Below are positions 1-50,820 of a DNA stretch of 50,820 nucleotides, piece after piece. The number at the start of each line of letters is the position of its first letter. Within the stretch, counting starts at the first letter, position 1. The stretch is from Clostridia bacterium. GTDB lineage: Bacteria > Bacillota > Clostridia > Christensenellales > Borkfalkiaceae. The notes under the pieces are model-generated. The model was not told where the DNA came from. It did no database searches and saw nothing but the letters and a program-made list of their open reading frames with translations. The stretch covers positions 1 through 50,820 of the forward strand of contig JAFVCP010000024.1 in the NCBI GenBank assembly GCA_017479185.1. Direction: 5' to 3'. Made by a program: the position numbers and the translations under genes.

Positions 1-47
1 AAAATATCTTCGACGTTTTGCTTAAATACCTTATCAGCGTAACTCAT
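1..47 (-). CDS. 5' end of a CDS running off the left edge (MSYADKVFKQNVEDI...)
   Basis: ATG at 45-47 (minus strand) with GGAG at 55-58. Only 15 codons are visible, so no product can be assigned. Confidence 0.4.
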   Translation of the reverse strand, partial: MSYADKVFKQNVEDI

Positions 48-80
48 TGTTTTTCTCCTTACCGCTTTTGCGGATACGTT

Positions 81-995
81 TTATTTTTTTAGTTTATGCT
101 CGAAATCGTTCTTTGTTGCGACGAAGTTCCCGACTATCTCGTTTACCGACGAAAGATAGGTAAAAGTTTCGGGATATTTTTTTACTATTTTTTCAAATTC
201 GGCGATCTGACTCTTGCCGACCACGCAAATCAACAGACTCTTTTCGGAATGGGAAAACATACCGACCGCCTTGACTACGGTTGCCGTATGATTAAGTTTC
301 GCTATTATTTCATCGGAGATCTCGTCGGGATGAGAGGTTACCACCTCGAATTTCAAAGCCGATTTACCGCCCTTTAAAATAATATCTCCGATTTTTGACG
401 TCGTAAACGAATAAGCGAGGCACAACACGACGGAATCTATATCTCCGAATTCAAACAGCGAAAGAACTGCGACTATACTGTTTAAGGAGAATATTACCCA
501 TAGCATATTGAGATAAGGCTTTTTTATTCTGACTATACTCGCTATGACGTCGGTTCCGCCCGTGCAACCGTTATTTCTTATGGTAACGCCGTATACGGCG
601 CCGTTTATTATTCCCGAAACGACGGGGGCAAGCAATTTGCTCCATTCCGAATTATAATAATAATTGAGGTCGATAAACCCGTAATCGTCGTATTTTCCGT
701 TTTTCAAAATAAGCGTCGCAAACGAAAATATCGCCACGAATATTCCCGTTCTGACCGCAAAATTTCTATCGACGATAAAAAACGCCACTATAATCAAAGG
801 AACGTTTATGATTATCGACATATACCCGACGGAAAAATTAAAACGGTGTTGTATAATTGTCGAAATACCGTTGATTCCGGCGGGAGCGAAAGCGTTTGGG
901 AAAATAAAAATTTCGTAATTCAGCGCCATAACGAGCGCCCCGATAACTATAAGAGCGTAACTTTCGACGTCTTTTAAGCTAAAAGGCTTTTTCAT
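81..995 (-). CDS. YitT-family membrane protein (multi-TM N-terminal half plus DUF2179-like C-terminal domain)
   Basis: 304-aa ORF. The N-terminal half is hydrophobic and the C-terminal domain looks soluble, as in YitT-family proteins. Its ATG directly abuts the stop of the upstream small ORF (TGAATG). Confidence 0.75.
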   Translation of the reverse strand: MKKPFSLKDVESYALIVIGALVMALNYEIFIFPNAFAPAGINGISTIIQHRFNFSVGYMSIIINVPLIIVAFFIVDRNFAVRTGIFVAIFSFATLILKNGKYDDYGFIDLNYYYNSEWSKLLAPVVSGIINGAVYGVTIRNNGCTGGTDVIASIVRIKKPYLNMLWVIFSLNSIVAVLSLFEFGDIDSVVLCLAYSFTTSKIGDIILKGGKSALKFEVVTSHPDEISDEIIAKLNHTATVVKAVGMFSHSEKSLLICVVGKSQIAEFEKIVKKYPETFTYLSSVNEIVGNFVATKNDFEHKLKK

Positions 996-1175
996 TCAGT
1001 TCTTGTCCTTTTTATCTATCGGCTTGCCGTAATTTTCATCGAGTTGGACCCGAAGATTTCCGACGACGCTGTCTATATATTCTCTCCGAAGTTTAGCCTG
1101 TTCGATTTTTTCTTCTTCCGTAAGACCTTCTTCTCGTTGTTTTTTCGCTAAAAAGTTTATTCTTTCGATATTCAT
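996..1175 (-). CDS. DUF896/UPF0291-type small protein (59 aa)
   Basis: Translated by hand: [59 protein letters not shown]. It is below the ORF-track cutoff. Its ATG overlaps the pheT stop (TAATG). Confidence 0.7.
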
Positions 1176-3559
1176 TATCTTAATTCCGCATTATACTTAA
1201 ATTTGAGCGCGCCGAGAATTTTCTTGACCGTCTTATCCACGTCCTCTGCGGTAAGTTGCTTTTCGTCCGACGAGAAAGTAAGCGTATACGCCATACTCTT
1301 TTTGCCGTCGCCGACTTGCGCTCCTTCGTAGACGTCGAAAAGTTCCGCCTTTTTGACTTCCCCTTTCGCCGCCGAAATTATCGCCTGCTCGATCTCTCCG
1401 CAAGTCGTCGCTTTATCGCATACTATAGCGAGATCTCTTATTACGTCGTTGTACTGCGAGATGGGCTTGAACTTAAACTGAACGTCGAATTTCTTTTCGA
1501 GCGCGGTATAATTTATTTCGCAAACGTAAACGTCCTTCTCTATATCGAACGCCGCCGCCGTTTCGTAGGCGACTTTACCGAAAAAGCCTATTTCCTCTCC
1601 GTCCGACAGTATTTTGGCGGAAACGCCGGGGTGGAGATAACTCTTTTCGGCGCGTTCGCTCGCGTCGAATTTAATGCCGAACGCTTCGGCAAGCGTTTCC
1701 ACGACGCCCTTTACGGTAAAGAAATCGTCGTTTTTACCGAAAGCGATAAGGCACAACTTCTTTTCTTCGGTCGGGAAAGAGTCCGTCGGGATATAAGTCC
1801 TCGCGATCTCGAAAAATCTTCCCTCTTCAGCGCCTCTTTTCATATTGAGCGACGCGACGGCGAGCAGAGAAGGAACCAACGTTCTTCTCATTACTTCGTA
1901 GTTGTCGCTTATCGGGTTTTCGATGATTATCGTATTTTTCTCTTCCGCTCCGTCGGGAAGGCAAAGCGCTTCGACGTATTTTTTCGAATAGAACGAATAG
2001 GTCATAGCCTCGTTATATCCGAGTCCCGCAAGAGTTCTCTTGACCTTTAATTCGTCTTTCTGCGATTTATCGTACCCGCCGGCGGTTATCGTCGCGTCTT
2101 TTAAAAGAGTGGGAACTATATGCTCGTATCCGTATACCCTTATAACCTCTTCCGCAAGATCGGCGTATCCCTCGACGTCCTCTCTGTACGGGGGCGCGAC
2201 GGTGGTTATTTTTTCTCCTTCGACTTTAACTTCGAAATTGAGTTTTTTAAGTATACCCACGACGGTTTCCTCGGGTACTTCTATTCCCAAAACGCCGTTG
2301 ATAGCGGAAAAGGTAGTGCTGACGCTCTTATTCTCCTGCTGTTTATGCGCGGAAACGTCGATATGCGTTTTGGTAACTTTACCGGCGTCTAATTGTTCTA
2401 TAAGATGAAGGGCCCTCTTTATCGCCCTTTCGGTCGTATATTCGTCGACGCCTTTTTCGTATCTCTTCGACGAATCGCTGCTCTTTCCGAGTTTCCTCGA
2501 CGAACGCCTTATATTATCTCTCTTGAATTTTGCGCATTCGAACAAAACGTCCTTGGTCGTCTGCTTTATCTCGCTGTTAAGTCCGCCCATTATGCCCGCG
2601 AGAGCGACCGGTTTCGCCCCGTCGCATATAAGCAGGTTCTCGCCGTTTAAAGTCAATTCCTTTTCGTCGAGAGTTACTATCTTTTCGCCCTCTTTCGCCC
2701 TGCGGACTATTATGCTCTTCTTTTCGAGGTCGTTTTTATCGAAAGCGTGCATAGGTTGTCCCATTTCGAGCAGGACGTAATTGGTTATATCGACTATTTT
2801 ATTTATCGAATTGATACCGCAAAGGGCAAGCCTTCTCGTAAGCCACGCGGGAGATCTATCCGTCTTAACATCTTTTACGAGATGAGCGATATATCTCGGA
2901 CAAAGTTCGGGTTCCTCGACGGTAACGCTTATCTCGTCGTCCCCCTCTTCGCTCGCCGTAAACGAAAGATCGGGTTCTTTATAGGGTTTATCGAGCGCGC
3001 AGGCTATCTCCCTCGCGATACCCGCCACGCTTTGACAATCGGGGCGGTTCGCAAGCACGGATATATCGAAAACGTAATCTTTAAGCCCGAGGAGATCTCT
3101 CACTTCCTCTCCGAGGGGAAAATCGTCGTGGAATATAAGCACGCTGTCCCCCGAAGCACCTTCGTAAAAATTATCGTCTATTCCTATCTCCTCTCCGCCG
3201 CAGAACATTCCGAAAGAGTCTTCTCCGCGAAGTTTTCCGTTATATATCCTGTCGCCCGTCGCGAGAGTCGCTCCGTCGACGGCGACGGGAACTATATCTC
3301 CTACTTTTACGTTAGTCGCGTTGGTTATTATCTGCAAACTTCCGTATTTCCCCGCGTCTACCTGACAAATTCTCAATCTTTCGGCGTTAGGGTGTTGTGT
3401 TATTTCCTTTATTTTACAAGTTACTACTTTATCTATTTTATCGCCGTAAGCGATCACCTGTTCGACCTCGAAGCCGCAATCGAACAATTTTTTTTCGAGT
3501 TCTTCCGGCGTTACGTCTATTTCTACGAAATCTTTAAGCCAACTTAAAGGCGCGTTCAT
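1175..3559 (-). CDS. pheT: phenylalanine--tRNA ligase beta subunit
   Basis: 794-aa ORF immediately downstream of pheS, with the bacterial PheT length and domain order (N-terminal tRNA-binding OB region, B3/4, B5, C-terminal anticodon-binding-like part). Confidence 0.95.
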
Positions 3560-3573
3560 ATCCTTTTCTCCTT

Positions 3574-4599
3574 TTAATCCTTGAATTGTCCGAGCGCGCG
3601 AGCGTCGTCTTCGTATAAAACGTGGATATTGTTGATCCCGTTTTTAAGCATCGCTATTCTGTCAAGCCCTAAACCGAAGGCAAATCCCGTGTACTTTTCC
3701 GGATCGACTCCGCAATTTTCCAAAACCTTTCTGTTTACGATGCCGCCGCCTAAGATTTCTATCCAACCCGTTCCCTTACAGAGTTTACAGCCCTTTCCGC
3801 CGCATTCGAAACAACTGACGTCGACCTCGACGGAAGGCTCCGTAAACGGAAAGAAGGAAGGACGAAATCTCGTTTTCGCCGAAGATGAAAACATTTTCTT
3901 TACGAGAACGTCGAGCATTCCCTGAAGGTCGCACATAGTTATCTTTTCGTCGATGGCAAGCCCTTCCATCTGGTGGAACATAGGTGAATGCGTCGCGTCG
4001 TCGTCCGAACGGTATACCCTTCCCGGAACGAGGACTTTAAAGGGCGGTTTAAGGGTTTTCAGACTGTGTATCTGCCCCGGAGAAGTATGCGTGCGAAGCA
4101 TAAGGTCGTCGTTGATATAAAAAGTATCCTGCTTGTCCCTCGCCGGATGCTCTTCGGGGGTATTGAGAGCCGTAAAATTGTGGAAATCGTCCTCGATCTC
4201 CCTCGTTTCGACTACCGAGAAACCCATTCCCGCAAAAATATCCACGAGTTGGTTTTTTACAATCGTAACGGGGTGCAAAGTTCCCGTTTTCGTCCTTTTA
4301 GACGGTCTGGTAATATCTATGGTTTCGGCTTCGTATCTCGCCTTTTTCTCCATTTCGGCTATATACGCTTCTCTCTCCGCTATCGTCTGGTTAGCCCAAT
4401 CTTTCAGCCCGTTTATTATTTGCCCGAGTTTCGGTCTGTCCTCTTTGGACGCCTTTCCGAGTTCTTTCATAAGCGAAGGGATCTCTCCCGTCTTGCCGAT
4501 GACGTACTTGACTTTAAGTTCGTATAAAAGCCTGCTCGTCTTTATTTCGGCAAGTTCTTTTTTTAATCTTTCTTTTATGTCGGCGATCTTGTTTTCCAT
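3574..4599 (-). CDS. pheS: phenylalanine--tRNA ligase alpha subunit
   Basis: 341 aa with class II aaRS motifs (FRPSFFPFTEPS, GFAFGLGLDRIAML). Confidence 0.95.
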   Translation of the reverse strand: MENKIADIKERLKKELAEIKTSRLLYELKVKYVIGKTGEIPSLMKELGKASKEDRPKLGQIINGLKDWANQTIAEREAYIAEMEKKARYEAETIDITRPSKRTKTGTLHPVTIVKNQLVDIFAGMGFSVVETREIEDDFHNFTALNTPEEHPARDKQDTFYINDDLMLRTHTSPGQIHSLKTLKPPFKVLVPGRVYRSDDDATHSPMFHQMEGLAIDEKITMCDLQGMLDVLVKKMFSSSAKTRFRPSFFPFTEPSVEVDVSCFECGGKGCKLCKGTGWIEILGGGIVNRKVLENCGVDPEKYTGFAFGLGLDRIAMLKNGINNIHVLYEDDARALGQFKD

Positions 4600-4630
4600 A
4601 AGCCTGCTCCTATTTTAAAGGGTTTAATAA

Positions 4631-4660
4631 AGTATAACACAAATAGTTTTTGATTGTCAA
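4631..4660 (-). promoter_or_regulatory. sigma-70-type promoter for pheS
   Basis: On the minus strand: TTGACA (4655-4660), an 18-nt spacer, then TATACT (4631-4636), about 30 nt upstream of the pheS ATG. Confidence 0.5.
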
Positions 4661-4697
4661 TTTTTGTCAACTTCTTTTGCGTTTTTTTTATAGTTTT

Positions 4698-4720
4698 AAA
4701 GGCCTCGCGAAGAGACCTTT
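4698..4720 (-). terminator. hairpin after the rubredoxin gene
   Basis: AAAGGUCUC/GAGGCCUUU stem. It has one G-U wobble on the minus strand but a C-A mismatch on the plus strand. No clean U-tract follows on the minus strand. Confidence 0.35.
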
Positions 4721-4751
4721 ATTTTTCGGTTGAAAATTTCGTCGGGCTTTC

Positions 4752-4907
4752 TTACTGCTCTTCGAAAGAATCTTTGCCTACTCCGCAAAGGGGGCAAGCG
4801 AAATCTTCGGGAATGTCTTCGAATTTGGTTCCCGGAGCGATACCGTTATCGGGATCTCCCGTTTCCTCGTCGTAGACGTATCCGCATACTTGACAAACGT
4901 ATTTCAT
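4752..4907 (-). CDS. rubredoxin (51 aa)
   Basis: Translated by hand: [51 protein letters not shown]. It has two CxxCG knuckles and an AGGAGG SD upstream. It is below the ORF-track cutoff. Confidence 0.9.
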
Positions 4908-4925
4908 TTTTTTATCCTCCTGATT

Positions 4926-5486
4926 TTATTTTAATTTTAATCCGTCCTTAAACGCGTTTCCCACCTTTTCTCCCAAAACGAGATAAGCGTTATTTACGGG
5001 GTCGAAAGTTATGGGACGGAGCAAAGAAGGATCTATTTTACCGTTTTCTCCGATCACGCTTTCGTCCGCTCCCACGTTGACTATTTCTCCGAACAAAAGC
5101 CCCGTCGACTCGTCGTAAGAAATCAAATTACAGTCGAGAGCCATCGGAAGTTGATCTATTACGGGCGCGTCGACGAATTGACTTTTCGTCGTCGTAAATC
5201 CCGCCCTGTCAAGTTTATCGGCGACTTTATTGGCGGACTCTATTCCGACGTAATCGCACTCCGCCACTTTATCCGCCGTCGCCATACTTACCGTAAACGC
5301 CTTCTTCGCCAAAACGTTCTTTACCGTTTTATGATAAGAACTTAAACACATTACTATTTGATTTTCGTCCGCTATTCCGCCCCAAGCCGCGTTCATCGCG
5401 TCCGCCTTACCGTTTTCGTCGTAAGTCGCGATAATAAACACCGGCTGAGGATAGGTTATAGGTTTCGCTCCGAAATTCTTTCTCAT
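4926..5486 (-). CDS. flavin reductase-like (flavoredoxin-type) FMN-binding protein
   Basis: 186 aa. The N-terminal pattern PVFIIATYDENGKADAMNAAWGG is typical of the flavin reductase-like domain. SD is AAGGAGA. Confidence 0.7.
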   Translation of the reverse strand: MRKNFGAKPITYPQPVFIIATYDENGKADAMNAAWGGIADENQIVMCLSSYHKTVKNVLAKKAFTVSMATADKVAECDYVGIESANKVADKLDRAGFTTTKSQFVDAPVIDQLPMALDCNLISYDESTGLLFGEIVNVGADESVIGENGKIDPSLLRPITFDPVNNAYLVLGEKVGNAFKDGLKLK

Positions 5487-5514
5487 ATCAGATCTCCTTT
5501 TTCTTCTTTATTAT

Positions 5515-5543
5515 ATTTTACATTTTTACTCGATAAAAATCAA
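5515..5543 (-). promoter_or_regulatory. candidate promoter of the flavin reductase-rubredoxin operon
   Basis: On the minus strand: TTGATT (5538-5543), a 17-nt spacer, then TAAAAT (5515-5520). Confidence 0.4.
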
Positions 5544-5574
5544 GCGATTATGAGATTTTCTTGCGTAAAATGAC

Positions 5575-5610
5575 AAATCGGTCGCAGAACTGACAAACTG
5601 CAACCGATTT
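5575..5610 (-). terminator. intrinsic terminator downstream of the DtxR-family gene
   Basis: 13-bp stem (AAAUCGGUUGCAG / CUGCGACCGAUUU). It has a G-U wobble on the minus strand only and is followed by GUCAUUUUAC. Confidence 0.55.
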
Positions 5611-5620
5611 TATGAAGAGT

Positions 5621-5639
5621 TTTAGTTAGTATAAACTAA
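5621..5639. promoter_or_regulatory. DtxR/IdeR-box-like palindrome
   Basis: TTTAGTTAGTATAAACTAA, with inverted arms TTAGTT and AACTAA. By eye it matches 14 of 19 positions of the remembered TTAGGTTAGCCTAACCTAA consensus. Confidence 0.35.
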
Positions 5640-5678
5640 TATCAAGCGAGCCGAAAATTTGTTTCGGGCGGGCGCGTT

Positions 5679-6050
5679 TTAGTTTTTACGCTCGCTCCAA
5701 AACTTTTTCAGAACTTCAAAAAGTTCGTCCGAAACCACGTGCTCCATTCTGCAAGCGTTTTCCTCGGCTATGTCCGAAGGGGCGCCGACCATTTTTAACA
5801 AGTCGGTCAGAACGCAATGCCTTTCGTAGGTGCTTTCCGCCCTCTCTCTGCCTTTTTCGGTAAACTCTATTTCGTTCGCCTTATTAAGGTAGATATAACC
5901 GTCGGCTTGCATCTTCTTTACGGCGTTGGACACGCTCGGTCTTGAAAACCCGAGTTCGGTCGCAACGTCCGTCGCTTTTACCCTGGCGCCTCGCCTGTGC
6001 AGAAGCAATATGGTTTCGAGATACATTTCCTTGGATTCGGAATTATTCAT
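5679..6050 (-). CDS. DtxR/MntR-family metal-dependent transcriptional regulator
   Basis: Winged-helix N-terminus (VATELGFSRPSVSNAVKKMQADGYI) plus a dimerisation/metal domain (ERHCVLTDLL...ACRMEHV). I chose the start at MNNSESK (GGAGGG SD). The ORF track extends to 6086. Confidence 0.8.
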   Translation of the reverse strand: MNNSESKEMYLETILLLHRRGARVKATDVATELGFSRPSVSNAVKKMQADGYIYLNKANEIEFTEKGRERAESTYERHCVLTDLLKMVGAPSDIAEENACRMEHVVSDELFEVLKKFWSERKN

Positions 6051-6114
6051 ATACCCTCCGCCATCATTGTTAGCGTATGCTGACAAGTTTATTTTAACAG
6101 ATATTTTTATATTT

Positions 6115-8127
6115 TTAATTGAGCGCCACGTCCTTTAATTTTTCGTATTTTTCCATAGCGACGCTCTTTATCGACGAAATATAGTCGGGAAGCCCGAACG
6201 CTTCGTCGCAAAGCCGTTTAGCGAAGAATATAACGGACGGAGAATAGACGAGCGAGCCGAGATCGTTCATAAATCTTCCGCTTTGTCTCGTACCCATAAA
6301 ATCGCCGCCGCCTCTCGTTTCGAAATCCTTTTCGGCGATAGCGAATCCGTCCGAATTTTCACACATTATTTTAAGTCTTTCGATCGCTTTTTCGTCGGTC
6401 GTACCCGTATAGAGAAAACAGTAACTTTTATCTCCGCCTCTGCCTACCCTTCCGCGAAGTTGGTGAAGTTGTGAAAGACCGAATCTCTCGGCGTTATAAA
6501 TGACCATAACCGTCGCGTTGGGAACGTCTATTCCGACCTCTACGACAGTCGTGGAAACGAGAAGATCGAATTTCTTGTCCTTAAAATCCTGCATTACGGC
6601 AGCCTTTTCGGCGTCTTTCATCTTCCCGTGAAGAAGAGCCGTCCTAACTCCCGTAAGCCTCGAAGTCAATTCTTCGTAAAGTTCGGTAACGCTCATAAGC
6701 GTACCTTCTTCGTCCTCTTCTATCTTCGGACAAACGCAGAACGCTTGTCTGCCGCTTTTTACCGTATCTCTTATAAATCCGAGCATATTGTCGTACTTGA
6801 TCTCGGGAACTATATTCGTCTGTACTTTTTGCCTCGATTTGGGTTTGTCCTTTATTTCGGTTATGTCGAGATCGCCGTAAAATATAAGAGAAATGGTTCT
6901 CGGTATCGGCGTTGCGCTCATTACGAGTACGTCCGGGATCATTCCCTTCGCGACCAACGCGCTTCTTTGCTGAACGCCGAAACGGTGTTGTTCGTCGCAT
7001 ACGCACACCGACAAATTATAAAATTCCACGTCGCCGGATAAAACCGCGTGAGTTCCGACTGCGATCTTCGCCTCTCCGCTTTTGAGTTTCGCCTTTATCT
7101 CTCTCTTTTCGGCAGTCTTTAAACTGCCGCTTAAAAACACTACTTCGTACTCGGGGAAAAGCCTCTTGACTATATTATAATTCTGTTCGGCAAGGATCTC
7201 GGTCGGGGCGAGCATCGCTCCCTGATAGCCGCTTTTTACCGCTATATATAAAGCGCAAAGCGCGACGGCGGTCTTTCCGCTTCCGACGTCCCCCTGCAAA
7301 AGTCTGTTCATAGAACTGTTTCCCGTCATATCGGAATAAATTTCGTTTACCGCTTTTTTTTGCCCTTCGGTAAACTCGAACCCGAAACGCTCGGTAAAGG
7401 CGCGAAGATCTTCCGCTTTCGTCGCGTATTGATTGATCCTTATCTGTCTGCGATCTCCCTTTATGAATTTAAACGCCGAGATGAGCAAAAAATACTCTTC
7501 TGTCGCAATTCTTTCCGACGCCGTCTTTTTAGCCTGCATCGACGACGGAGAATGAGCCTCGCGATAAGCCGCTCCGAGATCGGAAAGCGAATATTTTTTC
7601 CTCAAAGCGGCGGGGATGTTATCCTTTATTTCGGTTTTTATAAGCGCGTTCGCGATACAATCCCTGACGACTTTTTGCGTCAGATTGCCTTTAAGCGAAT
7701 AAACGGGAACGATCCCTTTAAGCCTTACGTTATTGTCCACCCGTTCAAATGACGGACTGCTCATCGTTATTCCGCCGAAATCTATCTTTATTCTGCCGTA
7801 AAAAAGATAGTCTTCGCCCGGTTTTAACTGTTTTACGACGTAAGGCTGATTAAACCAGATAACGCTGAAACGCCTGCCGTTTTGTTCGACTACCGCCGTA
7901 ACGCACTTTATTCTCCGAGCGGAAACGAAAGTCCTCGGCGCGGTCATCAACCTGCCGTAAGTCAAAACGACGTCGTTGTTATAACAATTTTCAAGTGGCG
8001 TAACGTCGGTAAGATCGAGATAATTGCGAGGAAAATGTCTGATAAGGTCCTCTGCCGAAAATATCCCCATCTTGTTGAAATCGCTTTCTCTTTTATCGCT
8101 CACGCCTTTTATTTCTTTCAATTCCAT
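6115..8127 (-). CDS. recG: ATP-dependent DNA helicase RecG
   Basis: 670 aa with Walker A GDVGSGKT, DEQH box (CDEQHRFG), SATPIPRT, and an N-terminal wedge/OB region. Confidence 0.95.
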   Translation of the reverse strand: MELKEIKGVSDKRESDFNKMGIFSAEDLIRHFPRNYLDLTDVTPLENCYNNDVVLTYGRLMTAPRTFVSARRIKCVTAVVEQNGRRFSVIWFNQPYVVKQLKPGEDYLFYGRIKIDFGGITMSSPSFERVDNNVRLKGIVPVYSLKGNLTQKVVRDCIANALIKTEIKDNIPAALRKKYSLSDLGAAYREAHSPSSMQAKKTASERIATEEYFLLISAFKFIKGDRRQIRINQYATKAEDLRAFTERFGFEFTEGQKKAVNEIYSDMTGNSSMNRLLQGDVGSGKTAVALCALYIAVKSGYQGAMLAPTEILAEQNYNIVKRLFPEYEVVFLSGSLKTAEKREIKAKLKSGEAKIAVGTHAVLSGDVEFYNLSVCVCDEQHRFGVQQRSALVAKGMIPDVLVMSATPIPRTISLIFYGDLDITEIKDKPKSRQKVQTNIVPEIKYDNMLGFIRDTVKSGRQAFCVCPKIEEDEEGTLMSVTELYEELTSRLTGVRTALLHGKMKDAEKAAVMQDFKDKKFDLLVSTTVVEVGIDVPNATVMVIYNAERFGLSQLHQLRGRVGRGGDKSYCFLYTGTTDEKAIERLKIMCENSDGFAIAEKDFETRGGGDFMGTRQSGRFMNDLGSLVYSPSVIFFAKRLCDEAFGLPDYISSIKSVAMEKYEKLKDVALN

Positions 8128-8168
8128 ATTTCAAATTTTTAGCCCGCGTTTTTAAAGCGGTACGATAC

Positions 8169-8207
8169 GGGCGCGGCGAAAGTCTTTCGCCGCGCCCGAA
8201 ATTTTTT
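8169..8207 (+). terminator. GC-rich hairpin whose T-tract is on the plus strand only
   Basis: GGGCGCGGCGAAAG-t-CTTTCGCCGCGCCC followed by GAAATTTTTT. It lies between two minus-strand genes. Confidence 0.4.
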
Positions 8208-8213
8208 AGTCTT

Positions 8214-9848
8214 TTATTCAAGCGAAACTATGTAATAATATATCGCCTGCCCCCCGTAGAAAAGTTCTACGTCAAGTTCGGGGTATTTTTCCTGCAAACT
8301 CGTTTGAAGGGCGGTCGCGTCTTCTTCTTTGACGTCGGCTCCGTAATAAAGATTTATAAGGCTGTGTCCCGTATCTTTCAGTTTTTCTATAAGCGCCGCC
8401 GTAACCTTTCCTACGTCGTTGCCTTTCGCGAGGATCTTTTTATTGTCAAGACCTATTATATCCCCTTCGTTTAAAGAAAATCCGTTTATCTTCGTGTTCC
8501 TTACCGCGTAAGTTACCTGCCCCGCCGTAACGTTGTCCATTTCGTGAAGCATATTTATAAGATTTTCGTCAGCGGGAACGTCGGGATTGAACGCGAGCGC
8601 CGCGGCTATCCCCTGAGGAACGTTTTTGGTGGGAACGACGTGTATCTTTTTGCCTTCGACGAGCGATTTCGACTGTTCCGCCGCCAAAATGATATTTTTA
8701 TTGTTGGGGAAAACGAATATGTTGTCGGCGTTGATCTTTATTATAGCGTCGGCTATATCCTGCGCCGAAGGATTCATCGTCTGTCCGCCCTCGATAACTT
8801 TATCGACGTTTATATCTTTGAAAAGATCGGTAAGCCCTTGTCCCGAACAAATGGCGAGCATTCCCATCTCTTTCTTTTCTTCTTCGTATTTTTTGATAAG
8901 TTGTCTGTTCTGTTCGAGCATATTCTCGATCTTGACCTTATCCACTTCGCCGAGAGTGAGCGCTTTGCTTATCGCGTGTCCGGGGTTGTTGGTGTGAACG
9001 TGGACTTTGACGAATTCGAGATCGCCGATAACGAGAACGCTGTCGCCTATACCCATAAGGTATTCGCGAAGCCTGTCTATGTCGGCAAGAGTCGTCCTCT
9101 TTTTAAGATTGATTATAAAAAACTCCGTACAATAACCGAATTCTATGGTCCCGAGATTTAATATGTCCGCGTGTTCCATACTGCTCTCGGGCTTGGTTTC
9201 GAGTTGAGTTTCCACGGGAGCGCCGACTATTTCTTCTCCGATAAGCCCCTTATACATTCCGCGGTATATGGTAACCAGACCCATTCCGCCCGAATCCACG
9301 ACGCCCGCCTTTTTAAGCACGGGGAGAAGTTCGGGTGTTTTTTGAAGCGCCTCTTCCCCCGCTTTTATTATCTCTTCGAAAAGGCTCTCGAAGTCCTTGA
9401 CCTTTCCCGAAACGGACTGAGCGTGTTCGGAGATCATTCTGCAAACCGTTAAAATGGTCCCTTCCTTGGGAATGGATACCGCGCTGTATGCGACGTTGGT
9501 CGCGTTTTTGAGCGCCTTGGTAAAGGTTTTTACGTCGACCTCGTTATAATCTTTTATTACCGAACAGATACCTCTGAAGATCTGCGACGTAATAACGCCC
9601 GAATTTCCCCTCGCCCCTTTAAGCGCTCCCTTCGAAACGCTGTCGGCAAGATCTGCGAGATTGTTGGTCTTACACGCTTTAAGTTCCTTTATGGACGATT
9701 GAAGGGTAAGACTCATATTGGTTCCCGTATCTCCGTCGGGAACGGGGAACACGTTGAGCGTGTCTATCTGTTCGCGATTAACGTCCAGAAAAGCAGACGC
9801 GGCAATCACCATTTTCGCAAAAGCGGCGCCGTTAAGTTTCTTTATCAT
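8214..9848 (-). CDS. yloV: DAK2 domain fusion protein YloV
   Basis: DAK2 motif FPVPDGDTGTNM plus a long C-terminal YloV-type domain. The start is taken at MIKKLNG; the ORF track's 20 extra N-terminal codons look spurious. Confidence 0.85.
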   Translation of the reverse strand: MIKKLNGAAFAKMVIAASAFLDVNREQIDTLNVFPVPDGDTGTNMSLTLQSSIKELKACKTNNLADLADSVSKGALKGARGNSGVITSQIFRGICSVIKDYNEVDVKTFTKALKNATNVAYSAVSIPKEGTILTVCRMISEHAQSVSGKVKDFESLFEEIIKAGEEALQKTPELLPVLKKAGVVDSGGMGLVTIYRGMYKGLIGEEIVGAPVETQLETKPESSMEHADILNLGTIEFGYCTEFFIINLKKRTTLADIDRLREYLMGIGDSVLVIGDLEFVKVHVHTNNPGHAISKALTLGEVDKVKIENMLEQNRQLIKKYEEEKKEMGMLAICSGQGLTDLFKDINVDKVIEGGQTMNPSAQDIADAIIKINADNIFVFPNNKNIILAAEQSKSLVEGKKIHVVPTKNVPQGIAAALAFNPDVPADENLINMLHEMDNVTAGQVTYAVRNTKINGFSLNEGDIIGLDNKKILAKGNDVGKVTAALIEKLKDTGHSLINLYYGADVKEEDATALQTSLQEKYPELDVELFYGGQAIYYYIVSLE

Positions 9849-9917
9849 AATATAAAATAATCCTCCGAAAAAACGCGTAAAAGCCTCGCCAAAAATGCGA
9901 AGCCTCAAGCGTCGGCG

Positions 9918-10268
9918 TTACAATTTAACGCCGGTAATATTCACGTTTACGGTATCTACTATCATTCCCGTAAACTGTTCAACTTTATATTTGACGGCGT
10001 TCTTCAAAGAATCCGCGACTGCGGATATGGAAACGCCGAATTTTATCACGACGAAAATATCTATATATATTCTGTCGCTTACGGTAACGACTTTGACGCC
10101 CTTGCCGTAAGGATCTTTTTTAAGAAGTTGACTTATGCTGTCGCTCAATTTTCTCGAAACGAGTTCTACGATACCGTAACATTCGAGCGCAGCGTGAGCG
10201 GCGACCTTTGCGATCGCTTCGTCTGAAACCGATATTTTTCCGTAAATGTTCGAAGTCGTTACAGGCAT
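9918..10268 (-). CDS. Asp23/Gls24-family envelope stress protein
   Basis: 116 aa, in the conserved position upstream of yloV-recG and divergent from rpmB. The sequence pattern is typical of Asp23. Confidence 0.85.
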   Translation of the reverse strand: MPVTTSNIYGKISVSDEAIAKVAAHAALECYGIVELVSRKLSDSISQLLKKDPYGKGVKVVTVSDRIYIDIFVVIKFGVSISAVADSLKNAVKYKVEQFTGMIVDTVNVNITGVKL

Positions 10269-10388
10269 AGTTATCTCCTTTCAAAGATATTTTACATTAT
10301 TTAAAATAAATTTGCAAGGATTTTTATATAAATTTTACCTCTCATAATTTTTTTCAATCTTTTTTTGCGAAAAATATGCCGTTTTTGG

Positions 10389-10417
10389 TTGCATTTAAAA
10401 TCGATTTGTGATATATT
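10389..10417 (+). promoter_or_regulatory. rpmB promoter (extended -10)
   Basis: TTGCAT (10389-10394), a 17-nt spacer, then TGaTATATT (10409-10417). Confidence 0.55.
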
Positions 10418-10506
10418 ATCTATGCTTTGATTTTGAGAGCGTATTATATTTAGCGCGCATTTTTGAAAAGCGGTAATGAAATCGCTTGGGTTAGGAGGTA
10501 TAATAT

Positions 10507-10695
10507 ATGTCAAGAGTTTGCAGCGTTTGCGGTAAAGCAAAATTATCCGGCAATAAAGTAAGCCACAGTAACCGTAAAACTCCTCGTTCTTACAACGCCA
10601 ATATACAAAAGGTAAGAGTCGTTAAAGACGGCGTGGTTTCGGCTGAATACGTTTGCACGCGTTGTTTAAAGAGCAATAAAGTAGAAAGAGCGTAA
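10507..10695 (+). CDS. rpmB: 50S ribosomal protein L28
   Basis: 62 aa: MSRVCSVCGK...SHSNRKT...CTRCLK (Cys4-containing L28 form). SD is AGGAGG. Confidence 0.95.
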   Translation: MSRVCSVCGKAKLSGNKVSHSNRKTPRSYNANIQKVRVVKDGVVSAEYVCTRCLKSNKVERA

Positions 10696-10767
10696 GGATT
10701 TTACCTTTTATTAAAATTGCTTAAATCCCGACCTTAACAGGTCAGTTTGTCAATTTCATTGTTTTTC

Positions 10768-10814
10768 GCAAAGCGGAGCCCTTTTAAAGGGCTCCGCTTT
10801 GCGTTCTTTTTTTT
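10768..10814. terminator. bidirectional intrinsic terminator
   Basis: Perfect palindrome GCAAAGCGGAGCCCTTTTAAAGGGCTCCGCTTTGC followed by GTTCTTTTTTTT. It sits between convergent rpmB and the creatininase-family gene. Confidence 0.85.
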
Positions 10815-10831
10815 AATTATTATACCAACAT

Positions 10832-11566
10832 TTAAACTATCGCTTTTTCGAGATATTCGAGCGACAGCCTTACCATCTCGTTTCCGAGTTCCCGATTGGC
10901 GTCTTTTGCGTTTTCGGTAAACCAATGCTTTATATCCCCGAGTCTGTCGAGTTTTACGCAATCGGGATACAGCGACATAAGTATAGAACTTTCAAATTTG
11001 CCCGCGTGATCGTATCCCGTCGCGTTCTGAACGGCGGTACTCATAGTGGGTATTACTTTTATCCAATTAAAGGGATTGTTCGCCCCTTCCAACTGTTCGT
11101 AGTAATTTGCGTAATTTTCGCTTCCCCACCAACCTTCGCCGAGAGTTTCTTCGAGATATTCCATAGTCGCCCTTTTCGCCGCCATACGGTAACACAAGGT
11201 CATCGGCATTTCGCTTTCCTGTTCGAACTGATGATGGATCACGACGTATATATTTCTGAATCCCGAATAAAGAAAACTCTTGAAAACGTAATAGACGTAA
11301 TCTTCAAAAGCCTTTTCGGCGACGTGGACGGTTCCGCTCGCCCTTCCCCCGACGGCGTAACTCGACGGGCTGTAAGCGATAGTAGGAGCGATCATTATCT
11401 CCTTTTTTTGCGAAAGTTTATTTAAAAGCCCTTCGACGACGAGAGTGTCGCAGCCGTAAGAACAGTGCGCGCCGTGATATTCGACCGTTCCGCCCGCAAT
11501 AACGAGCGGAATATTTTTTTCTTTAACAAAAGCCGTTTCCCGCGGAAAACTGTGATTTAATTCCAT
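10832..11566 (-). CDS. creatininase-family amidohydrolase
   Basis: 244 aa. The N-terminal IPLVIAGGTVEYHGAHCSYGCD pattern is typical of the creatininase fold. Confidence 0.7.
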   Translation of the reverse strand: MELNHSFPRETAFVKEKNIPLVIAGGTVEYHGAHCSYGCDTLVVEGLLNKLSQKKEIMIAPTIAYSPSSYAVGGRASGTVHVAEKAFEDYVYYVFKSFLYSGFRNIYVVIHHQFEQESEMPMTLCYRMAAKRATMEYLEETLGEGWWGSENYANYYEQLEGANNPFNWIKVIPTMSTAVQNATGYDHAGKFESSILMSLYPDCVKLDRLGDIKHWFTENAKDANRELGNEMVRLSLEYLEKAIV

Positions 11567-11577
11567 ATTTATTCTCC

Positions 11578-11940
11578 TTAATAAGCCAAAGTGGTATAAT
11601 AAGCAAGATTTACTTGTCTGTTGTCAAGCCTGCCGTATTGAACGACGATGTTCTTATCCGAGGTCAGTTTCATAGCGTATTGAGTTTCGATGGGGACTTC
11701 GAAACCGCCCATATCGCCGAGATCGTTCATTCTGAAACACCTTACTTTATTGGCTCCGACCTTCCAGATTATTTCTTCGTACGGCTCTTTATCCGTAAAA
11801 ATCAATTTGACTTTAACGGTCGCGTCTTCGTCGTTATCGTTTATGATTATAACGCTTTCGTGTCCTTTTAAAACACCTTCTCCCGGCGGCGGAAGTTCGC
11901 AATCGGGAATTATCCAGACTTTCTTTCCTTCTCCTTCCAT
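11578..11940 (-). CDS. ASRT-family protein (sensory rhodopsin transducer-like, PF07100-type)
   Basis: 120 aa. The segments WIIPDCELPPPGEG...HESVIIINDNDEDATVKVKLIFTDKEP...VVQYGRLDNRQ align by eye with the Anabaena ASRT sequence as I remember it. Confidence 0.6.
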   Translation of the reverse strand: MEGEGKKVWIIPDCELPPPGEGVLKGHESVIIINDNDEDATVKVKLIFTDKEPYEEIIWKVGANKVRCFRMNDLGDMGGFEVPIETQYAMKLTSDKNIVVQYGRLDNRQVNLAYYTTLAY

Positions 11941-11941
11941 A

Positions 11942-13114
11942 TTAAAACTCCAACTCTATTATTCCCTTTTTAAGGTAATCGGTATAACTTTCGTATCCGT
12001 CTTTCTTTACCGCTATACCCTTTTCCCAACGGCAACCGAAAGTCGGACCCGAAATAAACGTGTCGACTTGGAAGGTCATATTTTCTTCCAAAGGGTAATG
12101 GGTAGAGGTTTCCATCCAAGGCGCTTCTACTTCTATCATACCCGTTCCGTGGCAGGGTCCGTAAACATAATTCTTTTCGTATCCCGCGTCTTTAAAAGCC
12201 TGCAAAAATCTTTTCGCAACGTCGTCCGCAAATACGCCCGCTTTTATCTGGCGGCAAGTCCACTCGTGCATTTCGCGGCAAAATTCGACTATTTCTCTCC
12301 TCTCGCCTTCGAGTTTCCCCATTATTACGGGAAGTCCGATACTCGGCGAATACCCGTCTATTTTAGCCGAAAGATTGAGTTGAACTATATCCCCTTTCTT
12401 TATTTCTCTGTATCTCGAACGGGAGATAGCGTGCCTCGTGCTTTCTTCGCTGAAAACGTACATAGGCAGACCTTCGTATTCGGCGCCGTTCTCGTATATA
12501 ACTCTCTGCGCGACGCCGACCATCTGAAGTTCGGTAACGCCCGGTTTAAGAGCCTTTATGACCTCGTCGGTCGCAAGTTCTATGATCCTGAAACCTTCTC
12601 TTATACAAGCGAGTTCGTTTTCGCTCTTTATTTTACGGAGATTTACCATTATATCGTTGCATTTGACGATCTCCGCTTTGGGGTACGCGTTTTTAAGCCC
12701 TTCGTAAATGGGAAGGGTGCATTCGACGTAACTTCCGAGTCCGATCTTTATATTTTCGCCCTTTACCCCTATCGACGAAAACACTTCGTTAAATGTGCTT
12801 GCGACGAGTTCGGGATAAGCGGGATCCGCCGATTCTCTGAACTCTTTAAGTACGAAAACCTTTTCTATTTTTCCGAAATCCTTGCCGAAAACGGCAGATT
12901 CGGGTCCGACAAGCAAAGCGGCGTCCCCGCTCGCGGAGATAGCGACGCCCGCCCTTTCGAACAAGGGCCAGAAGCCCGAGAAATAACGCGCGTTGGCGTA
13001 ATCGCTTTCCGTCGACGCGACGACCATTACGTCAAGACCTTTTTCGGCGATCATTTTCGCCGCTCTTTTAATTCTTTCCTGATATTCACTATCGGGAATA
13101 CAAACTCTATTCAT
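11942..13114 (-). CDS. M24-family metallopeptidase / creatinase-like hydrolase
   Basis: 390 aa with a creatinase/prolidase-type N-domain and a pita-bread C-domain pattern. SD is AAGGAG. Confidence 0.75.
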   Translation of the reverse strand: MNRVCIPDSEYQERIKRAAKMIAEKGLDVMVVASTESDYANARYFSGFWPLFERAGVAISASGDAALLVGPESAVFGKDFGKIEKVFVLKEFRESADPAYPELVASTFNEVFSSIGVKGENIKIGLGSYVECTLPIYEGLKNAYPKAEIVKCNDIMVNLRKIKSENELACIREGFRIIELATDEVIKALKPGVTELQMVGVAQRVIYENGAEYEGLPMYVFSEESTRHAISRSRYREIKKGDIVQLNLSAKIDGYSPSIGLPVIMGKLEGERREIVEFCREMHEWTCRQIKAGVFADDVAKRFLQAFKDAGYEKNYVYGPCHGTGMIEVEAPWMETSTHYPLEENMTFQVDTFISGPTFGCRWEKGIAVKKDGYESYTDYLKKGIIELEF

Positions 13115-13142
13115 TTTTTTTCTCCTTTTCGTTTATGAGTAT

Positions 13143-13171
13143 ATTATATAACGGAACGTCGTTTTTGTCAT
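13143..13171 (-). promoter_or_regulatory. candidate promoter of the M24-ASRT-creatininase operon
   Basis: On the minus strand: ATGACA (13166-13171), a 17-nt spacer, then TATAAT (13143-13148). Confidence 0.4.
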
Positions 13172-13294
13172 TATCAAATCGTCAACGTTTATTTATAAAT
13201 CGTAAATTTATTTATGATAAATATGAAATGCGGGAACGTAGGACGATCTTGCCCGCATTTTTATATAAGAAAAGTAAAAATATTTACAAAACGA

Positions 13295-13323
13295 TTGACT
13301 TTAAGGGGCAAATTGCCTATAAT
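13295..13323 (+). promoter_or_regulatory. promoter of the AraC-family gene
   Basis: TTGACT (13295-13300), a 17-nt spacer, then TATAAT (13318-13323). Confidence 0.55.
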
Positions 13324-13358
13324 TTACTTATAAAACAAAAGTCAGATCGAAGGGTTAT

Positions 13359-14216
13359 ATGGAGTTTAAATTAAAAGAACTTTCGCTGCCGCTTGAAGTA
13401 ACGAGGATAGCGAACGTTCATTTTTTCGAATTTCCGTTCGGATATAAAACCGAGGACGACAATCACCCGTTTTTAGAACTTCTTTTCGTCAACAAAGGCA
13501 GTTTAGAGGTAAAGTCGGAAGAATACACGGGAAAATTGACCAAAAGTCAACTCATCATCCACGGAACGAATAAAACACATTCCCTTTTTTGCCCGACAAA
13601 CGGAGAAACGGTCGTCATAATAATCGGCTTTGAGTGTAATTCGGACAAGTTGAAATATTTTTCGAAAACCCCAATAACTTTAAACGACGGAGAGATAAGA
13701 TCGCTCGCGGAAATCGTAAAGGAAGGAAGAAACGTATTCTCTCCCCCCTACGACGTTCCCGTTTACGATATGAAAAAAAAGAAAAAGCAGGTTTTCGGAA
13801 GCGAACAACTACTTAAACTTTCACTCGAAAAATTTTTGATCGAACTCATTCGTAAATACGAATTTTCAGTAAGCGCCGAAAGCGAGAAGTCCGACTTCGA
13901 AATAGGCGAGATCATAAAATACGTCGACAACAATTTCAAAGAAAAAATAACCCTGGACGAACTTGCCTTTTTGTTTAAAACCAACCGCTCGACGCTTTGC
14001 AAACAATTTAAAATAGCGACGGGAAAAACGATAATAAACTTCATAAACGATAAAAAGATAAGCGAGATAAAAAAACATCTCGACGGAGGCAGATCGATAA
14101 ACAGGATAGCCGACGAACTAAATTTTGAAAGCGTTCCCTATTTTTGCTCGTTTTTTAAGCGATATACGGGGAAAACGCCTCTCGAATACAAAAACAAAAA
14201 AGGAGAAAATATATGA
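13359..14216 (+). CDS. AraC-family transcriptional regulator (cupin-like N-domain plus HTH)
   Basis: 285 aa. The C-terminal double HTH (ITLDELAFLFKTNRSTLCKQFK ... FESVPYFCSFFKRYTGKTPLEY) is typical of AraC/XylS. Confidence 0.85.
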   Translation: MEFKLKELSLPLEVTRIANVHFFEFPFGYKTEDDNHPFLELLFVNKGSLEVKSEEYTGKLTKSQLIIHGTNKTHSLFCPTNGETVVIIIGFECNSDKLKYFSKTPITLNDGEIRSLAEIVKEGRNVFSPPYDVPVYDMKKKKKQVFGSEQLLKLSLEKFLIELIRKYEFSVSAESEKSDFEIGEIIKYVDNNFKEKITLDELAFLFKTNRSTLCKQFKIATGKTIINFINDKKISEIKKHLDGGRSINRIADELNFESVPYFCSFFKRYTGKTPLEYKNKKGENI

Positions 14217-15223
14217 AATTCAGATGGTGCGTCATAGGCGCGGGCGGGATAGCCGACAGAAGAACGATCCCCGCCCTTTTAAAAGACGAAGGCAGTCAAC
14301 TCGTCGCCGTAATGGACAGAGTTGAAAAAGTCGCGAAAGCGGTAGGAGAAAAATACGGCGTAAAATATTTTACCGACGAAAAGCAAATGCTCGAGCAGAC
14401 GGAATGCGACGCCGTATATATCGGAACTCCCGTATTTTGTCATACGGATCAGGCGTTGACCGCTCTTTCTTTCGGCAAAAACGTATTTATCGAAAAACCG
14501 GTCGCAATGAACGGAAAAGACAGCGAAGCGCTCGTTGAAGCCTTTAAAAAGGCGGACAAGCAGATCACGGTCGGATATATGATGAAATATCATAATCTCC
14601 ACGTTAAAGCCAAAAATATAGTAAAAGAGGGCGGAATAGGAAAAGTAAACTCGGTAAGAGCGCAATTTACCTGCTGGTATCCCCCTATCAAAGGCGCGTG
14701 GCGACAGGATCCCGCTCTCGGCGGAGGGGGCGCGATAATGGATCTCGGCGTTCATTGCATAGAACTTATAGAGGACGTACTCGGGGACGAAATAGCCGAA
14801 GTCAAGAGTTATTACTCCACCCATACTTTCGATTATCCCGTCGAAGACGGCGCGGTAATAATATTTAAGACCAAAAGCGGAACGCTCGGTCATATCGACG
14901 TCAATTTCAACATTCCGGACGCTGCGTCGGAAAGCAAATTCGAACTTTACGGCGACGAGGGGTATATAATCTGCAAAGGCACGTTGGGACAGGAAGAAAA
15001 GGGAGAACTTTCCTATCTTCACAGCCCGCAAGGCGATTACTCCGCGATGCAGGAGAGAACCACGAGCGAGCCGATCTTCGAAAAAGGCGCGAACAACGAC
15101 CTGTATTTAAAGCAACTCAAACTTTTCCGCGAACAGGTCGAAAGCGGAAAGAGAGATTATTTCTACGCCGACAGAGCCGTTCAGGTCCAGAAAGTAGTCG
15201 ATAAGATTTATTCGGAGCGTTAA
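14213..15223 (+). CDS. Gfo/Idh/MocA-family oxidoreductase
   Basis: 336 aa with N-terminal Rossmann motif CVIGAGGIADRR. There is an ATGA start/stop overlap with the AraC gene. Confidence 0.85.
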   Translation: MKFRWCVIGAGGIADRRTIPALLKDEGSQLVAVMDRVEKVAKAVGEKYGVKYFTDEKQMLEQTECDAVYIGTPVFCHTDQALTALSFGKNVFIEKPVAMNGKDSEALVEAFKKADKQITVGYMMKYHNLHVKAKNIVKEGGIGKVNSVRAQFTCWYPPIKGAWRQDPALGGGGAIMDLGVHCIELIEDVLGDEIAEVKSYYSTHTFDYPVEDGAVIIFKTKSGTLGHIDVNFNIPDAASESKFELYGDEGYIICKGTLGQEEKGELSYLHSPQGDYSAMQERTTSEPIFEKGANNDLYLKQLKLFREQVESGKRDYFYADRAVQVQKVVDKIYSER

Positions 15224-15242
15224 CGACGTCGAGGTAAAGACT

Positions 15243-15761
15243 ATGGATCCATCGGAAATTTCCGCGACCTTAAAATACGGAAAATTTATCTACGGTCGGC
15301 GGCTGAACTTGTTGAAAGCCGCTATGGGCGTTTCACTCCTCTTGCCGATAGTTACGGTAATAATTATTATACAGATAGCCTTTAAAGTTTTTTTCATAGA
15401 AAGCGATATGTTAGTCGCTTTGATTTTAGGAAATCTGTTCAGCCTTTTTCTGTTCGTTATTTGCAACTATTTCCGATCATATCATAACCGAATAAACAGA
15501 GAAATTATAAAATGGCTTGCCGACGCCGTTTACGTCAAAGCCAAAGTTTTCAGAGTAGATACGAGCGATCCGGGATCAAAACCTTTTTAGGTCGAAGTCG
15601 AATTTTCTTATAACGAACAGATCAAAAATTTTGAAAGTCAAACGGGCAATTATTTTACGGGGTTTCCCAAAACATTTTTACGCTTTATCGGGGATATCGA
15701 AATATTATATTCCCCCGAATACGATCAGGTTATATTTACGAATAAAGGAAGGCGGACTTAA
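15243..15761 (+). pseudogene. two-TM membrane protein gene interrupted by one in-frame TAG (15588-15590)
   Basis: The 115-codon ORF ends at a TAG. The same frame then stays open for 56 more codons (VEVEFSYNEQIKNFESQTGNY...GDIEILYSPEYDQVIFTNKGRRT) to a TAA at 15759-15761, which lies inside the terminator stem. Confidence 0.55.
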
Positions 15762-15778
15762 AAATTAAGTCCGCCTTC
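15748..15778. terminator. bidirectional terminator between convergent genes
   Basis: GAAGGCGGACTTA (15748-15760) pairs with TAAGTCCGCCTTC (15766-15778), followed by GATATTTTTT. Confidence 0.8.
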
Positions 15779-15794
15779 GATATTTTTTCGCCTT

Positions 15795-16901
15795 TTAATC
15801 GCTCACGTCGCTGTCGAGCGTTATCGTAACTTTATAGTCGGGAAATTTAGCCTTAACTTCGTTCAATATTTCTTCGTAGATCTTTTCCCTGTCGGGCGCC
15901 GCGAAATCTATAATGACGTCGAAATGTATTTTCTTCTCAATTTCGCTGAAATGGAAACCGTGCATTTGCAAAACGAACTCCCTGTCGGAAACTATATTTC
16001 TTATTTCCGACAATATCGCCTGCGAATTTTCATCTTTGGTATTTCTCGAATAAATGCTTATACCCGCTATTATGACCTTATGCTCTTCGTATACTTTTTC
16101 GGAGATCGCGTGTTCGAGGTCGTCGATCTTATCCGCCGTCATATAGTCGGGTATTTCGATATGCACGGAGCCTATATAGATCCCCGGTCCGTAATTATGT
16201 AAAATAAGATCGTAAGCGCCGTACACCTCGGGAAACTCGGCTATAGTGCGTTTTATGGCTTTCGTGGTTTCGCTGTCGAGCCTTTCGCCGAGGATCTGCG
16301 AAATGGTTTCGACTATCATTTCGACGCCCGCTTTTATAATAAACAACGATATTATCGCGCCGAGATAGGCTTCGAGCGACAAGCCCCAAAGCAAAAACAC
16401 GACGGCGGCGACCAAGGTCGACGCGGAAATTACGGAGTCCATAAGCGCGTCCTTTCCCGAAGCGGAAAGAGCGTCCGAATTTACCTTTTTGCCGACTTTC
16501 TGAAAATAAACGCCGATAAATATCTTAACGAGAACGGCGACGCCGATTATAATAAGCGAAGGCAAAGCGTAATCGGCGACTTCGGGTTGAAAAATTTTCT
16601 TGACCGATTCGATAAGAGAAGTAATACCTGCGTACAAAACGATGACCGCAACGATCATCGCGCTGACGTTTTCTATTCTTCCATAGCCGTAAGGATGTTT
16701 TTTGTCCGGTTTTTTGCCGGATAATTTCGCCCCGACTACGGTAATTCCCGACGACAGAGCGTCGGTCAGGTTGTTTACTGCGTCGAGAACTATCGCGATA
16801 GATCCCGATAATAATCCGATCGTCGCTTTAAACCCGGCGAGAAAGAAGTTGGCGATTATTCCGAGAATACTCGTTTTTATAATTTTCTTGTTTCTGTCCA
16901 T
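15795..16901 (-). CDS. cation diffusion facilitator (CDF) family metal efflux transporter
   Basis: 368 aa with six TM segments, the signature region LDAVNNLTDALSS...HPYGYGRIE, and a C-terminal cytoplasmic domain. Confidence 0.85.
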   Translation of the reverse strand: MDRNKKIIKTSILGIIANFFLAGFKATIGLLSGSIAIVLDAVNNLTDALSSGITVVGAKLSGKKPDKKHPYGYGRIENVSAMIVAVIVLYAGITSLIESVKKIFQPEVADYALPSLIIIGVAVLVKIFIGVYFQKVGKKVNSDALSASGKDALMDSVISASTLVAAVVFLLWGLSLEAYLGAIISLFIIKAGVEMIVETISQILGERLDSETTKAIKRTIAEFPEVYGAYDLILHNYGPGIYIGSVHIEIPDYMTADKIDDLEHAISEKVYEEHKVIIAGISIYSRNTKDENSQAILSEIRNIVSDREFVLQMHGFHFSEIEKKIHFDVIIDFAAPDREKIYEEILNEVKAKFPDYKVTITLDSDVSD

Positions 16902-16931
16902 AATAAAAACCTCTTAAAAATTATAATAATT

Positions 16932-16961
16932 ATTTTACGCCATTTCCGCTTACTTTGTCAA
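16932..16961 (-). promoter_or_regulatory. candidate promoter of the CDF gene
   Basis: On the minus strand: TTGACA (16956-16961), an 18-nt spacer, then TAAAAT (16932-16937). Confidence 0.45.
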
Positions 16962-16970
16962 GGAATATAT

Positions 16971-17000
16971 AAAAAAAGATACCGCAATCAAACGGTATCT
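16971..17000 (-). terminator. terminator after the CotF-like gene pair
   Basis: AGATACCG / CGGTATCT stem (16977-16984 with 16993-17000), followed on the minus strand by a 7-U run. Confidence 0.6.
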
Positions 17001-17007
17001 CTCTTTT

Positions 17008-17292
17008 TTACTTTTTCTGAGTTTTCATACTTTGACAAAAACTTTCTTTTTTTTCGTCGATAACCGCTTTATCGGCGGGCTTCGGTTGATAATAACCTTC
17101 ATTTTGCATCGCGTTGAAAATGGTCTGTTGGTCTTCCGCTGTTTCGAACATATTGGTTTTGAAAGTCTTTTTCACCTCTTTCGCGACCGCTTCGGTTATT
17201 CCGCTTCCGTAAAGTTTAACGAGATCTTTTTCTCCCGTTAAAATATCCGTCAACACGTCTTTTTCGTTCAATACGTTTTCGCTTTTTTTCAT
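17008..17292 (-). CDS. spore coat protein, CotF-like (Coat_F domain)
   Basis: 94 aa. The pattern LNEKDVLTDILTGEKDLVKLYGSGITEA...FNAMQNEGYY resembles the Coat_F family. Confidence 0.6.
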   Translation of the reverse strand: MKKSENVLNEKDVLTDILTGEKDLVKLYGSGITEAVAKEVKKTFKTNMFETAEDQQTIFNAMQNEGYYQPKPADKAVIDEKKESFCQSMKTQKK

Positions 17293-17304
17293 TTTTCTAC
17301 CTCC

Positions 17305-17493
17305 TTATCCCAAAAGCGCCAAAAGAGCGTTAAATCTCTTTTCGTGATTATCGGCAACGGTTTGCATATCTTTCGCGAGTTCCCGATTGTCGAGCGATTT
17401 CGAATACGCTCTCGCCTTTTTACATACGTTTTCTTCGAGCGTGAGAAGGTCGGAAATATAATCGACCTCTTTTGCAGTCAATTTGGGTTGCAT
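17305..17493 (-). CDS. small helical protein co-transcribed with the CotF-like gene
   Basis: Start taken at MQPKLTAKE, with AAGGAGG 10 nt upstream. No recognisable family. Confidence 0.5.
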   Translation of the reverse strand: MQPKLTAKEVDYISDLLTLEENVCKKARAYSKSLDNRELAKDMQTVADNHEKRFNALLALLG

Positions 17494-17563
17494 AAAAAAA
17501 TTACCTCCTTTTCCCAAAACGCCGTTTGGTTACGAAGATAATTCTTTACTTGTTTTTATCTTT

Positions 17564-18001
17564 TTATACCTTTATTTTCATTCGGGCAAGCCAACTCAGA
17601 TCGGTCGCCCATTCGGGTACGAGATTTCTTCGTCGGTGAACCATATTCGCCTCTCCGAGCGCCTTTCTGTAATCGGCGTAAGAACAGTTATTCACCTTCA
17701 TAAAGTGGCTTATAGCGCGATCTTCGTCGCCCATAAGTTGCGTCCTGCCGATATGTATAACGCAATGACAGTCGTGGCAAACGGCTATAACGTCTTCGAG
17801 TTTTTGTATGCCGAGCCTTTCGTCGTAACTCCACCTTTCGTGCGCTTCGAGCCTTTTCGCGGGCGCTCCGCAGATCATACATTTGCCTTCCGCCCGTTTA
17901 TACGCGTCAAATCTTATCTTATCCCAATCGGATTTTTTTAGCGCGCTCCTTAAATTGGAATACCAGCACCCGTCCGGCACTATTTCAAATTCGAGTTTCA
18001 T
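17564..18001 (-). CDS. HNH endonuclease-family protein
   Basis: 145 aa with CxxC ... AHERW ... CHDCHCVIH, i.e. an HNH/zinc pattern. Confidence 0.7.
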   Translation of the reverse strand: MKLEFEIVPDGCWYSNLRSALKKSDWDKIRFDAYKRAEGKCMICGAPAKRLEAHERWSYDERLGIQKLEDVIAVCHDCHCVIHIGRTQLMGDEDRAISHFMKVNNCSYADYRKALGEANMVHRRRNLVPEWATDLSWLARMKIKV

Positions 18002-18002
18002 A

Positions 18003-18827
18003 TCAATCGACGTTTAAATTTTCTACGATTTTTTTGCTCAGACAATACCACAATACGGAAACTCCCGCGAGTAAAAGTATAAATCCCCCGACAACTATTG
18101 CCAAACCCTCCCTTGCGTCAGCCGTCGAAAAATTAACGTTTCCTATCAACATAACGAAAATCGTCGATAAAAGAATGCTCTCGACGTGTTCTATCAAAAA
18201 TATAAACAATATCGTCGCCCCGATTTTGAATTTTTTAGCCAACTTAGTTGCGAGAAGTATCGCGAAACATAATTGCAGGCACTCAAAAACGATTAAAACA
18301 AGCGCGCCGAATATGATCTCGATCAAAATCAACCAATCGATAAAGTCCGAATAATTAAAATAATATTCGCCGACGTATTCTCCAAATTGCATAAGGGGGC
18401 TTACCGTACCTATCGCGGAGATTGCTTCGTAGACGATAAAATTGATCGTTAGCGCAACGGCACTTATCGCGATCCAACAAAGCAGAGATAAAAATCTCGA
18501 TTTATATTACGTAACGTTATCCGACGGCAAAGTAAACGTAAGATACGCCGCGTCGGTCGCGATCGACTTATAAAACCTTAAAAAAACGATTATGGATTGC
18601 GCGAGAAAAATTATTACCAACGCCATCGGACTCATTCCCGCTATCATAGATTGAAGTATTCTTACGGTATAATTATAGGTCGGTCCCTCGTTCAACCTCT
18701 CCGCGAGAGCGTACATAAATTTATTCACCCCTCCGAGGGCAAGCGACGCTAAAAGCCCGACGGCAAGAGTTATAAGCATCGTCTTTAAAACAGATTTGAA
18801 TTCGTGTTTGAATACCTTTAAAAACAT
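18003..18827 (-). pseudogene. ABC-2-type transporter permease interrupted by one in-frame TAA (18507-18509)
   Basis: The 18507-18827 and 18003-18392 ORFs are in the same frame. Hand translation of 18393-18506 is open (YKSRFLSLLCWIAISAVALTINFIVYEAISAIGTVSPL). A single TAA separates ...TFTLPSDNVT from YKSRFLS... Confidence 0.6.
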
Positions 18828-19516
18828 CTGAACGCCTCCCTGAACAATCCGTCGACGGTTTTCCCTTGATCGTGTATATCTTTCACGCTTCCGTAAGCCG
18901 TAAGTTTATTGTTCTGAACGAAAATGTATTCGTCGAGTATTTCCTCGACGTCCAAAATGAGGTGCGTAGAAACAATAATGGTCGAACCGTCTTTATATTT
19001 GGCGAGTATCGCGTTTAAAATAAACTCTCTCGCCGCGGGATCGACTCCGCCGAGCGGCTCGTCGAGAAGAAACAACTTGGCGTTTCTCGACATTACCAAT
19101 ATCAGTTGAACTTTTTCCTTGGTGCCTTTGGATAAAGTCCTCAATTTCGCCCTCTTGTCCACGCCGAGCGTTTCGAGCATTCCGTAAGCCTTGTTTTCGT
19201 CGAAATCTTCGTAAAATTCTTTAAAAAAGTCTATCGACTCCTCGACCGTGGACGACATATCGAGATAAGTTCTTTCGGGGAGAAAAGAAACGACTTTTTT
19301 CGTTTCGCCACCGACTTTTTTCCCGTCTATAAAGACTTCTCCTCCGTCAATTTTCAAAAGTCCGGCAAGGCATTTCAGAAAAGTCGTCTTTCCGCTGCCG
19401 TTAGGACCCAAAAGTCCTATTATCTTTCCGCCGCCGACGTTAATGCTCACGTTGTCAAGCGCCGTGTATTTTCCGTATCGCTTGGTAAGATTTTTGACTT
19501 CGAGAATATTTCCCAT
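18818..19516 (-). CDS. ABC transporter ATP-binding protein
   Basis: Walker A GPNGSGKTT, signature LSKGTKEKV, Walker B LFLLDEP. Start taken at MGNILEV (AGGGAG SD). It overlaps the permease start by 10 nt. Confidence 0.9.
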   Translation of the reverse strand: MGNILEVKNLTKRYGKYTALDNVSINVGGGKIIGLLGPNGSGKTTFLKCLAGLLKIDGGEVFIDGKKVGGETKKVVSFLPERTYLDMSSTVEESIDFFKEFYEDFDENKAYGMLETLGVDKRAKLRTLSKGTKEKVQLILVMSRNAKLFLLDEPLGGVDPAAREFILNAILAKYKDGSTIIVSTHLILDVEEILDEYIFVQNNKLTAYGSVKDIHDQGKTVDGLFREAFRCF

Positions 19517-19560
19517 TGATTTTAACTCCCTATTATATTTAATGATCGACCTATACGCGG

Positions 19561-20286
19561 TCATTTCGTTTCAGTTTCCACTTCGGCGCGGAAAATTTCC
19601 TTTCCCTCGCTTAAACATTTCAACGAATACTTACCTTCCTTTTTAAAATAAAAAATTTTAAATTCGCTCCTCGCCTGCATTTCGTGGATATAATCTATTT
19701 CCACGCTTTTTATTTCCTCGTTTTTTTCGAGATCCAAGGCGTTAAGTATATAATCGGCGTATTTTATGTTGTTGACGTGTCCGTTATGATCGAGGTCGCC
19801 GAATTGACTTCTTCCCTCGTAAACCTCGCAATTTTCTTCCGAAAAATCCTTTATCTTTTTTATTCCGTCGGGGTAGACTTTTCTGTCGACGTATTCAGTA
19901 TCGTTGTATTGCACTTCGTTACCGAAAAGTATTCTTCTCGTAACGAAATTACACACGCACCACTTCGACGAACCTTTGACTAAAACTTCTCCGTCTTTTG
20001 AAGTGATGAGATAATCTCTGTCAAAATCTCCTCTTCCCCTTTCGTGCGGCCACGTTACAGCGGTAACTTCGGAATATAGTTCGGGGTTTTTAACGACGTC
20101 GAATTTATTTCTCAATAACACCCATATTATATCTTTTTTTATAAGGTCGTTATAACCCACCCCTATTTCGTCGGCGTGCTGTCCCGCCACGTCCTGAAAC
20201 AAATCGAGAACGGCGGAAGGACGCAGGCGATCGTAACAATCGAAATCCGAAACCCTTAAAAGGTAATTCTTTTTAAATTCGAGCAT
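19561..20286 (-). CDS. acyl-ACP thioesterase
   Basis: 241 aa with a double hot-dog pattern typical of the bacterial FatA/B-like thioesterase family. Confidence 0.7.
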   Translation of the reverse strand: MLEFKKNYLLRVSDFDCYDRLRPSAVLDLFQDVAGQHADEIGVGYNDLIKKDIIWVLLRNKFDVVKNPELYSEVTAVTWPHERGRGDFDRDYLITSKDGEVLVKGSSKWCVCNFVTRRILFGNEVQYNDTEYVDRKVYPDGIKKIKDFSEENCEVYEGRSQFGDLDHNGHVNNIKYADYILNALDLEKNEEIKSVEIDYIHEMQARSEFKIFYFKKEGKYSLKCLSEGKEIFRAEVETETK

Positions 20287-20292
20287 AATTTT

Positions 20293-21789
20293 TCAGTAAA
20301 GCAAAATCGCTTTGTCGGAAACCTCCATTGCTTTATTGTTATCTCCTTTTATAAGGAAAAAATGTTGATGATAAGTCTTATGAGGAATAATATATATCCT
20401 TTTGCCTTTAAATATTTGATCGATGTCTTTTTTCAAGACGTTTTTCGCGAGAATATACTCCGCTATCTCTACGTTCATATCCACGACCGCGTTATCATAC
20501 CCGTCGGCGAACAGGTCGAGAAGAGCCGTCCTTATCCTCATCACGGTATAATCGTTCGAATGAATGGTCCCGGAGCCTTGACAATACGGGCAAGGTTTTA
20601 AAAGCATTGAAACGCTTTCCCTTCTTTTTTTCTTTCTCGTTATCTCTACCAAACCCAAACCCGTCATTCCGCCAACGTTGCAACGTTCGCGGTCGTCCGA
20701 AACGGCGTTGCGAAGAACTTCGATCACTTTTTCTCTGTGTCCTTCGTCGTACATATCGATGAAATCCACGATTATTATGCCGGAAATGTTTCTCAGGCGA
20801 AGTTGTCTTGCGATCTCTTCCGCCGCCAAAATATTAGTATTGAAAACGGTATCTTCAAGATTGTCGTTTCCGACGTAACTTCCGGTATTTACGTCGATGA
20901 CGGTCAAAGCCTCAGTTTTATCTATTACGAGATAAGCCCCGTTATTGAGAGAAACTCTGTTCCCGAGCAGTTTGTCGACCTCTGCGTCCAGCCCGTAATT
21001 GGCGAACATATCTCTCTTTTTGTCGTAAAACAGCAGTTTGCTCTTTAATTTTCCGCCCACTCCCGAGGCGTACTTCTTGATTTTTTCGAAAATTTCATTA
21101 TCCGACACTACGACTTTTTCGACTTCGTCCGAATAAACGTCGCGTATAAGGCGAAAAGCGAGATTTCCCTCTTCGTACACGCAGGAAGGAGCGTCGCCAT
21201 GTTCGTACACGTTCTCTATTTCCTTAAACATTTTAACGAGAAAACGAATTTCACGTTTTATTTCCGACTTGTTGGTTCCCGCGCCCGCAGTCCTTATTAT
21301 GATCCCTTGCCCTTTGGGACGAAGTCCTTCGGCGACTTTTAAAAGCCTTTCCCTTTCTCCTTCGTCGGTAACCTTTCTCGAGATCCCGACGAAATCGACG
21401 GTGGGCATATAGACGACGTATCTCCCCGCGAAAGAAAGATTTGTCGTCAAGCGGACGCCCTTATTTCCCGCAGGATCTTTTACCGCCTGCACCATTATCT
21501 CCTCGCCCTCTTTGAGAGAGGAAATATCGGGCAGATCGATCTTTCCTTCGAGTTCGGCGCGATCCATAAGCATATCGTCCGCCGAAAGATAGCCGTTTCG
21601 TTCAAGCCCGACGTTTATAAACGCCGCCTGCATACCCGAAAGGACGTTTTCGACTTTTCCCTTGAAAACGCTACCGATAGCGACCGTCTTGTCCTTTTTT
21701 TCGATCCTGTATTCAATAAGTTTATTACCGTCGGCGACCGCGCCGACGTAGTTTCCCCCGAAACTGTCGATATAAATACTTACAGACAT
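20293..21789 (-). CDS. rng: Rne/Rng-family ribonuclease (RNase G-like)
   Basis: 498 aa with an N-terminal S1 domain (GSVFKGKVENVLSGMQAAFINVG) and an RNase E/G catalytic core including a CPYCQGSG zinc link. Confidence 0.85.
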   Translation of the reverse strand: MSVSIYIDSFGGNYVGAVADGNKLIEYRIEKKDKTVAIGSVFKGKVENVLSGMQAAFINVGLERNGYLSADDMLMDRAELEGKIDLPDISSLKEGEEIMVQAVKDPAGNKGVRLTTNLSFAGRYVVYMPTVDFVGISRKVTDEGERERLLKVAEGLRPKGQGIIIRTAGAGTNKSEIKREIRFLVKMFKEIENVYEHGDAPSCVYEEGNLAFRLIRDVYSDEVEKVVVSDNEIFEKIKKYASGVGGKLKSKLLFYDKKRDMFANYGLDAEVDKLLGNRVSLNNGAYLVIDKTEALTVIDVNTGSYVGNDNLEDTVFNTNILAAEEIARQLRLRNISGIIIVDFIDMYDEGHREKVIEVLRNAVSDDRERCNVGGMTGLGLVEITRKKKRRESVSMLLKPCPYCQGSGTIHSNDYTVMRIRTALLDLFADGYDNAVVDMNVEIAEYILAKNVLKKDIDQIFKGKRIYIIPHKTYHQHFFLIKGDNNKAMEVSDKAILLY

Positions 21790-22403
21790 ATATTTTTCAG
21801 AATATTTTCAAACGGAGTTCCGTCTTCAATAAGCGCCTCCTCTTTGGTTATATCTATATCTCCGCCGCCGTACCTCTCCTTTAAGGCCGAGGCGAATTTT
21901 TCAGCCCTTAATCCATTTCCGAAACCCAAGACGCAAACGAGATCTTCGCCATCCCGTTCTACGGAATAAATCAAATCCTTTACGTCTTTCTCTCTTCCTT
22001 CTCTATCGGTTATTATAAACGACTCTCCGCTCGTAATATCTTCTTCCGGGAATTTTTCAAGCCCTTTGATCCTGTACTTTGCCTTTACTATATCGCTCGC
22101 GACGCCGACTTTTTTTGGCGTTTCCCACGCGCCTAAGCATTTTATCCCTTTCGGGGAATGTTCGTTGAATTTTTTCTTGAAATCTTCCGCTTTCTCGTCC
22201 GTGTCCACCACGCAATATTCGGACAAACTCTTCATTCCAACGCCTATCGGCGCCGACATATATATAAGTTTATGCGGATGATACCCCTGCGAATACCCCA
22301 CCTTTATGCCCGCTCTCGTAAACGAGCGCCCGAGATGCCTTAGAACGTCGAGATGAGAAACGTATTCCGCTCCGTAAATTTTCGTATATCTGAATAAAAT
22401 CAT
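21780..22403 (-). CDS. radical SAM-linked protein (TIGR03936/DUF2344-type)
   Basis: Start taken at MILFRYTKIYGAEYVSHLDVLR, a typical family N-terminus. There is an ATGA overlap with the upstream radical SAM gene. Confidence 0.7.
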   Translation of the reverse strand: MILFRYTKIYGAEYVSHLDVLRHLGRSFTRAGIKVGYSQGYHPHKLIYMSAPIGVGMKSLSEYCVVDTDEKAEDFKKKFNEHSPKGIKCLGAWETPKKVGVASDIVKAKYRIKGLEKFPEEDITSGESFIITDREGREKDVKDLIYSVERDGEDLVCVLGFGNGLRAEKFASALKERYGGGDIDITKEEALIEDGTPFENILKNICL

Positions 22404-24181
22404 ACGTCGCACCTGTATACTTTTTGTATTCCGCAACCTTTACAGCCGCCCTTACAACTTCCCGTAACCTCGGCGTTATACGCCTTCTTTCTCTCTTTAA
22501 GCAAGAATTTTTTATCCACGAACACGTCGACGAGATCCCACGGAAGAATTTCGTCCTCTCCCCATTCGCGGGTATAAAATCTCTTATTAAGTCCCGCTTC
22601 CTCAAAGGCTTCGTTCCATTCTTTAGGTTTAAAATAGTCAGTCCAACCGTCGAAATAACATCCTTTTTTATATGCGAATTCGATAACCTTTCCCAGCCTT
22701 CTGTCCCCTCTTGCGAGAACCGCTTCCATTTCGGAAAGTTCGAAATCGTTCCAACTCAAATAGGTGTTTCTGCTGAAAAGTCGGCTTCTTAAAAGTTCGA
22801 CTTTATGTTTTACGTCGTCGGCAGTTATCTGCGCTTCCCATTGAAATGGGGTGAACGGTTTAGGAATAAAGGTGGACGCGCTTACGCTTATCCTTAAACT
22901 TCTCGCCCTCGACGGGTTTGCCGAATAAATTTTGCGTATCCTGTCCACTATGTCGCAAATACCCAATACGTCCTCGTCGGTTTCGGTGGGAAGTCCGAAC
23001 ATAAAATAAAGTTTTATGCCCGTATACCCCATATCGAACGCCATATTGAGACCTCTCTCGACGTCGTCCTCGGTAATATCTTTATTTATGACGTTCCGAA
23101 GCCTTTGCGTACCCGCTTCGGGAGCGAAAGTAAGCGAATTTTTCTTGCTTTCCTGAACGAACTCTCCGTCGAAACTGTCGAGGCGAAGAGAGGGGAGCGC
23201 GAGTTTGGTTTCCTCGGGCAAACTTTTTTTCAATTTGTCTATAAGTTCTTTCAAATAGGGATAATCCCCCGTGGAAAGACTGTTCAATCCCAATTCGTCG
23301 AAACCCGTATTTTTGATAAGGTCGGTCGCCTGTTCCACGAGAGTATCGGGCATTCTCGGGCGGACGGGGCGATATATAAATCCCGCCTGACAAAATCTGC
23401 AACCCCTGTAACACCCTCTCATAACTTCTATGACCGCCCTGTCGAAAACGCTTTCGCAGTTGGGAACCAACATTTTATGTGGAAACACGCCCTTGTCGAG
23501 ATCGCGGCAAAGCGCTTTTTTTATGGGCTTTTCGAGCGAAAACCCCGATATAGTTCCGTTTTCGTTATATTTTACTTCGACAAGAGAGGGAACGTAAACT
23601 CCCTGTATCTCCGTCGCTCTTTTTAAAAATTTCCTTTTGTCAGGACAAGAAAGCCTGAGTTCGGCGAGTTCTCTCATACTGTCCTCGCCGTCGCCGATCA
23701 CGAAAATATCGACGAAATCGGCAAGAGGTTCGGGGTTTACGGCGCAAGGTCCGCCCGCCTGAATTATGGGATACTCGTCCCCTCGCTCCTCTCTTTTAAG
23801 GGGTATACCGCCGAGATCGAGCATATACAAAATAGTCGTATAACTCATTTCGTATTGCAGGGTAAACCCTATCATATCGAAATCTTTAAGAGGCATTTTC
23901 ATACCGAGTGAATACAGATACGCCCCCGCGTTTTTGAGTTCTTTACCGAAATCCGGCCACGGAGCGCAGCATCTGTCGCAACTTACCCCGTCCACCGAGT
24001 TTAACGCTTCGGAAACTATACGAAGGCTCAAATTGCTCATCGCCACTTCGTAAACGTCGGGAAAACAAAGGCAATAATTGAGTTTGTTCGGTTTAAGATC
24101 TCTTTCTCCGTATTCTCCGCCTATATATCTGGAAGGCTTTTCCACTCTCTTTAAAATTTCGTCAAGTCCTTTGATCTCCAT
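22400..24181 (-). CDS. B12-binding-domain radical SAM protein (TIGR03960-type)
   Basis: CxxxCxxC motif (GCYRGCRFCQAG). The N-terminus KPSRYIGGEYG is typical. Start taken at MEIKGLDE; the ORF track extends to 24244. Confidence 0.8.
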   Translation of the reverse strand: MEIKGLDEILKRVEKPSRYIGGEYGERDLKPNKLNYCLCFPDVYEVAMSNLSLRIVSEALNSVDGVSCDRCCAPWPDFGKELKNAGAYLYSLGMKMPLKDFDMIGFTLQYEMSYTTILYMLDLGGIPLKREERGDEYPIIQAGGPCAVNPEPLADFVDIFVIGDGEDSMRELAELRLSCPDKRKFLKRATEIQGVYVPSLVEVKYNENGTISGFSLEKPIKKALCRDLDKGVFPHKMLVPNCESVFDRAVIEVMRGCYRGCRFCQAGFIYRPVRPRMPDTLVEQATDLIKNTGFDELGLNSLSTGDYPYLKELIDKLKKSLPEETKLALPSLRLDSFDGEFVQESKKNSLTFAPEAGTQRLRNVINKDITEDDVERGLNMAFDMGYTGIKLYFMFGLPTETDEDVLGICDIVDRIRKIYSANPSRARSLRISVSASTFIPKPFTPFQWEAQITADDVKHKVELLRSRLFSRNTYLSWNDFELSEMEAVLARGDRRLGKVIEFAYKKGCYFDGWTDYFKPKEWNEAFEEAGLNKRFYTREWGEDEILPWDLVDVFVDKKFLLKERKKAYNAEVTGSCKGGCKGCGIQKVYRCDV

Positions 24182-24265
24182 AAAACTCTCTGCCCTAACT
24201 CCAATTCTACCATAATCCCGGTTTTTTTGCAATACCCACGACAAAATTCGCGAGAAAAAACGCTT

Positions 24266-24835
24266 TTAAATAAAAGAAGTTATAAATATTTCCAATCCTA
24301 TCGCGATAAGGATCATTCCGCCTAAAATTTGCGCCTTATTCCCGAGTTTGGTCCCGAACTTACGCCCTATATAAACCGAACCGAGAGAAAGGAAAAAGGT
24401 TATCACGGCTATTATCGTCGCGCTCACTATCGCGCCCGCGACCGTAAAGTCAGCCATCGTCAAGCCGACCGACAACGCGTCGATAGAAGTCGCGATCGCC
24501 TGAAGAAAAAGCGTCCAAAGAGTGAGATCTCCGCTTTTACTTTCTTCTTTACCCTTTACGCCTTCGAAAATTGTTTTCCCGCCGAGAAAGCCAAGCAGGA
24601 TAAGGGCGATCCAAGGAATAAATTTTTCTATGTGTTTTACGACGGAATATCCGACGGCAAATCCGAGCATCGGCATTATCGCCTGAAAAAGCCCGAAAAA
24701 AAACGCGATGAGAATAACTTTTCCCGTTTTCATTGCGGGATGATTAAAACCGTTAGCCATAGAAACAGCGCACGCGTCCATCGCAAGCCCGACGCCCAAC
24801 GCGATATTTCTGACAAAAAATTCAACGCTCCACAT
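24266..24835 (-). CDS. mntP: manganese efflux pump MntP
   Basis: Two-repeat membrane protein with the LAMDACAVS and SIDALSVG motifs. Start taken at MWSVEFF; the ORF track's 32 upstream codons cover the leader hairpin. Confidence 0.8.
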   Translation of the reverse strand: MWSVEFFVRNIALGVGLAMDACAVSMANGFNHPAMKTGKVILIAFFFGLFQAIMPMLGFAVGYSVVKHIEKFIPWIALILLGFLGGKTIFEGVKGKEESKSGDLTLWTLFLQAIATSIDALSVGLTMADFTVAGAIVSATIIAVITFFLSLGSVYIGRKFGTKLGNKAQILGGMILIAIGLEIFITSFI

Positions 24836-24857
24836 TACAATTTCAAAAACCCCGCTT

Positions 24858-24887
24858 AAAATGGACTTACCCCCGTAAGTCCATTTT
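24858..24887 (-). promoter_or_regulatory. 13-bp leader hairpin (terminator-like) 22 nt upstream of the mntP ATG
   Basis: On the minus strand: AAAAUGGACUUAC-GGGG-GUAAGUCCAUUUU, then AAGCGGGGUUUUUG. Confidence 0.5.
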
Positions 24888-24925
24888 ATTGTATCATATT
24901 TTTTTTTATAATGCAAGCCTAGGAT

Positions 24926-25043
24926 TAACATACCCTATCAATAGTTTTTTTAAGGGGCAATAAAGCGGTTAATGCTTTGTTAAAGCCCTTGCCAATACGA
25001 AAGTATTGCCTGCGGTCTTTGCCTCGCCTTAACGGGTATGTTA
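24926..25043. promoter_or_regulatory. structured multi-helix element upstream of mntP (riboswitch candidate, class unresolved)
   Basis: Nested perfect helices: TAACATACCC/GGGTATGTTA, TTAAGG/CCTTAA and GGCAA/TTGCC. Two hairpins: GCTTT-GTT-AAAGC and CAATAC-GAAA-GTATTG. Confidence 0.4.
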
Positions 25044-25209
25044 TTCCGAAATTATTTTTATTATTCAGGGGCGCTTTCTTGCCCCTCAAAATGTCAGCAC
25101 CGAAAAGAGCGTATTTTTTGATGATTTTTATCGAGCGTGAGCGAAGTCGTACTTTCGTACTACAAGCGAACGGTCGAAAAAAAAGGCAAAAAAGACTCCT
25201 TTTCGGAAA

Positions 25210-26460
25210 CTATTGATGAGGTATGTTAATCCTATCCGCGAAACCGATAAATAAGGGTATTTTTGCAGTCCTGTCCATAACGGCGTACGCGAAAGGTCTG
25301 TCGAGATAAATATACTTTATTTCGTTGTCGGGCGGAGCCGAAGTTCCGTTCGCGCCTCCAATGGTTACCGCCGCCGCTTTGGTTCCCTTTCTCGAAACCT
25401 CTATCCTCGTCTTTTGCAGAACGAAATCGAGATAACAATCCGTCGATACGCCGTCGAGTTCGGCAAGCCCCGGGACAAAAGCCCTCTTTAAACCGAGAGT
25501 TTGAAGCCCGTCGTTCATAAAACAAGTCGACGCGTCGTTAAATTCGGGGATCTTCGCAACTATTTGCGCGTGTTTTCTCTGCGAATACCCTTCGCAAAAA
25601 TCTTTCCCCGAAGTTTTTTCAAACCACTCCGAAGCGGTTTGCCCCGCGGCGGGTAAAATGCCGACGAAAGAATAACCGTCGTCTTTATATGGTTTTTCAA
25701 AGCAATCGGCTCCGTTTACCGAGAAGTAAACCGATTCGGCAGATATCATCATTTCGACTTCTTGTTTGCTTCCGTCAAAAGCGGTAAAGATTCCCGAGCG
25801 AATAGCGTCGTTTTCATATTCCTTTTTCCAAGCGCTTTCAAAATAAAGGGCGTTGACGATATACGCGAGCGCTTGCGGATCGATCTCGTCGAGTATCTTA
25901 TCTATCATACCCTTGGTTTTATTGTTTACCCAATTATTTATATCCCGCAAAGTGTTTCCGTCGAAAGCAGAAGAATATATTTCCGAATTATAATAGCCTT
26001 TGACCGCCCTTAAAAAATCCTCTTTGGGATCGGCGCTCCCTTCCCTTAACCAAAGGGAGTCGGCGACTTTTACCGTGTCGCTTTCGGCTGCTTCTCCTAT
26101 GAGCGAAGCGAAGATCCCGTCGATTTTCGCCTTATCCATACCGCCTAAAAGACCGTTGAATTGGTCGAGAGTTTCGCCGCTTGCGCCGCAAGCGATCATA
26201 TTGAGGCACGCGAGGGCGGAAAACGGAGAGAACAAAAAGGAATTCGCCCCATTAGTCTGCGTTTTCATAAAATCGAACGCGAACTCGTCGTAAAACTCTG
26301 AAAAAAGGTCGTCGGGTTGAAATTTGTCTGTTTCCGCGACCGGGATATTCGCCGTCAATTCTTTCGACGATATCTGCTTTTCGACGTATATTCCGCAGGA
26401 CGACGCTAAAAAGCACGCCGCTATCGAAATAACCACTACCGTTTTTTTGAAAAATTTCAT
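25210..26460 (-). CDS. serpin-family protease inhibitor, predicted lipoprotein
   Basis: 416 aa. Lipobox FLASSC, serpin N-terminal pattern FSPFSALACLNMIACGASGETL, hinge/RCL RKGTKAAAVT, and C-terminal DRPFAYAVMD...PLFIG. Confidence 0.85.
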   Translation of the reverse strand: MKFFKKTVVVISIAACFLASSCGIYVEKQISSKELTANIPVAETDKFQPDDLFSEFYDEFAFDFMKTQTNGANSFLFSPFSALACLNMIACGASGETLDQFNGLLGGMDKAKIDGIFASLIGEAAESDTVKVADSLWLREGSADPKEDFLRAVKGYYNSEIYSSAFDGNTLRDINNWVNNKTKGMIDKILDEIDPQALAYIVNALYFESAWKKEYENDAIRSGIFTAFDGSKQEVEMMISAESVYFSVNGADCFEKPYKDDGYSFVGILPAAGQTASEWFEKTSGKDFCEGYSQRKHAQIVAKIPEFNDASTCFMNDGLQTLGLKRAFVPGLAELDGVSTDCYLDFVLQKTRIEVSRKGTKAAAVTIGGANGTSAPPDNEIKYIYLDRPFAYAVMDRTAKIPLFIGFADRINIPHQ

Positions 26461-27041
26461 AAATTTTCCTCCCCCGTGATTTCTTTGACGAACTCGTCTA
26501 ATTGCGTTTTACCTTCGTAGATCGTATTTTCTTCGCCGTCGACAACTAACCCGTCGGCGGTAAAATAAAAGGTTTTATCCCCTATATGGATCTCATAAAT
26601 TATCGCCTTGACAGCGCTCGCTTCATCATCGTTTTTATCTCCGCTCGGCGCCGAAGAACCGTCAAAATTCTCTTTACCCGCCGTAAACACGAGAGAATTT
26701 ATAAGATCTGACGCCTGTTTTTCTTTATCCGACGACAAATAATTAACTATCCCGTCCCGCGTTTTTACATACGGCGCCTCGAATACGATCTCTCCCTCGT
26801 GGTCGTATATCTCGTCGGAATACCCGACGTTCTCCCCCGCGTCCGTCGGCGCGGCGTCGTTCATCGCGGAATTTCCGCCTTTCGCGAAATTCGCCGAAGA
26901 AAACGCGAACGAAAATCCTATCGTTATCATAAGCGCCGTAACGGCGAGAGAGGAAACGCCCGACGCTATCGCGATCTTCCTTTCTCTTTTCTTTTGCTCC
27001 GCTCTTATAATTGCCTTTTCTTTAAATTCCTTATCCGTCAT
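26457..27041 (-). CDS. single-pass membrane protein (putative anti-sigma partner, no canonical ASD motif)
   Basis: 194 aa with a basic N-terminus, one TM segment (IAIASGVSSLAVTALMITIGFSFAF) and an extracytoplasmic domain. ATGA overlaps link it to both neighbours. Confidence 0.5.
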   Translation of the reverse strand: MTDKEFKEKAIIRAEQKKRERKIAIASGVSSLAVTALMITIGFSFAFSSANFAKGGNSAMNDAAPTDAGENVGYSDEIYDHEGEIVFEAPYVKTRDGIVNYLSSDKEKQASDLINSLVFTAGKENFDGSSAPSGDKNDDEASAVKAIIYEIHIGDKTFYFTADGLVVDGEENTIYEGKTQLDEFVKEITGEENL

Positions 27042-27604
27042 ATTTTATTTTTCAACTCCTCTTTTAAACTCTTCTTCGCCTGAAAAATAAGATTATCCAC
27101 TTTTTTTGGGCTTATTTTCATAATTTTAGCAGTTTCGGCGTAAGAAAGTCCTTCGTAATAGACAAAATATACGGCTGACCGCTGTTTTTCTGGTAATTTT
27201 TTCACGGCGAAACCGAGCATTTCCCTTTTTTCGTCGTTTTCCGCCTTTTCGAAAATATCCTCGTCGGACTTCGCCGCGTCGGAAAGTGGAACAAAACGGC
27301 TCTCCCTTCTGACCTTATCTATCGCCCGTCTTCTGCATATAATAAAAAGAAAAGATTTGAAGGGAATAGAGAAATTGTATCTCCCTTTTTTATAAATAAG
27401 TTCGGAAAAGGCGTCGATCGCGGCGTCTTCGGCGAGAGAAAAATTTCTCGTAATGCTGTTTGCGTACGCCGTAACGTCCTTTCTGTAAAGACGGATAAGT
27501 TCGTCGAACGCGCTTTCGTCGCCGTCTAAATACCGACTGTAAAGCGCCGCCCCTTCGTCCATTTTTACCGTTTCTTTTTCTTTTTCACCTAATATTCGTT
27601 TCAA
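27038..27604 (-). CDS. ECF-type RNA polymerase sigma-70 family factor
   Basis: 188 aa with a region 2 pattern (FDELIRLYRKDVTAYA...) and a region 4 HTH (LSYAETAKIMKISPKKVDNLIFQAKKSL). Confidence 0.85.
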   Translation of the reverse strand: MKRILGEKEKETVKMDEGAALYSRYLDGDESAFDELIRLYRKDVTAYANSITRNFSLAEDAAIDAFSELIYKKGRYNFSIPFKSFLFIICRRRAIDKVRRESRFVPLSDAAKSDEDIFEKAENDEKREMLGFAVKKLPEKQRSAVYFVYYEGLSYAETAKIMKISPKKVDNLIFQAKKSLKEELKNKI

Positions 27605-27617
27605 AATGATTTTTTCC

Positions 27618-28466
27618 TTAACAATTTTTATTTTTTGCGAAAGAAGATCTTAACCTGCCCTCTTCGCTTATTATTTCTTTGCCGTCAAGATAAGATAAAG
27701 GGCTTTCTTTTTCGAATCCGAATACGATCTTATACGCGGTAAGCGACTGCTTGTCCTTCTTGAATTTTCTGTTGATCCTCTCGTCGCCGTACTTGCCGTC
27801 GCCTATAATAAAATGCCCGATAAACGACATATGCGCCCTTATCTGATGGGTCTTACCCGTTATGAGCCTGATCTCGAGAAGAGAAGTTTCTTCCCCTTTT
27901 TTCAAAGTCTTATATCCTGTGATTATCTTTTCCGACCCCTTTTCCCGTTTGGGAAAAATTTTCACTTCCGACCTTTCTTCGTCCTTTTTAAGGTAAGCCG
28001 TTAAAGTCGCTTCTTCCGGTTTTAAAGCGCCGTAGACCTCGGCTAAATAATATTTTTCGAAAGTTCTGTTTTTAAAGCCCTTCAACAGTTCTCTTTCCGC
28101 CATATCGTTAAGAGAAAAGACCATTATTCCGTCCGTATTTCTGTCAAGTCTGTGGATAAAGCCCGCCGTGGGATATTTTTCTTTCACGGACGCATAAAAA
28201 TCTTCCGAAGCGATCCCTTCTTTTTTATAGCAAACCACGAGATTTTCGTCCTCGTAAATTATTTTTAATTCCCTCTTTAAACCGTCGAAATACGCTTCGA
28301 TAAAATCGCCTTTACGCGTCGGCGTATCCTTTCCCGTTCTTACTCCGTTGACTTTTACTTGCTTTTTGCGTAAAAGTTTCATTATCGTCGAATAATTTAT
28401 GCCGTCGCCGTAAAAATTCTTGATCTCGGCGGAGAGTTTACCGCCCTGCGAATAAAATTTCTTCAT
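27618..28466 (-). CDS. RluA-family pseudouridine synthase
   Basis: 282 aa with an S4-like N-terminus and the catalytic HRLDRNTDG motif. Confidence 0.85.
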   Translation of the reverse strand: MKKFYSQGGKLSAEIKNFYGDGINYSTIMKLLRKKQVKVNGVRTGKDTPTRKGDFIEAYFDGLKRELKIIYEDENLVVCYKKEGIASEDFYASVKEKYPTAGFIHRLDRNTDGIMVFSLNDMAERELLKGFKNRTFEKYYLAEVYGALKPEEATLTAYLKKDEERSEVKIFPKREKGSEKIITGYKTLKKGEETSLLEIRLITGKTHQIRAHMSFIGHFIIGDGKYGDERINRKFKKDKQSLTAYKIVFGFEKESPLSYLDGKEIISEEGRLRSSFAKNKNC

Positions 28467-28473
28467 ATTTCGA

Positions 28474-30198
28474 TTATATCATAACGCCCGCCGTTTTTGC
28501 AACGATTAATATAAAAAATCTGACCGCGTAAGCAAACAGAAATGCGAAAAGAAGTTGAACGACCGCTAAATACGCGCCTTCTTTTTTGCCGAGAAGTTTA
28601 AAAGACGCGGACAAAGCCGACACGCAAGGCGGATAAGCGTAAATAAACGCGAGATAGGGAAGCGCGGAAGAAAATGGCAGCGTTAATCCCGACGGGAAAA
28701 GCGAAGTCAGCGAAGAAACTATTCCCTCTTTGGCGAAAACGCCCACTATCGCCGACACCGCGTATCTCCAATCGTCGATACCCATAGGGCGAAAAACCAC
28801 GACGACAGATCTTCCTAAAAGAGCGAGAATGCTGTTTTCGTCCGAAGGAGTAGTAAGCGTAAAACTCGTCGACAAAGAACCGAGCAGATACAAAACCACG
28901 GAAGATATCACCACGGTCGTAGTTATTCTCAAACCGAAATTTTTCAACACTCTTTTTAAGTTCGCAAATAAAACTTTTGCCTTCGGTATCCTCAATTTCG
29001 CTATTTCGACGACGAGAGGAGAAGGCGCTCTGCCGTCCGCTTTATACGAAACGAGGGCGAAAGCGAGGGAAAAAACAAAAGAAAACAAATAAATTCCGAC
29101 TATAACGAAAGGCGCGTACTTTCCGAAAGTTATTTTACAGATCAACGCGTATACGGGCGTTTTCGCCGAGCAAGTCATAAAGGGCAGACATAAAGCCGTT
29201 CGCCTTCTGACGGGCGCGTCGTCGATACCGCTTGCCAAAGCGAGAGCAACCGTCGTACAACCGAACCCGCCCAAAAGAGAATACGCCGCCTTACCGTTTA
29301 ACCCGAGCCGAGTAAGAGCGCCGTCGGTTACCACGGCGAGAGTGGAAATAAAGCCGGACTGGTCGAGTATATCCAACCCAAGCGACATAACGGCGACCTG
29401 CGGCAAAAACGAAGCGACCGTTCCGACGCTCCTTAATCCCGTTACGATAAGCCCCGAAAGAAAAGGCGTGAAGTTTTTATCGGTAAACATTTGAGTTTTT
29501 TGACATAAAAAGTCGATAAATCGCTCTATAAGCGAACTTAACCCTTCTCCGACGCCGTATTTTCCGAACGCCGACCAAAAGACGACCAATGAGGAAAGAG
29601 CGAAAACCAAATAACAAAAACCCGCCTTTAAAAAAAAGCCCGATCTCGACCTGTCGCGAGGAATAAAAAACAGATCCTCTCTTTTGTCGACCGCTCTTAC
29701 TTTGCCGACGACGGCTTTTTTTTGATCGAAAAAAGAATTTAGTTTTTCAGCGTCCTTTTTTTTACAGGCTTCCCCGAAAAAGACCTCGGCGCCTATACGG
29801 GCGCTCAATTTTTGGATATCTATTTTACCGCCAAGGCGGGTCAATTCATTATAAAAGTTAATAAACAGCGCTATAGGCCGATTTAACGCCGTCAACTCTT
29901 CATAAAGGTCGAGGGCGAAATTGAGTTTCGCCGCTTCCGCCACGAGAACGATCCCGTCGTAATTTTGAGATCTGAGATAATCGACGGTAACTTTTTCTTC
30001 CGCCCTATACGACGAAAGAGAGTATATACCGGGAAGATCGACCGCTATCAACTTTTCCCCGCCCGACCAAAAAGTCCTCTCTTTTTCGCGGACGGTAACG
30101 CCGTGCCAATTCCCCACCTTGAAATCTTCCCCCGTCAGCGAATTTAAAAGGGTGGACTTTCCCGAATTAGGTCTACCAACGAACACTATTTTTCGCAC
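28474..30198 (-). CDS. feoB: ferrous iron transporter FeoB
   Basis: N-terminal G-domain (GRPNSGKSTLLN, DLPG) plus a polytopic membrane domain. It overlaps the end of feoA. Confidence 0.85.
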   Translation of the reverse strand: MRKIVFVGRPNSGKSTLLNSLTGEDFKVGNWHGVTVREKERTFWSGGEKLIAVDLPGIYSLSSYRAEEKVTVDYLRSQNYDGIVLVAEAAKLNFALDLYEELTALNRPIALFINFYNELTRLGGKIDIQKLSARIGAEVFFGEACKKKDAEKLNSFFDQKKAVVGKVRAVDKREDLFFIPRDRSRSGFFLKAGFCYLVFALSSLVVFWSAFGKYGVGEGLSSLIERFIDFLCQKTQMFTDKNFTPFLSGLIVTGLRSVGTVASFLPQVAVMSLGLDILDQSGFISTLAVVTDGALTRLGLNGKAAYSLLGGFGCTTVALALASGIDDAPVRRRTALCLPFMTCSAKTPVYALICKITFGKYAPFVIVGIYLFSFVFSLAFALVSYKADGRAPSPLVVEIAKLRIPKAKVLFANLKRVLKNFGLRITTTVVISSVVLYLLGSLSTSFTLTTPSDENSILALLGRSVVVVFRPMGIDDWRYAVSAIVGVFAKEGIVSSLTSLFPSGLTLPFSSALPYLAFIYAYPPCVSALSASFKLLGKKEGAYLAVVQLLFAFLFAYAVRFFILIVAKTAGVMI

Positions 30199-30413
30199 GT
30201 TTCCACCTCTATCTTTTCAGCAACCGCAACGCCCATCCCTATCTTTACCCCTTCCGTTTCGACTATCGCTCCGCCCATAGGGTATTTTTTTAAAAAGAAA
30301 AATTTTACTCCGTCGGCAAATCCGAGTTTACGCAATTTTTCAGTCGCGGTTTTATCCGCCGAGATATTTTTGACTACGTATCGCCCGTTTTCTTTACAAT
30401 TTAATAAAAGCAT
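30186..30413 (-). CDS. feoA: FeoA-family protein
   Basis: 75 aa, SH3-like FeoA pattern, immediately upstream of feoB. Confidence 0.8.
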   Translation of the reverse strand: MLLLNCKENGRYVVKNISADKTATEKLRKLGFADGVKFFFLKKYPMGGAIVETEGVKIGMGVAVAEKIEVETCEK

Positions 30414-30447
30414 AGTAAATTATATGCTGAAAAACGACGAATAATCG

Positions 30448-30476
30448 TTGACAAATAAATAAAAAGATTATATAAT
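30448..30476 (+). promoter_or_regulatory. consensus sigma-70 promoter of the thiT leader
   Basis: TTGACA (30448-30453), a 17-nt spacer, then TATAAT (30471-30476). Confidence 0.7.
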
Positions 30477-30485
30477 TTGTACTGT

Positions 30486-30560
30486 AACCAAGGGACGCTG
30501 TAAAAGGCCGACCCGACAAGGTAATGCTTGACAGGGGAAAGGATCTTGTTCTTGCTGTTT
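30486..30560 (+). promoter_or_regulatory. THI-box-like (TPP riboswitch-like) aptamer candidate, atypical 5' half
   Basis: CAAGGUAAUGCUUGACAGGGGAA (30517-30539) resembles the conserved CUGGAUAAUGCCAGCGUAGGGAA block. The 5' half (GGGACGC...GGCCGACCC) lacks the canonical CUGAGA. Confidence 0.45.
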
Positions 30561-30561
30561 T

Positions 30562-30590
30562 TTCGCTTCCCGAGGGAAGCGAATTTTTTT
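30562..30590 (+). terminator. leader (attenuator) terminator before thiT
   Basis: TTCGCTTCCC-GA-GGGAAGCGAA followed by TTTTTTT, 10 nt before the thiT ATG. Confidence 0.8.
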
Positions 30591-30600
30591 AGAGGTTATT

Positions 30601-31767
30601 ATGTTTAATCTGCTTGCAACTTATTTGTTTGATTTTCTCGCCGACGCCGATCCCGAAAAGGGGAACGGGCTTTTCGGCGGAAGAATAAGCGTCGTTTCTT
30701 TTATAACCGTACTTCTCGTCGCCGCGGCGATAATTTTATGCGCCGTAGTCTTTGTAGCCGACAGGAAAAACTTTAAAAACGTCGTGAAATATTCGGCGTT
30801 CGGTTTCTTCGTTTACGCGCTGGTCCTCGCCCTTTTCCTTCTCGTTCTCGACTTGATAAAGCATTACGATATGCAATATCTCGACAAAAATTACGTTGAC
30901 AAAGACATAATCCCCTTCGTATTTGTACCGTTGCTAGTTTCATTGTCGATCGCGCTCGCGTCCGCTTTGATTTTGTTCGTTTTATATAAGCAAAGCAACC
31001 TAAAAGTCAAAAAAATCGCTCTATACGCGGGGATATTGTGGGCGATCTCTATCGTGGTCGCTATCGTGTTTATCGCCGTTTATTATTCCTCGCGCATTTC
31101 GGGCGACGGATACTATACCGACGACGCCAGCGGTTTCAACCAGGCGGCGTTATACGCTGGCGCGGCGTTACTTGTGATCCTGACCGTCGGAGCGGCTTTC
31201 ATTTTCGACCGGGATAAAACTCCTTTCGACGCAAAAACGATAGCGAGGGCGGGGATTTGCGTTGCGCTTTCGTTCGCCCTATCTTACGTTAAATTATTTC
31301 AGTTGCCGCAAGGCGGCTCGATAACACTCGCCTCGATGCTTCCGATAATGCTTTTCGCCTACGCTTACGGAATGAAAAAAGGGCTTTTGATCGGCTTTAT
31401 TTACGGACTTTTACAAAGTATTCAGGATCCTTTTATAATCCATCCCGCGCAGTTTTTGCTCGACTACCCCGTCGCGTTCGCTATGCTGGGACTTACCGGC
31501 GCGTTTTCGGCGATAAAAGGGCTTGAAAATCTTCCTCGGGTAAAATTCGCGCTCGGCGCGATTTTAGCAAGCGTAATGAGATTTATATCTCACGTCATAT
31601 CCGGCGTATTCGCTTTCGGCGCGTACGCGGAAGAAGCGGGCATGAGCAATCACTTATTATACAGCCTTGCCTACAACTCGTTCGTTTTCGTAGAACTTGC
31701 GATAGTGGTTATAGCGGGCGTTATCTTGCTTTCGAGCAAGTCGCTGAGAAAAGTCGTAGAACGCTGA
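30601..31767 (+). CDS. thiT: ThiT-type ECF thiamine S-component with a ~200-aa N-terminal multi-TM extension
   Basis: The C-terminal ~180 aa (ARAGICVALSFALSYVKLFQLPQGGSITLASMLPIMLFAYAYG...) are ThiT-like. The N-terminal half has about 5 predicted TM helices and no family I recognise. Confidence 0.7.
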   Translation: MFNLLATYLFDFLADADPEKGNGLFGGRISVVSFITVLLVAAAIILCAVVFVADRKNFKNVVKYSAFGFFVYALVLALFLLVLDLIKHYDMQYLDKNYVDKDIIPFVFVPLLVSLSIALASALILFVLYKQSNLKVKKIALYAGILWAISIVVAIVFIAVYYSSRISGDGYYTDDASGFNQAALYAGAALLVILTVGAAFIFDRDKTPFDAKTIARAGICVALSFALSYVKLFQLPQGGSITLASMLPIMLFAYAYGMKKGLLIGFIYGLLQSIQDPFIIHPAQFLLDYPVAFAMLGLTGAFSAIKGLENLPRVKFALGAILASVMRFISHVISGVFAFGAYAEEAGMSNHLLYSLAYNSFVFVELAIVVIAGVILLSSKSLRKVVER

Positions 31768-31787
31768 TATAATTTATTACAAACACT

Positions 31788-31821
31788 CTCCGCCGTAAAG
31801 ATTTTTCGGCGGAGTTTTTTA
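31788..31821 (+). terminator. thiT terminator
   Basis: CTCCGCCG (31788-31795) pairs with CGGCGGAG (31807-31814), followed by TTTTTTA. Confidence 0.8.
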
Positions 31822-31877
31822 TTTTCAGCGGTTTTGCCCTTATCGTAAGCCGCAAATTAAATTTCACATAAAAACCT

Positions 31878-31906
31878 TTGCTTTTTTTTATTGTTTGTGC
31901 TATCAT
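31878..31906 (+). promoter_or_regulatory. extended -10 promoter ending 7 nt before the ABC exporter ATG
   Basis: TTGCTT (31878-31883), a 17-nt spacer, then TGcTATCAT (31898-31906). The ATG is at 31914, there is no SD, and an in-frame TAA lies at 31908-31910. Confidence 0.55.
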
Positions 31907-31913
31907 TTAATCT

Positions 31914-33692
31914 ATGATTTTCGGTAAAAGAATAAATAAATACTATTTAAAATACGCGCCTTTGTTTATAATAGGTATCGTCGTGCTTGCAGTCATCGAT
32001 TTCGCGCAACTTCAGATACCTAAAATTTACAGGATCTTACTTACGGCGCTCAATACCGGGTACGCGGACGCGGAAAAAACGATCGAATTTTCACTCGACG
32101 TTTTATTAAACGATATTTGCTTCCCGATGCTTTTGATCGTCCTTGCGCTGTTATTCGGACGGTTTTTGTGGCGCGTATGCTTTTTCGGAGCGAGCGTCAA
32201 CACCGAAGAAGGTTTAAGAAGAGAAATGTTCGATCACGCCAAAGACTTGTCGCAGAGTTTTTATTCCGAAAACAAAGTCGGAAGCCTTATGTCTCTCTTT
32301 ACAAACGATCTCTCGACTATCGAGGAGTGTTTCGGTTGGGGCGTTATGATGTTCTTCGACGCGCTGCTTCTCGGCGTTATGTCCCTTTACAATATGTTTA
32401 CTCTTCAACCCGTTCTTGCCGTATTATGTCTGCTTCCCATGGCTCTTTTGGCAATAGTCGGAAGCATTCTTAACAAGTATATGATGAAAAAATGGGATCT
32501 GAGGGAAGAGGCTTTTTCGAGGATCTCCGACTTTTCGCAGGAAAGTTTTTCGGGTATAGCCGTAATAAAAGCCTATGTCAAAGAAGCCAAGGAACTCTGG
32601 GTTTTCAAAAAACTCAACTCCGAAAACGAAAAAGCCAACGTCGATTTTACAAAAATGTCGGTCGCGCTCCGCGTTTCTGTAACCTTTTTCGTGCAATCGG
32701 TAATATGTATTATTTTAGGATTCGGCGGCTATCTCGTCTATAACAAAACGGTTACCGCGGAAGCCCTGCTCGAATTCGTAGGATATTTTACGGCGATAAT
32801 CTGGCCGATAATGGCTATATCCGAACTCATCGATATGAGTTCGAGAGGAAAGGCTTCCCTTAACAGAATAACTTCTTTGCTTGAAGCGAAAATAGAGGTA
32901 AAAGACGCCGATAACGCCGTCGACGCGGGCGTACTGAACGGAAAAATAGAATTTAAAAATTTATCGTTTAAATACTCGGAAAACGCGAGGACTATATTAG
33001 ACGACCTTTCCTTTGAAATAAACGCGGGGGAAACGGTGGGGATAATAGGAAAGATCGGAGCGGGGAAATCGACCATAGTCGACCTTATAACCAAGACCTA
33101 CAACGTCGGAAACGACAAGATATTACTCGACGGAAAAGATATAAACGGTCTTACTTTAAAGTCGATAAGGCGGAATATCGCCTACGTTCCGCAGGATAAT
33201 TTTCTCTTTTCCGAAACGATAGCCGATAATATCGCCTTTTCGTCCGATGAAAAGGATATGGATAAAATAAAAAAATACGCTTCGCTTGCTTGCGTATCGG
33301 GAGATATCGAAAGTTTCCCCGAAGGTTATGATACCGTACTCGGAGAAAGGGGCGTAACCGTTTCCGGCGGACAAAAACAAAGAATATCGATAGCGAGAGC
33401 GTTGATGAAAGAAGCGCCGATACTTATCCTGGACGATTCGGTTTCGGCGGTCGACACGCAAACCGAAAAAACTTTGCTCGAAAACATTTTTAAAACGAGA
33501 AAAGGCAAAACGACGCTTATTATCGCGCACCGTATATCGACGGTCGAACGCGCCGACAGGATATTGTTCCTCGAACGAGGTAAAAAACTCGCGTTCGGAA
33601 CGCACGAAGAACTTCTCTCGACCTGTCCCGAATACGCAAAACTCGTCGAACTTCAAAAACTCGAAGAGAGGGAGGAAAACGCAGATGTATGA
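31914..33692 (+). CDS. ABC exporter, fused permease/ATPase (heterodimer subunit 1)
   Basis: 592 aa with six TM segments plus an NBD (GKIGAGKST, VSGGQKQR, ILILDD). Confidence 0.9.
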   Translation: MIFGKRINKYYLKYAPLFIIGIVVLAVIDFAQLQIPKIYRILLTALNTGYADAEKTIEFSLDVLLNDICFPMLLIVLALLFGRFLWRVCFFGASVNTEEGLRREMFDHAKDLSQSFYSENKVGSLMSLFTNDLSTIEECFGWGVMMFFDALLLGVMSLYNMFTLQPVLAVLCLLPMALLAIVGSILNKYMMKKWDLREEAFSRISDFSQESFSGIAVIKAYVKEAKELWVFKKLNSENEKANVDFTKMSVALRVSVTFFVQSVICIILGFGGYLVYNKTVTAEALLEFVGYFTAIIWPIMAISELIDMSSRGKASLNRITSLLEAKIEVKDADNAVDAGVLNGKIEFKNLSFKYSENARTILDDLSFEINAGETVGIIGKIGAGKSTIVDLITKTYNVGNDKILLDGKDINGLTLKSIRRNIAYVPQDNFLFSETIADNIAFSSDEKDMDKIKKYASLACVSGDIESFPEGYDTVLGERGVTVSGGQKQRISIARALMKEAPILILDDSVSAVDTQTEKTLLENIFKTRKGKTTLIIAHRISTVERADRILFLERGKKLAFGTHEELLSTCPEYAKLVELQKLEEREENADV

Positions 33693-35562
33693 ATACTATC
33701 CCCTTCTCATAGTCGGCGCGCTGATAGGCATTCTCGCCACCGCCTTTATCGTCGCTTATATGACGGTAAAAGGCAGAAAAGAAGCGTTCGGTTTTGAAAG
33801 AAATTTAAGCGACCGAGAATTGTTCAAACGCCTGCTCGTATACGCAAAGCCCCACTATAAGGCGTTTATCGTCGTCTTCGCGCTTATGCTCGTTTCGATA
33901 GCCTATCAAGTCGTTTCGCCCTATGTCGTAGGCGTTATCGAAGGTATAATAAAGACGCAATTCGAACTGTCGACGCTCTTTACGACCGTAATTATCTACG
34001 TCGGTATTTTGATCGTTTCCCTCGTGTGTTCTTATATAAATTCGATCATACTTCAAAAAACGGGGCAGAAAATAGTTTCGGAAATACGCTCCGACGCGTT
34101 TAAACATATCGAAAGCCTCTCGCAGGGACAACTCAATAAGATCCCCGTCGGAACGCTCGTAACGAGGGTAACGAACGACGCCGAAGCGATTTCGAGAATG
34201 TTTTCCAACGTTATCGTAAACTTTGTTAAGAACATATTCGTAATAATAGGCGTTCTTACGGCAATGTTTATACTCAACTACGAACTAACTCTTCTCGTTT
34301 TGTGTTTCGCGCCGTTTATCGCAACATTTACGTTGATATTCAGAAAGTTTTCAAGACTTGCCTTCCGAAAAGAAAAAGAATGCACTTCCGATATAAACGC
34401 CTTCCTTTCGGAAAACTTATCGGGAATAAAAATAACGAGAAATTTCGACAGGCTCGATCACAAAAACAAACAATTTCTCGAAAAAAACAAACGCTATAAA
34501 AAGGCGGTAATGAATACGATTTTCGTATTCAGCGTATTCCGTCCCGTAGTTTATATGCTTTACGTCGCGTCGGTTTTGTGCCTTTTCTTCGTCGGCGGAA
34601 AGGGGTATCTCGACGGGGCGACGTTATTCGGGAATACCATATCGAGCGAGATTATCGTTTCTTTCTATATGTATATTTCTGAATTTTTCGATCCCATACA
34701 AAACCTTGCCGAACAGTTTAACACTCTTCAATCGGCGCTCGCTTCTTCGGAAAAGATATTTACTATTATGGATATGAAACCCGAAATAGTCGACGAAGAA
34801 GGCGCGATCGAAGTCAAAGAGGTAAAAGGCGAAATAGAATTCAAGGACGTTTGGTTTGCCTACGACGACGAAAATTGGGTTTTAAAGGGCGTTTCGTTTA
34901 AAATCGCCCCCAACGAAACGGTTGCATTCGTCGGTCCGACAGGATCGGGGAAAACCACGATATTATCCTTACTTTGCCGAAATTACGAACCGCAAAAGGG
35001 GACCATTCTTCTTGACGGAAGGGATATAAAAACCATAAAGATCTCCTCTTTAAGAAGTCATTTCGGACAGATGCTTCAAGACGTTTTCCTTTTCGCGGGG
35101 ACGGTAAGAAGCAACCTTACTTTAAGAGATGAATTTACCGACGAGCAGATCTACGAGGCTTGCTCTTACGTCAACGCCGATTCTTTGATAAATAAACTTC
35201 CCAACGGTTTGGACGAAGAAGTCAAGGAAAGAAGCAACAACTTTTCTGCGGGAGAAAGACAACTCCTCTCTTTCGCGAGAATGATGCTTCATCGCCCCGA
35301 AGTGCTGATTTTAGACGAAGCGACGGCGAATATCGACACGGAAACCGAAGTCCTCATTCAGGACTCTCTGGAAAAACTTATGAAAGTAGGCACTCTTTTA
35401 ATGGTCGCGCACAGATTATCGACCATTCAGCATTCCGACAAAATAATTGTTCTTTCAAAGGGCGAGATCGCGGAACAGGGAAATCATTTCGAACTTTTGG
35501 AGAAAAAAGGAAAATACTACGATTTGTATTCTCTTCAATACGAAAAAGAAAAATTAAAATAA
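33685..35562 (+). CDS. ABC exporter, fused permease/ATPase (heterodimer subunit 2)
   Basis: 625 aa with a TMD plus an NBD (GPTGSGKTT, FSAGERQL, VLILDEAT). It overlaps the upstream gene by 8 nt. Confidence 0.9.
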   Translation: MYEYYPLLIVGALIGILATAFIVAYMTVKGRKEAFGFERNLSDRELFKRLLVYAKPHYKAFIVVFALMLVSIAYQVVSPYVVGVIEGIIKTQFELSTLFTTVIIYVGILIVSLVCSYINSIILQKTGQKIVSEIRSDAFKHIESLSQGQLNKIPVGTLVTRVTNDAEAISRMFSNVIVNFVKNIFVIIGVLTAMFILNYELTLLVLCFAPFIATFTLIFRKFSRLAFRKEKECTSDINAFLSENLSGIKITRNFDRLDHKNKQFLEKNKRYKKAVMNTIFVFSVFRPVVYMLYVASVLCLFFVGGKGYLDGATLFGNTISSEIIVSFYMYISEFFDPIQNLAEQFNTLQSALASSEKIFTIMDMKPEIVDEEGAIEVKEVKGEIEFKDVWFAYDDENWVLKGVSFKIAPNETVAFVGPTGSGKTTILSLLCRNYEPQKGTILLDGRDIKTIKISSLRSHFGQMLQDVFLFAGTVRSNLTLRDEFTDEQIYEACSYVNADSLINKLPNGLDEEVKERSNNFSAGERQLLSFARMMLHRPEVLILDEATANIDTETEVLIQDSLEKLMKVGTLLMVAHRLSTIQHSDKIIVLSKGEIAEQGNHFELLEKKGKYYDLYSLQYEKEKLK

Positions 35563-35566
35563 CAAA

Positions 35567-35609
35567 GCAAACTAAAAGCGGGATCGCATCGATCCCGCTT
35601 TTAGTTTGC
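35567..35609. terminator. bidirectional terminator (20-bp stem)
   Basis: GCAAACTAAAAGCGGGATCG-cat-CGATCCCGCTTTTAGTTTGC, between convergent genes. Confidence 0.85.
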
Positions 35610-35618
35610 GATATAAAA

Positions 35619-36473
35619 TCACTTCTTGCCTACCGTTTTTATTATTATAGATATTATTCCGCACAAAATTCCGCTGACGGGGAAAATTACCCAACCGGGA
35701 TGCCACTTGCCCCAAATAAAACCGATGAGAAGATAAACGGCTGTCGCAGTCATCATAATTATTCCGCTTATATTGTCCTCTTTAACGCTCGTCTTTTTTT
35801 CGGGTTTGAATTTTGACAATCTCATACCCGAATATACAATCATCGAAACGGAGATCGCGATAAGAAGAAACATTACCCCGACGGACACGACTTCGGGAAG
35901 ACCGAAAGCGATACAAAAAATAAGGCTTGCGACCGCGAATATGGTTCCACCGATACTTAATGATAAAACAAGCGAATATTTATTCGCGAAGTTTTTCTCC
36001 TCGTCGTCCGCGCGACAAATAATTTCTTTGGATAAGCCGGCGTAAACCATTAAGACGACGCCAACGGCAATCAACGCGAGCATAACCGAAGCCCCGATTT
36101 CCCACGCTTTATCGTCCCCGCCCAAGGCGTATCCGAAAACGAGTTGAGCGAATACCCCAAGCAGAACGGAAAATACGCCCAGCGCCGTCCAAAGGCTATT
36201 TTTACCGCTGCTATGAACTTCGGTTTTACCCTCGCTTTCATCGTGTTTGTCTTCTTCTGCGCTTTGGTTTGAAAAACGACCTGCCAAAAGATCGTCTACG
36301 CTACATCCGAGCAACCTCGAAAGAGGAAGCAGTTGAGCGGTTTCCGGAAAACTTTCGCCCGACTCCCATTTGGAAACCGCTTTGTTGCTTATACCGAGTT
36401 CGTCGGCAATGTTTTGTTGAGTAAGCCCCAATTCTTTTCTGCGTTTAAATAAAAATTCTGCAAAATCGTTCAT
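35619..36473 (-). CDS. XRE-family HTH protein fused to a multi-TM domain
   Basis: N-terminal HTH (LTQQNIADELGISNKAVSKWESG) and a C-terminal part with about 6 TM helices. Confidence 0.8.
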   Translation of the reverse strand: MNDFAEFLFKRRKELGLTQQNIADELGISNKAVSKWESGESFPETAQLLPLSRLLGCSVDDLLAGRFSNQSAEEDKHDESEGKTEVHSSGKNSLWTALGVFSVLLGVFAQLVFGYALGGDDKAWEIGASVMLALIAVGVVLMVYAGLSKEIICRADDEEKNFANKYSLVLSLSIGGTIFAVASLIFCIAFGLPEVVSVGVMFLLIAISVSMIVYSGMRLSKFKPEKKTSVKEDNISGIIMMTATAVYLLIGFIWGKWHPGWVIFPVSGILCGIISIIIKTVGKK

Positions 36474-36501
36474 AAAAAATCACGTTCCTGTTTTTTATCA
36501 C

Positions 36502-36530
36502 ATTTTATCACTTTTGATTTTTTTTGTAAA
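36502..36530 (-). promoter_or_regulatory. candidate promoter of the HTH-membrane gene
   Basis: On the minus strand: TTTACA (36525-36530), a 17-nt spacer, then TGaTAAAAT (36502-36510). Confidence 0.45.
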
Positions 36531-36582
36531 GAACTTATGGTAGAACGGAGAAAAACTTTGTCTACTTACGGTTCAATATTGA

Positions 36583-36608
36583 AAAAACCGCCTTATAGGG
36601 CGGTTTTT
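36583..36608 (-). terminator. terminator downstream of the aminotransferase gene
   Basis: AAAAACCGCC-TTATAG-GGCGGTTTTT, with A/T runs on both sides. Confidence 0.7.
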
Positions 36609-36697
36609 ATAAAACAAGATCGAACACGTTAAAGCGGCTTGTTTCGGCGTATTCCGGCGAATTTCCATTTTCCGTTTTTGTATACGCCTTCATTCGG

Positions 36698-37903
36698 CTA
36701 TCTTCTGTTTTTAATATAATCGGCGATATCTATCATCGCCTTTTTAAGTCTGTCGGGATCGGGCAACATTACCACCCTGAAATGATAGGCGTCTTTTTTA
36801 TATTCGAATCCCGAACCGGGAACGATAAGTATTTTCTTTTCCTTCAAAAGTCCCATACCGAACTCGAAGTCGTCGGTTATCTCGCCGTACTTTTCATTTA
36901 CGCGAGGAAATATGTAGAAAGCCGCGTCGTTTTGAGTATACGAAAGCGCGTCGGTATCGCTTACGGCGTCGGCGACGGCTTTTCTCTGTTCGTAGAGCCT
37001 TCCGCCGGGTTGAAGCATTTTTTTAGTGCTTTCTTCGTCTTTTAACGCCGCGGGGATCGCGACCTGCGTTAAAACGTTTCCGCAAAGCCTTACGGCGCTT
37101 ATACGAAACATAGCCTCTTTTATCTGCTCTCTTTCGCCCGATTTCGACGAAACCACAAGCCAACCGCATCTGTACCCGCAAATAATATGACTTTTGGAAA
37201 GCCCGTTAAAGGTAAAAACGGTAAGATCGGGAGCGAGCGCGGCGCAAGAATAATGTTCTTTGCCGTAAACAAGTCTGTCGTATATTTCGTCCGAAAATAC
37301 CACGAGCGAATTTCTCCTCGCGACTTCGAGTATATCAAGTAAAAGTTGTTTGGAATATACGGCTCCGGTAGGATTGTTGGGGTTTATGATAACGATAGCC
37401 TTGGTCTTCGGCGTTATTTTACTTTCTATGTCTTTGACGTCGGGCATCCAACCGTTTTCTTCGACGAGAGTATAGTGAACCGGAATGCCCCCTGCTATGT
37501 AAATACCGTTGCTCCAAAGCGAATAATTGGGCGAAGGAACTAAAACTTCGTCGCCGGGATTTATAAGCGAAAGACAAGCGAGTTCGCTCATCTCGCTCAC
37601 CCCGTTTCCCACAAAGACGTCGCTCTCGTCTATATCTTTAATACCTTTTTTCGTTTCGTATTCCGCGATCGCGATACGCGCCGACCTCATCCCTTGAGGT
37701 TCGCAATAACCGACGGCTGTTTCCAACCCGTTTTTAACCGCGTTTCTTACGCTATCTGGCATAGTAAAACCGAAATTTGCGGGATTGCCTGTATTCAGCC
37801 TTAAAACTTGCTCTCCGCGAGCCTCCATTTTAGTCGCTTCGGCATACAAGGAACCCCTTATTCCCGATTTAACGTAATTCATTCTGTCAGCAAATTTTAT
37901 CAT
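36698..37903 (-). CDS. class I/II PLP-dependent aminotransferase (AlaA-like)
   Basis: 401 aa with NPNNPTG, SDEIYD and the LSKS...GYR PLP-lysine region. Confidence 0.85.
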   Translation of the reverse strand: MIKFADRMNYVKSGIRGSLYAEATKMEARGEQVLRLNTGNPANFGFTMPDSVRNAVKNGLETAVGYCEPQGMRSARIAIAEYETKKGIKDIDESDVFVGNGVSEMSELACLSLINPGDEVLVPSPNYSLWSNGIYIAGGIPVHYTLVEENGWMPDVKDIESKITPKTKAIVIINPNNPTGAVYSKQLLLDILEVARRNSLVVFSDEIYDRLVYGKEHYSCAALAPDLTVFTFNGLSKSHIICGYRCGWLVVSSKSGEREQIKEAMFRISAVRLCGNVLTQVAIPAALKDEESTKKMLQPGGRLYEQRKAVADAVSDTDALSYTQNDAAFYIFPRVNEKYGEITDDFEFGMGLLKEKKILIVPGSGFEYKKDAYHFRVVMLPDPDRLKKAMIDIADYIKNRR

Positions 37904-37975
37904 TGTTTTTCTTTCCTTAATAATATTCGTTCCGCCGTTTCGGCGGAACGGATCTTTATGTCTTTTCTTTTAGTT

Positions 37976-38758
37976 TTAGGTTAATTCAATGCACACCGGA
38001 TAATGGTCGGATAAATATATTCCGTCTTTCTCGTCTTTCCAGGTTTCCGCTTTTTCCATCCTGCTTTCAAGAGCGCGGGAAATAAAGACGTAGTCTATCT
38101 TGACGAACTCTTTTTCTCCGTTATTGTTTTTCCTTTGTCCGAAGGCGTGGAAGGTTTCCTTAATATTTTCCGTCGCTTCGAAAAGCCAGGATTTTCCGCG
38201 GGCAAACTCTACCGTCGGACTGTTTTCAAAAGAGTTGAAATCTCCCATAATAACGGTGTTATCTTTATCTATACAACCTTCGCGTTCGTCGATATAATCG
38301 AAAACACAATTCAGACCATTATATGCGGCGGAAGAAGAAATATGATCGAGATGAAGATCGAAAAAATTAAAAACACGCTTACTTTTTTTATCGACGAGTT
38401 TTGCGTATACGCAGATCCTCGGACAATCGCTTTGGTCTTTAAATCTCGAACCCGCGACATAAGGCGTTGGACTCATCCAAAAAACTTCTCCGCCCGTAAA
38501 AATAAATTCATCTTTCAAAAAAGCCAAATAAAGACCTTCTCCGTCGTAGTTTTCCGAACGCATACCGCCGAAAAATTCGTATTCGGGCAACATTCTTTTC
38601 AAGAGTTGCAATGAATTAGACGTCATTTCCTGAAAACCAATAAGAGCGGGCTTTTCGCTCGTGATCTTGTCGTATATAAAACCCGCGCGATGAATAAAAT
38701 CGTTAATCCCGTCTCCGTTTTTCCAAACGCAACGCAAATTCCAAGATATTATTTTCAT
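37976..38758 (-). CDS. endonuclease/exonuclease/phosphatase (EEP) family protein
   Basis: 260 aa. It begins MKIISWNLR, has GFQE and GDFN, and ends with the SDHYPV motif. Confidence 0.8.
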   Translation of the reverse strand: MKIISWNLRCVWKNGDGINDFIHRAGFIYDKITSEKPALIGFQEMTSNSLQLLKRMLPEYEFFGGMRSENYDGEGLYLAFLKDEFIFTGGEVFWMSPTPYVAGSRFKDQSDCPRICVYAKLVDKKSKRVFNFFDLHLDHISSSAAYNGLNCVFDYIDEREGCIDKDNTVIMGDFNSFENSPTVEFARGKSWLFEATENIKETFHAFGQRKNNNGEKEFVKIDYVFISRALESRMEKAETWKDEKDGIYLSDHYPVCIELT

Positions 38759-38793
38759 AAAAATTCCTCGTCCTGCCTTCCCTCAATACGCGT

Positions 38794-41481
38794 TTATCTT
38801 CCGTGGCAATTCTTATATTTCTTTCCGCTTCCGCACGGACAGGGGTCATTTCTTCCGACCGTCGTTACTTTTACTATCGGTCCGTTCCTCGTTTCACTGC
38901 TTCCGCCGTTTTCCACGAGTTCTTCTTTCTTCTCTTGTTTGGGCGGTTCGTTTTTCTTTATCTCCGATTTAAGAAGTATAAAAGTTACGTCTTCCTGAAT
39001 GCTTGCGGTCATTTCTTCAAACATTTCAAGACCCTCTTTCTTATACGCTATTACGGGATCTTCGTTGGCGTATCCGCGAAGCGAGATCCCCCTCTTTAAT
39101 TTATCCATAGCGTCGATATGGTCTATCCATTTATTGTCGACCGTCTGCAAAAACACAAATCTTTCGAAATTGTGATAATCGATCCCTTCTTCGGCGTACC
39201 TGTTTATCTTCTCTTCATAACATTCGATAACTTTATCTATGGTTTGTTTTACGATATATTCGTAATCCCAATTATTGAGTACACCGTCGGTAATAAACTC
39301 GGTTTCGGGAGGCAAAGCCCTGTCTTCGAGCGCCTTGTTGAGTTTGTCTTTATCCCAACTCGAAGGCTCCTGATTTTTATTGACGTTGGCGTTTATGATA
39401 TCGGTAACGAAATCGGGAATGAGATTCAAAACGTCCTGATGAACGTTATCGCCGCGAAGGACTTTCATTCTCTCTTCGTAAATTACCTGTCTTTGCGTGT
39501 TCATAACGTCGTCGTATTGAATTATATGCTTTCTTATGCCGAAGTTCTTTCCTTCGATGGTTCTCTGCGCGTTTTCGATCGAACGGGAAAGCATCTTCGA
39601 TTGAAGAGGGGTATCCTCGTCGACTTTAAAGGCGTTGTATATTCCCTGCAATCTCTCTCCGCCGAATCTCTTGGCAAGATCGTCCTCGAGGGAAATGAAG
39701 AACAAAGAAGAACCGGGATCGCCCTGACGACCGGAACGCCCTCTCAACTGATTGTCGATACGCCTCGATTCGTGCCTTTCGGTTCCAACTATATGAAGTC
39801 CGCCGAGCGCGACGACTTCTTCTTTTTCTTTATCGGTAACCTGTTCGTGTTTTTCAAACAAGTATTTATATCTTTCTCTGACGTCTTTTACCTCGTCGGA
39901 TACGTTTTGGACGTAAGAGGTCGCAATATCTATGATCTCTTCGGAAACTCCTTCGTTTCTCAGATCCTGTTTCGCAAGATATTCGGGGTTTCCGCCGAGC
40001 AGAATATCGGTTCCGCGCCCTGCCATATTGGTGGCGATGGTAACAGCGCCTTTCTTGCCCGCTTGCGCTATTATTTCGGCTTCTCTTTTATGGTTTTTGG
40101 CGTTGAGAATGTTGTGTTTTATTTTGTTTTTTAAAAGCCATCTGGATATTTCTTCCGACTTTTCGACGGTAACCGTACCGACGAGTACGGGCTGACCTTT
40201 ATCGTGCCTTTCGATTATCTCCCTGATTATTGCGCGAAGTTTACCCGCTTCGGTCCTGAAAATAACGTCCGGCATATCTATCCTTTGAACGGGTTTATTG
40301 GTCGGTATCTCCAAAACGTCAAGTCCGTAAATGGTTCTGAATTCTTCCTCTTCGGTCTTTGCCGTTCCCGTCATACCCGACAATTTTGAATACAGTCTGA
40401 AATAGTTCTGGAAAGTAATAGTCGCGTAAGTTTTGTTTTCGTTTCTTACCGTTACGTTTTCCTTCGCTTCTATCGCCTGATGAAGCCCTTCGGAATATCT
40501 TCTTCCTATCATAAGACGACCGGTAAATTCGTCGACGATGACGATCTCTCCGTCGCTGACGATATAGTCGCTGTCCCTCTTGAAGATATGGTGGGCTTTG
40601 AGCGCTTGTTGGATATGGTGGTTGAGTTCGGCGTTTTCAACGTCGGCAAGATTTTCTATCTTGAAAAATCTCTCCGCTTTTTCTGCGCCCTGCTCGGTTA
40701 TCTGAACCGACTTGTCCTTGATGTCGACCGTAAAATCTTCGTCCTTTATCAAAGTCTTTACAAATCTGTTACAGTCGAGGTAGAGCGTGGAAGATTTTTC
40801 TCCTTTACCCGATATTATAAGGGGCGTCCTCGCCTCGTCGATCAAGATGGAGTCCACTTCGTCGACTATCGCGAAATTAAGCCCTCTTTGCACCATATCG
40901 GACATTCTCTTTTTAAGGTTATCCCTCAAATAATCGAAACCAAACTCGTTATTGGTCCCGTAAGTTATATCGCAGTTGTACGCCTCTCTTTTTTGATCGT
41001 CGGTAAGGTCGTGAACGTTTACGCCGACGGTAAGCCCTAAAAATCTGTAAACCTTTCCCATCCATTCGGCGTCTCTTTTGGCGAGATAATCGTTTACCGT
41101 AACAATATGGACGCCTTTCCCCGACAACGCGTTAAGATAAGCGGGAAGGGTCGCCATAAGCGTTTTACCTTCGCCTGTTTTAAGTTCCGCGACTCTTCCC
41201 TGATGAACGCAGATACCGCCCATAAGTTGAACGATATAATGACGCATATTCAAGACCCTGTAAGCCGCTTCTCTTACTACTGCGAAAGCCTCGAACATAA
41301 TATCGTCGAGCGTTTCGCCTTTCGTCAATCTTTCTTTTAAAAGGACGGTTTGGTTTTTAAGTTCCTCGTCCGTCATTTTTTCATATTTGGGTGAAAGAGC
41401 GGCTATCTTTTCCGCTTGCCCCCTTATTCTTTTAAGACTTATTCTCGAGTCGGTACTCAAAATATATCTTATAAGCCCCAT
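38794..41481 (-). CDS. secA: preprotein translocase ATPase SecA
   Basis: 895 aa with DEAD-like motor motifs (MKTGEGKTL, DEVDSILIDEARTPLIISG) and a C-terminal zinc finger CPCGSGKKYKNCHG. Confidence 0.97.
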   Translation of the reverse strand: MGLIRYILSTDSRISLKRIRGQAEKIAALSPKYEKMTDEELKNQTVLLKERLTKGETLDDIMFEAFAVVREAAYRVLNMRHYIVQLMGGICVHQGRVAELKTGEGKTLMATLPAYLNALSGKGVHIVTVNDYLAKRDAEWMGKVYRFLGLTVGVNVHDLTDDQKREAYNCDITYGTNNEFGFDYLRDNLKKRMSDMVQRGLNFAIVDEVDSILIDEARTPLIISGKGEKSSTLYLDCNRFVKTLIKDEDFTVDIKDKSVQITEQGAEKAERFFKIENLADVENAELNHHIQQALKAHHIFKRDSDYIVSDGEIVIVDEFTGRLMIGRRYSEGLHQAIEAKENVTVRNENKTYATITFQNYFRLYSKLSGMTGTAKTEEEEFRTIYGLDVLEIPTNKPVQRIDMPDVIFRTEAGKLRAIIREIIERHDKGQPVLVGTVTVEKSEEISRWLLKNKIKHNILNAKNHKREAEIIAQAGKKGAVTIATNMAGRGTDILLGGNPEYLAKQDLRNEGVSEEIIDIATSYVQNVSDEVKDVRERYKYLFEKHEQVTDKEKEEVVALGGLHIVGTERHESRRIDNQLRGRSGRQGDPGSSLFFISLEDDLAKRFGGERLQGIYNAFKVDEDTPLQSKMLSRSIENAQRTIEGKNFGIRKHIIQYDDVMNTQRQVIYEERMKVLRGDNVHQDVLNLIPDFVTDIINANVNKNQEPSSWDKDKLNKALEDRALPPETEFITDGVLNNWDYEYIVKQTIDKVIECYEEKINRYAEEGIDYHNFERFVFLQTVDNKWIDHIDAMDKLKRGISLRGYANEDPVIAYKKEGLEMFEEMTASIQEDVTFILLKSEIKKNEPPKQEKKEELVENGGSSETRNGPIVKVTTVGRNDPCPCGSGKKYKNCHGR

Positions 41482-41576
41482 TTGATAGAATTCCTCCGTA
41501 AATTTGCCTGTATAAATAATATTTTACTATATTTAAACCTTTTTTACAATCGTTTTAAGTGATATTTAGGTAAAAT

Positions 41577-42347
41577 TTACTTGAAAACGCTTTTCTCTTT
41601 CTCGCCGACGACGCCGTCGGGCGTTTTTATTCGCTCTTTCCTGCCCGCGCTCGCTATCGTGAGAAGATAAACTTCTTCCGCGCCGTGTTTCTTCAAAATT
41701 TTCGCGATATAATTGGAAGTCGCTCCCGTCGTAAGGACGTCGTCGATCAAAAGCGCCGTCTTACCTTTTATCTTATTCCCGTTTTTAACCGAAAAACTAC
41801 CCGCAAGATTGATCATTCTTTCCCGCGCGTTCAAACCCACCTGACGCTCCGTTTCTTTGCTTTTATACACGACGTCGGAATAAAGCGGTATCCCCGTCTT
41901 TTCCGAAACGCCCTTCGCGAGCAATTCGCTCTGATTAAATCCCCTGTCTTTCATTCTCTCTTTTGAGATCGGAACGGGGATAACGCAATCGCAAGCGGGA
42001 AGATCTTTCATATAAAGAGGGTAAAGATAATCCGCGAAAAACTCGCCCAAAAATCTGCCGTTATCGTATTTAAATCTGTGTATTGCGTAACTTACCGGTT
42101 TATCGTAGTTAAAAGCGCTCCTCGCTTTATCCACAAACCATTCTCTTCCCGAACAACTTTCGCACGCTTCGGTCGCGATCGGAGTTTTTCTTCCGCATCT
42201 GAAACAACAAAATCCGTCGTTATACGGTAAACTATTCTTGCAATCTTCGCATACGGCGACATCTCCGAAAACCTCTCTACCGCAAAAATTGCAAGTCAAC
42301 TTCCTCGGGAAAAAGGTATCGACGAAGAACTTTTTAAACTTTATCAT
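41577..42347 (-). CDS. comFC: ComF-family protein (ComFC-like phosphoribosyltransferase fold)
   Basis: N-terminal Cys-rich zinc region and PRTase motif LLIDDVLTTGAT. Start taken at MIKFKKFF; the ORF track extends to 42395. Confidence 0.8.
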   Translation of the reverse strand: MIKFKKFFVDTFFPRKLTCNFCGREVFGDVAVCEDCKNSLPYNDGFCCFRCGRKTPIATEACESCSGREWFVDKARSAFNYDKPVSYAIHRFKYDNGRFLGEFFADYLYPLYMKDLPACDCVIPVPISKERMKDRGFNQSELLAKGVSEKTGIPLYSDVVYKSKETERQVGLNARERMINLAGSFSVKNGNKIKGKTALLIDDVLTTGATSNYIAKILKKHGAEEVYLLTIASAGRKERIKTPDGVVGEKEKSVFK

Positions 42348-42410
42348 AGCCGTTTTCCGCCTTATAGCCCGACTTTTAAATAACCACCGTCGCAAAACGG
42401 TGGTTTATAT

Positions 42411-43427
42411 TTAATCGGAATATCCGTCGGGATTGTTTTTTTGCCATCTCAAAGCGTCGGCGCACATATCTTCGAGCGTTTTTTCAGCCTTAAACCCTAT
42501 GAGTTCGTAAGCAAGCGTAGGATCCGCGTAACATTCGGGAATATCTCCGGGACGTCTGGGGTCTATGACGTAAGGAACCGGTTTTCCGTTGGCTTTTGAA
42601 AACGCGTTTATCATTTCCATAACGCTATACCCCTTGCCCGTACCGAGGTTTACTATAAACAATCCCGGAGCGGTAAGAAGTTTATTTACGGCGAGAACGT
42701 GTCCTTTTGCAAGGTCTACGACGTGAATATAGTCGCGAACGCCCGTTCCGTCTTTCGTGGGATAATCGTTGCCGAAAACGTGTACTTCCTTCAATTTTCC
42801 CACGCAAACTTTGGTTATGTAAGGACAAAGGTTGTTGGGTATGCCGTTGGGGTCTTCGCCGATCGTTCCCGACTCGTGCGCCCCGATGGGATTGAAATAA
42901 CGCAAAACGGCGATATTGAAAGAAGGATCGGCTTTCGCGAGATCTTTTAAAATATATTCGATAAATAATTTGGTGCTTCCGTAAGGATTGGTCGTCGACA
43001 ACGGGAAATCCTCGGTTATGGGAACGGTATGCGGGTTTCCGTAGACCGTGGCGGACGAAGAAAAGACGAGGTTTTTACACCCGAATTCCCTCATAACGTC
43101 TATGAGCGCGAGCATTCCGCCTATATTGTTTTCATAATACTCTATGGGTTTTCTGACCGATTCTCCGACAGCCTTATAGCCCGCGAAATTTATTACCGCG
43201 TCAATGGCGTTTTCTTTGAAAACCCCGCGCATAGCGTCTTTATCGCAAATATCGGCGATATAGAACTTGAGTTTTTTACCCACTATCTTTTCAACTCTTC
43301 TTACCGCCGTTTCCTTGCTGTTATAGAGGTTGTCGACGATGACCACTTCGTATCCCGCTTTCACGAGTTCGACGGTCGTATGGCTTCCGATATATCCTGC
43401 TCCGCCTGTTACCAAAACTGTTTTCAT
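42411..43427 (-). CDS. galE: UDP-glucose 4-epimerase
   Basis: VTGGAGYIGSH and YGSTK (YxxxK). Start at MKTVLVTGG, with AAGGAG 10 nt upstream. Confidence 0.9.
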   Translation of the reverse strand: MKTVLVTGGAGYIGSHTTVELVKAGYEVVIVDNLYNSKETAVRRVEKIVGKKLKFYIADICDKDAMRGVFKENAIDAVINFAGYKAVGESVRKPIEYYENNIGGMLALIDVMREFGCKNLVFSSSATVYGNPHTVPITEDFPLSTTNPYGSTKLFIEYILKDLAKADPSFNIAVLRYFNPIGAHESGTIGEDPNGIPNNLCPYITKVCVGKLKEVHVFGNDYPTKDGTGVRDYIHVVDLAKGHVLAVNKLLTAPGLFIVNLGTGKGYSVMEMINAFSKANGKPVPYVIDPRRPGDIPECYADPTLAYELIGFKAEKTLEDMCADALRWQKNNPDGYSD

Positions 43428-43485
43428 ATATATAATACTCCTTTTCAAATTTGAAATTTGATCTTTTTATTTGCTTTATACTTTT

Positions 43486-45060
43486 TTATTTGGTTTCTTC
43501 GAGATATTCGTCGTAGGTAACCGGACGATCGTAGATCTTTTTCTCGTCTATCTCTATTATTCTGTTCGCGACCGTATTCATAAGTTCGCGGTCGTGGCTG
43601 GTGATGAGCATACAGCCTTTAAACGCCGTAAGCCCGTCGTTTAAAGAGGTTATGGATTCGAGGTCGAGGTGGTTAGTCGGTTCGTCCAATATCATAAAAT
43701 TACCGCCCTCGAGCATCATTTTCGCGAGCATACACCTTACCTTTTCTCCGCCCGAAATTACCGACGCTTTTTTGAGCGCCTCTTCGCCGGAAAACAGCAT
43801 TCTTCCAAGCCAACCCCTTACGAATTCCTCGTAATGATCGTATGAAAAGCGACTTAACCATTCTACGAGAGATAAATCGCAACCGTTGAAATATTCGTCG
43901 TTATTTTGCGGAAGATAAGTCGGCGTTATGGTTTTTCCCCATTTAAAATAACCGCTCGTCGCATCTTCTTTTCCCATTAAAATATCGTACAGCATAGTGA
44001 TAACCTTACTGCTTCTTCCGACTATACCTATTTTATCATCTCTTCCGACTGTAAAACTTATATTCTCAAAATATCCCTCTTTGCTGAGATTTTCGACGAA
44101 AAGGATATCGTTGCCTATCTCTCTGTCGTATTTAAAATTGATATAGGGATATTTCCTCGAAGAAACTTTTATATCGTTTATAGTTAGTTTTTCGAGTTCT
44201 TTTTTTCTCGCGGTCGCCTGTTTTGACTTCGAGGCGTTGGCGGAAAACCTCGCTATAAAGTCCTGCAACTCCTTGGCGCGCTGTTCCGCCTTTTTATTTT
44301 GCTCTTTTTGCTGGCGGGCGATAAGTTGGCTGGTTCTGTACCAAAAATCGTAGTTGCCGAAATAGACGTTTATCCTACCGAAATCGACGTCGCAGATATA
44401 AGTGCAGACTTTATTGAGAAAATATCTGTTGTGCGAAACGATAATTATAGTATTTTCATAATCCATAAGGAAATCTTCGAGCCACTCTGTAGTGCGAAGG
44501 TCGAGATTGTTGGTAGGCTCGTCGAGGAGAAGAACGTCGGGATTGCCGAAAAGCGCCTGCGCGAGAAGAATTTTGACCTTATCTTTTCCGTCGAGAGCGG
44601 ACATTTTCTCTTGATATTTATCCGCGGGAATATCGAGAGCGGACAAGAGTTTTTCCGCTTCCGATTCGGCGTCCCACCCGCCGAGTTCGGCAAATTCGTT
44701 TTCGAGATCCGCCGCCTTTATTCCGTCCTCGTCCGAAAAGTCCTCTTTTGCGTATAAAGCGTCCTTTTCGTCCATTATATCGACCAATCTCTTATGCCCG
44801 AGCATTACCGTTCTTATGACGGTTTCGTCGTCGAAAGCGTTCTGATCCTGACGAAGTACGGACATTCTCTCGTTTTTATCCAAGGTTACCTCGCCCTTTT
44901 GGGGTTCGATCTCGCCGGACAAAATTTTCAGGAAAGTGGACTTTCCCGCTCCGTTGGCGCCGATAACGCCGTAACAATTTCCCTTCGTAAATTTAACGTT
45001 TACGTCCTCGAAGAGTTTTCTGCTCCCGAATTGCAAACTAACACCGTTTACTTGTAACAT
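43486..45060 (-). CDS. ABC-F family ATPase (YbiT/YkpA-like)
   Basis: 524 aa with two NBDs and no TMD (GANGAGKST ... LSGGEKVR). It aligns by eye along its length with E. coli YbiT as I remember it. Confidence 0.85.
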   Translation of the reverse strand: MLQVNGVSLQFGSRKLFEDVNVKFTKGNCYGVIGANGAGKSTFLKILSGEIEPQKGEVTLDKNERMSVLRQDQNAFDDETVIRTVMLGHKRLVDIMDEKDALYAKEDFSDEDGIKAADLENEFAELGGWDAESEAEKLLSALDIPADKYQEKMSALDGKDKVKILLAQALFGNPDVLLLDEPTNNLDLRTTEWLEDFLMDYENTIIIVSHNRYFLNKVCTYICDVDFGRINVYFGNYDFWYRTSQLIARQQKEQNKKAEQRAKELQDFIARFSANASKSKQATARKKELEKLTINDIKVSSRKYPYINFKYDREIGNDILFVENLSKEGYFENISFTVGRDDKIGIVGRSSKVITMLYDILMGKEDATSGYFKWGKTITPTYLPQNNDEYFNGCDLSLVEWLSRFSYDHYEEFVRGWLGRMLFSGEEALKKASVISGGEKVRCMLAKMMLEGGNFMILDEPTNHLDLESITSLNDGLTAFKGCMLITSHDRELMNTVANRIIEIDEKKIYDRPVTYDEYLEETK

Positions 45061-45150
45061 TTCAACCTTCCGTTTTTATTATTTGCATAAAACTTCGCCT
45101 CGCAAAGTTTTAATCTTACAACCTACTTATATATTATAACATAAATAAAA

Positions 45151-45178
45151 ATGCTTGCTCGCAAGGGCATTTTTATGA
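45151..45178. promoter_or_regulatory. terminator-like hairpin inside the ABC-F leader
   Basis: ATGCTTGC-TC-GCAAGGGCAT, flanked by an A-run upstream and TTTT downstream on the plus strand. The minus strand therefore also has a U-run after the stem. Confidence 0.4.
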
Positions 45179-45191
45179 TTGCTTTCAATAG

Positions 45192-45264
45192 AGCGTCCGA
45201 AGTTTTCGTTAAGAAAATTTCGGCAAAACCGCAGGTTTTGGTTTGCGCTTAGCAAACCTACGCT
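45192..45264. ncRNA. 73-nt four-way-junction (cloverleaf-shaped) element, unknown class, strand unresolved
   Basis: The closing stem AGCGT (45192-45196) / ACGCT (45260-45264) encloses three abutting hairpins: 45197-45223 (11 bp), 45225-45239 (6 bp) and 45240-45258 (7 bp). Confidence 0.4.
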
Positions 45265-45326
45265 TATATTATATAATAAATCAACGCATAAAACAAGCGA
45301 AATCAAAGCCAAAAATTTTTTTCGAC

Positions 45327-45360
45327 AAAAAAGGCTATCGCGTGGATTTTCGCGATAGCC
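45327..45360 (-). terminator. terminator of the lipoprotein gene
   Basis: GGCTATCGCG / CGCGATAGCC stem, followed on the minus strand by UUUUUUG. Confidence 0.75.
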
Positions 45361-45376
45361 CGATATTCGAATAATT

Positions 45377-46957
45377 TTATTCGCTGACCTCGAAACTTTC
45401 AAGATAAGTTTCAAACGCGGAAGCGTCGCTCTCGCTCATTTGTCCGAGCATTGTTTTTGCGACTGCCTTAACGGTTTCCGAAGTCGCTTCGAACTCGTAG
45501 AAGGTTTCTTTATCCTCGTCGGAAGCGGCGTTATAATCTTTTTCGGTTTCGGTTGCGTTTATAAGATATACATAAGATCTGTAATTCGAATCGCTGTAAA
45601 CCACCGCGACGTAATCGTTTCCGCCTACGGTAAACGCTTCGGGCGCGTACCAGGAAGTGTCGATCGATATCTTATTGAGTCTTACCTCTTTCGCGTTTTC
45701 TTCTTTAATATTTACGCGATAAACGTTATTAGATTCGGTGAAATAGAGATAATCCCCGTTTACGCTTAAAATATTCGCGGTTTTAGCGGTTTCGGAATAA
45801 TACAAAGTTTTTACGCCGAAATCGGTATTTTCATCGTTTCTCGCATTAAAATCGTATTTCAAAATGCCGTAAGTCGAATCGACGAAAATAATACAGTCTT
45901 TCGAAAGGATATAAGACGAACTTCCGAAAATAGAACTTGCGTTCTTATCCCCGTAATTTATTATAGCGTTTTTGGCGTTAGCCCAGGTTTCTTTGCTGTC
46001 GGAAGCGATCTTATCGTCGTCGAGAGCAACGTAGAAAGTTCCGCCGACCGTCGTGTCGAGCGAAGTATACGAGAAATACAAAACTCCGTCTTTATGCTTT
46101 AAAAGATCTATCGTAACTCCCGTGAATCCCTCTCCGTCGCCGGAAAGTTCCTTGCCGATATCTTTATCCGCCGTTACGATATATTTGCCTGCTCCGCTCA
46201 AAACGATCTCGTCTTTGACTTCGTTTCCGAACACTACTTTATGAACGTCCTGATAACTTACCTGACGAGCCTCGGAACTGTCCTCGTCGTAAAGGTTGGT
46301 ATTTACGGGTTTGACCGTAAAATACACGCTGTCGGAAGTTCCGTTATCGTCGAAGAGAACTTCGTCTATGGTTTTTTCATACGAATAAACCTGTTTACAA
46401 CTTTCGGCGTCGTAGACGTAAAGGGACTCGCTGTAAACCGCGAGATAAACTTTATCGCCGCTCTTTAAATATCTGAAAGTCGCGTCGTTTGCGAAATCGA
46501 CGTTCGCTATCTTCGAAGAAGTCGAAGTTCCGTCGAGTTTAGTACGGAAGAAATTGAGTTTATCGTTCTTAACGCTTCCTTTACTGTCTTTTTCTTCCGA
46601 GGGAACGGCGTAATAAACGTAATCCCCGTAAATATAAACTCCCGCCGTTTTATCTCCGGAAACCAAAAGTTTGGAAACGACTATCTCGCTCTTTCCTTCG
46701 GGATCGGCGACGTCGCTCTTCTTTACGCGAGCAAGAGCGCCTTTTACGACCTCTCCGGTCTTATATGCCGTAGAATAACTTTCAACGCCGTTTATAAAGT
46801 AAACGTAGTCGCCCGTTTCGACGAGCGCTCCGCCGTTGGACGCGACGGCGGAGCCTGTCGTATCCATATCTACCTTAACGTTCCCGCCGCCGCAAGAGGC
46901 AAGCGCGAACGCAAGACACAATACCGCTAAAACACATAAAAACTTTTTTGCCATCAT
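45377..46957 (-). CDS. lipoprotein with repeated beta-propeller-like (DUF5050-type) motifs
   Basis: Signal peptide with lipobox ALASC. Recurrent YVYF/YVYY/LYFT motifs (GDYVYFING, GDYVYYAV, GVLYFSY, GDYLYFTE). Confidence 0.7.
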   Translation of the reverse strand: MMAKKFLCVLAVLCLAFALASCGGGNVKVDMDTTGSAVASNGGALVETGDYVYFINGVESYSTAYKTGEVVKGALARVKKSDVADPEGKSEIVVSKLLVSGDKTAGVYIYGDYVYYAVPSEEKDSKGSVKNDKLNFFRTKLDGTSTSSKIANVDFANDATFRYLKSGDKVYLAVYSESLYVYDAESCKQVYSYEKTIDEVLFDDNGTSDSVYFTVKPVNTNLYDEDSSEARQVSYQDVHKVVFGNEVKDEIVLSGAGKYIVTADKDIGKELSGDGEGFTGVTIDLLKHKDGVLYFSYTSLDTTVGGTFYVALDDDKIASDSKETWANAKNAIINYGDKNASSIFGSSSYILSKDCIIFVDSTYGILKYDFNARNDENTDFGVKTLYYSETAKTANILSVNGDYLYFTESNNVYRVNIKEENAKEVRLNKISIDTSWYAPEAFTVGGNDYVAVVYSDSNYRSYVYLINATETEKDYNAASDEDKETFYEFEATSETVKAVAKTMLGQMSESDASAFETYLESFEVSE

Positions 46958-47148
46958 AAAAACTCCTTTAAATGGAATACCTTCGTTTATTTCGGCATAA
47001 TCTGTTAGTAGGACGATTTACCTCTTATTGATTATGCCAACGAAAAACAACCTATATATTTGCTTATATATTATATACTAAATTTTTTAATAACGCAATG
47101 ATTTAAAGACATTTTTTTTCGATAAAAGTTTAAAAAGGAGAAATTTCA

Positions 47149-47508
47149 ATGGAGAAATTCGGTCTTTTCGACCTTATAGAAAAATTTAACGCCTCGGCTA
47201 AAGGTAAAAACGATTTATCTCAGGCGCGTTCCGTCGACGATAACGTTCAAGCAAAAAACAAAAGCGATCTTTTAAGATCCATAAACGTTCCCGCGCAATA
47301 CGCGATGAACAAAAAAATGGAAGATTTTATAAACAAACACGACGCGATCTCTTTGCAAATAGACAAAAACCTTACCAAGACAAAAAAAAGAGGGCGGCCG
47401 CCGAAAAAACGCGAAGAAAAAATTGCGCAACCGAACGAAAAACTTTCCCCTTCTCAACGCAAAAAAAAGAACGCTTTATCCGCAAAACCTAAAAAAACGA
47501 GCGAATAG
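47149..47508 (+). CDS. small lysine-rich protein with an AT-hook-like KKRGRPPKKR motif
   Basis: 119-aa ORF with AAGGAG SD and a terminator downstream. No family recognised. Confidence 0.6.
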   Translation: MEKFGLFDLIEKFNASAKGKNDLSQARSVDDNVQAKNKSDLLRSINVPAQYAMNKKMEDFINKHDAISLQIDKNLTKTKKRGRPPKKREEKIAQPNEKLSPSQRKKKNALSAKPKKTSE

Positions 47509-47584
47509 TATACCTGTTCCTATATTATTACTTTACAAAAAATCCGTCGTTATTTTTTTAATAACAAACGACGATTTACGCGTC

Positions 47585-47624
47585 AAAAAAAAGAGTTCGA
47601 CCGTTAAAACCCGAACTCTTTTTT
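47585..47624. terminator. bidirectional terminator
   Basis: An A-run, then the GAGTTCG ... CGAACTC stem, then a T-run, between convergent genes. Confidence 0.7.
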
Positions 47625-47667
47625 GTTTTCGTTTAAATATTTCCCGAATTTTGACTTGTTGTCCCTT

Positions 47668-47925
47668 TCATTTTTTTAAAATGGAAAAAAGCCCTTTCTT
47701 TTCATATTGTTCTTCGCTTACGGAAAGAACTTTATAGCCCGTTTCTTCTATCGCTCTCTTTACGGCGTCGAGGTCTATTTCGTTATCGAGAATGATCTCC
47801 GTTAAACCCTTTGTGTGAGAGGACGAAACCTTTTTCACGTTCGCCGTTCTTCTGACCGCGTCGTTGACGTGAGCCTCGCACATTCCGCACGACATTCCGT
47901 CCACCTTTAAAATTATTTTTTTCAT
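47668..47925 (-). CDS. heavy-metal-associated (HMA) domain protein, CopZ-like with a C-terminal extension
   Basis: 85 aa with GMSCGMCEAH (MxCxxC). SD is AGGAGA. Confidence 0.8.
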   Translation of the reverse strand: MKKIILKVDGMSCGMCEAHVNDAVRRTANVKKVSSSHTKGLTEIILDNEIDLDAVKRAIEETGYKVLSVSEEQYEKKGLFSILKK

Positions 47926-47943
47926 TGTCAGTCTCCTTGCTTG

Positions 47944-47985
47944 TTAGTTTAGACTAATTATACCGCTTTTTGAAAATTTTGTCAA
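47944..47985 (-). promoter_or_regulatory. consensus promoter of the HMA gene with a palindrome directly after the -10
   Basis: On the minus strand: TTGACA (47980-47985), a 17-nt spacer, then TATAAT (47957-47962). The palindrome TTAGTTTAGACTAA lies at 47944-47957. Confidence 0.55.
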
Positions 47986-48042
47986 GCGTTATACGGCGAA
48001 GATCGCGATCGGCTCGCTTGAAAAGTTTTTGGGGTTTTACAC

Positions 48043-48071
48043 TTGATAACCTCGTCTTTTTATGATATAAT
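48043..48071 (+). promoter_or_regulatory. near-consensus extended -10 promoter ending 6 nt before the macrodomain ATG
   Basis: TTGATA (48043-48048), a 17-nt spacer, then TGaTATAAT (48063-48071). The ATG is at 48078 and there is no SD. Confidence 0.6.
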
Positions 48072-48077
48072 TTGTAT

Positions 48078-48863
48078 ATGGAACAAAAAGAGAGAAGAGA
48101 ATATTTAATAAATTATCTCCTTAAAGAAGGGGGATACGACGCGCCCGTTCCTAAAAGCGAGATCGAAGAAAAAAGGCTTTTGCGTTCGCTGTTTAACGTT
48201 AGAATGCCGAATGCCGCGAGCGAAGAGTTTTTAAAGATACAGGACGAATATCTACACGTGGAAATTGCGAAAAAAGGGATCACGGATTGCGAAAAACTGA
48301 CCTATACGCGGGGATTGACAGTTTGGCAGGGAGATATTACCACCTTAAAGGCAGACGGTATCGTAAACGCCGCGAACTCCCAAATGCTCGGCTGTTTTGC
48401 TCCTTGCCACGCCTGTATCGACAACGCTATCCACACCTTCGCCGGAATACGGTTACGAAAAGAGTGCTATGATATAATGCGTCGTCAACGGACGGAAGAG
48501 CCTACCGGAAGCGCGAAAATAACCAAGGCGTATAACCTTCCGAGCAAGTTCGTTTTACACACCGTCGGACCGATAGTTTCCGATAAACTTACCGAAAAGC
48601 ATAAAGAACAACTCGCGTCGTGTTACAGATCCTGTCTTGCGCTTGCGAAAGAATACGGCTTAAGATCTCTCGCGTTTTGTTGTATTTCGACGGGGGAATT
48701 TCATTTCCCGAACAAAGAAGCCGCCGAAATAGCGGTGTCGACGGTTTCGGATCTCCTCGAAAAAGATAATTACGAAATGAAAGTAATATTCAACGTTTTT
48801 AAGGATACCGATCTTGAAATTTACCAAAAACTCCTCGCGGAGAGGGCGGGAGAAAATTTATGA
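48078..48863 (+). CDS. protein-ADP-ribose hydrolase, zinc-type macrodomain (SirTM-associated class)
   Basis: Macro core (WQGDITTLKADGIVNAANSQMLGCFAPCHACIDNAIHTFAG ... CCISTGEF) with an N-terminal helical extension. Start taken at the ATG rather than the track's TTG at 48072. Confidence 0.8.
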   Translation: MEQKERREYLINYLLKEGGYDAPVPKSEIEEKRLLRSLFNVRMPNAASEEFLKIQDEYLHVEIAKKGITDCEKLTYTRGLTVWQGDITTLKADGIVNAANSQMLGCFAPCHACIDNAIHTFAGIRLRKECYDIMRRQRTEEPTGSAKITKAYNLPSKFVLHTVGPIVSDKLTEKHKEQLASCYRSCLALAKEYGLRSLAFCCISTGEFHFPNKEAAEIAVSTVSDLLEKDNYEMKVIFNVFKDTDLEIYQKLLAERAGENL

Positions 48864-49786
48864 TAATTTCAACGGGAATGAGAACAGATATACCCGCTTT
48901 TTATTCCGATTGGTTTTTAAATAGAATAAAAGAGGGCTTCGTTTTGGTAAGAAACCCCTACTATTATCATCAGGTAACGAGATACGCATTAAACCCGGAG
49001 ATAGTCGATTGTATAACTTTTTGCACGAAAAACCCCGCGCCCATTTTGCCGAGGCTGAACGAACTTAACGCTTACAGACAGTTTTGGTTTATAACCATAA
49101 CTCCTTACGGTAAAAATATAGAACCGCGCGTTCCCGATAAAAATTCGGTCATAGACGCGTTTAAAATCATTTCGGAACGGGTCGGACCGAAAGCGATAGG
49201 TTGGCGATACGATCCCGTTTTTTACGGAGAAGGATTTAATGAAGAAAAACACCTCGAAGCCTTCCGAAAAATCGCCGAAAAGTTAAAAGGGTATACCGAT
49301 TCGTGCGTTTTGAGTTTTCTCGACCTGTACGAAAAGGTCAAACGCAACGCGCCCGGCATTTATTCTCCCGACGCGGAAGAACAAAGATCTTTGGGTAAAA
49401 AACTCGCCGAAATAGCAAGGGAAAACGGTATCACCATAAGGACTTGCTGCGAGGGAACTCATCTGAAAGAATACGGAATAGACGTTTCGGGTTGTCAGAC
49501 GAGATCGGTTATCGAAAGAGCGATCGGCATTACCCTCGACGTTCCCGTTAAACGCAGCCAAAGAAGCGTTTGCGATTGTCTGCTCGGAAACGATATAGGG
49601 TGTTACGATAGTTGCGGACACCTCTGCAAATACTGTTACGCTAACGCCGACGCAAAAAACGTCTTAAACAATATGAAAAGACACGACGACAGATCCCCTT
49701 TTTTGGTAGGCAACCTCGAAAAGGACGACGTTATAACCGAGGCGAAACAAAAAAGTTTTGCAAATTTACAGACAAGTTTATTTTAA
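48860..49786 (+). CDS. DUF1848-family protein with a C-terminal Cys cluster (putative Fe-S)
   Basis: 308 aa. The N-terminus MIISTGMRTDIPAFYSDWFLNRI is typical of DUF1848. Cys cluster: CDCLLGNDIGCYDSCGHLCKYCYAN. There is an ATGA overlap with the macro gene. Confidence 0.7.
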   Translation: MIISTGMRTDIPAFYSDWFLNRIKEGFVLVRNPYYYHQVTRYALNPEIVDCITFCTKNPAPILPRLNELNAYRQFWFITITPYGKNIEPRVPDKNSVIDAFKIISERVGPKAIGWRYDPVFYGEGFNEEKHLEAFRKIAEKLKGYTDSCVLSFLDLYEKVKRNAPGIYSPDAEEQRSLGKKLAEIARENGITIRTCCEGTHLKEYGIDVSGCQTRSVIERAIGITLDVPVKRSQRSVCDCLLGNDIGCYDSCGHLCKYCYANADAKNVLNNMKRHDDRSPFLVGNLEKDDVITEAKQKSFANLQTSLF

Positions 49787-49835
49787 AACGATGAATACAT
49801 AGGTTTAAACCGGAAAACGAATAAGGAGATCTATA

Positions 49836-50702
49836 ATGGAAGAAATAAACTTAAACGACAAAATAGAAAGAACGGTAAAAGTATTACGGGAAGCCGACGC
49901 CGTTATCGTCGGAGCGGGCGCGGGGCTTTCGACCTCCGCGGGATTTTCATACAGCGGAAAAAGATTTCACGAAAATTTCCACGATTTCGAAATGAAATAC
50001 GGATTTAAAGATATGTATTCGGGCGGCTTTTATCCTTACGACACACCCGAAGAAACGTGGGCGTATTGGTCGCGATACGTTTATATAAATCGCTATACAG
50101 ACGCTCCAAAACCCGCCTATAAGAGGCTTTTCGGCATAATTAAAGATAAAAATTATTTCGTTCTGACCACTAACGTCGATCATTGTTTTCAGAAAAACGG
50201 GTTCGATAAGGAAAGGCTATTTTACACGCAAGGCGATTACGGTCTTTTTCAATGCAGTAAGCCCTGTCATAAAAAGACCTACGATAACGAAGAGATAATA
50301 AAGGAAATGTACGCGCGGCAAAAAGATATGAAAATACCGAGCGAACTTATCCCCGTATGCCCCGTTTGCGGTAGACCGATGAGTATGAATTTACGCTCCG
50401 ACGACACCTTCGTAGAGGACGAAGGATGGCGTAAAGCAAGCCAAAGATACGAGGCTTTTATCAAAAAACACGCGAAAGGAAAGGTCGTATTTTTGGAACT
50501 CGGCGTGGGCGGAAATACGCCCGTCATTATAAAATATCCCTTTTGGAGAATGACCTACGCCAACGAAAACGCAACTTACGTCTGCGTAAACTACGGAGAA
50601 GCCGCTTGTCCGGAACAAATCGCCGATCGGTCTATTTGTCTGAATTCGGATATTGGCGAAATCCTCTCCCTCGTCGAAAATAAGATCAAAAAAAGTATTT
50701 GA
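49836..50702 (+). CDS. class M sirtuin (SirTM-like, SIR2 family)
   Basis: 288 aa with VGAGAGLSTSAGF, TTNVDH, CSKPCH...CPVCG zinc site and LELGVG. It aligns by eye along its length with streptococcal SirTM as I remember it. SD is AAGGAG. Confidence 0.8.
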   Translation: MEEINLNDKIERTVKVLREADAVIVGAGAGLSTSAGFSYSGKRFHENFHDFEMKYGFKDMYSGGFYPYDTPEETWAYWSRYVYINRYTDAPKPAYKRLFGIIKDKNYFVLTTNVDHCFQKNGFDKERLFYTQGDYGLFQCSKPCHKKTYDNEEIIKEMYARQKDMKIPSELIPVCPVCGRPMSMNLRSDDTFVEDEGWRKASQRYEAFIKKHAKGKVVFLELGVGGNTPVIIKYPFWRMTYANENATYVCVNYGEAACPEQIADRSICLNSDIGEILSLVENKIKKSI

Positions 50703-50707
50703 ATAAA

Positions 50708-50728
50708 AAAGCGGCATCTCGCCGCTTT
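50708..50728 (+). terminator. first hairpin after the sirtuin gene
   Basis: AAAGCGGC-atctc-GCCGCTTT. The following U-run is weak. Confidence 0.45.
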
Positions 50729-50753
50729 ACCAAAATATTTTCATAATAGAAAG

Positions 50754-50796
50754 GGTCGTTTCTACCATTCGGTAAAAACGACCGTTTTTATTTTTT
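50754..50796 (+). terminator. second, stronger terminator after the sirtuin gene
   Basis: GGTCGTTT (50754-50761) pairs with AAACGACC (50776-50783), followed by GTTTTTATTTTTT. Confidence 0.6.
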
Positions 50797-50820
50797 ATAA
50801 GCAAATCGCTCTATAACCTC

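Follow-up and report, generated by a model that had tools for sequence, protein, structure and literature searches.

What does a protein of the DUF1848 family do between the two enzymes of a reversible ADP-ribosylation system? The question is raised by the window (the whole stretch of DNA analysed, 50,820 nt), where a DUF1848 gene stands between the genes for a zinc-dependent macrodomain (Zn-Macro) and a class-M sirtuin (SirTM). The extended operon of Staphylococcus and Streptococcus comprises the genes for GcvH-L, Zn-Macro and SirTM plus LplA2, with OYE and LLM genes nearby, and GcvH-L is the sole SirTM substrate known to the field (PMC11490716). Independent minimal operons of SirTM and Zn-Macro have already been defined (Rack 2015, PMC4518038; Ariza 2024, PMC11490716), with examples in Enterococcus faecalis, Treponema pedis and MorMacro (PMC4518038, PMC11490716); the targets of such lone pairs are stated as unknown in the literature (PMC11490716, PMC4518038). 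The preliminary description of the locus proposed that it would be a new wiring of this system.

Organization of the operon and its two ADP-ribosylation enzymes

The ORF listing of the window places the macro, DUF1848 and SirTM genes in the same direction on the + strand, and they form a single operon with the following features.

48043–48071, + strand: sigma-70-type promoter; −35 TTGATA (48043–48048), 17-nt spacer, extended TG, −10 TATAAT (48066–48071)
48078–48863, + strand: zinc-dependent macrodomain (Zn-Macro), protein-ADP-ribose hydrolase, 261 aa; assigned from Pfam, NCBIfam and structures
48860–49786, + strand: DUF1848 protein, 308 aa; PF08902, E = 1.1e-98; translationally coupled to the macro gene (ATGA)
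49823–49828, + strand: AAGGAG ribosome-binding site of the SirTM gene, read from the sequence, 7 nt before the SirTM ATG
49836–50702, + strand: class-M sirtuin SirTM, predicted ADP-ribosyltransferase, 288 aa; assigned from the 5a3a match and motifs
50708–50728, no strand assigned: first hairpin 3′ of the operon; −12.7 kcal/mol, z −4.5
50754–50796, + strand: second hairpin (50754–50783) and U-run, ending at 50796; −20.4 kcal/mol, z −5.5, then GUUUUUAUUUUUU

The promoter showed 11 of 12 consensus matches plus the extended TG in a consensus scan; promoter-like sites across the region are not in excess (4 found vs. 5.5 expected from shuffling). Both hexamers are conserved in the orthologous locus L168, where the ATG likewise follows after 6 nt. 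A leaderless mRNA is probable, since the −10 box ends 6 nt before the macro ATG, and direct reading of the sequence upstream of 48078 revealed no Shine–Dalgarno sequence. The listed macro ORF starts at TTG 48072, directly against the −10 box, which leaves ATG 48078 as the credible start. The macro stop and the DUF1848 start overlap in ATGA (48860–48863), and the sirtuin gene has its own AAGGAG in the 49-nt spacer (49787–49835) that follows DUF1848; both had been described before and were found again in the sequence. The U tail of the first hairpin is weak on the + strand but better on the − strand, where the hairpin is listed as terminator-like. The second is likely the intrinsic terminator of the operon, common to the convergent downstream gene, and positions 50788–50820 match L168 at the 3′ end of its convergent HAD-hydrolase gene. 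The earlier view of three co-directional genes as one unit, with a near-consensus promoter before it and two hairpins after it, is thus upheld.

The macro protein matched Pfam Macro (E = 2e-38), the NCBIfam protein-ADP-ribose hydrolase equivalog NF003163 (356.3 bits, cutoff 272) and the Zn-Macro structure 8rsi (E = 5e-83), as well as the Zn-Macro structures of S. aureus and S. pyogenes. The motifs that define Zn-Macros (PMC11490716) are present: NAAN (N97–N100), the Cx4HxC Zn-loop (C106-FAPC-H111-A-C113) and the Dx3H dyad (D115-NAI-H119). Alignments to 8rsi and 5kiv begin at residues 2–3, and about 75 residues precede the macro fold; because the 8rsi alignment starts at residue 2, it covers the three-helix bundle that is predicted to form the N-terminal extension. 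The proposed membership in the zinc-containing, SirTM-linked class agrees with NF003163, 8rsi, the Zn-loop and the aligned extension.

The sirtuin aligned over residues 9–283 with the S. pyogenes SirTM structure 5a3a (E = 5.2e-73). It features QG (Q132–G133) instead of the catalytic HG, and its N113, Q132 and R187 align with Spy N118, Q137 and R192, the roles of which are known from PMC4518038. These residues, G133 and the Zn-ribbon cysteines C140, C144, C175 and C178 are invariant across 13 homologs. Pfam SIR2 gave no match at E 0.01 and NCBIfam gave weak CobB-type matches, as expected because class M is divergent. Profile searches therefore returned the Macro and DUF1848 families named in the preliminary description but not SIR2, and the class-M assignment of the 288-aa sirtuin, which also stood, comes from 5a3a, the QG motif, the catalytic Asn and Arg and the invariant residues. 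The two genes are linked within one promoter-to-terminator unit with one gene between them, and their products are predicted to make up a module of reversible protein mono-ADP-ribosylation, with SirTM as the NAD-dependent writer and the zinc macrodomain as the hydrolytic eraser.

The operon is surrounded by a housekeeping chromosomal region (pheST, recG, secA, RNase G). In a Pfam census of 44 ORFs over the 50 kb window, neither GCV_H nor BPL_LplA_LipB was among the matches listed (to E 1e-11 to 1e-15). Among the same listed matches there was no reverse transcriptase, methylase or integrase near the operon, and no PNPOx-Fer4, nitroreductase or other redox gene of the sister loci in the window. 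The reported absence of GcvH-L and LplA2 is thus true within these 50 kb, but the new wiring is not, as lone SirTM/Zn-Macro operons had already been described. Judged by sequence, the module of the window is orthologous to such a lone-pair operon. The closest SirTM relative lies in L168, in a locus of HMA, macro and SirTM genes without DUF1848, where the latter two genes are 5 nt apart and the 49-nt spacer has no counterpart. The window and the minimal operon have the two enzymes in common, with every catalytic motif that was tested, and both lack GcvH-L and LplA. The minimal operon has two genes only, as L168 does, whereas the window adds DUF1848 between them, and in other genomes surveyed here DUF1848 flanks the pair. 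The macro–DUF1848–SirTM order is specific to the lineage of the window.

The DUF1848 protein as a putative Fe-S enzyme

The DUF1848 protein matched PF08902 with 330.7 bits (gathering score 30.5) over profile positions 1–262 of 262. It features a C-terminal cysteine cluster (CxC...CX3CX2C-Y-A-N). The six-Cys cluster of the preliminary description is present, with the spacing CDC-x7-C-x3-C-x3-C-x2-C rather than x8 after CDC, and its fourth Cys, C248, is not conserved in an alignment of 16 DUF1848 sequences. The invariant cysteines of this alignment are C55, C196, C212, C238, C240, C252, C256 and C259; the last three form the CX3CX2C motif (C252-GHL-C256-KY-C259), which is located C-terminally, not N-terminally. 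The AF2 model (pLDDT 86, pTM 0.88) shows an alternating beta/alpha structure with weak Foldseek matches (TM ~0.3) to TIM barrels, DesII and TigE among them, and no sequence relative was found in the PDB.

The CX3CX2C motif, in which an aromatic residue precedes the last Cys, the barrel-like alternating beta/alpha model and the existence of a DUF1848-TcmP fusion (TIGR04474, 2.3e-50) resemble radical-SAM (PF04055) and three-Cys-motif (TcmP) proteins. DUF1848 differs from radical-SAM proteins in the C-terminal position of the motif and in the lack of a close solved structure and of any PF04055 match to the native sequence, even at a maximum E of 10. Because the motif sits at the C-terminus, the canonical radical-SAM layout may be circularly permuted in this protein; a circularly permuted sequence matched PF04055 at E = 0.0018 (18.9 bits, below the cutoff of 29.5). 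From the Cys motif and this sub-threshold match we infer that DUF1848 is a putative radical-SAM-type Fe-S enzyme that would be sensitive to oxygen. The family amounts to 4166 clusters at 50% identity.

Recurrence of the linkage across genomes

The neighbourhoods of DUF1848 were surveyed in 80 species-representative genomes with homologs of at least 51% identity, the closest 80 of roughly 590 or more matches, and those of SirTM likewise in the 80 closest relatives from roughly 590 or more; the resulting proportions thus hold for this subfamily only. SirTM and/or Zn-Macro adjoin DUF1848 in 20 of the closest 80 genomes, in 19 of them within ~0.7 kb. The adjacency is therefore not a one-off, as the preliminary description had allowed, and the partnership is recurrent in many gut and rumen bacteria. 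By our own estimate (3 kb target, 3 Mb genome), simple chance would give about 0.1 of 80, and the 19 genomes exceed it roughly 200-fold. Unsupervised clustering of 1151 neighbouring ORFs identified SirTM and macro as the two commonest families, after DUF1848 itself, within two genes. The link is facultative: 60/80 DUF1848 loci have neither SirTM nor macro in their flanks, and DUF1848 is present in 4 and absent in 76 of the closest 80 SirTM loci.

The order DUF1848–macro–SirTM was found in about 10 loci, macro–SirTM–DUF1848 in about 12, a reversed SirTM gene followed by macro–DUF1848 in one distinct locus (L003, L004 and L014 represent a single contig) and macro–DUF1848–SirTM in the window only, among the loci surveyed. 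Since the order varies, selection on proximity is argued for rather than shared ancestry. The linked genes are tightly coupled by ATGA overlaps or gaps of 2–25 nt; linked DUF1848 sequences are dispersed over the NJ tree, and linked SirTMs require at least 11 parsimony changes on the SirTM tree. These trees indicate that, within Clostridia and Treponema, the union of DUF1848 with the writer/eraser pair has arisen and been dissolved many times. The link of DUF1848 to SirTM/Zn-Macro is new, with no mention in the accessible literature, including PMC4518038 and PMC11490716.

A fortuitous adjacency with no functional link could account for an order confined to one lineage and for partners mostly found apart, but the excess over chance, at least four gene orders, the repeated changes on the SirTM tree and the translational coupling make it extremely improbable. 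It is also very unlikely that DUF1848 takes a product of the pair as its substrate or cofactor, be it ADP-ribose, a residue that carries it or a compound derived from NAD; this corresponds to the second of the two roles offered in the preliminary description. Adjacency alone speaks for this metabolic coupling, together with the fact that radical-SAM-type enzymes frequently act on nucleoside or ribose substrates. With 60/80 loci lacking the pair, however, the DUF1848 substrate cannot depend on it, and no NAD or ADP-ribose metabolism genes recurred beside DUF1848 among the 1151 ORFs.

Four pairs of related loci differ solely by the presence or absence of one module, with breakpoints at gene ends.

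Window vs. L168: 75–77% nt identity
L170 vs. L171: 96.5% nt identity
L173 vs. L172: 81% nt identity
L008 vs. L009: 84.5% nt identity

Strain-level presence or absence of the macro–SirTM pair between flanks 96.5% identical would suit a mobile or conflict cassette, a DarT/DarG-type toxin–antitoxin or defence system in which DUF1848 would be a nucleic-acid-modifying radical enzyme that, together with the pair, targets DNA, RNA or an invader instead of a redox protein of the cell. DUF1848 also matched the PADLOC model RTasDUF1848 (E = 6.8e-39), filed under DRT (defence-associated reverse transcriptases), and a DUF1848 cluster is reported to adjoin UG25 methylase-RT fusions (PMC9226505). Another DUF1848 subfamily resides on an integrase/MobA element, where it overlaps with a gene of methyltransferase type; the TcmP fusion and the match of SirTM to the phage family phrog_2162 (E = 6.5e-40) point the same way. 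However, SirTM and macro match no PADLOC defence model, linked loci adjoin redox enzymes rather than defence genes, and DUF1848 is rare in phage (8 records) and plasmid (6 records) entries. The window shares with DRT UG25 the Pfam family of an accessory gene (PMC9226505; RTasDUF1848) and differs in subfamily and context, the listed matches of its housekeeping region holding no integrase, reverse transcriptase or methylase. DarT/DarG, in which DNA ADP-ribosylation is reversed by a macrodomain, is likewise a two-gene writer/eraser cassette of patchy, mobile distribution, but SirTM is unrelated in sequence to DarT, and the locus of Eubacterium minutum, which survives with SirTM kept and macro truncated, is hard to square with a lethal toxin. 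Such a cassette is considered unlikely.

DUF1848 as a candidate client of the ADP-ribosylation switch

Our preferred reading, tentative and based on genomic context, is that the switch has a facultative client in DUF1848, a putative radical-SAM-like Fe-S enzyme. When oxidative or electrophile stress sets in, DUF1848 or a complex containing it would be ADP-ribosylated by SirTM; this would silence the enzyme or shield its sulfur cofactor, and on recovery the macrodomain would take off the mark. The fuller claim, that DUF1848 of anaerobes from gut and rumen is the first SirTM substrate outside GcvH-L and that its Fe-S activity or cluster is switched or shielded and then restored by the zinc macrodomain, is rather doubtful.

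The usual company of the SirTM/Zn-Macro pair comprises Fe-S and flavin proteins and HxlR- and Rrf2-type regulators: PNPOx-Fer4 in 28/76 loci, HxlR in 29–31/76, nitroreductase in 14/76 and acgM in 13/76, compared with DUF1848 in 4/80. This Fe-S/flavin/HxlR context fits a redox-stress role of the pair and parallels the OYE and LLM flavoenzymes of the canonical operon (PMC11490716). It also suits a co-regulated passenger: DUF1848 would be a stress or repair enzyme of the same HxlR/Rrf2-type redox-stress unit, never ADP-ribosylated, and SirTM would act on another protein, such as the PNPOx-ferredoxin fusion, the nitroreductase, the ACGX peptide system or some housekeeping protein. The first three are commoner neighbours of the pair and equally good target candidates. 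In L172 and L173 a nitroreductase operon ends with DUF1848, and in L170 and L171 DUF1848 comes after Rrf2 and SnoaL genes, in both cases with or without macro–SirTM. Moreover, no residue cleanly separates SirTM-linked from unlinked DUF1848 (best column, Fisher p = 5.6e-5, uncorrected over 308 columns), so nothing points to an acceptor site that has evolved to be modified. On the other side, the window operon consists of macro, DUF1848 and SirTM without other redox genes; the placing of DUF1848 between writer and eraser, with translational coupling, is more than the joining of a regulon; and, seen from DUF1848, SirTM and macro are far commoner neighbours than any redox gene. Co-regulation alone is a serious possibility, nearly as likely as the client reading.

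As a client, DUF1848 would resemble the extended operon in being a dedicated operon-encoded protein with a redox-sensitive, here putative, sulfur cofactor; flavin oxidoreductases in related loci and the oxidative-stress logic are further likenesses (PMC11490716, PMC12440151). In S. aureus, ADP-ribosylation guards the GcvH-L lipoyl sulfur from oxidation (PMC12440151). The differences are the lack of GcvH-L or a lipoate ligase in the 50 kb window, the facultative linkage and the nature of the client, a lipoyl carrier there and a candidate Fe-S-type, TIM-barrel-like enzyme of ~300 aa here.

Reversible mono-ADP-ribosylation by DraT/DraG switches the nitrogenase Fe protein off and on. That system is similar in acting on an oxygen-sensitive Fe-S enzyme, as DUF1848 is predicted to be, and in that only some organisms with the enzyme have the regulator pair. 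It differs in employing an ART-fold writer and an ARH-fold eraser instead of a sirtuin and a macrodomain, and its target was established experimentally, whereas the candidate target of the present system is proposed from genomic context.

The locus and its relatives supply several operon-encoded target candidates: DUF1848 is one, and sister loci add the PNPOx-ferredoxin fusion, the nitroreductase and the ACGX peptide/radical-SAM system. They also provide a first functional handle on DUF1848, a family of thousands of clusters with no structure and essentially no literature. If DUF1848 is a substrate, it would be, after nitrogenase, the second Fe-S enzyme under reversible ADP-ribosylation, by a control that evolved independently, and an entry to the reaction of a family of >4000 clusters; if co-regulation alone applies, the result is a modest refinement of annotation. 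The linked genes are carried by the cultured strains Roseburia sp. 831b and Eubacterium minutum ATCC 700079, and the question of DUF1848 as a target is therefore directly testable.

Organization of the operon and its writer and eraser proteins

The macrodomain, DUF1848 and sirtuin genes form one co-directional unit with the following features:

48043–48071, + strand, promoter TTGATA-17-TATAAT with extended TG (consensus scan)
48078–48863, + strand, macrodomain protein, 261 aa (ORF calling)
48860–49786, + strand, DUF1848 protein, 308 aa; its start codon and the macro stop codon overlap (ATGA)
49836–50702, + strand, sirtuin, 288 aa (ORF calling)

A 49-nt spacer precedes the sirtuin gene, with AAGGAG seven bases ahead of its ATG. 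Two stable hairpins lie 3′ of this gene, the second having a stability of −20.4 kcal/mol and being followed by a U-run. The organism, represented by a metagenome-assembled genome, has a GC-content of 43.8%. These analyses of ORFs, promoter and hairpins bear out the preliminary description of the unit. The macro ATG sits six bases after the end of the −10 box and no Shine-Dalgarno sequence was found ahead of it (48043–48080); hence, judging from the sequence, the transcript is probably leaderless. The same promoter hexamers and distance to the macro ATG are kept in L168 (590–625), an orthologous locus without DUF1848.

The macro protein clears the NCBI equivalog model for protein-ADP-ribose hydrolase (356 bits, cutoff 272), and the nearest structures are solved zinc macrodomains (8rsi, E 5e-83). 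It possesses the NAAN motif, Cx4HxC zinc loop and Dx3H dyad, which are defining features of the Zn-Macro subfamily (PMC11490716). The sirtuin matches SirTM of S. pyogenes (E 5e-73) and features QG in place of HG, together with the catalytic Asn and Arg, all three being invariant in homologs; Asn and Arg are required for ADP-ribosyl transfer (PMC4518038). The middle protein matches the complete DUF1848 domain (E 1e-98). The families initially assigned to the three proteins are thus upheld by profile and structure matches and by motifs. Recombination with a macro-DUF1848-type locus was considered as a source of the window's macro C-terminus; the 3′ segment of macro genes is less conserved everywhere and speaks neither for nor against this. 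The SirTM of the window (49836–50702) also matches phrog_2162 (Sir2, E 6.5e-40), a family of phage proteins; phages therefore carry SirTM-like genes too.

Recurrence of the DUF1848 association

The DUF1848 survey comprised 80 loci, one genome per species, with DUF1848 51–72% identical to that of the window. Both this and the SirTM survey represent the best 80 of roughly 590 or more matches, and their percentages therefore hold for this subfamily only. Within the best 80, SirTM and/or Zn-macro genes were found beside DUF1848 in 20 loci, in 19 of them within about 0.7 kb. Label-free clustering of 1151 neighbouring ORFs, called by a simple longest-ORF heuristic, ranked SirTM and macro highest among the families no more than two genes away from DUF1848. 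The association is found far more often than expected by chance, the chance expectation being a rough estimate; a one-off adjacency is ruled out by the 20 linked loci, and chance adjacency is a highly improbable explanation of the operon. Among the 80 closest metagenomic SirTM loci, the macro gene is directly upstream of SirTM in 68 and DUF1848 is present in just 4.

The order of the genes varies. DUF1848-macro-SirTM occurs in about 10 loci, macro-SirTM-DUF1848 in about 12, and SirTM divergent from macro-DUF1848 was also found; macro-DUF1848-SirTM is seen in the window only, among the loci compared. In neighbour-joining trees, computed without support values, linked and unlinked DUF1848 sequences are interleaved, and the SirTM tree calls for a minimum of 11 changes to account for linkage to DUF1848.

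The closest SirTM among the matches listed belongs to L168 (78% amino acid identity). This locus is collinear with the window at 75–77% nucleotide identity from the divergent HMA gene through macro and SirTM into the beginning of the convergent gene downstream, and 5 nt separate macro from SirTM, with DUF1848 absent. The writer/eraser operon of the window has acquired a DUF1848 gene. Three further pairs of loci have DUF1848 in both members: L170/L171 (96.5% nucleotide identity), L173/L172 (81%) and L008/L009 (84.5%), the first two also sharing genes upstream of it. The members of all three pairs part just past the DUF1848 stop codon, where macro-SirTM follows in one member only. L168 and these pairs indicate that the DUF1848 and macro-SirTM modules have repeatedly been joined and separated at gene boundaries. 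Such exchange could be accommodated by a mobile conflict cassette; the PADLOC and PHROGs comparison returned no defence model matched by SirTM or macro, and we consider this reading unlikely.

Several individual arrangements were recorded. The window carries a divergent gene for an 85-aa HMA protein (CopZ-like, GMSCGMCE; 47668–47925, − strand), whose promoter (47985–47957, − strand) is a perfect 12/12 consensus. The HMA/macro arrangement is kept in L168 (80% amino acid identity) but was absent from the remaining ~170 loci compared; in the window, 36 nt are inserted between the divergent promoters of the two genes. In locus L054 (9135–10924), DUF1848 is preceded at 14 nt by a less closely related SirTM-like gene (42% identity), and no macrodomain occurs in the 10 kb upstream or the 5 kb downstream. 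Cultured Eubacterium minutum ATCC 700079 (L062, CP016202.1, 10001–12080) encodes DUF1848, an 84-aa macro remnant and an intact SirTM. The remnant is the N-terminal three-helix bundle of Zn-macro only, the macrodomain being deleted, which leaves a writer without an eraser.

Lone SirTM/Zn-macro pairs and their surroundings

Neither GcvH-L nor LplA2 is encoded within the 50 kb window according to Pfam searches of its ORFs, and tblastn with an approximate E. coli GcvH query found nothing (E 0.35), a result of low weight. SirTM/Zn-macro pairs have already been described as independent operons, with their targets stated as unknown (PMC4518038, PMC11490716), and the lack of GcvH-L and LplA2 beside the pair is not unusual. 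The interpretation offered at first holds for the protein families, the absence of both genes from the window and the recurring DUF1848 link, but the wiring as a lone pair is not new.

Other redox genes usually precede the pair in these Clostridia. Ahead of it, 28 of 76 lone-pair loci contain a PNPOx-like/4Fe-4S ferredoxin fusion, 14 a nitroreductase, and 13 an ACGX-repeat peptide gene (acgA) with its radical-SAM/SPASM maturase (acgM); a divergent HxlR-type regulator is found near the pair in 29–31 of the 76. Many pairs thereby close a cluster of the order HxlR (−), acgA, acgM, nitroreductase, PNPOx-like+4Fe-4S, macro, SirTM, with or without DUF1848. Cultured Roseburia sp. 831b (L174, NZ_CP135163.1, 222–5942) carries the whole series, ending with macro, SirTM and DUF1848 (RefSeq annotation), and the acgA-to-SirTM type also occurs in L076, L043, L157, L126, L109 and other loci. 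None of these accessory genes is present in the window, and no literature was found on the ACGX system or its link to the pair.

The window is a housekeeping region (pheST, recG, secA, RNase G). A T-box leader ahead of pheST is common in Firmicutes; the Rfam scan found none upstream of pheS-pheT (1175–4599, − strand), and no RNA family at gathering thresholds over the whole 50 kb. A tRNA scan of 1–50820 detected no tRNA genes. A 119-aa lysine-rich protein (47149–47508, + strand) and a 526-aa predicted lipoprotein with a signal ending in ASCGG (45377–46957, − strand) match no Pfam family at E 0.01. A bacterial serpin (25210–26460, − strand; Pfam Serpin, 4.2e-64) features a lipoprotein-type signal and the YLDRPFAY signature.

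The DUF1848 protein and its candidate role

DUF1848 has eight cysteines that do not vary across 16 homologs, and the final three form CX3CX2C followed by Y-A-N; a cysteine spacing previously given as x8 was miscounted and is x7. Sequence comparison with the PDB revealed no relative of solved structure. The AF2 model is confident (pLDDT 86, pTM 0.88) and features an alternating beta/alpha barrel-like fold, for which the fold search against the PDB returned generic TIM barrels only (TM about 0.3), radical-SAM DesII and TigE included. No Radical_SAM (PF04055) match was obtained in the native residue order; with the C-terminal 79 residues put first, a sub-threshold match spans the junction (E 0.0018), faintly hinting that DUF1848 may have a circularly permuted radical-SAM layout. 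We regard action of DUF1848 on an ADP-ribose-derived substrate, also suggested at the outset, as quite improbable.

We tentatively propose that DUF1848 may be a facultative client of SirTM/Zn-macro ADP-ribosylation. Under oxidative or electrophile stress, SirTM would ADP-ribosylate DUF1848, which would silence the protein or protect its sulfur cofactor, and Zn-macro would then take the ADP-ribose off again. Lipoyl-GcvH-L provides one analogy (PMC12440151), and DraT/DraG with nitrogenase a second. Nearly as likely, DUF1848 would merely be co-regulated and the true SirTM target would be another protein. No residue cleanly separates SirTM-linked from unlinked DUF1848. The locus puts forward testable candidate targets of lone SirTM/Zn-macro pairs, DUF1848 among them, and offers an initial lead to the function of DUF1848.

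The DUF1848 family comprises 4166 clusters at 50% identity. The literature on it is very sparse, with nothing found on function, and none was found for PF08902 or for SirTM or SIR2/macro neighbourhoods with radical SAM. One DUF1848 cluster has been reported to neighbour UG25 reverse transcriptases (PMC9226505), and the PADLOC model for it also matches the DUF1848 of the window. A fusion of DUF1848 to a PcrA/UvrD Tudor domain (P0254), considered as a DNA-repair clue, was discarded as a probable assembly or gene-calling artefact, since it occurs on a single contig and its closest relatives (96–98% identity) are ordinary 313-aa proteins. Other subfamilies are found on mobile elements together with methyltransferase-like partners. 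A distinct one (45% identity; L175/L176, Anaerobutyricum hallii-type, 5093–6942) resides on an integrase/MobA-MobL element and overlaps an upstream gene for a 303-aa Cys-rich methyltransferase-like protein, an arrangement found in >2000 index blocks. In other proteins, the fusion partner of DUF1848 is TcmP (P0298, TIGR04474, 2.3e-50) or a GNAT domain (P0291).
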